Assembly: GCA_044450345.1 (NCBI GenBank) | Contig: JBIOIY010000051.1 | Span: 1-21,617, forward strand | Direction: 5' to 3' | Origin: Thermodesulfovibrionales bacterium | GTDB taxonomy: Bacteria > Nitrospirota > Thermodesulfovibrionia > Thermodesulfovibrionales > UBA6898 | DNA length: 21,617 nucleotides | Shown: positions 1 to 21,617 of the stretch, piece by piece | How the letters are laid out: the number at the start of each line of letters is the position of its first letter | Position numbering within the stretch: position 1 is the stretch's first letter | Notes under the pieces: generated by a model | Told to the model about the DNA's origin: nothing | Seen by the model: the letters and a program-made list of their open reading frames with translations, nothing else | Database searches by the model: none | Made by a program: the position numbers and the translations under genes

Positions 1-1624
1 ACCCTATCTGCACGCCCAATAAATTCCCATGATCTGCTGCGAGGCCGATGCCGAAGGGCGCTGCCTCGGCCAAGACTGGCGTGATTATCGGTACTGGAAT
101 AGGAGGCGTGATAGCAAAGGATTGTGCACCTGACGGAACAGGTATCGCTCCTGTATTAATAATAGCTTGTCCGATATTGTTCCCATTTTGTTCGGTAAAC
201 CAGAGGTTGCCGTCAGGACCAATTGCAATATTTCCAGGAGCGCTTGAATGAGTGGGGATAGTAAACTCCGTGATGACGCCCGCTGTTGTGCTCTGCGCGA
301 TTCTGTTTCCATTTGTTCCATGTACCGTAAACCAGAGGTTGCCGTCAGGGCCGAGCCTGATAGCCCTTGGGATACTGTTGGGAAGGGGGATAAGATACTC
401 GGTGATGACGCCCGCTGTCGTCATCTTCGCAATGCTATTCCCATTTTCTTCGCAAAACCAGAGGTTGCCGTCAGGGCCGTCTGCCATGCCATTAGGCTGG
501 CTGTTGGAGGTGGGGATTGGAAACTCGTTAAGAACCACTCCTGCCGGAGAGATCTGTCCGATCTTGTTTCCATTGTTTTCGGTAAACCAGATGTTGCCGT
601 CAGGACCGGTCCTGAGCGCCGTAGGTTGACTATTGGTAGTGGGGATCGGGAATTCTGTGATGACGCCGCCTGTAGTGATACGTCCGATATTATTCCCCAT
701 TTTTTCGGTGAACCAGAGGTTGCCGTCAGGGCCAATGGTGATCCCCGTGGGCTGGCTGTTGGCAGTAGGGACTGGAAACTCGTTGAGAATCACTCCTGCC
801 GGCGAGATCTGTCCAATGTTATTCCCCCCTTGTTCGGTAAACCAGAGGTTACCGTCAGGACCGTTTGCGACGACAACAGGCTGGCTGTTGGCAGTAGGGA
901 TCGGAAACTCCGTGATGACTCCCCCCGTGGTGATCCGGCCGATTTTGTTGCCACTGTTTTCCGTAAACCAGAGGTTGCCGTCAAGGCCAAGAGAAATCCT
1001 AAAAGGTGTGCTGCCAACAGTTGGAACAGGGAATTCGTTGAATGTGATGGCGCTGTCCACGTACATATCATCATAATTCACCTGATGGGAACCTGCGCTA
1101 TCAGCACTGTTTTGCCCTGTCAGCCAAACGGTTGTCGCGCCAGGTGGTGCGGTTAGGGAAGCCGAGTCAAGGGCTATCCAAGATCCGGTTGATGTTGTAA
1201 GTAGTTGAGAGGCAGAAATAAATCCGCTGGTACAATCTGCACCTGAAAACCACGAGATTGTAACGAGGCCGCCTCCTGTGATCAACTGGCCAGAGGGAAT
1301 AAATACCTTACCTCCAAATGTGTAGGTTTGCCCTGGGATAATGACTCCGGGTAGACACTGGTAAATTGCTAGCAATGTAGAGGTGCCGTTTGCATTGTAG
1401 ATACTTTTGGCGGATCCCGAACCAGGAGTACCAGTCGCATCGAGTGAGGCATCATATGTTGTTGAAGGATCAGCAAGCCATCCACTGAGATTGCCTTTGA
1501 AGCTGGGATTCGTGGCTAAGTTACCGGCGAATGCGGCTCCAGCAAGCCCTATCAGGATTGATAACGCAACGAGCATCAAGGTGGATAATACCAAAAAGCC
1601 TGATAATTTCTTCGTTATTCCCAT
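1..1624 (-). CDS. Secreted protein: signal peptide + CBM-like domain + 7-repeat Vgb (virginiamycin B lyase)-like beta-propeller + Pro-rich C-terminal region; 3' end outside the window
   Basis: Manual translation from ATG at 1624 (GGAGG SD at 1631-1635) is open to the window edge (541 codons). It reads MGITKKLSGFLVLSTLMLVALSILIGLAGAAFA|GNLATNPSFKGNLSGW...QVNYDDMYVD, then seven EFPxPT..xQP..GPDGNLWFTE..GNxIGxI repeats. Not in the ORF track because there is no stop in the window. Confidence 0.92.
   Translation of the reverse strand, partial: MGITKKLSGFLVLSTLMLVALSILIGLAGAAFAGNLATNPSFKGNLSGWLADPSTTYDASLDATGTPGSGSAKSIYNANGTSTLLAIYQCLPGVIIPGQTYTFGGKVFIPSGQLITGGGLVTISWFSGADCTSGFISASQLLTTSTGSWIALDSASLTAPPGATTVWLTGQNSADSAGSHQVNYDDMYVDSAITFNEFPVPTVGSTPFRISLGLDGNLWFTENSGNKIGRITTGGVITEFPIPTANSQPVVVANGPDGNLWFTEQGGNNIGQISPAGVILNEFPVPTANSQPTGITIGPDGNLWFTEKMGNNIGRITTGGVITEFPIPTTNSQPTALRTGPDGNIWFTENNGNKIGQISPAGVVLNEFPIPTSNSQPNGMADGPDGNLWFCEENGNSIAKMTTAGVITEYLIPLPNSIPRAIRLGPDGNLWFTVHGTNGNRIAQSTTAGVITEFTIPTHSSAPGNIAIGPDGNLWFTEQNGNNIGQAIINTGAIPVPSGAQSFAITPPIPVPIITPVLAEAAPFGIGLAADHGNLLGVQIG
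162..1051 (-). repeat. Seven ~126-132 bp coding tandem repeats (propeller blades)
   Basis: AAACCAGAGGTTGCCGTCAGG-like motif recurs near 197, 329, 455, 584, 711, 839 and 965 on the + strand; it encodes GPDGNLWF on the - strand. Confidence 0.9.
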
Positions 1625-1716
1625 ATCTTTCCTCCTATCCAGTCGGTTTACGGCTTCGAATTAAACATAATTAAGTCTGTCCTGAGTTTATTTATAATCA
1701 GTGGTGTACATTTCAA

Positions 1717-1744
1717 ATTATATAATACCTTGCAAAATTTGCAA
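1717..1744 (-). promoter_or_regulatory. Putative sigma70 promoter of the propeller gene, overlapped by an imperfect palindrome
   Basis: Minus strand reads TTGCAA (1744-1739), 16 bp, TATAAT (1722-1717). The dyad TTGCAAAATTTGCAA at 1730-1744 overlaps the -35. Confidence 0.5.
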
Positions 1745-1924
1745 TGGTAATCCGCTGGACCATGGCAAGACTGCGGTTGCGAACTTCAGGAAGGACGCTT
1801 CCCTCTCAACTTCACCGACGAGTCCGCAGTTTCGGACGGGTGAAACTCTATGAAGAGTACGAATGGAATATGAGACCTTTCAAACGGCGTGAGAACGTTT
1901 GTTATAGCCACCTACGTATAGATG

Positions 1925-1933
1925 TGGTATAAA
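1925..1933 (+). promoter_or_regulatory. Extended -10 (TGnTATAAA) in the IS left end; half of the circle-junction promoter
   Basis: TG at 1925-1926 and TATAAA at 1928-1933, lying 17 bp from the right-end TTGACA after circularisation at CAC. Confidence 0.75.
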
Positions 1934-1939
1934 GAGATT

Positions 1940-2090
1940 AGGGAAAGGCAGGAAGATATATTCAGCCTGGGTCATTGAACCCTGAGTAGTGTTTTGTCTC
2001 CTGCCTCCCGTAGCCATAATTAGTTGATTGGGTCACTGAACCCTCGTTACGCGGGTGGCTTGGCTGGGAGGCACATCCTGTCTTTCAAAA
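1940..2090 (+). ncRNA. Candidate IS110 bridge RNA (putative target-binding loop then donor-binding loop)
   Basis: Outer stem 1943-1953/2076-2086. Arm 1 stem 1954-1958/1995-1999; arm 2 stem 2002-2016/2061-2073. Each arm is capped by TGGGTCAYTGAACCCT (1968-1983, 2029-2044). Loop 2 strands match the element's ends. Boundaries are estimated by hand. Confidence 0.8.
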
Positions 2091-2110
2091 ACTAATGCAG
2101 GAGGTGTAGT

Positions 2111-3298
2111 ATGACTCGGCTATTTGTCGGCATTGATGTCTCTAAGGATTCATCGTCTTCACGGGGGCTTGGTGACAATGCTGAGGACCGGTTCGCCACA
2201 ATCTTTGACATGAACTCAGAGGGATTTGCAAAGCTGTATAAAGCCATTACAGAGCATTGTACAGACATATCAGAGGTCATGGTGGCTATGGAGTCCACGG
2301 CATGCTACCACATCAATCTATTTTCTTTCTTGACCGCGAAGGGTATTCACACGGTTATCATCAACCCGCTGCTGATCGCCAACTTCTCGAAGCTTTCACT
2401 CAGGAAGACAAAGACGGACAAGAAGGATGCCCTTACCATTGCCCAATTCCTCATGTCTCACAAGGACACGATCACACAGCTGTCAGTACCCCCGGATCTT
2501 CAGGATCTCAGGGATATAGCCAGAGAGAGGGAATCGGTGATCCAGATGATCTCTACGCAGACCGTTGAGATGAAAAGGCTGCTGCAGACCACGTTTCCCG
2601 AGTTGGAAAAGCTCTGCAATATTACAACCAAGGTCATGATCGACTTCATAGAGGAATTTCCCTCTGCCCGCTTGGTCAGGGCCGCCAAGCCAAAGATAAT
2701 AGAAAAAGCCTTAAATAGGAAAGGTGTGCGTAGCAGATTGACCTTCACTGTAGATGATATCATCAGGGCTGCCAGGAACTCTGTTGCAACGGTAAGTCCG
2801 GGGAAGGAACTGATTCTGAAGGGCAAGGTGTCTACGTTTCAGCACCTGGGAAAAAGGCGTGACGAGCTCACAAAAGCTCTTACCGAATACTGTAAGCATA
2901 CGATGATCGAGGATCTCAAGATCGTCACTTCCATTACGGGAATAAATAAAGGCACGGCGACTACATTTCTTGCAGAGGTGGGAAGCATAGACAAGTACGC
3001 ATCTCATAAGAAGTTGATTGCCTTCGCCGGCATCGATCCAGCTGTTTATCAATCCGGCAAATATGAAGGAACAGGGAGGATATCTAAACGCGGCAACCGT
3101 CACCTTAGAAGAATCATCTGGCTCATGACAAGAAACGTGATACAGCACAATTCACTTTTCAGGGCGTTCTTTTTAAAGAAACGGAGAGAAGGACAAGCAT
3201 ACAAAAAAGCTATGTTTGCCACATCGCACAAACTGATCAGGGTTGTTTTCGCCCTGCTCTCAAAAAAAATTTATTTCGACCAGACTGTGCATAGTTGA
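2111..3298 (+). CDS. IS110-family transposase/recombinase (RuvC-like DEDD domain + Transposase_20 domain), 395 aa
   Basis: GIDVSK (D9), AMEST (E61), KTDKKD (D103, D106); C-terminal FAGIDPAVYQSGK with the conserved Ser and SKRGNRHLRR; SD AGGAGGTG at 2099-2106. Confidence 0.97.
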   Translation: MTRLFVGIDVSKDSSSSRGLGDNAEDRFATIFDMNSEGFAKLYKAITEHCTDISEVMVAMESTACYHINLFSFLTAKGIHTVIINPLLIANFSKLSLRKTKTDKKDALTIAQFLMSHKDTITQLSVPPDLQDLRDIARERESVIQMISTQTVEMKRLLQTTFPELEKLCNITTKVMIDFIEEFPSARLVRAAKPKIIEKALNRKGVRSRLTFTVDDIIRAARNSVATVSPGKELILKGKVSTFQHLGKRRDELTKALTEYCKHTMIEDLKIVTSITGINKGTATTFLAEVGSIDKYASHKKLIAFAGIDPAVYQSGKYEGTGRISKRGNRHLRRIIWLMTRNVIQHNSLFRAFFLKKRREGQAYKKAMFATSHKLIRVVFALLSKKIYFDQTVHS

Positions 3299-3300
3299 CA
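3295..3300 (+). promoter_or_regulatory. Consensus -35 (TTGACA) at the IS right end, overlapping the transposase stop codon
   Basis: TTGACA 3295-3300 includes the TGA stop (3296-3298) and the first two core bases. Confidence 0.75.
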
Positions 3301-3432
3301 CAAGGTCGCACTCCTTCCGATAAATAGCGAGTAATATTTTCGGGTTCAAAGATGCATTCCTCTATCATAACGCCCGTGCCTCACCAGACATAGCGCTCAC
3401 AGAAGATGCCTTAGTTGTCGGTAAGGGGCAAC

Positions 3433-3924
3433 TTAAAGAGCCTTTTTTTTTGCTGGCAGGAAAAGATCTGACGTAAGGGGTTCTGATAGGTCGAAGCGTT
3501 TTTCACATTCCGTAAGCCATGCCAAAAGAGTGGAGATGAGCAGAGGTTTGGGGAAGAAATTGCATCCCAATACCGCCGCACACTTTCTAAGCTCCGAATC
3601 TTCACTTCCCGTCATCAAGGCCTTGTTCTTACTCGTAAGTTTGCAGCCTCCATGATGCTGCATCTCAAGCAATTCCATCCCTGTCATATCGGGCATGTCA
3701 TAATCAGTTATGAGAATATCTGTACAACGGTTATGCTGCGGGCAACTGTCAGCATGCTCCCTATAGAAAGCGCAGGTGATGGGAGTATCAGCTGTCAAAA
3801 CTTCATAGCCCATCCCTTCCAGGATATGTCTAAAGACATCCAGAATCGTATCGTCATCATCACACACTATAGCTCGTGGCTTTCGCATAAGCTGATTGTT
3901 GCATTTACTTTGGTACGGTTTCAT
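3433..3924 (-). CDS. Stand-alone response regulator receiver with Cys-rich insert
   Basis: IVCDDDD acidic pocket, ILITDYDMP phosphoacceptor, MTG and FPKP motifs. The start could be the later Met (MRKPRAIV). Confidence 0.88.
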   Translation of the reverse strand: MKPYQSKCNNQLMRKPRAIVCDDDDTILDVFRHILEGMGYEVLTADTPITCAFYREHADSCPQHNRCTDILITDYDMPDMTGMELLEMQHHGGCKLTSKNKALMTGSEDSELRKCAAVLGCNFFPKPLLISTLLAWLTECEKRFDLSEPLTSDLFLPAKKKAL

Positions 3925-4037
3925 GTCCTAACTGCCGTACAAAGACGACATTTTTCTATGTCGATGAGATAGTCGATAAGTGTTTGTCCTCCTCTTGAAG
4001 GCAGTGTTTTATTGTCAAATTTGTAGCCGTCACTATC

Positions 4038-4427
4038 TCAGTGATGTTCTGCTGCCTTTGCAGCATCGGCTTCGGCTTTTGTCTTATGCACCGTTCCGTC
4101 AGGATGATTGGGAGGAGAGTAAAGTGTATATAGTTTAAGGGGTATAACTGAAGAAGCGTTGATTACATTATGGTATGTGCCGGCTGGTACTACAACTGCA
4201 TCACCTTCACTGACCGCGTGTTCTTGCCTGCCGTCAAAGACGAATTTGGCCGTTCCCTGTTCTATCCTAAAGAACTGATCGACGTTCTGGTGTACTTCAG
4301 TGCCGATTTCCTCCGTGGGCTGCAAACACATAACTACAAGCTGACTATGCTTACCCGTAAATAATACCTGCCGAAAATTGCAGTTGTCCATGGTTGCTTG
4401 CTCAATAAATCCTATATAGGGTTTCAT
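4038..4427 (-). CDS. Cupin-domain protein
   Basis: EIGTEVHQNVDQFFRIEQG and GDAVVVPAGTYHNVIN cupin motifs; GAGGAG SD upstream. Confidence 0.92.
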   Translation of the reverse strand: MKPYIGFIEQATMDNCNFRQVLFTGKHSQLVVMCLQPTEEIGTEVHQNVDQFFRIEQGTAKFVFDGRQEHAVSEGDAVVVPAGTYHNVINASSVIPLKLYTLYSPPNHPDGTVHKTKAEADAAKAAEHH

Positions 4428-4525
4428 CTTTCATATCTCCTCGTTATTTTTATATGTACGATGTATCGCCTTTTAAAGAGTAGTGAAATATCAGTTGCCG
4501 AAGGCACCTTATCTATAACCTTGTA

Positions 4526-5608
4526 TCAAAGACCTTCAGGATAAAGTGCAGGTTGGTGCATTGAACTAACGATTAGTGAAGGACAAAATAGTTGAGAGTA
4601 TCTTTTATCTGCCTCCACCAAGGCATCCACCAAACGAGGATCGAATTGTTTCCCAGCGCAGCGCAATAACTCTGCGATTGCCTCATCATGGCCTGCGGCG
4701 GATCGATAGGGTCTCACCGACAAAATGGCATCGTAGGTATCCGCGACAGAGATTATCCTTGCAAATAAAGGAATATTTTCCCTCGATAAACCAGATGGGT
4801 AACCGGACCCGTCATAATTTTCATGGTGGTGCAATATTATGGGAAGTATGAATTCGAAATGTTGTATGGGCTTCAGTATCTCAACCCCTTTTGCGGGATG
4901 ATTCATTATAATATTTTTTTCTTCTTCATTAAGCGGTCCCTTTTTGCCTAAAACAAAATCGCTGATGCCGATCTTGCCTATATCGTGCAGCATTGCAGCT
5001 GCCTTTAGTTCCTCCCTTTCGTTCTCCTGCAGGTCGAGGGTCGCCGCGATCAACCCGGAGCAATAACTTACCCTCCTGCAATGACCGTATGTCCCCATAT
5101 CCTTTTTCTCTATTGCCTGAGCAAGAGACGCAAGGACAGAAAAATATACTTTTTTTAACTCCTCTGTCTTCCTATTTACTTCCAATGTAAGCATCGATAA
5201 CAGTTCTTTCTTCTGTAAGTCGAGTTCCCGCTTCTTATTTATATAATCAATGCTCCTTAACAGGTCGGCAAGGGAGAAAGGTTTTATTATAAAATCGGAT
5301 GCGCCCTTCTTCAGAGATTCGACCGCAAGGTCAGTGCTCCCATTGGCCGTGATGATCACGGAATAAAGTCCGGGGTCTATGTCAGCGAGCCGTTGTATAA
5401 GGTCAAGTCCCCTCGCGTGGCCGAGGAACTGGTCAACAAACGCAATATCGAATTTTTCCTCTGAGGCCAGTTTGACGGCAGCATCGAACCTCGGGGCTGT
5501 CCTCACATAATATCCCTGACCTTCAAGCAGCATTGAAAAAGAATCTAAAATCCTCTCTTCATCGTCCACTATCAGTATTCGTGTATTTTCCATTTTGTTG
5601 CCCTTCAT
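4526..5608 (-). CDS. Response regulator with HD-GYP domain (RpfG-like putative c-di-GMP phosphodiesterase)
   Basis: N-terminal REC (IVDDE, FVD, ITA, KP); KDMGTYGH, LHDIGK, HHHENYDGSGYP, ADTYDA and GKQFDP motifs. The start may be the second Met (MENTRIL). Confidence 0.95.
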   Translation of the reverse strand: MKGNKMENTRILIVDDEERILDSFSMLLEGQGYYVRTAPRFDAAVKLASEEKFDIAFVDQFLGHARGLDLIQRLADIDPGLYSVIITANGSTDLAVESLKKGASDFIIKPFSLADLLRSIDYINKKRELDLQKKELLSMLTLEVNRKTEELKKVYFSVLASLAQAIEKKDMGTYGHCRRVSYCSGLIAATLDLQENEREELKAAAMLHDIGKIGISDFVLGKKGPLNEEEKNIIMNHPAKGVEILKPIQHFEFILPIILHHHENYDGSGYPSGLSRENIPLFARIISVADTYDAILSVRPYRSAAGHDEAIAELLRCAGKQFDPRLVDALVEADKRYSQLFCPSLIVSSMHQPALYPEGL

Positions 5609-5692
5609 ATTAAGCTGATATTGGGTCCAGCCCTGTTCTTTTAAGAACCCGAGATTGTTGCTTTTAATTCACAAGACAGGTTTTGTTCCTCA

Positions 5693-6154
5693 TTAGTTTG
5701 TCCTCATTGCTACGTTTATTGTCATTTCTCCATATTCAGTGAACAAGGGGATATGGAAGGCCTCAACGCCAAATGCTCTTCCCATCATGTGGTTTCTTGT
5801 GACAACCAGAGGTGGTGAGAGCGTAAAGTCAAAACCCATATCATTGAGCACACTTGTGGTATTCCCTGCAATCATGTTTGCCAGTTCCGCAATGGCGTCC
5901 ATTCCGGCAGGTGACAATATTTTGTAAGTTTCCCCGAACATAGCACTGCATACCCCCAGCGCGGTATCTACGGGCATACTCAGGATAATGCTTCCGTCGG
6001 CATTACCCTGAAGTCTTACGATGATGGCAACATCCTCTGTTATCGTATCGTTTTTTACCAGAGAAACAGCTCCCTTGGTTATATCGCACTGGATGACTTT
6101 GTCAAGGACTCTCATCGTTGTGTTGACAAAGGGCTCTATATATTCGTATCGCAT
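5693..6154 (-). CDS. cheX: Chemotaxis phosphatase CheX
   Basis: YIEPF N-terminus, AIAELANMIAGN (ExxN active motif), SPP; located after cheY. Confidence 0.92.
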   Translation of the reverse strand: MRYEYIEPFVNTTMRVLDKVIQCDITKGAVSLVKNDTITEDVAIIVRLQGNADGSIILSMPVDTALGVCSAMFGETYKILSPAGMDAIAELANMIAGNTTSVLNDMGFDFTLSPPLVVTRNHMMGRAFGVEAFHIPLFTEYGEMTINVAMRTN

Positions 6155-6155
6155 T

Positions 6156-6566
6156 TCAAGCCTCCTTCCTTTTTTGCGAAAGGACCGATTTGATGATCAT
6201 GATAGCGTAATCAGGGGCATATGGCTTGTTGAAAAAATGCTTTGCCCCAAGACAGACTGCCTTCCACATCATTTCTTTGTGTCCCAGGGAACTCACTATG
6301 ATTACGACTGCGCCACTGTCCTTTTCCCTGATTTTTCTAAGCGCCTCTATGCCGTCGAGCTCAGGCATGGTGATATCCATCAGCACAAGATCGGGATTAA
6401 GCTGCTCGTAAAGTTTAATCGCCTCCATCCCGTTTTTAGCCTCGCCTATTACACGGCCGCCAATTCGGGAAACTACTTTTCCCATGTTTTTTCTGGCAAA
6501 CAGTGAGTCGTCGGCAACAAGGCACGTAAATTCCATGTCGACGTTATCACGTTCTAACTGTTCCAT
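6156..6566 (-). CDS. cheY: CheY-like receiver
   Basis: VADDSLFARK, LMDITMPELDG, SSLG and KP motifs; AAGGAG SD before 6566; lies between cheB and cheX. Confidence 0.9.
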   Translation of the reverse strand: MEQLERDNVDMEFTCLVADDSLFARKNMGKVVSRIGGRVIGEAKNGMEAIKLYEQLNPDLVLMDITMPELDGIEALRKIREKDSGAVVIIVSSLGHKEMMWKAVCLGAKHFFNKPYAPDYAIMIIKSVLSQKRKEA

Positions 6567-7650
6567 ATTCCTTCTCCTTTTTCATAAAATGGTTGACCAA
6601 AAAAACTCCCATATCCTCGAGGGACACGATCCGCTTTATATATCTCTTATCGATTGCTGCTTTCGGCATACCAAAGACAACGCAGCTTTCTTCATCCTGT
6701 GCGACGCTCAAGCCGCCTTTTGCCATTATTTCGCCGATACCCTCGGCTCCGTCGCTTCCCATGCCGGTCATAATCAGCCCGGTTGCGCGTCTACCGTATT
6801 CCGAGGCAACTGAATGAAACAGAGCGTCCGCTGACGGCCGGTGGCCGTTTAAATGCGGTGCGTTACTGAGGACTGCAATAGTACCGAGAGGGTTTCTTCT
6901 GATCTTGAGGTGCCTGTCACCGGGCGCAATCAACGCCCGCCCCGCCGATACCAGGTCTCCGTCCATCGCTTCTTTCACCTCTATCTGGCATATGCTGTTC
7001 AGTCTTTTGGCAAACATATCCGTAAATCCAGCCGGCATATGCTGGACAATGACAATCGCGGCAGGAAAGTCCTTAGGGAGCTGGGGAAGCAGATAGCTAA
7101 GGGCGTTCGGTCCTCCTGTTGATATGCCTATGGCAAGCACGTCCTCGAACGGTTTTCCCTCGAAAAATCGCTGTTCATCTCTTCTTAGGACCGCCGGTCG
7201 TTTTAATTCATTTGAGCGCTGAATTTTCTTGATCTTCAGTTTTGCAAGGGGATTTCCGTGGGCTGCCTTCACCTTTTCGACGATCTCATATTTTATGTCA
7301 TTTATATGTATGGAAATGGCATCCTGCGGTTTTGTGACAAAATCGAAGGCGCCGGCTTCAAGTGCCTGTAGAGTCAGTTCGGCATCTCTCTGCGTGAGGG
7401 AACTGACTATGATTGTCGGAATTCCAAAGTCCTGCACGATGTGTCTGAGAGTTTCAATGCCGTCCATTCTCGGCATATTTACATCGAGGGTTATCACGTC
7501 AGGGGCCAGTTCCTCTATCTTTTTCAGGGCAAAGAGACCGTCCATTGCAGTGCCTATGACTTCTATCTCAGGGTCGGAACTGAGTATCAGAGGGATCATT
7601 TTCCTCATGAGCGCTGAATCATCAACCACGAGGACCCTTATCTTTCTCAT
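6547..7650 (-). CDS. cheB: Chemotaxis response regulator methylesterase CheB
   Basis: REC domain plus GISTGGP, QHMP and MTGMGSDGA catalytic motifs. Confidence 0.97.
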   Translation of the reverse strand: MRKIRVLVVDDSALMRKMIPLILSSDPEIEVIGTAMDGLFALKKIEELAPDVITLDVNMPRMDGIETLRHIVQDFGIPTIIVSSLTQRDAELTLQALEAGAFDFVTKPQDAISIHINDIKYEIVEKVKAAHGNPLAKLKIKKIQRSNELKRPAVLRRDEQRFFEGKPFEDVLAIGISTGGPNALSYLLPQLPKDFPAAIVIVQHMPAGFTDMFAKRLNSICQIEVKEAMDGDLVSAGRALIAPGDRHLKIRRNPLGTIAVLSNAPHLNGHRPSADALFHSVASEYGRRATGLIMTGMGSDGAEGIGEIMAKGGLSVAQDEESCVVFGMPKAAIDKRYIKRIVSLEDMGVFLVNHFMKKEKEYGTVRT

Positions 7651-9770
7651 GCCGTAACCGCCCTTTCCCTTTCATCATCTATCGCCTTCCTGAATATGGC
7701 AGGCGCATCGAGGATGAGGACAACCCCTCCATTTCCGAGTATCGAAGCTCCTGTCACGAGTCCTGACTTCATATACCAGTCGTCAACCGCCTTTATCACA
7801 AGCTCCTGCTGTCCTTTAAGACGGTCTACAAGGACCCCTATCTTCTTTTTCCCGAGGCCCATTATAAGGATGAATTTCCTCTTATCATCTTCCACATCAC
7901 CGTTGAGCAATTCCTGCAGACGGATAACTGAAATTATCCGGTCCCGGAGGAGAAAGGTGTCTTTTCCATCCACGGTTACGAGTTCATCCGTCACGATCCT
8001 CGTGACATCCGTTACGGCTGAAACAGGTATTGCATAAAGCCTGCGGCCCACTTCAAAAAGCAGTGCCTTTATCACAGCAAGTGTAAGAGGGAGCCTCAAT
8101 CTGACCGTTGTCCCTTCCCCAGGTGTTGATTCCACCTCTATTGAGCCCTTCATGGCGTTAACAGCTGATTTTACCGCATCCATCCCGACGCCTCTCCCCG
8201 AGGTCTCGCTTACGGTTTCTGAGGTGCTTAATCCTGAAACAAAAATCAGGTCGATCGCCTCATGGTCGGTCAGCTTATCGCTCTCAGCTTCTGTAAGAAG
8301 ACCTTTCTCAATGGCCTTCTTCCTGAGTTTCTCTCTGTCTATCCCCCTGCCGTCATCGGAGGCCTCAATCACTATCTGGGCCGCCTCATGATAGGCATTG
8401 AGCGTAATTACACCTTCTTCTGGTTTGCCGGCTGACCTCCTCCACACAGGGTCCTCTATGCCGTGGTCGATAAAATTTCTGATAATATGAGACAAGGGTT
8501 CTCCGAGGGCGTCAACGATGCTCTTGTCGAGTTCCGTCTCTTTGCCGCGTATATCCAGCCTCACCTTTTTGCCGTTTTCCGCACAAAGGTCCCTTACGAT
8601 CTTGGGGAACTTTCTAAGGACATGATTTACCGGCACCATCCGCATCTTCATGATCCCCTTCTGAAGGTCGCTTACCGTTCGTTCCATGTAAGAATTCGCG
8701 GCAAGGAGTCTACTAACGATATCATCTCTCGATGCGCCGTCTTCCAGGTCTCTTGCCACCTGCTCTACCATGGAGCGGCCTATGATAAGCTCTCCCGCAA
8801 GGTCCATGATACTGTCCACGCGTGATGCCTCGATCCTCAACATCTCGCTCCTGGCATTCGAAGGTTTCATTTCATAGTTTGAAGAACTTGGTTGCCCTGC
8901 AACTTCACTTCGGATATCCGCCTGTGGAGACCGGGTACCGTGGCTTGAATGGTCAAAATCCCTGATATGTATCTCCTCCATAATGCCTGTAACAAAGGCG
9001 TCTCTTTTTATCTGCTCCTTGCTAAGAGATGAGCAAAACAGGAACGTTATTCTGTCGGCCTTCTCAATTTCAGCGCTTTCCACCTCAGGAATCGAACGAA
9101 TTACCTGGCCCATGCCACTGAGTAACTGCGTTACCATAAACGCGGCAGGCCCCCTGTCTGCACACATCGGGTGGAATACTATTTCCAACTCATAGAGTGC
9201 GCTGCCACGGTTAAGGGCATCCTGTATCTGGAGTTCCTGGTATTCCGTAATGCCCTGATTCAAATGACTTCTTTGGTCAGTGTGTCCCATTTCAAATCCG
9301 GCTGCCTCTTCTTGGCGAAGCGGGAATGAGGGCGGGGTCTCTCCCTGCTGTCCGGTGCCCTTTTGCAAAAAGGCGTCTATCTTCTCCATGATCTCGTCTG
9401 TCCCTGTTGCTGCCGTGCCTGCCTCGCTTTCGCTGAGAAGTTTGCTCATGACGTCAACACCGCTTAAAAGCAGGTCTATGCACTCGTGTTTCAAGTCTCC
9501 CGGGTTATCGGTAAGGGACGAGAGGATGTCCTCCACGCTGTGGCAGAGGGTCCCGATAGAGACGAGGCCGATGGAATTGGAGTCGCCTTTAAGCGTGTGG
9601 ACGTACCTTTTGATAGTTTTCAATGTCACCTCGTCTTCTGACGAGGTCTCAAGCACGAGCAATAAGTCCTGAAGGTTCTCAACAGCCTCATATGCCTGAG
9701 AGTAATAGACATTCTTCAGCTCTTCAAACTCGCTGTCGCTCAGATGGTCGAAATGGCTTAACATAGTCAC
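7647..9770 (-). CDS. cheA: Chemotaxis histidine kinase CheA
   Basis: Hpt (HTLKG), P2-like region, dimerisation domain, HIIRNFIDHGIE, DDGRG, SGRGVGMD, C-terminal CheW-like domain. Start is GTG 9770 or ATG 9764. Confidence 0.97.
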   Translation of the reverse strand: MTMLSHFDHLSDSEFEELKNVYYSQAYEAVENLQDLLLVLETSSEDEVTLKTIKRYVHTLKGDSNSIGLVSIGTLCHSVEDILSSLTDNPGDLKHECIDLLLSGVDVMSKLLSESEAGTAATGTDEIMEKIDAFLQKGTGQQGETPPSFPLRQEEAAGFEMGHTDQRSHLNQGITEYQELQIQDALNRGSALYELEIVFHPMCADRGPAAFMVTQLLSGMGQVIRSIPEVESAEIEKADRITFLFCSSLSKEQIKRDAFVTGIMEEIHIRDFDHSSHGTRSPQADIRSEVAGQPSSSNYEMKPSNARSEMLRIEASRVDSIMDLAGELIIGRSMVEQVARDLEDGASRDDIVSRLLAANSYMERTVSDLQKGIMKMRMVPVNHVLRKFPKIVRDLCAENGKKVRLDIRGKETELDKSIVDALGEPLSHIIRNFIDHGIEDPVWRRSAGKPEEGVITLNAYHEAAQIVIEASDDGRGIDREKLRKKAIEKGLLTEAESDKLTDHEAIDLIFVSGLSTSETVSETSGRGVGMDAVKSAVNAMKGSIEVESTPGEGTTVRLRLPLTLAVIKALLFEVGRRLYAIPVSAVTDVTRIVTDELVTVDGKDTFLLRDRIISVIRLQELLNGDVEDDKRKFILIMGLGKKKIGVLVDRLKGQQELVIKAVDDWYMKSGLVTGASILGNGGVVLILDAPAIFRKAIDDERERAVTA

Positions 9771-9787
9771 ACCCCTCTTCTTTTTTC

Positions 9788-10648
9788 CTATTCGGGCTTT
9801 TTGTACGCAGTGCCTTTGTTGTCGTAGACAAACTCAAAACCGGTGCCAAGGCCATGCAAGCTTTCGGCATGCCCTAGCAGGAGGTACCCGCCGGGATTAA
9901 GGCTCCGGTAAAATTTGTCGATCAGCTTTCGCTGCTCCTCTTCATCGAAATAGATCATCACGTTTCTGCAGAAAATGATGTCGAGGTTGCTGAGGCCGTT
10001 TTCGTTTTTCAGATTGTGAAAATCAAAAACGACCATCTTGCGTATTTCGTCCCTCACCCTATAGCCGTTCCCGTTTGTTTCAAAATATCTTGTAAGGTAA
10101 TGATCGGGCACTGTGGCGTGGACTTTTTCCCCAGTATATTCTCCCTTGTTTGCGGTCTCCAGCACTGTAAGGCTTAGGTCGGATGCGAATATCCTGATGT
10201 CCCATTCAAAACCCGTCTGTCCCTCTGAAGAAAAGGAGCACTGAGGAGGGGGATACCTTCTCAAGGTGTCATGGACAATCATTGCTATGGAATAGGGCTC
10301 TTCACCTGTAGAGCATCCGGCGGACCAGATCCTCAGTTTCTTCTGCATCCCGCCGGATCTCATTCCAAGCACATCAGGTAAGATGATATTCCCGAAGAGC
10401 TCCATCTGCGGCCCGTTCCTGAAAAATGAGGTTTCGTTCACGGTGAGAAGATCGAGGAGTATCAGCAGTTCAGCCTTCTTTGTCTCGGTAACGAACTTGT
10501 AATACCAGTAGGGGCTGCTTATTCCTGTGGCACCCATCCTTTTGAGCAGCCTGTTTTCGAGGAACTCCTTCCTCGCTTCCTTCAGGTAAATCCCTGCCTC
10601 TTCGTATACGAGATTTCTGAACAGTCTGAACTCCTCGTCGGTCAGCAT
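9788..10648 (-). CDS. cheR: Chemotaxis methyltransferase CheR
   Basis: TVNETSFFR, IWSAGCSTGEEPYS, IFCRNVMIYF and LGHAE motifs. Confidence 0.97.
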   Translation of the reverse strand: MLTDEEFRLFRNLVYEEAGIYLKEARKEFLENRLLKRMGATGISSPYWYYKFVTETKKAELLILLDLLTVNETSFFRNGPQMELFGNIILPDVLGMRSGGMQKKLRIWSAGCSTGEEPYSIAMIVHDTLRRYPPPQCSFSSEGQTGFEWDIRIFASDLSLTVLETANKGEYTGEKVHATVPDHYLTRYFETNGNGYRVRDEIRKMVVFDFHNLKNENGLSNLDIIFCRNVMIYFDEEEQRKLIDKFYRSLNPGGYLLLGHAESLHGLGTGFEFVYDNKGTAYKKPE

Positions 10649-10652
10649 AAAA

Positions 10653-12707
10653 TTACCTCACAGCAACTGGTTCACGGTCAAATTTCGCTCTGCGCTCACC
10701 GTTCCCATCACCCTGTTTGGCACTTCTTTCTTTTTTATGTAAGTCCGGCCGCGCCATTGATACCCTTTCAGACCCATTGACCTGGAACTTGCCCACTACC
10801 TGCTGGAACCTCTCAGCCTGGGAGTTCAACTGTTCGGCTGATGAGGCAAGCTCCGCAGTGCCCGAGGCATTCTGGTGTATCATCTCCCTCATCTTTTCCA
10901 TGGTTTTTACGATCTGCTCGGCTGATGATGCCTGCTCCTCAGTCGCAGACGTTATTTCCTGTGTCACCTCCCTGAGGTTTTCCGCTGCCTTTGCGATCTG
11001 TGTGCTACCGCTGCTTTGCTCCTGTGTCGCGGCGCCGATTTCCCGCGAGTACCGGTCAACCTCTACCACATTGCCTTCTATGCTTTTGAGGGAATTGCCG
11101 ACCTGTTTGCTCAGATCAACTCCCTTTTCAACTATCTGGATGGACTTGTCCATAAACGTCACTGCTTCCTTCGTCTCTTTCTGTATGCCGGTTATGAGCT
11201 CCGCGATCTCCTTCGTGGACTTTGCCGAACGCTCTGCAAGCTTTCTGACCTCCTCAGCAACAACGGCAAAACCCATCCCCTGCTCTCCGGCCCTCGCGGC
11301 CTCTATCGCCGCGTTAAGGGCGAGGAGGTTTGTCTGCTCTGCGATATCGTCGATAACGTCGACGATTTTGCCGATGTTTTCAGCCCGCGAGCCCAGGGCC
11401 CCGATCGTATCCGCTGAACGGGTGATTGCCTTGCTGATCGCGTCTGTCCCCTGTACTGAGTTTTCTACCGACTCCAGTCCGAGTTCAACGGCCTTTTTTG
11501 CCTGCTGCGACAATTCAACGAGCTGCTTTGCAGTGGCTGCTATCCTTTGTGTTGAAGAGACCATCTGCTCTATGGATGCAGAGGTTTCTGTAACGGACGA
11601 TGCCTGCCCTTGGGAATTTTTCGCCACGTTCCCGATATTTACGGACATCTCGTGCATTGAGGACGTGGTTTCCTCAATAGCTGAAGCTGCCGACTCATTG
11701 TTTCGTGCGGCCTGTTCGGAGGTTGATGCAATCTGGGTCGAGGCTGAAGCTATCTGATCTGAGCCGCCCTTTATCTCACCGATCATGTCCCTCAGGCCAG
11801 CAATCATCTTTTTGAAGGCGTTACCGAGCACATCTCTTTCGGACTTCGGATTCACGTCACTCCTAAGGTCTCCAGCGGCAATCTCCTCGGCAGTAGTCGC
11901 CGTTGCCCTTAGATAATCGATCATTTCGCGAAAAGTCCCGGCAAGGATGCCTATCTCATCAGTCCTGTCAATCTGTATGTCATGAGAAAGATCACCTTCG
12001 GCCGTCTTGCGTGCCACGCCGACTATTTCGTTCAATGGTCGGGTTATTGCACGAATGAAAACCAGAGCAATGAACAGGGCTAATGCCACTCCGATTACGA
12101 TAACGGAGATAGACGTGACGAGGACTCCCCGGTAAGCATCGTTGGCTTTCTTCTTGATAGTCTCAAATGCCTCGGTCTCCTGCTTTTGCATGGCTTCCGA
12201 TATGGCATCTATCTGCTCGGTAGGTTGACGGTCCATGCCCTTCACCATTTTGTCTACAATGTGGGCGCTTTGAGGATTTTTTATATCATAACTTTTCAGC
12301 GCCTCATGGTATCTTTGTCCCAGCTCAGCATGTGTCTTCACGAATTCATCTACCTTCGCCGTGTCGACGTTTAACTGCTTCATGGTTGTCTTCAGCTCCT
12401 CTAGACGGACCTTTACCTCGGATTCCTCCTTCATGAAATTTGAATCATACTTTGCATAGTCGGCAGGGTCGTTTCCTCTCAGCAACAGGTCCTTCCACTC
12501 CTGCACCTGCCTCTTGAAATGGAGTTGGGCTTCATCCGCACCGCTTACCGCCTTCGTGAACAGCTTTGCCAGGTCTAAATTTGAGTTCGATCTCTCATTC
12601 GTAGAGGAAATACCTGCCAGGAGATATATCCCTATGCCGATCAGAAGCAAAGACGTAAAGCCGACAAGTGAAATAAGCTTCATTCCTATTTTCATATTTT
12701 TAAACAT
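10653..12707 (-). CDS. mcp: Methyl-accepting chemotaxis protein (2 TM, helical periplasmic sensor, 2 HAMP, long signalling domain)
   Basis: IAEQTNLLALNAAIEAARAGEQGMGFAVVAEEVRKLAERS tip; two hydrophobic segments; DEIGIL and DVLGNAF HAMP motifs. Confidence 0.97.
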   Translation of the reverse strand: MFKNMKIGMKLISLVGFTSLLLIGIGIYLLAGISSTNERSNSNLDLAKLFTKAVSGADEAQLHFKRQVQEWKDLLLRGNDPADYAKYDSNFMKEESEVKVRLEELKTTMKQLNVDTAKVDEFVKTHAELGQRYHEALKSYDIKNPQSAHIVDKMVKGMDRQPTEQIDAISEAMQKQETEAFETIKKKANDAYRGVLVTSISVIVIGVALALFIALVFIRAITRPLNEIVGVARKTAEGDLSHDIQIDRTDEIGILAGTFREMIDYLRATATTAEEIAAGDLRSDVNPKSERDVLGNAFKKMIAGLRDMIGEIKGGSDQIASASTQIASTSEQAARNNESAASAIEETTSSMHEMSVNIGNVAKNSQGQASSVTETSASIEQMVSSTQRIAATAKQLVELSQQAKKAVELGLESVENSVQGTDAISKAITRSADTIGALGSRAENIGKIVDVIDDIAEQTNLLALNAAIEAARAGEQGMGFAVVAEEVRKLAERSAKSTKEIAELITGIQKETKEAVTFMDKSIQIVEKGVDLSKQVGNSLKSIEGNVVEVDRYSREIGAATQEQSSGSTQIAKAAENLREVTQEITSATEEQASSAEQIVKTMEKMREMIHQNASGTAELASSAEQLNSQAERFQQVVGKFQVNGSERVSMARPDLHKKERSAKQGDGNGERRAKFDREPVAVR

Positions 12708-12755
12708 CGCATCCTCCTTTTATTTAACTGATATAAAGTTATCCTAGGTTTTTGT

Positions 12756-13247
12756 TCATGCGGCCGCAGGCTCCATTGCCCTTTCTAAGGACCTCCCCAC
12801 TTTTCTCATGTCTTCGACATTCAATACCCTCTTGAGGTCAAGAAGAATTATGAGCTTCTCCTCTACTTTCGCCACCCCCGTGATATACTCGACGCCGACT
12901 GCCGATACCATCTCGGGCGGATCTTCCACATCATCCGACTGGACCTTTCTGACCTCGGAGACAAAGTCGACAAGAAGTCCCACAAGCCCTCCTTTGCTTC
13001 CCTCATTCTCCGTAACGAGCACTCTCGTGGATTTTGTCTTGTCCTTGCCATCGAGTCTCAGCCTTTTTCTTAAATCAATAATCGGTATCACCTTGCCCCT
13101 GAGATTGATCACCCCCTCCAAAAAAGGCGGCGCATCAGGCACCTCTGTCACCTCGGGAACTCTCACTATCTCCTGGACAAAGCCTATGCCGACACCATAG
13201 AGTTCTTTTCCTATACCAAAGACAACAAGTTGCAGATTCTTTGACAT
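12756..13247 (-). CDS. cheW: Chemotaxis coupling protein CheW
   Basis: QLVVF, VQEIVR and GVINLRGKVIPIIDLR motifs. Start moved to ATG 13247 because TAAGGAGG lies just upstream. Confidence 0.96.
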   Translation of the reverse strand: MSKNLQLVVFGIGKELYGVGIGFVQEIVRVPEVTEVPDAPPFLEGVINLRGKVIPIIDLRKRLRLDGKDKTKSTRVLVTENEGSKGGLVGLLVDFVSEVRKVQSDDVEDPPEMVSAVGVEYITGVAKVEEKLIILLDLKRVLNVEDMRKVGRSLERAMEPAAA

Positions 13248-13261
13248 GTCTTCCTCCTTAA

Positions 13262-13423
13262 TCAACTTTTTGTTTCTGAAAATGAACTTGCTCGGATATC
13301 CGTTTGAATGCGATAAAAATATTTCACTACATCTTCTTTTTCTCTAAGAGTAAATTTCTGCCAGATCCCGGATTGCTTGGCCACTGCGATAGCGTCCCTT
13401 AGAATATCTCTCAGATTTTCCAT
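13262..13423 (-). CDS. Small hypothetical protein (~53 aa), first gene after the sigma54-type promoter
   Basis: MENLRDILRDAIAVAKQSGIWQKFTLREKEDVVKYFYRI...; AAAAGGGA SD upstream; fills the gap between promoter and cheW. The longer 13465 start lies inside the promoter. Confidence 0.6.
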   Translation of the reverse strand: MENLRDILRDAIAVAKQSGIWQKFTLREKEDVVKYFYRIQTDIRASSFSETKS

Positions 13424-13454
13424 AGTCATTTCCCTTTTGATCGAGCAAGGAAAC

Positions 13455-13469
13455 GCATGATCCATGCCA
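13455..13469 (-). promoter_or_regulatory. Putative sigma54 (-24/-12) promoter for the chemosensory cluster
   Basis: Minus strand TGGCATGGATCATGC has GG-N10-GC spacing and matches TGGCAC-N5-TTGC at most positions; an activator gene is adjacent. Confidence 0.72.
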
Positions 13470-13559
13470 GTGTCGCAATTGATTATTTGAGATCAGGAAG
13501 GTGTGTGAAAAATAAGAAGTTTTATCCGGTAAAATTATTTGGCCGTAACACTGGAGCGG

Positions 13560-13593
13560 TGCAAGATTTCTTTAATATGCAAGAATTATTGCA
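13560..13593. promoter_or_regulatory. Candidate enhancer (UAS): tandem TGCAA-N6-TTGCA-like dyads
   Basis: TGCAAGAATTATTGCA (13578-13593) and imperfect TGCAAGATTTCTTTAA (13560-13575), about 90-125 bp upstream of the -24 element. Confidence 0.45.
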
Positions 13594-13628
13594 GGGCAAA
13601 TGATGCCCAAAAAACGCAGCGAACCACG

Positions 13629-15041
13629 TCAACATTTTTTCTGTTTTCGCATCAGCCTGCTGTTCAACGCCTGCCGGGTGATTCCCAGCATGGAAGCGGC
13701 TATCCCCTGGTTTTTGTGTGAAAGGCTGAGCGCATGTTCTATCGTAAACTCTTCAATCTCCTTTAAGGAGGGATAGTGTCCGAAAATACCTACCAACATA
13801 TCGGCATCACCCTGAGAAATTACAGGTCTTTTCCCTGCAGGCATGGGATTCGGTCCAATTGCTTTTTTAAAGGTCCTCATGGATAACATCCCGGATTGAT
13901 GCTGCGCTACAGCGTCATAAATAAGCGCCCTGAGCTCTCGAATGTTGCCGGGAAAATGATAAGCTGACAGGAGGGTATAAAGTTCCGGCGGCGGCGTGGG
14001 TTTATTCTTCTTCAATGCGGCGGCTGCCTCTGCAAGCAATGCATCGACAAGCAAAGCGATATCCTCGGGCCTTTCCCGAAGGGGTGGGATATGCACATGA
14101 TGACTGCAGAGACGGTAATACAGGTCCTTGCGGAACCGGCCTTCAAGTGCCAGGTCTTTGAGGTCTTTATGCGTGGCCACAATTATCCTTGCATCGCTCC
14201 TTTTCTGGAAATCCGATCCAAGTGGATAGTATGTCCTCTCTTCAATGAGCCTCAAGAGTTTGATCTGTGAGGCTTCACTGAGGTCTCCGATTTCATCAAG
14301 AAAAAGGGTGCCGGCGGAAGCTTTTGTGATAAAACCGTCCCTTTTTTTTTCAGCGCCTGTGTAGGCCCCCTTTTCATGCCCGAAAAGCGTATCGGAAAAC
14401 ATGTTCTCATCGAGTCCCGCCACATCGACTGCAACGAATTCACCTTTCCTGCCGCTGACACGATGGACAGCCTTTGCAAGTAACCCTTTCCCAACGCCTG
14501 TCTCTCCGGTAATCATTACAGGCTGTTGAGAATCCGCGACGGCGCCGACATAGCGGAAGATCGCATACATCTTTCGGCTACTTGTGATCATCGCCGAAAA
14601 GGCATCGGCATGTCTGAGTCCCTCATCAAAAAAAGAGGTCTTCAGGTTCTCTACCTCATCGCGCAGAGAGCTTATTTCCATTACTTTGCTTATACATATC
14701 AGGAACCTTTCCTGCTCGACAGGCTTCACGATGAAATCAAAGGCGCCTTTTTTCATGCACTCCACGGCCTTTTCCAGGTCGTTCACCGCAGTCATAATGA
14801 TTACGGGGACAGAGGGAAAGTCCGCCTTTATTTTAGAGAGAAGTTCGATGCCTGAATGGTGGGGCATCATAAGGTCCAGGACTACAATTGCCTTCTTTGT
14901 CTCTGATAAAATAGGGATTAACTCTCTGTTGTCGCTCAGGGTAATGACGTTTTTATAACCATCGCGCTCCAGAAGCATGCTGAAGACATTCAAAATATGT
15001 TCTTCATCGTCGACGAGCAGGATTGTAAAATCTTTTGTCAC
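13629..15041 (-). CDS. NtrC-family sigma54-dependent response regulator (REC-AAA+-Fis HTH)
   Basis: REC; GETGVGK Walker A; GAYTGA loop; LFLDEIG Walker B; FRKDLYYRL; PGNIREL; C-terminal HTH. GTG start overlaps the upstream stop (GTGA). Confidence 0.96.
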   Translation of the reverse strand: MTKDFTILLVDDEEHILNVFSMLLERDGYKNVITLSDNRELIPILSETKKAIVVLDLMMPHHSGIELLSKIKADFPSVPVIIMTAVNDLEKAVECMKKGAFDFIVKPVEQERFLICISKVMEISSLRDEVENLKTSFFDEGLRHADAFSAMITSSRKMYAIFRYVGAVADSQQPVMITGETGVGKGLLAKAVHRVSGRKGEFVAVDVAGLDENMFSDTLFGHEKGAYTGAEKKRDGFITKASAGTLFLDEIGDLSEASQIKLLRLIEERTYYPLGSDFQKRSDARIIVATHKDLKDLALEGRFRKDLYYRLCSHHVHIPPLRERPEDIALLVDALLAEAAAALKKNKPTPPPELYTLLSAYHFPGNIRELRALIYDAVAQHQSGMLSMRTFKKAIGPNPMPAGKRPVISQGDADMLVGIFGHYPSLKEIEEFTIEHALSLSHKNQGIAASMLGITRQALNSRLMRKQKKC

Positions 15042-17251
15042 ATCTTCCCTTTCTCCGGAGGCGTCACTGGCAATTTCACTGTTGCTGCGGTCCCCTCACC
15101 CGGTTTCGATTCGAATTCCAGGGACCCTCCATGGTCATCTATTATGGAGCGACAGATGCTCAGTCCCAGCCCTATACCTCCGCTTTCGCGTTTCGTAGTA
15201 AAAAAAGGAAGGAAAGCCTTCTCCAAGACCTCCGCGGACATGCCAATTCCCTCGTCCCGTACCTGGATGACAATGCAGTTCCCTATCCTGTCGAACCGGA
15301 CCGCGATCGTAACCGCACACTTTTTTGCCGGAAGAGATTGAAGGGCATTAATGATGAGATTACTCATCACCTGCTCCAGATTATGGCTGTTTCCTTTCAC
15401 CATCGGCAGGTCCTCTTCCATATCCACGCTGAACCTATCGGTGTAACTCTTTATCTGGCTTTCGAGGATCATAAGGGTCGCCCTGATCATACCTTTTATA
15501 TCCACGGGCCCTGCATGTTCGGTAGTTTTGGCACGCGTAAAGGCTTTCAGGTTGGCCACAATATCCTTTATGCGATGCGAACCCTCAAGAATTCCATCAA
15601 AAAGCCTCGTTATTCTTTCATTATTCTTCGAAAACGAAAACCCTCCTATAATAAAATCGCCCTGCTCATCATAATGCCTCCGCAGGATCTTCAGGACGTC
15701 TCCCCATATGTCTGTGAGCATCTGCGCATTAGCCATTATGAAATTAATGGGATTGTTTATCTCATGGGCCATACCGGCTGAAAGCTGGCCCAGTGATGCG
15801 AGCCTTTCCGTCACTATTTGACGCATCTCTCTTTCCTTTTCCTCAGTTATGTCCCTGGCTATGCAGACCGCTCCGATTATCTCATCCTTGCCTGAAAAAA
15901 ACGGGAAAGATGCCACATCAAGAATTCTGTTTCCCCGAGGAAGGCGTATTTCTACAGACGCAGGCTCCCCTTTTTCAAAGATCATGCTGTCAGGACAAAC
16001 TGCCCCCTGAGAGTCAGGTCCGTAAAAAAACTCATGACACTCTTTATTGAGGACTTCCTGCGGGCTAAGATGAAAATAGTCCGAAAATGCCCTGTTTGCC
16101 CTTATTATCCTGAAGTCTCTGTCATGGATAAAGATAAGGTCTGTAATATTGTCGAACGTCCCCTGCCATATCTTTTGGGAATCCGAAACACTCTCAAGCG
16201 TTTTCTGCAGATCGTGTATAAGCTTTTCCCTTTCCTTCGTCAGTGTTTTTCTATGGATGATCCCGGCCAGCGCGTTGGCGATGATCTTAAGAAATTCCAT
16301 CTCCATCTGGTCCTGCTTATGGCCTTCCGCCAGATACAACGTTATGACACCGAGGGTCTTGCCTGAAAGCAGGATTGGGACGCAATAATGTCCGTGGGGG
16401 ACAATGCCATCATAGCGATAATCGTGGCGTTCATCGAGTCTGTCTGAGAATTGTATCTCCTTCGTCGATGCAGCGCGACCGCAAAAGCACTCTCCAAAAG
16501 GTATTACCTTGCATTTCTCCTGCAGAGACCCGGAAAGTCCTTTCTGGGCCTTCATAACCAGCTTATCGGAATCCCCTTCGGCAAGAAATATGCCTCCCCT
16601 TGATTCTAGAGTCAGCCATTTTATTGAAAGGATAAGATCGAGCGTCCTCTGTAAGATTTCTTCAAGGGGCATCTCATCAAGGGAAAGCTGCAGGAGTATA
16701 TTTATCGCGAACTGTATATCATAGTTTTTCCTGAGAACTTCCTGGCTTTCCTGGAGCGCCTTTCGCTCCTTGTCAAGTTCTCGCACCTTCTTGTCGAGTT
16801 TCCGCGCAAGAGACGTTTCCTCCATTCGACACAGATCATCCATCTCCGCCAGCGGACGGTCAGGCACCGAAAATGCTTCAGTCCCATATTCGCTGATCAC
16901 TTCTCTTATAATCTTGAAAAAATCAGTGGGTTCAATCGGCTTTACGAGAAATCGTGAAGCGCCGAGCGCCATGGCCAGTTTTTCGTCCTGTTGATCAACA
17001 AAGGTGGCCGTGTAGAAAATAAAGGCGATATTTCGAAGCTGCTCATCCGTCTTTATCCTGCGACAGAGTTCAAAACCGTTCATTTTCGGCATCAGGATAT
17101 CCGAAATGATCAGGTCCGGGTGCCATTGGTAAGCCTTTTTCAGAGCCTCGACTCCATTAGTCGCGCTACCTGCAGTATATCCCTGGCTCAGGAGCGCACG
17201 CTCAAGAAAAACCTTTGAGTTCTCGTCATCGTCGACTATCAGAATCTTCAC
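15038..17251 (-). CDS. Cytoplasmic hybrid histidine kinase (REC-GAF-PAS-HisKA-HATPase), NtrB-like
   Basis: N-terminal REC (ISDILMP); GAF (FGECFCG, YCVPI, LGVITL); PAS; AHEINNP H-box; NLIINA, DEGIG, PFFTTK and GLGL boxes. Confidence 0.95.
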   Translation of the reverse strand: MKILIVDDDENSKVFLERALLSQGYTAGSATNGVEALKKAYQWHPDLIISDILMPKMNGFELCRRIKTDEQLRNIAFIFYTATFVDQQDEKLAMALGASRFLVKPIEPTDFFKIIREVISEYGTEAFSVPDRPLAEMDDLCRMEETSLARKLDKKVRELDKERKALQESQEVLRKNYDIQFAINILLQLSLDEMPLEEILQRTLDLILSIKWLTLESRGGIFLAEGDSDKLVMKAQKGLSGSLQEKCKVIPFGECFCGRAASTKEIQFSDRLDERHDYRYDGIVPHGHYCVPILLSGKTLGVITLYLAEGHKQDQMEMEFLKIIANALAGIIHRKTLTKEREKLIHDLQKTLESVSDSQKIWQGTFDNITDLIFIHDRDFRIIRANRAFSDYFHLSPQEVLNKECHEFFYGPDSQGAVCPDSMIFEKGEPASVEIRLPRGNRILDVASFPFFSGKDEIIGAVCIARDITEEKEREMRQIVTERLASLGQLSAGMAHEINNPINFIMANAQMLTDIWGDVLKILRRHYDEQGDFIIGGFSFSKNNERITRLFDGILEGSHRIKDIVANLKAFTRAKTTEHAGPVDIKGMIRATLMILESQIKSYTDRFSVDMEEDLPMVKGNSHNLEQVMSNLIINALQSLPAKKCAVTIAVRFDRIGNCIVIQVRDEGIGMSAEVLEKAFLPFFTTKRESGGIGLGLSICRSIIDDHGGSLEFESKPGEGTAATVKLPVTPPEKGKM

Positions 17252-17619
17252 GAGATGTCTCCTATCACGCTTCTTATCTGAGAGATGACCCGCTGCGGAT
17301 CAATCGGTTTTTCGATATATTCATTGCAACCGGCTTTCAAAAGCCTTTCTCTGTCGCCAGACATGGCAAAGGAGGTCATGGCGATAATGGGAATAGTGTC
17401 CCCTATCTCGGAACTGCGTATCCTGCGCAGCACCTCTGTGCCGTCGATGTCCGGCAGCTGGATGTCGAGGATGATAAAGTCCGGCTTCTGCCGAAGGGCC
17501 GCCTCTAACCCCTGCAAGCCGGTCGTTGCCTGCAGGGTACGGTATCCGGACTTTTCCAGCAATCTGGTAATCAAAACCATATTGTTCTCATCATCTTCTA
17601 TAACTAATCCCGTTTTTAT
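17248..17619 (-). CDS. Single-domain receiver (DivK-like) with ATA at the expected start position
   Basis: The frame extends 13 codons upstream of the tracked ATG (IKTGLVIEDDENN-MVL...), supplying beta1 and the acidic pocket. GGAGGTG SD lies 7 nt before ATA 17619. LDIQLP, MTS and KP motifs present. Confidence 0.85.
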   Translation of the reverse strand: MKTGLVIEDDENNMVLITRLLEKSGYRTLQATTGLQGLEAALRQKPDFIILDIQLPDIDGTEVLRRIRSSEIGDTIPIIAMTSFAMSGDRERLLKAGCNEYIEKPIDPQRVISQIRSVIGDIS

Positions 17620-20303
17620 ACTATATCACCTCCGCTCCGCTCAATCGAGGCCTTTTGTGCCTGTCTGATGTCCTCGGGAACTCTGATAGTAAAAGTACTG
17701 CCTTGCCCCTCGAGGCTTGTCACTGAAACATCCCCGCGCAACACATCGATAGCGAGCTTTTTTGTTAAGTAAAGTCCGAGACCTGTGCCGCCAGTTTTCA
17801 CTCTCAAATGAGTCTCCAGTCTTTCAAAGGGCTCAAACATCCTATGCATGTCTTTTTGCGCGATGCCGATGCCGGTATCGCTTACGGATAAAAACACCTG
17901 TCCATCGGCTTTCCAGGACGCGATGGTGACCCCCCCGGACTCCGTAAATTTTACCGCATTGCCCAGGAAGTTGATTAGGCACTGTAACAGTCGCTTCCTG
18001 TCCGTAGTCAAGTTTGTCTCGGGCGGCACATCGACTTCAATAGTCAATCCCTTGTCTTTTAGCTGAGGTTCTATGGTGGCTATTGCATCGTTGACCATTT
18101 CTCTCAGGACAAATCCTTCCGGATACGCCTCGATTCTGCCTGCCTCAATCTTTGAAATATCAATAACGTCGGTAATAAGGCTTAGAAGGTGCTTGGCCGA
18201 CAAGTAGGCCCTGGTCAGATTGTCTTTCTGCTCATCATTCAGCTCTCCGGACATACCCTGGAGAGTCATACCGGTAAACCCGATGATGGAATTTAGAGGT
18301 GTGCGCAGCTCATGCGACATAGAAGCGATAAACATGGATTTCAGTAAATCAAGCTCCTTGAGCTTTTTATTCGCCTCCGACAGCTCTGCCGTGCGCACCT
18401 CGACTAGCTCTTCCAGATGGGCGCGATACTGCGTCAGTTCCTCCTCGGCACGCTTGCGCTCGGTGATGTCGCGCGCCGCAGCAAAAAACAAGGGCCCCTC
18501 TGTGGCCGTGAAGAGCGCAACGTGAACCTCTACCGGAAACGTCGAACCGTCCCGCCGGCGATGCACGCCCTCTACTATGACGCTTTGGCCCGAGAGAACT
18601 CGATCCCGGATAGGGGCAAGATCGGCGGGATGCAACCCCACCTCAACATCGGGCACCGACAGTTGCAGCAATTCCTCGCGAGTATATCCAAGACTGCTAC
18701 AAACGCCCTCGTTGACGCCTACAATCCGGCCCTGTTGATCGTACACAAAGAGCGCATCCACCGCGCCTTCGAACAGATGCCGGAATCGTTTCTCACTCTC
18801 CCGTAGCGCCTTCTCCGCCTGCTTGCGTTCAGTGACATCTGACAAGAAGGCCATAAGGGCTGGGCCGTCTGGAAGCTCTACCGTCTCCACAACCACGTGC
18901 ACAGGGAAATGGGAACCGTCTTTGCGCTGCCCTGTTCCTTCATATGTCGATGGAACTATCTCACCGCGCGCACGTTTCTGCGAACGTTCTAGGATATCAT
19001 TTCGTGATTCCGGCGCCCACTCGTCAAAGACAGGCTGCCCCACACGTTCATCGGCGACCTCAAAACCGTATAACGCAAGATATTTATGGTTGACATAGAT
19101 AGTTCTTCCCCCGCGGCTGATGCTGATGGCAACTGGGGCCTTTTCTATGAGCCCCCTGAACCTCTCTTCGCTTTCTTGGAGTGCGCTTTCACTTGTCTTA
19201 CGGTCCGTTATGTCCCGGACTACAACGAGCAGCCGGTCGATGCCTCCTATGTTTGCGCGTCGCATATTGATCTCTACCCAGAAGAGTCTTCCTGACTTAT
19301 CTTTACACCGCCATTCAACAAGTTGTGGGTTTCCCTTCGCCGCCTTCCCAATCCATTCGAGTGCTTCCTGCTGGGTATAAGGCGCCTCTCCTGAGCTAAG
19401 TGTCCCGACATCAATGCTCCGGACCTCCTCTCGTGTGTAACCGTACATCTCACACATTTTTTGATTAACGTCCAGAATCGAACCCGTATCAAGGTCGTGG
19501 ATAAGAATTGCATCGTTCACCGAATTAAATATGGTCAGGAACCGTTCTTCACTCTCCGTGCGCCGTTTGACCTCTTCTTGAAGTTCCTTGTAGCGAGTGC
19601 CGAGTTGGATGAACATTTTTTCGATTGAAGACCTCAAGCTCTCAAGTTCTCCCTGGAACTGGAATGCCTGGATGTTTGTACTCCCCGCATTTCCGGAGCT
19701 TACCTCAATAGCATATGCTTCTATACCTTGAAGGGGCTTTAGCACTATGCGCCATAGTAGCAGAAAGAGACTCAACGCCAGAATTAGCTCGAAAGAAACC
19801 AATACAGAAAACATGAAGACGTTATTCTGATGCAGAAACCCTTCTATGAATTTTGAACTAGCGACCACACGTACTTTGCCGATCAACTCATTGGCAAAGC
19901 GTATGTCCCGTTCTTCAACGAGAAGTCCTTTTGTCGGGAATTCCTGTCCGGCATTGATGATATCCCACTGTGTGTCCCTCATCCTCCCATACATTCTGGC
20001 CTGCTTGCCGGTCGTATTTACCACAATACCGAAGATGTTTTCATTCTTCATTCCGCCTTCAAGGATTTTCCCTATCTCGCTGTTGTCGAAGTTCCATATT
20101 GGGAGGACGAGACTCTCCGATAACTGATCGGCAAGAATGACGTGCTCCTTATGTAATTGCCCCCACCATCTGTCGTGGATTATCCTGTTCAGCAGGACCC
20201 ACAACCCACAGATCAATATCGCCGTGACGGCCATGATGCTTATGATCACAGTTACGGCAACGGACGTTTTGCGAAGCTTAATAGAGTTTGACGGTCCCAT
20301 CAT
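17616..20303 (-). CDS. Membrane sensor histidine kinase (2 TM, HAMP, 3 PAS/PAC, HisKA, HATPase)
   Basis: Two hydrophobic segments; three ESExRF...D(I/V)TxRK PAS units; SHELRTPLN, NAVKFT, DTGIG and GTGLGL boxes. Start placed at ATG 20303/20300 after AGGTGAGG, just past the upstream stop. Confidence 0.95.
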   Translation of the reverse strand: MMGPSNSIKLRKTSVAVTVIISIMAVTAILICGLWVLLNRIIHDRWWGQLHKEHVILADQLSESLVLPIWNFDNSEIGKILEGGMKNENIFGIVVNTTGKQARMYGRMRDTQWDIINAGQEFPTKGLLVEERDIRFANELIGKVRVVASSKFIEGFLHQNNVFMFSVLVSFELILALSLFLLLWRIVLKPLQGIEAYAIEVSSGNAGSTNIQAFQFQGELESLRSSIEKMFIQLGTRYKELQEEVKRRTESEERFLTIFNSVNDAILIHDLDTGSILDVNQKMCEMYGYTREEVRSIDVGTLSSGEAPYTQQEALEWIGKAAKGNPQLVEWRCKDKSGRLFWVEINMRRANIGGIDRLLVVVRDITDRKTSESALQESEERFRGLIEKAPVAISISRGGRTIYVNHKYLALYGFEVADERVGQPVFDEWAPESRNDILERSQKRARGEIVPSTYEGTGQRKDGSHFPVHVVVETVELPDGPALMAFLSDVTERKQAEKALRESEKRFRHLFEGAVDALFVYDQQGRIVGVNEGVCSSLGYTREELLQLSVPDVEVGLHPADLAPIRDRVLSGQSVIVEGVHRRRDGSTFPVEVHVALFTATEGPLFFAAARDITERKRAEEELTQYRAHLEELVEVRTAELSEANKKLKELDLLKSMFIASMSHELRTPLNSIIGFTGMTLQGMSGELNDEQKDNLTRAYLSAKHLLSLITDVIDISKIEAGRIEAYPEGFVLREMVNDAIATIEPQLKDKGLTIEVDVPPETNLTTDRKRLLQCLINFLGNAVKFTESGGVTIASWKADGQVFLSVSDTGIGIAQKDMHRMFEPFERLETHLRVKTGGTGLGLYLTKKLAIDVLRGDVSVTSLEGQGSTFTIRVPEDIRQAQKASIERSGGDIV

Positions 20304-20307
20304 ATCC

Positions 20308-21207
20308 TCACCTGTATGTCTGCGGATCGAACCACAGTCTTTTGTCATTAAATGGGGTCTCGGGGCCGAGGAAAGGATTATCTATCCTGAATATCTTCCG
20401 GTCTTTAAGTTTCAGTCTCTCAATTTTGTACCTCTGATACTTATCGAAAATCCTGTCGTAGGTGCCGTCTTTGATCATCATCCACATCCCTTCTTCTGCT
20501 CGTGCTGCCAGACGTCTTCCTTCTTCTGTTTTGGAAAACCAGAAATACATCGGCAGGGGATAGTAAAATATAACATTGTCCTCAATATGCAGATCAGGCA
20601 TCTTTTCTTTGCGGTGTTCGTATTCATCGATGATCTCGACCGCCGCCCTGAGAAATATATCGAACCGCTTATTGACGAGCATTTCAAAGAGCCCGTCATA
20701 ATTTGAACCGGTTACCACTTTAAAATTATTGGCCCTAAGTATATCTACGTCTATCCAGCCTAACCCGAGGCCATAGGTGAACTTCCTTAGATCTTCAAGG
20801 GTCTTTACTGAACTGAATTTGTACTGGTCCTCTTTCCTGATAAGAAATATGCAATACCCGCCAAGATTTTTGTCGACAGGAATGCGTATCGGAACGAGAT
20901 TCTGCTCAAAATCGGGAATTGTGCTCAGATACAAAACAGTCAGCTTGCCAGTAGCCTTTTCTAGCTCGAATGTCTGCCGTTTTTCAGTCATAGGCTCAGA
21001 AGGCACCATTCGGTATGGACCATATTTCTTTTTCGTCTTCTCCAGAGCTGTTTTCAATATCTCCCAATGATAAAGATATCTTACATCGAGAGAAGATTCA
21101 GGTGCATTATAAACGTACGTCATCGACTTCTCGGCGAAAGCGGGGACCTGGCTCAAAAAAAAGAAAGCAGCGAGAGCAACTATCCGCCGCTTACATAATT
21201 TAATCAT
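20308..21207 (-). CDS. Periplasmic solute-binding protein (type 2 fold), probable ligand-binding partner of the kinase
   Basis: Signal peptide MIKLCKRRIVALAAFFFLSQVPAFA|; TLEDLRK, GLGWIDVDIL, LFEMLVNKRFD, MYFWFS and MIKDGTYDRIF resemble SBP family 3-like proteins. AAGGGG SD favours the start at 21207 over 21240. Confidence 0.85.
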   Translation of the reverse strand: MIKLCKRRIVALAAFFFLSQVPAFAEKSMTYVYNAPESSLDVRYLYHWEILKTALEKTKKKYGPYRMVPSEPMTEKRQTFELEKATGKLTVLYLSTIPDFEQNLVPIRIPVDKNLGGYCIFLIRKEDQYKFSSVKTLEDLRKFTYGLGLGWIDVDILRANNFKVVTGSNYDGLFEMLVNKRFDIFLRAAVEIIDEYEHRKEKMPDLHIEDNVIFYYPLPMYFWFSKTEEGRRLAARAEEGMWMMIKDGTYDRIFDKYQRYKIERLKLKDRKIFRIDNPFLGPETPFNDKRLWFDPQTYR

Positions 21208-21263
21208 GAGCCCCTTTTGTTCATCTTTAGAAGAATTCATAAAAAAAACCGCTACGCAAAAAC

Positions 21264-21272
21264 ATTATATCA
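21264..21272 (-). promoter_or_regulatory. Putative extended -10 promoter (TGATATAAT) at the centre of an inverted repeat
   Basis: Perfect TGnTATAAT on the minus strand; flanked by ACCGCTAC...GTAGCGGT and AAAAACA...TGTTTTT arms (21248-21293). Confidence 0.5.
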
Positions 21273-21617
21273 TTGTTTTTCTCCAGTAGCGGTATAGGCA
21301 TCTTTTCTTCTAATCTAAAACTTCATCGCAAAAAAAGAATTTCGGCCTGAACTCCGCATTATTGTTGCACTTGATCAGGCGTTTAGTATAGTACTTCTCA
21401 TCCGCTGACCCCCTCTATTTTGCGGAGTTTGACCGGAAGGAAATTGTTTCAGCAAATCGAAATTCGTGCGGAGTACAGGAAGGAAGCCTGATTTGACATC
21501 ACGCTCTCTGAAGTGCAGATAACTCACGGTAATAGAGAGTCCATGAGATGCAAGGATGCCTGGTTAAGAATAACGGTTACAACGATCGTCAACACAAATA
21601 CTGTCTAGTACATCTTA

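What the first reader, a model, noticed from the sequence alone, without database searches (positions are those of the whole stretch)
1940..2090. Candidate bridge RNA with two near-identical hairpin-capped loops upstream of an IS110 recombinase
Seen: the 16-mer TGGGTCAYTGAACCCT occurs twice (1968-1983, 2029-2044; 15/16 identical), each time capping an internal loop. Arm 1 is closed by AGAUA/UGUCU and arm 2 by UGCCUCCC-AGCCA/UGGCU-GGGAGGCA. An outer helix GAAAGGCAGGA/UCCUGUCUUUC (1943-1953/2076-2086) would give a three-way junction. Known: IS110 elements such as IS621 encode a non-coding RNA with target- and donor-binding loops that guides the DEDD recombinase. Inference: this is the guide RNA of an intact RNA-guided recombinase. 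Its 395-aa protein, duplicated hairpin and enclosing helix differ from the IS621 prototype as I know it, so it may be an uncharacterised, reprogrammable subtype.
Basis: partly seen in the sequence, partly recalled or inferred. Interest (0 to 1): 0.9.

Follow-up and report, generated by a model that had tools for sequence, protein, structure and literature searches.

The report
Bridge RNA of an IS110 element
The flagged stretch really is the guide ("bridge") RNA of an intact IS110-type jumping gene, an RNA-guided recombinase system described in 2024, so it is a correct call but an ordinary new member of a known kind.

Summary
The ORF at 2111-3298 is an IS110-family RNA-guided transposase with all five catalytic residues (D9, E61, D103, D106, S315). 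The element spans 1911-3298 and is flanked by a duplicated CA core. The same RNA lies upstream of 73 of 79 homologous transposase loci, and all six helices covary. Across 68 independent insertions, the 5' strand of loop 1 reads like the left flank and the 3' strand complements the right flank (0 of 2000 shuffles reach the observed match). Loop 2 carries the element's own ends. A sigma-70 promoter (TTGACA, 17 nt, TGn-TATAAA) forms only when the ends are joined in a circle. This is the published IS621-type bridge RNA logic. The window's guides specify the 3' end of a dispersed ~100-nt intergenic repeat. The copy sits in a diverged copy of that repeat, so its own flanks match only partly. The enclosing helix is real and makes a three-way junction, but single-sequence folds also predict it in two distant Firmicutes relatives. 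Verdict: new member of a known kind, with modest interest.

The parts
1811..1910 (+). Copy of a dispersed ~100-nt intergenic repeat. Its 3' end (..TTATAGC-CA) is the left half of the insertion site.
   Evidence: The repeat matches other places in the genome and in 8 related genomes, with 7 of the 8 matches ending at about window 1911.
1902..1908 (+). Left target (LT) TTATAGC.
   Evidence: It matches the loop 1 5' strand ATTCAGC in 4 of 7 positions. The repeat consensus TTTCAGC matches in 6 of 7.
1909..1910 (+). Core dinucleotide CA, left copy.
   Evidence: The same CA follows the right end at 3299-3300. Relatives L005/L027 and L025 also have CA at both junctions; L007 has CA at its left junction, the only one held.
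1911..2110 (+). Left end (LE) of the element. It starts CCTACGTATAG and is 200 nt of non-coding sequence that holds the bridge RNA gene.
   Evidence: Multi-copy sets in other genomes place the left boundary at CCTAC. Similarity to homologues starts at 1908-1909.
1925..1933 (+). Extended -10 box, TGG-TATAAA.
   Evidence: It lies 17 nt from the LE start. In 48 of 50 distinct LEs the spacer is 17-18 nt, and 41 of 50 have TG.
1940..2090 (+). Bridge RNA. The ends are predicted and have not been mapped.
   Evidence: The covariance model R1 scores 138.6 bits here. The structure covaries across relatives. G-U cells outnumber A-C cells 149 to 33, which points to RNA read from the + strand.
1943..1953 (+). 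5' strand of the enclosing helix. It pairs with 2076-2086.
   Evidence: The MFE fold shows it. In the family 84.4% of cells pair, and 4 pairs change on both sides. It forms in 55 of 61 single-sequence folds.
1954..1958 (+). 5' strand of the stem closing the target-binding loop. It pairs with 1995-1999.
   Evidence: AGAU/GUCU here corresponds to GAAC/GUUC in relatives. 99.3% of cells pair, and 3 of 4 pairs change on both sides.
1960..1968 (+). Left target guide (LTG): ATTCAGC, then C for core position 1, then a near-invariant U.
   Evidence: In the family this strand has the same sense as the left flank. Positions -2 to -8 match in 56-99% of 68 insertions.
1969..1982 (+). Hairpin 1 (GGGT-CATTGA-ACCC).
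   Evidence: 99.6% of cells pair, and U-A changes to C-G in some relatives.
1984..1994 (+). Right target guide GAGTAG, then core complement TG, then handshake positions TTT.
   Evidence: The reverse complement is CA-CTACTC. In the family, right-flank positions +1 to +7 match in 63-98% of 49 insertions. The UG core complement occurs only in the CA-core clade.
2002..2016 (+). 5' strands of the donor-binding loop stems: TGCCTCCC and AGCCA. They pair with 2066-2073 and 2061-2065.
   Evidence: I3; helices 4 and 5: 95% and 100% of cells paired, with covariation.
2021..2029 (+). Left donor guide TAGTTGA, followed by TT.
   Evidence: It is identical to the element's last 7 nt, 3292-3298 (direct reading). 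This strand and the right end are near-invariant in the family.
2030..2043 (+). Hairpin 2 (GGGT-CACTGA-ACCC).
   Evidence: 100% of cells pair. U-A changes to C-G in 23 of 66 sequences.
2048..2060 (+). Right donor guide with core complement (GG-TG) and handshake guide (GCT).
   Evidence: This 13-nt arm is 85% complementary to the left junction 1906-1918, AGC-CA-CCTACGTA (I1). In the family, handshake position 1 is complementary to the last left-target base in 88% of insertions, against 66 +/- 3% when shuffled.
2076..2086 (+). 3' strand of the enclosing helix.
2100..2104 (+). Shine-Dalgarno sequence GGAGG of the recombinase gene.
   Evidence: Direct reading. GGAGG is conserved in the homologues aligned.
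2111..3298 (+). IS110-family bridge recombinase, 395 aa. It has a DEDD RuvC-like domain, a long coiled-coil and a Tnp domain with the catalytic Ser.
   Evidence: PF01548 2.6e-31 and PF02371 5.8e-24. NF033542 scores 208 bits against a cutoff of 140. PDB hits are ISCro4 at 3.5e-18 and IS621 at 2.9e-17. D9, E61, D103, D106 and S315 are present.
3292..3298 (+). Right end TAGTTGA (left donor). The stop codon TGA is the last 3 nt of the element. TTGA plus the core forms the -35 box.
   Evidence: Multi-copy sets. The last four bases plus core read TTGACT in 47 and TTGACA in 4 of 51 junctions.
3299..3306 (+). Core CA (right copy) and right target CAAGGT.
   Evidence: Only 2 of 6 right-target positions match the guide-specified CTACTC (corrected for the window's one extra base). 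The rebuilt empty site resembles uninterrupted repeat copies such as L013 and L003.

Best explanation
Window 1911-3298 is an intact IS110-group insertion sequence. Its left end encodes a ~150-nt bridge RNA (about 1940-2090), and that RNA guides the element's own DEDD/Ser recombinase (2111-3298).

Inferred mechanism, by analogy with IS621:
- Excision joins the right end (..TAGTTGA) through the core to the left end (CCTAC..).
- The joint creates the promoter TTGACA, 17 nt, TGn-TATAAA, which transcribes the RNA.
- Loop 1 (1959-1994) pairs with the target. [quoted passage not shown] - Loop 2 (2017-2060) pairs in the same way with the joined ends of the element.
- The bases just 3' of each core complement act as handshake guides for strand exchange.

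The guides of this copy specify TTCAGC-CA-CTACTC, which is the 3' end of a dispersed intergenic repeat. The copy itself sits in a diverged repeat copy (TTATAGC-CA-CAAGGT), which is an imperfect site.

Shown here: the anatomy, the structure covariation, the guide-to-flank matching, the promoter geometry and the catalytic residues. Inferred only: transcription, RNA-protein binding and present-day activity.
For: - Protein. It matches Pfam PF01548 and PF02371 and the NCBIfam equivalog 'IS110 family RNA-guided transposase'. It hits the solved IS621 and ISCro4 chains, and the DEDD and Ser residues align.
- RNA distribution. Model R1 finds the RNA upstream of 73 of 79 homologous loci. By the table, the six misses are truncated copies or lack upstream DNA.
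- RNA structure. 93.9% of cells pair, 17 of 33 pairs change on both sides, and 0 of 500 shuffles reach the observed values. Sliding one strand by one base drops pairing to 56-57%. G-U cells outnumber A-C cells 149 to 33.
- Guides. Over 68 unique insertions the left-target match is 5.07 of 7, against 3.24 +/- 0.15 when flanks are shuffled. Over 49 insertions the right-target match is 3.98 of 6, against 2.30 +/- 0.17. No shuffle of 2000 reaches either value, and the result holds with one row per distinct guide pair.
- Core. In the CA-core clade (4 distinct elements) the right target guide and right donor guide both carry UG instead of AG.
- Handshake guide. Position 1 is complementary to the last left-target base in 88% of insertions, against 66% shuffled (0 of 2000).
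- Donor loop. TAGTTGA at 2021-2027 equals the right end at 3292-3298. The arm 2048-2060 complements the left junction 1906-1918 in 11 of 13 positions.
- Promoter. The geometry is conserved in 48 of 50 distinct left ends.
- Target. The best match in the genome to the predicted 14-mer (13 of 14) lies exactly at the end of an intact repeat copy on contig C39. In seven of nine other repeat copies the best 14-mer match sits at the repeat's ..GCCAC end (9 to 13 of 14).
- Other sites. Contigs 95-99% identical to the element occur in 4 runs from 2 studies and run into different flanks at 1897, 1906 and 3303.
Against: - The window's own flanks match its guides poorly: 4 of 7 on the left and 2 of 6 on the right. 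Most family members match 6-7 of 8 on the left flank and 5-7 of 8 on the right. Either the insertion was off-target or the loop or the flank has drifted since.
- The U at core position 2 of the left target guide does not pair with a CA core.
- No covariation could be shown between the variable part of the donor loop and variable left-end positions. The guided donor bases are invariant in the family.
- The single-sequence fold is only marginally better than shuffles (z = -2.05).
- Only one identical copy exists in this 86-contig assembly, and no contig shows an empty site or a circle junction.
- No transcription data exist.
Confidence: 0.9

Rival explanations
1. The RNA is a true bridge RNA by descent, but this copy is a stranded relic. 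It landed in, or drifted away from, a poor site and no longer moves.
For: Its own flanks match the guides in only 4 of 7 and 2 of 6 positions. There is a single identical copy in the assembly. No contig shows excision or a circle.
Against: The ORF is full length with all five catalytic residues. Both ends, the core duplication and the promoter parts are intact. Contigs 95-99% identical sit in other flanks in other samples. Partial-match insertion is reported for IS621 (abstract of bioRxiv 10.64898/2026.08.31.748434).
Confidence: 0.25
2. The structure is only a cis-acting 5' leader that controls translation or stability of the transposase mRNA, with no guide role.
For: It lies directly upstream of the ribosome-binding site. 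No terminator-like site separates it from the gene. AAGGCAGGA at 1945-1953 recurs as AATGCAGGA at 2094-2102, overlapping the Shine-Dalgarno region.
Against: A leader has no reason to track the flanking host DNA, yet the loop strands do so in 68 insertions. The core complement also switches together with the core. The 2094-2102 repeat is not conserved in the homologues aligned.
Confidence: 0.03
3. The twin 16-mers and inverted repeats act as DNA, as subterminal recombinase-binding sites or DNA hairpins, not as RNA.
For: The two 16-mers are direct repeats inside the element's end, which is where transposase-binding sites usually lie.
Against: Paired columns keep pairing through G-U, which is allowed only in RNA of the + strand: 149 G-U cells against 33 A-C cells. 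Compensatory changes preserve the helices rather than the sequence. The promoter geometry points into the region.
Confidence: 0.03

Closest known systems
IS621 (E. coli) bridge recombinase and its 177-nt bridge RNA (Durrant et al. 2024, PMC11208160; Hiraizumi et al. 2024, PMC11208158; passages read)
   Same: The RNA is encoded in the left end, upstream of a DEDD plus Ser recombinase. The first loop targets and is variable; the second loop binds the donor and is conserved. In each loop the 5' strand pairs with the bottom strand and the 3' strand with the top strand. A core dinucleotide flanks the element. Handshake positions lie 3' of the core complements. The promoter is rebuilt across the joined ends. 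The left end is long and the right end short.
   Different: The protein match is only E = 2.9e-17, and the coiled-coil region is longer (395 aa against 326 aa). The 5' stem-loop is absent in this copy, though other family members have one. The two loops are 1-3 nt apart and closed by a 10-11 bp enclosing helix, whereas IS621 is described as having an 11-nt linker with the donor loop ending the RNA. The core is CA, not CT. The base at core position 2 of the left target guide is a near-invariant U and does not track the core.
ISCro4 transposase (PDB 9t56)
   Same: It is the best solved-structure match (E = 3.5e-18), with the same two domains.
   Different: It is a distant relative: only residues 5-154 and 255-394 align. 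I did not read any paper on it.
ISPpu10 and other IS110 elements that insert into repeated intergenic sequences (REP)
   Same: Here the guides specify the end of a dispersed intergenic repeat, and the copy sits in one. ISPpu10 insertions are reported to map to copies of one conserved intergenic sequence (start of the abstract of bioRxiv 10.64898/2026.03.19.712850, seen in the listing). Durrant et al. cite REP targeting in their reference list.
   Different: The repeat here is ~100 nt, has no conserved fold and is unrelated by name. I read no more than that abstract start.
IS1111-group elements (seekRNA / right-end-encoded bridge RNA)
   Same: They use the same recombinase family and the same RNA-guided logic.
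   Different: Their RNA lies in a long right end and they have long subterminal inverted repeats (PMC11208160). Here the right end has no non-coding sequence at all, because the stop codon is the last 3 nt. An IS1111-like element does occur elsewhere in this genome (C27, C69).

Membership tests
IS110 family, IS110 group (bridge recombinase plus bridge RNA) | A recombinase with an N-terminal DEDD RuvC-like domain and a C-terminal Tnp domain carrying the catalytic Ser | tested here: met
   PF01548 and PF02371. NF033542 above its cutoff. D9, E61, D103, D106 and S315 align with IS621 D11, E60, D102, D105 and S241.
IS110 family, IS110 group (bridge recombinase plus bridge RNA) | A long non-coding left end upstream of the gene and a short right end | tested here: met
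   The left end is 1911-2110 (200 nt). The right end stops with the stop codon at 3296-3298.
IS110 family, IS110 group (bridge recombinase plus bridge RNA) | A left-end RNA with two stem-loops, each bearing a large internal loop capped by a hairpin, conserved across orthologues | tested here: met
   All six helices covary, and 0 of 500 shuffles reach the observed values.
IS110 family, IS110 group (bridge recombinase plus bridge RNA) | The strands of loop 1 covary with the left and right target flanks: the 5' strand has the sense of the left flank and the 3' strand is complementary to the right flank | tested here: met
   Family level: (0 of 2000 shuffles for either side). For the window's own copy the match is only partial (4 of 7 and 2 of 6).
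IS110 family, IS110 group (bridge recombinase plus bridge RNA) | Loop 2 is complementary to the element's joined ends | tested here: met
   2021-2027 equals 3292-3298. 2048-2060 complements 1906-1918. The core complement switches together with the core. No covariation is possible elsewhere because the guided donor bases are invariant.
IS110 family, IS110 group (bridge recombinase plus bridge RNA) | The same core dinucleotide on both sides of the element | tested here: met
   CA at 1909-1910 and 3299-3300. Relatives have CT at both junctions in 45 of the 49 insertions with a readable right flank, and CA in the other 4.
IS110 family, IS110 group (bridge recombinase plus bridge RNA) | A sigma-70 promoter rebuilt across the joined right and left ends | tested here: met
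   This tests geometry only: TTGA plus core, 17-18 nt, TGn-TATAAx in 48 of 50 left ends. No promoter is found in the integrated state by the scan. Transcription was not tested.
IS110 family, IS110 group (bridge recombinase plus bridge RNA) | A short ATA...TAT subterminal inverted repeat around the donor | tested here: inconclusive
   The window has ATA at 3291-3293 and TAT at 1917-1919. Most relatives lack TAT at that place.
IS110 family, IS110 group (bridge recombinase plus bridge RNA) | The RNA is expressed, binds the recombinase, and reprogramming the loops redirects recombination | not testable with these tools
   No RNA run holds the stretch.
IS1111 group | Bridge RNA in a long right end, with long subterminal inverted repeats | tested here: not met
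   There is no non-coding right end, and the RNA lies in the left end.
Any Rfam family | A match to a curated covariance model | tested here: not met
   cmscan of 1600-3600 at E up to 10 gives nothing in 1900-2100.

The most novel reading that the evidence does not exclude
The scaffold is a nested three-way junction and not the tandem layout described for IS621. A 3' tail pairs with the 5' leader and encloses both loops, which are only 1-3 nt apart. The middle strand CCUGCC can pair either with the 5' GGCAGG (lengthening the target-loop stem) or with the 3' GGCA (lengthening the donor-loop stem). If this holds in the complex, one RNA molecule might supply both loops to a synaptic complex. In IS621 the two loops are said to come from two RNAs. 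Alternatively the RNA might switch between target-ready and donor-ready folds, perhaps matched by the ~60-aa longer coiled-coil. Single-sequence folds of two Firmicutes relatives that are 32-34% identical show a similar enclosing helix, so this would characterise a wide IS110 subgroup.
Probability: 0.2. Interest if true: 0.55.

Novelty: new member of a known kind. Interest (0 to 1): 0.3.

Why it matters
The result adds a well-annotated natural bridge-recombinase system from an uncultivated lineage. Its relatives by transposase are in Nitrospirota/Thermodesulfovibrionales and Syntrophales MAGs. Ends, core, all four guides, handshake positions and promoter are mapped to the base, and the family alignment holds about 70 members.

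It also gives natural examples of three things:
- a CA core with matching UG in both 3' guides;
- an insertion at an imperfect site;
- an enclosing helix.

These could inform the engineering of bridge recombinases. None of them changes the current picture of how the systems work.

Tried and rejected
- Rfam search of 1600-3600 at E up to 10: only three chance-level hits, all outside the RNA.
- RNAalifold on the MAFFT alignment A1 did not return the enclosing helix. The 3' ends were misaligned there. After alignment to the model, part of the helix is returned, and 55 of 61 single-sequence folds form it.
- Mutual information between the 3' strand of loop 2 and left-end positions 1-20, and between its 5' strand and the right end: no complementary signal.
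- I first placed the core at the CT inside CCTAC. I rejected this because the loop 1 match then sat 3 nt out of register, and the window's two junctions share CA, not CT.
- I considered that the repeat at 1811-1910 was the end of the IS110-like element next to a repeat copy on C27. I rejected this because a second copy of that element on C69 shares sequence only from 95 nt before its start codon and has no repeat.
- The repeat shows no conserved fold on either strand.
- The promoter and terminator scan of 1800-2200 in the integrated state found none. That tool requires T at the last -10 position, and TATAAA lacks it.
- Sequencing runs: no RNA holder is listed. The contigs laid show no joints, so there is no evidence of an empty site or a circle.
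- Earlier findings of this scan: nothing by place, by sequence or by words.
- Literature: 0 papers hold 'bridge RNA', 'three-way junction' and 'IS110' together. Figures and bioRxiv supplements could not be seen, so a drawing of this scaffold may exist in print.
- The regex used for the right-donor-guide core mis-hit six sequences with GGTGGAGG. Those rows are not used in the core argument.

Full report
**Observation.** The sequence is as described. TGGGTCATTGAACCCT (1968-1983) and TGGGTCACTGAACCCT (2029-2044) are 15 of 16 identical. Each holds a GGGT/ACCC hairpin that caps an internal loop. The first loop is closed by AGATA/TGTCT (1954-1958 / 1995-1999). The second is closed by TGCCTCCC/GGGAGGCA (2002-2009 / 2066-2073, 100% complementary) and by AGCCA/TGGCT. 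GAAAGGCAGGA (1943-1953) pairs with TCCTGTCTTTC (2076-2086). The MFE fold gives this three-way junction at -56.5 kcal/mol, but with z = -2.05 only (6 of 200 shuffles fold as well). The single sequence is therefore suggestive and not decisive.

**Gene and element.** ORF 2111-3298 (395 aa) matches DEDD_Tnp_IS110 (2.6e-31) and Transposase_20 (5.8e-24). It also matches NCBIfam NF033542, 'IS110 family RNA-guided transposase', at 208 bits against a cutoff of 140. It hits the solved ISCro4 and IS621 chains (3.5e-18 and 2.9e-17). D9, E61, D103, D106 and S315 align with the IS621 catalytic residues D11, E60, D102, D105 and S241. The extra length lies between the two domains, in the coiled-coil region.

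Sets of near-identical copies in other genomes fix the family's ends. The element begins CCTAC and ends ..ATAGTTGA, and the same dinucleotide lies outside both ends. In the window the element is 1911-3298, flanked by CA at 1909-1910 and 3299-3300. The stop codon is the last three bases of the element.

**Comparative RNA structure.** A scan of species-representative genomes found 277 relatives of the protein, of which the best 80 were kept. They come mostly from Nitrospirota/Thermodesulfovibrionales and Syntrophales MAGs. I built a covariance model from 39 distinct upstream sequences. It finds the RNA in 82 loci of 100 sources searched. That includes 73 of the 79 loci searched. By that call's table, the six misses are truncated copies or lack upstream DNA.

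On the 70 distinct aligned sequences:
- 93.9% of cells pair, 17 of 33 pairs change on both sides, and all six helices covary.
- No shuffle of 500 reaches the observed values.
- Sliding the 3' partners by one column drops pairing to 56-57%. That alignment was fitted to the model, so it leans towards the structure. The MAFFT alignment gives the same picture: 92.7% paired and 10 pairs with double changes.
- G-U cells outnumber A-C cells 149 to 33, as expected for an RNA read from the + strand.

**Guides.** For each element I took the flank outside CCTAC, the flank outside TAGTTGA, and the four loop strands by alignment column.
- Over 68 unique insertions, the 5' strand of loop 1 is identical in sense to the left flank at 5.07 of 7 positions. 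Shuffling flanks among elements gives 3.24 +/- 0.15.
- Over 49 insertions with a readable right flank, the 3' strand is complementary to the right flank at 3.98 of 6 positions, against 2.30 +/- 0.17.
- No shuffle of 2000 reaches either value. The result holds with one row per distinct guide pair (52 and 35 rows).
- The matching positions are -2 to -8 on the left and +1 to +7 on the right, so both guides include the core.
- A clade of four distinct elements (window, L005/L027, L025, L007) has a CA core and carries UG, not AG, at the core complement of both 3' strands.
- The base 3' of the core complement in loop 2 is complementary to the last left-target base in 88% of insertions, against 66 +/- 3% shuffled (0 of 2000). 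This is the handshake position described for IS621 (PMC11208158).
- The 5' strand of loop 2 carries TAGTTGA, the element's last seven bases. In the window, 2048-2060 complements the left junction 1906-1918 in 11 of 13 positions.
- The guided donor bases are invariant in the family, so no further donor covariation could be shown.

**This copy and its target.** The window's loop 1 specifies (A)TTCAGC-C-, then CA-CTACTC. Its real flanks are TTATAGC-CA and CA-CAAGGT. That is 4 of 7 on the left and 2 of 6 on the right, which is low for the family (the right-hand figure is corrected for the window's one extra base).

The left flank (1811-1910) is a copy of a ~100-nt intergenic repeat. The repeat is found elsewhere in this genome and in 8 related genomes, and in 7 of those 8 loci the match ends at about 1911. 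Its consensus end, TTTCAGC-CA-C[T/A]A.., fits the guides much better than the window's own flanks do.
- In the window's own genome, the best match to the predicted 14-mer (13 of 14) lies exactly at the end of an intact repeat copy on C39.
- In seven of nine other repeat copies the best 14-mer match sits at the repeat's ..GCCAC end, with 9 to 13 of 14 letters.

So the element is aimed at the repeat's 3' end, and this copy sits in a diverged repeat. Insertion at partly matching sites is reported for IS621 (abstract of bioRxiv 10.64898/2026.08.31.748434). Drift since insertion is an equally open explanation.

**Promoter.** TTGA (3295-3298) plus the core gives TTGACA. In a circle it would lie 17 nt from TATAAA (1928-1933), which is preceded by TG at 1925-1926. 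Across the family, 48 of 50 distinct left ends have a 17-18 nt spacer and 41 have the TG. The joined -35 reads TTGACT or TTGACA in all 51 junctions examined. This is the rebuilt promoter described for IS110 elements (PMC11208160). In the integrated state the scan finds no promoter.

**Signs of mobility.** Contigs 95-99% identical to the element occur in four public runs from two studies. One contig leaves the window's sequence before 1906, another before 1897, and one behind 3303. A further contig carries the repeat up to 1911 and then continues with unlike sequence. These are short metagenome contigs and may be chimeric. No joint, empty site or circle was seen, and no RNA run holds the stretch.

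**Comparison and novelty.** Every defining feature of the IS110-group bridge system that can be tested in silico is met. The differences from the published IS621 description are:
- a longer coiled-coil;
- no 5' stem-loop in this copy, although many family members have one between the -10 box and the RNA body;
- a CA core;
- a left-target-guide base at core position 2 that is a near-invariant U and does not track the core;
- an enclosing helix that, with loops only 1-3 nt apart, makes a three-way junction. IS621 is described as a 5' stem-loop, target loop 34-98, an 11-nt linker, and donor loop 110-177 ending the RNA.

The enclosing helix is paired in 84.4% of cells, with four doubly changed pairs, mostly in its outer part. 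It forms in 55 of 61 single-sequence folds. Its inner part, GGCAGGA, could instead pair with the invariant middle CCUGCC. Covariation cannot decide between these two pairings.

Two plasmid-borne relatives that are only 32-34% identical (Monoglobus, Enterococcus faecalis) also fold with an enclosing helix. That evidence is weak, because it rests on single sequences. A 2026 preprint reports 86 covariance models for 32,190 bridge RNAs, 'many' of which deviate from IS621. The scaffold is therefore probably already catalogued, although I found no text that describes it and I could not see figures or supplements.

**Verdict.** The observation and the interpretation are both right. It is a new member of a known kind, of modest interest.

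Noticed in passing
window 1811-1910; also G000 C39:13580-13685, C27:18917-19000, C15, C9, C61, C3, C26; loci L008, L011, L012, L013, L021, L024: This is a dispersed intergenic repeat of about 100 nt (consensus ..CGGACGAAACTCTATGAAGATTACGAA..GAGACCTTTCAAAAGA..GTTTGTTTCAGCCAC). It is conserved across several genera of the family. It has no Rfam match, no conserved fold on either strand and no constant neighbouring gene. Its function is unknown. It is the programmed target of this IS.
   Followed up: partly
G000 C27:17801-18817 (locus L003, - strand) and C69:576-1592: A second, different IS110-family element is present (339-aa transposase; the two copies are 91% identical). Its left end is short (~95 nt) and shared sequence continues downstream, so it looks like the IS1111 group. 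On C27 it abuts the 5' side of another copy of the same intergenic repeat.
   Followed up: partly
G000 C42:25818-27191 (locus L002, - strand): A paralogue of the window's element (65% protein identity) has its own bridge RNA (158.9 bits). Its loop 1 strands and hairpin 2 stem differ (GGGC/GCCC). It is cut by the contig end at its left boundary.
   Followed up: partly
G000 C39:29651-29696: A partial match to the bridge RNA model (model positions 17-62, 35 bits) lies at a contig end. It is probably a third family member broken by the assembly.
   Followed up: no
L108 (NZ_OY725734.1, 1563 bp, circular): This 'plasmid' record from Monoglobus pectinilyticus consists of one IS110-family transposase gene plus ~390 bp. 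It looks like an excised IS110 circle assembled as a replicon. TGTGCTATAAT precedes a weakly R1-like RNA (15.5 bits).
   Followed up: partly
window 2-1624 (- strand): A long ORF (541 aa, open at the window edge) is built of about ten repeats of a ~40-aa unit with the motif GPDGNLWFTE.. and has a signal-like N-terminus. It was not searched against any library.
   Followed up: no
family alignment A2; L070-L079 clade: In one clade the 5' strand of loop 1 ends in CA and the loop 1 handshake triplet is UCA, fully complementary to the right end TGA, while the flanking core stays CT. So the base at core position 2 of the left guide varies independently of the core.
   Followed up: no
window 1922 and 2037, 2045, 2089 (runs X1, X2, X4, X5): The 95-99% identical copies in other samples carry an extra T after 1922 in three of the four runs, which makes the promoter spacer 18 nt. 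They also carry substitutions in the hairpin 2 loop (2037) and at the first base of the loop 2 3' strand (2045).
   Followed up: no

Follow-up and report, generated by a model that had tools for sequence, protein, structure and literature searches.

A predicted IS621-type donor-binding loop in the leader of an IS110-group insertion sequence with a CA core

The two solved structures closest to the recombinase presented here are those of ISCro4, also named IS622 (9t56; bioRxiv 10.1101/2025.05.14.653916), and of IS621 from E. coli (8wt6; PMC11208160, PMC11208158). In the two latter papers IS621 is described as an element with a DEDD plus Tnp recombinase and a bridge RNA encoded in the left end, in which a target-binding loop is followed by a donor-binding loop. 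Its donor loop contains a left guide of 7 nt plus core and a right guide that crosses the core; a G-T wobble is formed at donor position 12 (PMC11208158), and two handshake bases follow the right guide. The right end is short, the promoter is split between right and left ends and insertion occurs into a repeated intergenic element. These traits recur at the locus described here, where the RNA and the split promoter are predicted from the sequence. It differs from IS621 by its core (CA instead of CT), by a right loop strand that is one base longer (10 + 2 instead of 9 + 2), by left-guide core positions reading UU or CU that leave the second core base unmatched, and by having no evident 5' stem-loop ahead of its first module; the similarity between the recombinases is distant (E 2.9e-17) and lies mainly in the C-terminal domain. 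ISCro4 is the best solved match (E 3.5e-18), its GIDVSK, ME.T, KTD..DA and SK.G motifs can be aligned and the same loop and handshake nomenclature applies, but its core is CT and its host lineage is different. Members of the IS1111 group share the recombinase family and the RNA-guided logic (PMC11208160), but their RNA is located in a long right end and their subterminal inverted repeats are longer, whereas here the RNA is found in the left end.

The window (the whole stretch of 21,617 nt that was analysed) contains between 1909/1911 and 3298/3300 a segment of about 1.39 kb which we regard, with a probability of roughly 0.93 and on the basis of sequence comparison, as an IS110-group insertion sequence with an IS621-type two-loop bridge RNA in its leader, the region 2017-2060 being the donor-binding loop. 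It has the long non-coding left end (1911-2110, 200 nt), the very short right end (stopping at the stop codon, 3298) and the core repeated at both junctions that are typical of this group, which is also marked by the lack of terminal inverted repeats. A predicted RNA located in the left end, together with a right end that consists of little more than the stop codon, places the element in the IS110 group and not in the IS1111 group. The reading frame of the recombinase is intact and a domain search found both DEDD_Tnp_IS110 (PF01548) and Transposase_20 (PF02371) in it. Its GIDVSK, MEST, KTDKKDA and ISKRG motifs line up with ISCro4, and D9, E61, D103, D106 and S325 are proposed as catalytic residues. 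Judged by these comparisons the predicted system would work like IS621; the tested bridge-RNA features of the IS110 group are present with the exception of the CT core, the promoter across the joined ends being a candidate one. The main parts of the element and its predicted RNA are the following:

1909..1910, + strand: left core copy CA, directly before CCTAC in the family register
1911..1915, + strand: right donor (RD) CCTAC, first bases of the left end
1946..2006, + strand: predicted target-binding loop module, consensus helices 1 and 2
1960-1966 and 1986-1989, + strand: putative left and right guides of the target loop, with core positions 1967-1968 and core UG 1990-1991, respectively
2007..2068, + strand: predicted donor-binding loop module with basal stems 2007-2009/2066-2068 and 2013-2015/2062-2064 and hairpin 2030-2033/2040-2043
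2021..2029, + strand: putative left donor guide, UAGUUGA (positions 1-7) plus UU over the core
2048..2052, + strand: distal part of the right loop strand, UACGC; four of five bases could pair with 1914-1918 in the window
2053..2057, + strand: putative proximal right donor guide GGGUG, pairing with C1909, A1910, C1911, C1912 and T1913 (wobble)
2058..2059, + strand: putative handshake guide, bases GC, which complement C1908 and G1907 in the target flank
2111..3298, + strand: recombinase gene, 395 aa (PF01548 E 2.6e-31, PF02371 E 5.8e-24)
3292..3298, + strand: left donor (LD) TAGTTGA, last 7 nt of the right end, overlapping the stop codon TGA
3299..3300, + strand: right core copy CA, directly after TAGTTGA
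3301..3305, + strand: right target flank (RT) CAAGG; other copies are unlike the window after 3303-3304

The homologue set comprises 162 loci including the window and L002, a relative from the same genome. A genome scan contributed 80 loci (taken from 277 confirmed relatives among 426 candidates) and a metagenome scan 80 further ones. In 141 loci the second loop is recognisable, and the covariation counts given below draw on these; 21 loci were left out due to contig-end cuts or a missing anchor motif. Parsing relied on anchored patterns, with the rows L032, L035, L108, L109 and L144 corrected by hand from the sequence, whereas for L005, L106 and L133 the left-end parse, and for L157 the entire row, were dropped as wrong or degenerate. 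All counts are inflated by kinship among the homologues, and as most donor positions are invariant in the family, most guide positions are beyond the reach of covariation testing. With over 140 elements, distributed over Nitrospirota, Thermodesulfobacteriota and related metagenome bins, this family is a well-populated environmental addition to the catalogue of bridge systems. Two of its loci (L014, L133) carry unrelated sequence in place of the left end and the 5' half of the first loop, with second loop, gene and right end intact.

A consensus of 59 distinct homologous leaders shows two modules, each consisting of a basal stem, an internal loop and a conserved GGGU...ACCC hairpin. It comprises 26 pairs with 98.8% of cells paired, and 12 of these pairs show changes on both sides. 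No shuffled control (0 of 500) matched any of the observed measures, and sliding the partners by 1-3 columns lowered pairing to 24-61%. In the donor module 94.9-100% of the cells of helices 3-5 are paired, compensatory changes occur in 7 of 12 pairs, and the loop strands of the window cover 2016-2029 and 2044-2061. The structure rests on the alignment, because the single-sequence fold of the leader is no better than that of shuffled sequences (z -1.53; 14 of 200 shuffles fold as well). A scan of 1500-3800 against Rfam (E up to 1) gave no matching family.

An earlier note on this DNA, made from the letters alone, had read the second loop as a donor-binding loop whose left strand repeats the right end of the element. 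The identity of TAGTTGA at 2021-2027 and 3292-3298 is indeed exact. The heptamer alone is not rare (the window contains it five times, 1.86 being expected, and five copies are also attained by 5 of 100 shuffles), but with the ends fixed the analytic chance of a 7-mer identity at any of six offsets in a loop strand of 12 nt is about 4e-4. Across the family, positions 2-8 of the left guide are all paired in 57 of 60 elements. Position 4 varies together with the right end: T faces T in 113 elements, A faces A in 7 and G faces G in 2, with a single discordant case, i.e. 122 of 123 are concordant. Identity at all seven left-guide positions is found in the window alone among the elements compared. 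The first compensatory pair was seen in L002 (genome G000, contig C42, minus strand), a sister element with CT core, in which left guide and right end both have A at position 4. It is located at a contig end that cuts its left end about 9 nt short.

For the right strand the same note had claimed that 2048-2057 (TACGCGGGTG, reverse complement CACCCGCGTA) matches 1909-1918 (CACCTACGTA) at 8 of 10 positions and that one of the two mismatches is a wobble. Both statements hold, the wobble being that of G2053 with T1913. GCCACCT by itself is not rare either (three in the window, 2.04 expected). This means that the significance of these matches comes from position and from homologues, because the 7-mer, GCCACCT and the single fold are all weak alone. 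In the family the right guide pairs positions 8-11 in all of 60 unique guide/junction rows. The G-T wobble at position 12 occurs in 21 of 114 unique rows, which form the subgroup of the window, and in L144, the sole element with C at this position, the opposite G is kept and gives a G-C pair. The right guide supported by the family is thus GGGUG (2053-2057) only, as far as sequence comparison can define it. The geometry claimed earlier, i.e. a left guide of the same sense and a right guide in reverse complement, is that published for IS621 (PMC11208160 and PMC11208158), and covariation across the 141 homologous elements agrees with it. A donor-binding loop was in this case correctly readable from the raw sequence.

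The donor site proposed before, TAGTTGA-CAC-CTACGTA, is accurate as a sequence; its core has to be shortened to CA and its distal pairs, discussed below, were not borne out. CAC is common to both junctions of the window and L004 and L006 share ACA, but CA is the only dinucleotide common to both junctions in the family register. The third C of CAC opens the left end and, by coincidence, also the right target flank. Comparison of core and right guide in 137 elements gives CT with AG in 129 and CA with TG in 7 (window included), and one element has discordant cores; hence 136 of 137 are concordant at core position 9. Together with position 4 of the left guide this is the covariation between loop strands and ends to be expected from the earlier reading. 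In the first set, wherever an element has both cores, these are the same. One locus, L164, has CT at its left and AT at its right junction and is probably a mutated copy.

CA is found at both junctions of the window, L004, L006, L094, L100, L107 and L108, and in the recombinase tree it is explained by one or two changes. In this lineage AG is replaced by UG in the right guides of both loops only, and U is kept in the left guides, so that the left guides of both loops mismatch the second core base (UU and CU versus CA). Probably the second core position is not read by the left guides. According to PMC11208158 the second core T is almost invariant in IS621 and related orthologues. The CA core of the window departs from this trait, and a CT core is, by this comparison of sequences, a trait of IS621 relatives and not a condition of the family. 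We give even odds to the proposal that these seven elements represent a natural bridge-recombinase lineage that recombines at a CA core. If it is active, the second core base would be programmable in some orthologues, it would be read through the right guides alone and left-guide pairing with it would be dispensable; such a small lineage could also widen the choice of cores for bridge editing. No paper joining the terms bridge RNA and CA core was found, and the supplementary tables of the 2024 papers may list non-CT cores. A link between core type and the residue aligned with G63 of IS621 was considered and rejected, as the A present in CA elements also occurs in at least 18 CT elements. In one genome with seven copies (L049-L058) left guides end with CA and UA, i.e. 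have A at the second core position opposite a CT core.

Upstream of the left core lies an intergenic repeat, and the second half of the recognition system is apparently directed to it:

1783..1908, + strand: target repeat, intergenic, about 70-130 nt, ending with ...[C/T]AGC-CA-C
1902-1908, + strand: left target (LT) TTATAGC, last 7 nt of the repeat before the core

Copies of this repeat were detected in 7 of 41 genomes searched, that of the window (G000) included; other copies are represented by L085, L086, L087, L090, L091 and L092, and unoccupied ones end with AGCCAC. The left guide of the first loop, AUUCAGC (1960-1966), agrees at 6 of 7 positions with TTTCAGC, the sequence of two unoccupied copies (L086, L092) and of the L094 site, which is occupied. 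Its right guide GUAG-UG (1986-1991) predicts CA-CTAC, which is present in two unoccupied copies of a related genome (L087, L092); the three occupied sites observed, those of the window, of X8/L094 and of X5, have CA-CAA instead. At the occupied site of the window the left guide matches 4 of 7 non-core positions and the right guide 2 of 4. Agreement between right guide and target across the family was judged by eye for this loop. Compared with the family, the window has one additional base in the right strand of the first loop. UUUUGU (1992-1997) opposite ACAAGG was tried as an alternative right guide and rejected, as 1996-1997 belong to the conserved basal stem.

The two bases after the right donor guide have a different partner. 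G2058 pairs with C1908 of the target and not with A3298 of the donor, and among 114 unique rows of the family 104 show a Watson-Crick pair between the first handshake base and target position 7, a value reached by none of 2000 permutations (permuted mean 86.7). From its sequence context GC 2058-2059 behaves like handshake bases directed to the target flank. In the published rule such bases pair only after strand exchange (PMC11208158), and the window fits this rule. Compensatory variants that arose naturally are thus available in the family for three sites: left-guide position 4, the core and the handshake base. An exception to the handshake rule is seen in L049-L058, where the first handshake base A is unpaired with A at target position 7.

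A further property becomes visible only when the two ends are considered together:

1928..1933, + strand: -10-like hexamer TATAAA, preceded by TGG (1925-1927), 17 nt from the core
3295..3300, + strand: perfect -35 hexamer TTGACA, spanning right end and core

Joined ends would read TTGACA (3295-3300), a 17-nt spacer (1911-1927) and TATAAA with TGn, and in 45 of 65 parsed elements TATA[AT]N lies at a distance of 17-18 nt from the core. A strict promoter scan calls none here, because the final T is missing in TATAAA and the strict consensus does not capture it. Reconstitution of a promoter across the core of joined ends is known for IS110 elements (PMC11208160). The conserved TAGTTGA would in this way have three roles, as stop codon, as left donor and as part of the -35 box. 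In L094 the right end is TAGTTAA with unchanged guide, which leads to a G-T pair at left-donor position 6 and a weaker -35 hexamer.

By analogy with IS621 (PMC11208160, PMC11208158, PMC13626964 and 10.64898/2026.08.31.748434) the following course can be suggested. After excision the ends would join to TAGTTGA-CA-CCTAC and create the TTGACA-17-TATAAA promoter that would drive bridge RNA and recombinase. The left strand of the second loop, having the same sense as the right end, would pair with the bottom strand of this junction and the right guide with its top strand across the core, while the first loop would hold the target repeat (CAGC-CA-C). The recombinase serine is supposed to cut after the core, and once the top strands have been exchanged the handshake bases would pair with the incoming target strand.

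The boundaries on which these assignments depend were derived, independently of the loops, from two sources, family alignment and other copies of the element, and both agree with those supported by the earlier reading. In nearly all parsed elements the right end is ATAGTTGA followed by the core, and the left end starts with CCTAC after the core. Multi-copy sets of single genomes (L062-66 with L077; L049-58; L039/40/80; L008/10/11) diverge directly after CT, and the left flanks of the family diverge a few bases upstream of the left end. In public runs other copies of the element in other contexts place the ends at 1906-1911 and 3300-3304, which fits the boundaries claimed before. A 2.8-kb contig of run X8 corresponds to 1906-3304; on either side of this segment it differs from the window and has the flanks of L094. 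Pieces from run X5 begin at 1897 and end at 3303, and a match in run X4 begins at 1906; a contig of X5 without the element follows the window over 1858-1911 and diverges from there on. A shared target motif explains why a few additional bases match on each side.

Three other explanations have to be weighed against the proposed reading. In the earlier note the right guide was a continuous 10-nt duplex of 2048-2057 with 1909-1918, so that the donor would be recognised over 10 nt of the left end. Eight Watson-Crick pairs and one wobble in the window speak for it, as does the right guide of IS621, which likewise extends to position 14, discontiguously (PMC11208158); in our family G at position 4 of the right guide faces C14 in 80 of 114 unique rows, although without covariation. 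This duplex is nevertheless improbable, since position 13 is mismatched in 59 of 60 rows, positions 15, 16 and 17 are paired in 12, 14 and 32 of 114 unique rows (about chance), and out of 64 elements the window alone has all three paired. In addition, L094, the closest relative (91% amino acid identity), and the X8 contig have A in place of G2051 with unchanged left end. The distal UACG:CGTA pairing (2048-2051 with 1915-1918) therefore looks like chance on this comparison. Other registers for distal pairing were tried as well and none yields covarying pairs.

The donor-binding loop could also be genuine but belong to an inactive single-copy relic in a poorly matching site. The genome of the window indeed contains one copy only, the sole other relative there (L002) being 68% identical, the first loop fits its occupied flank only in part, and no circle junction or precise-excision joint was present in the contigs of four public runs, a type of data that cannot show rare forms. 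Considering that the reading frame is intact with its catalytic motifs aligned to ISCro4, and that near-identical or 90-99% identical copies were found in at least three left and at least three right contexts of the public runs, which argues for recent movement of this type of insertion sequence, we regard a relic as unlikely. Hardly credible is the view that the matches are by-products without guide function, the right end being kept as stop codon and -35 box and the loop as a protein-binding site. It would account for the overlap of TAGTTGA with stop codon and TTGACA, for the invariance of most donor positions and for the frequency of the 7-mer in the window, but independent constraints predict neither the three-state covariation at left-guide position 4 (122 of 123) nor the concerted switch from CT/AG to CA/UG nor the covariation of the handshake base with unrelated target flanks. 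The predicted donor-binding loop of an IS621-like system remains the preferred reading, and the element adds one more member to an already known biology; the finding is correct and ordinary.

Some observations concern the surroundings of the element. Paralogous copies of the left flank were rejected as empty sites, because the repeat itself ends 1 nt past the insertion point; they reveal the target motif and not the right boundary. The repeat reads by chance as an open frame in some copies and has no match in Rfam. That it represents the end of another insertion sequence was rejected as well, as an IS110-family gene adjoins only one of six copies examined (L091). This gene (382-1416 of L091, minus strand, contig C27 of the same genome) encodes an unrelated IS110-family recombinase of 344 aa (PF01548 E 1.4e-16, PF02371 E 9.4e-16) and starts, on the opposite strand, 68 nt from the repeat copy; the repeat may be attractive to more than one IS110 lineage. 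On the left side of the window the product of the neighbouring gene (2-1624, minus strand) is a beta-propeller protein that belongs to the virginiamycin B lyase family (PF24684, E 6.6e-107) and is unrelated to the insertion sequence.
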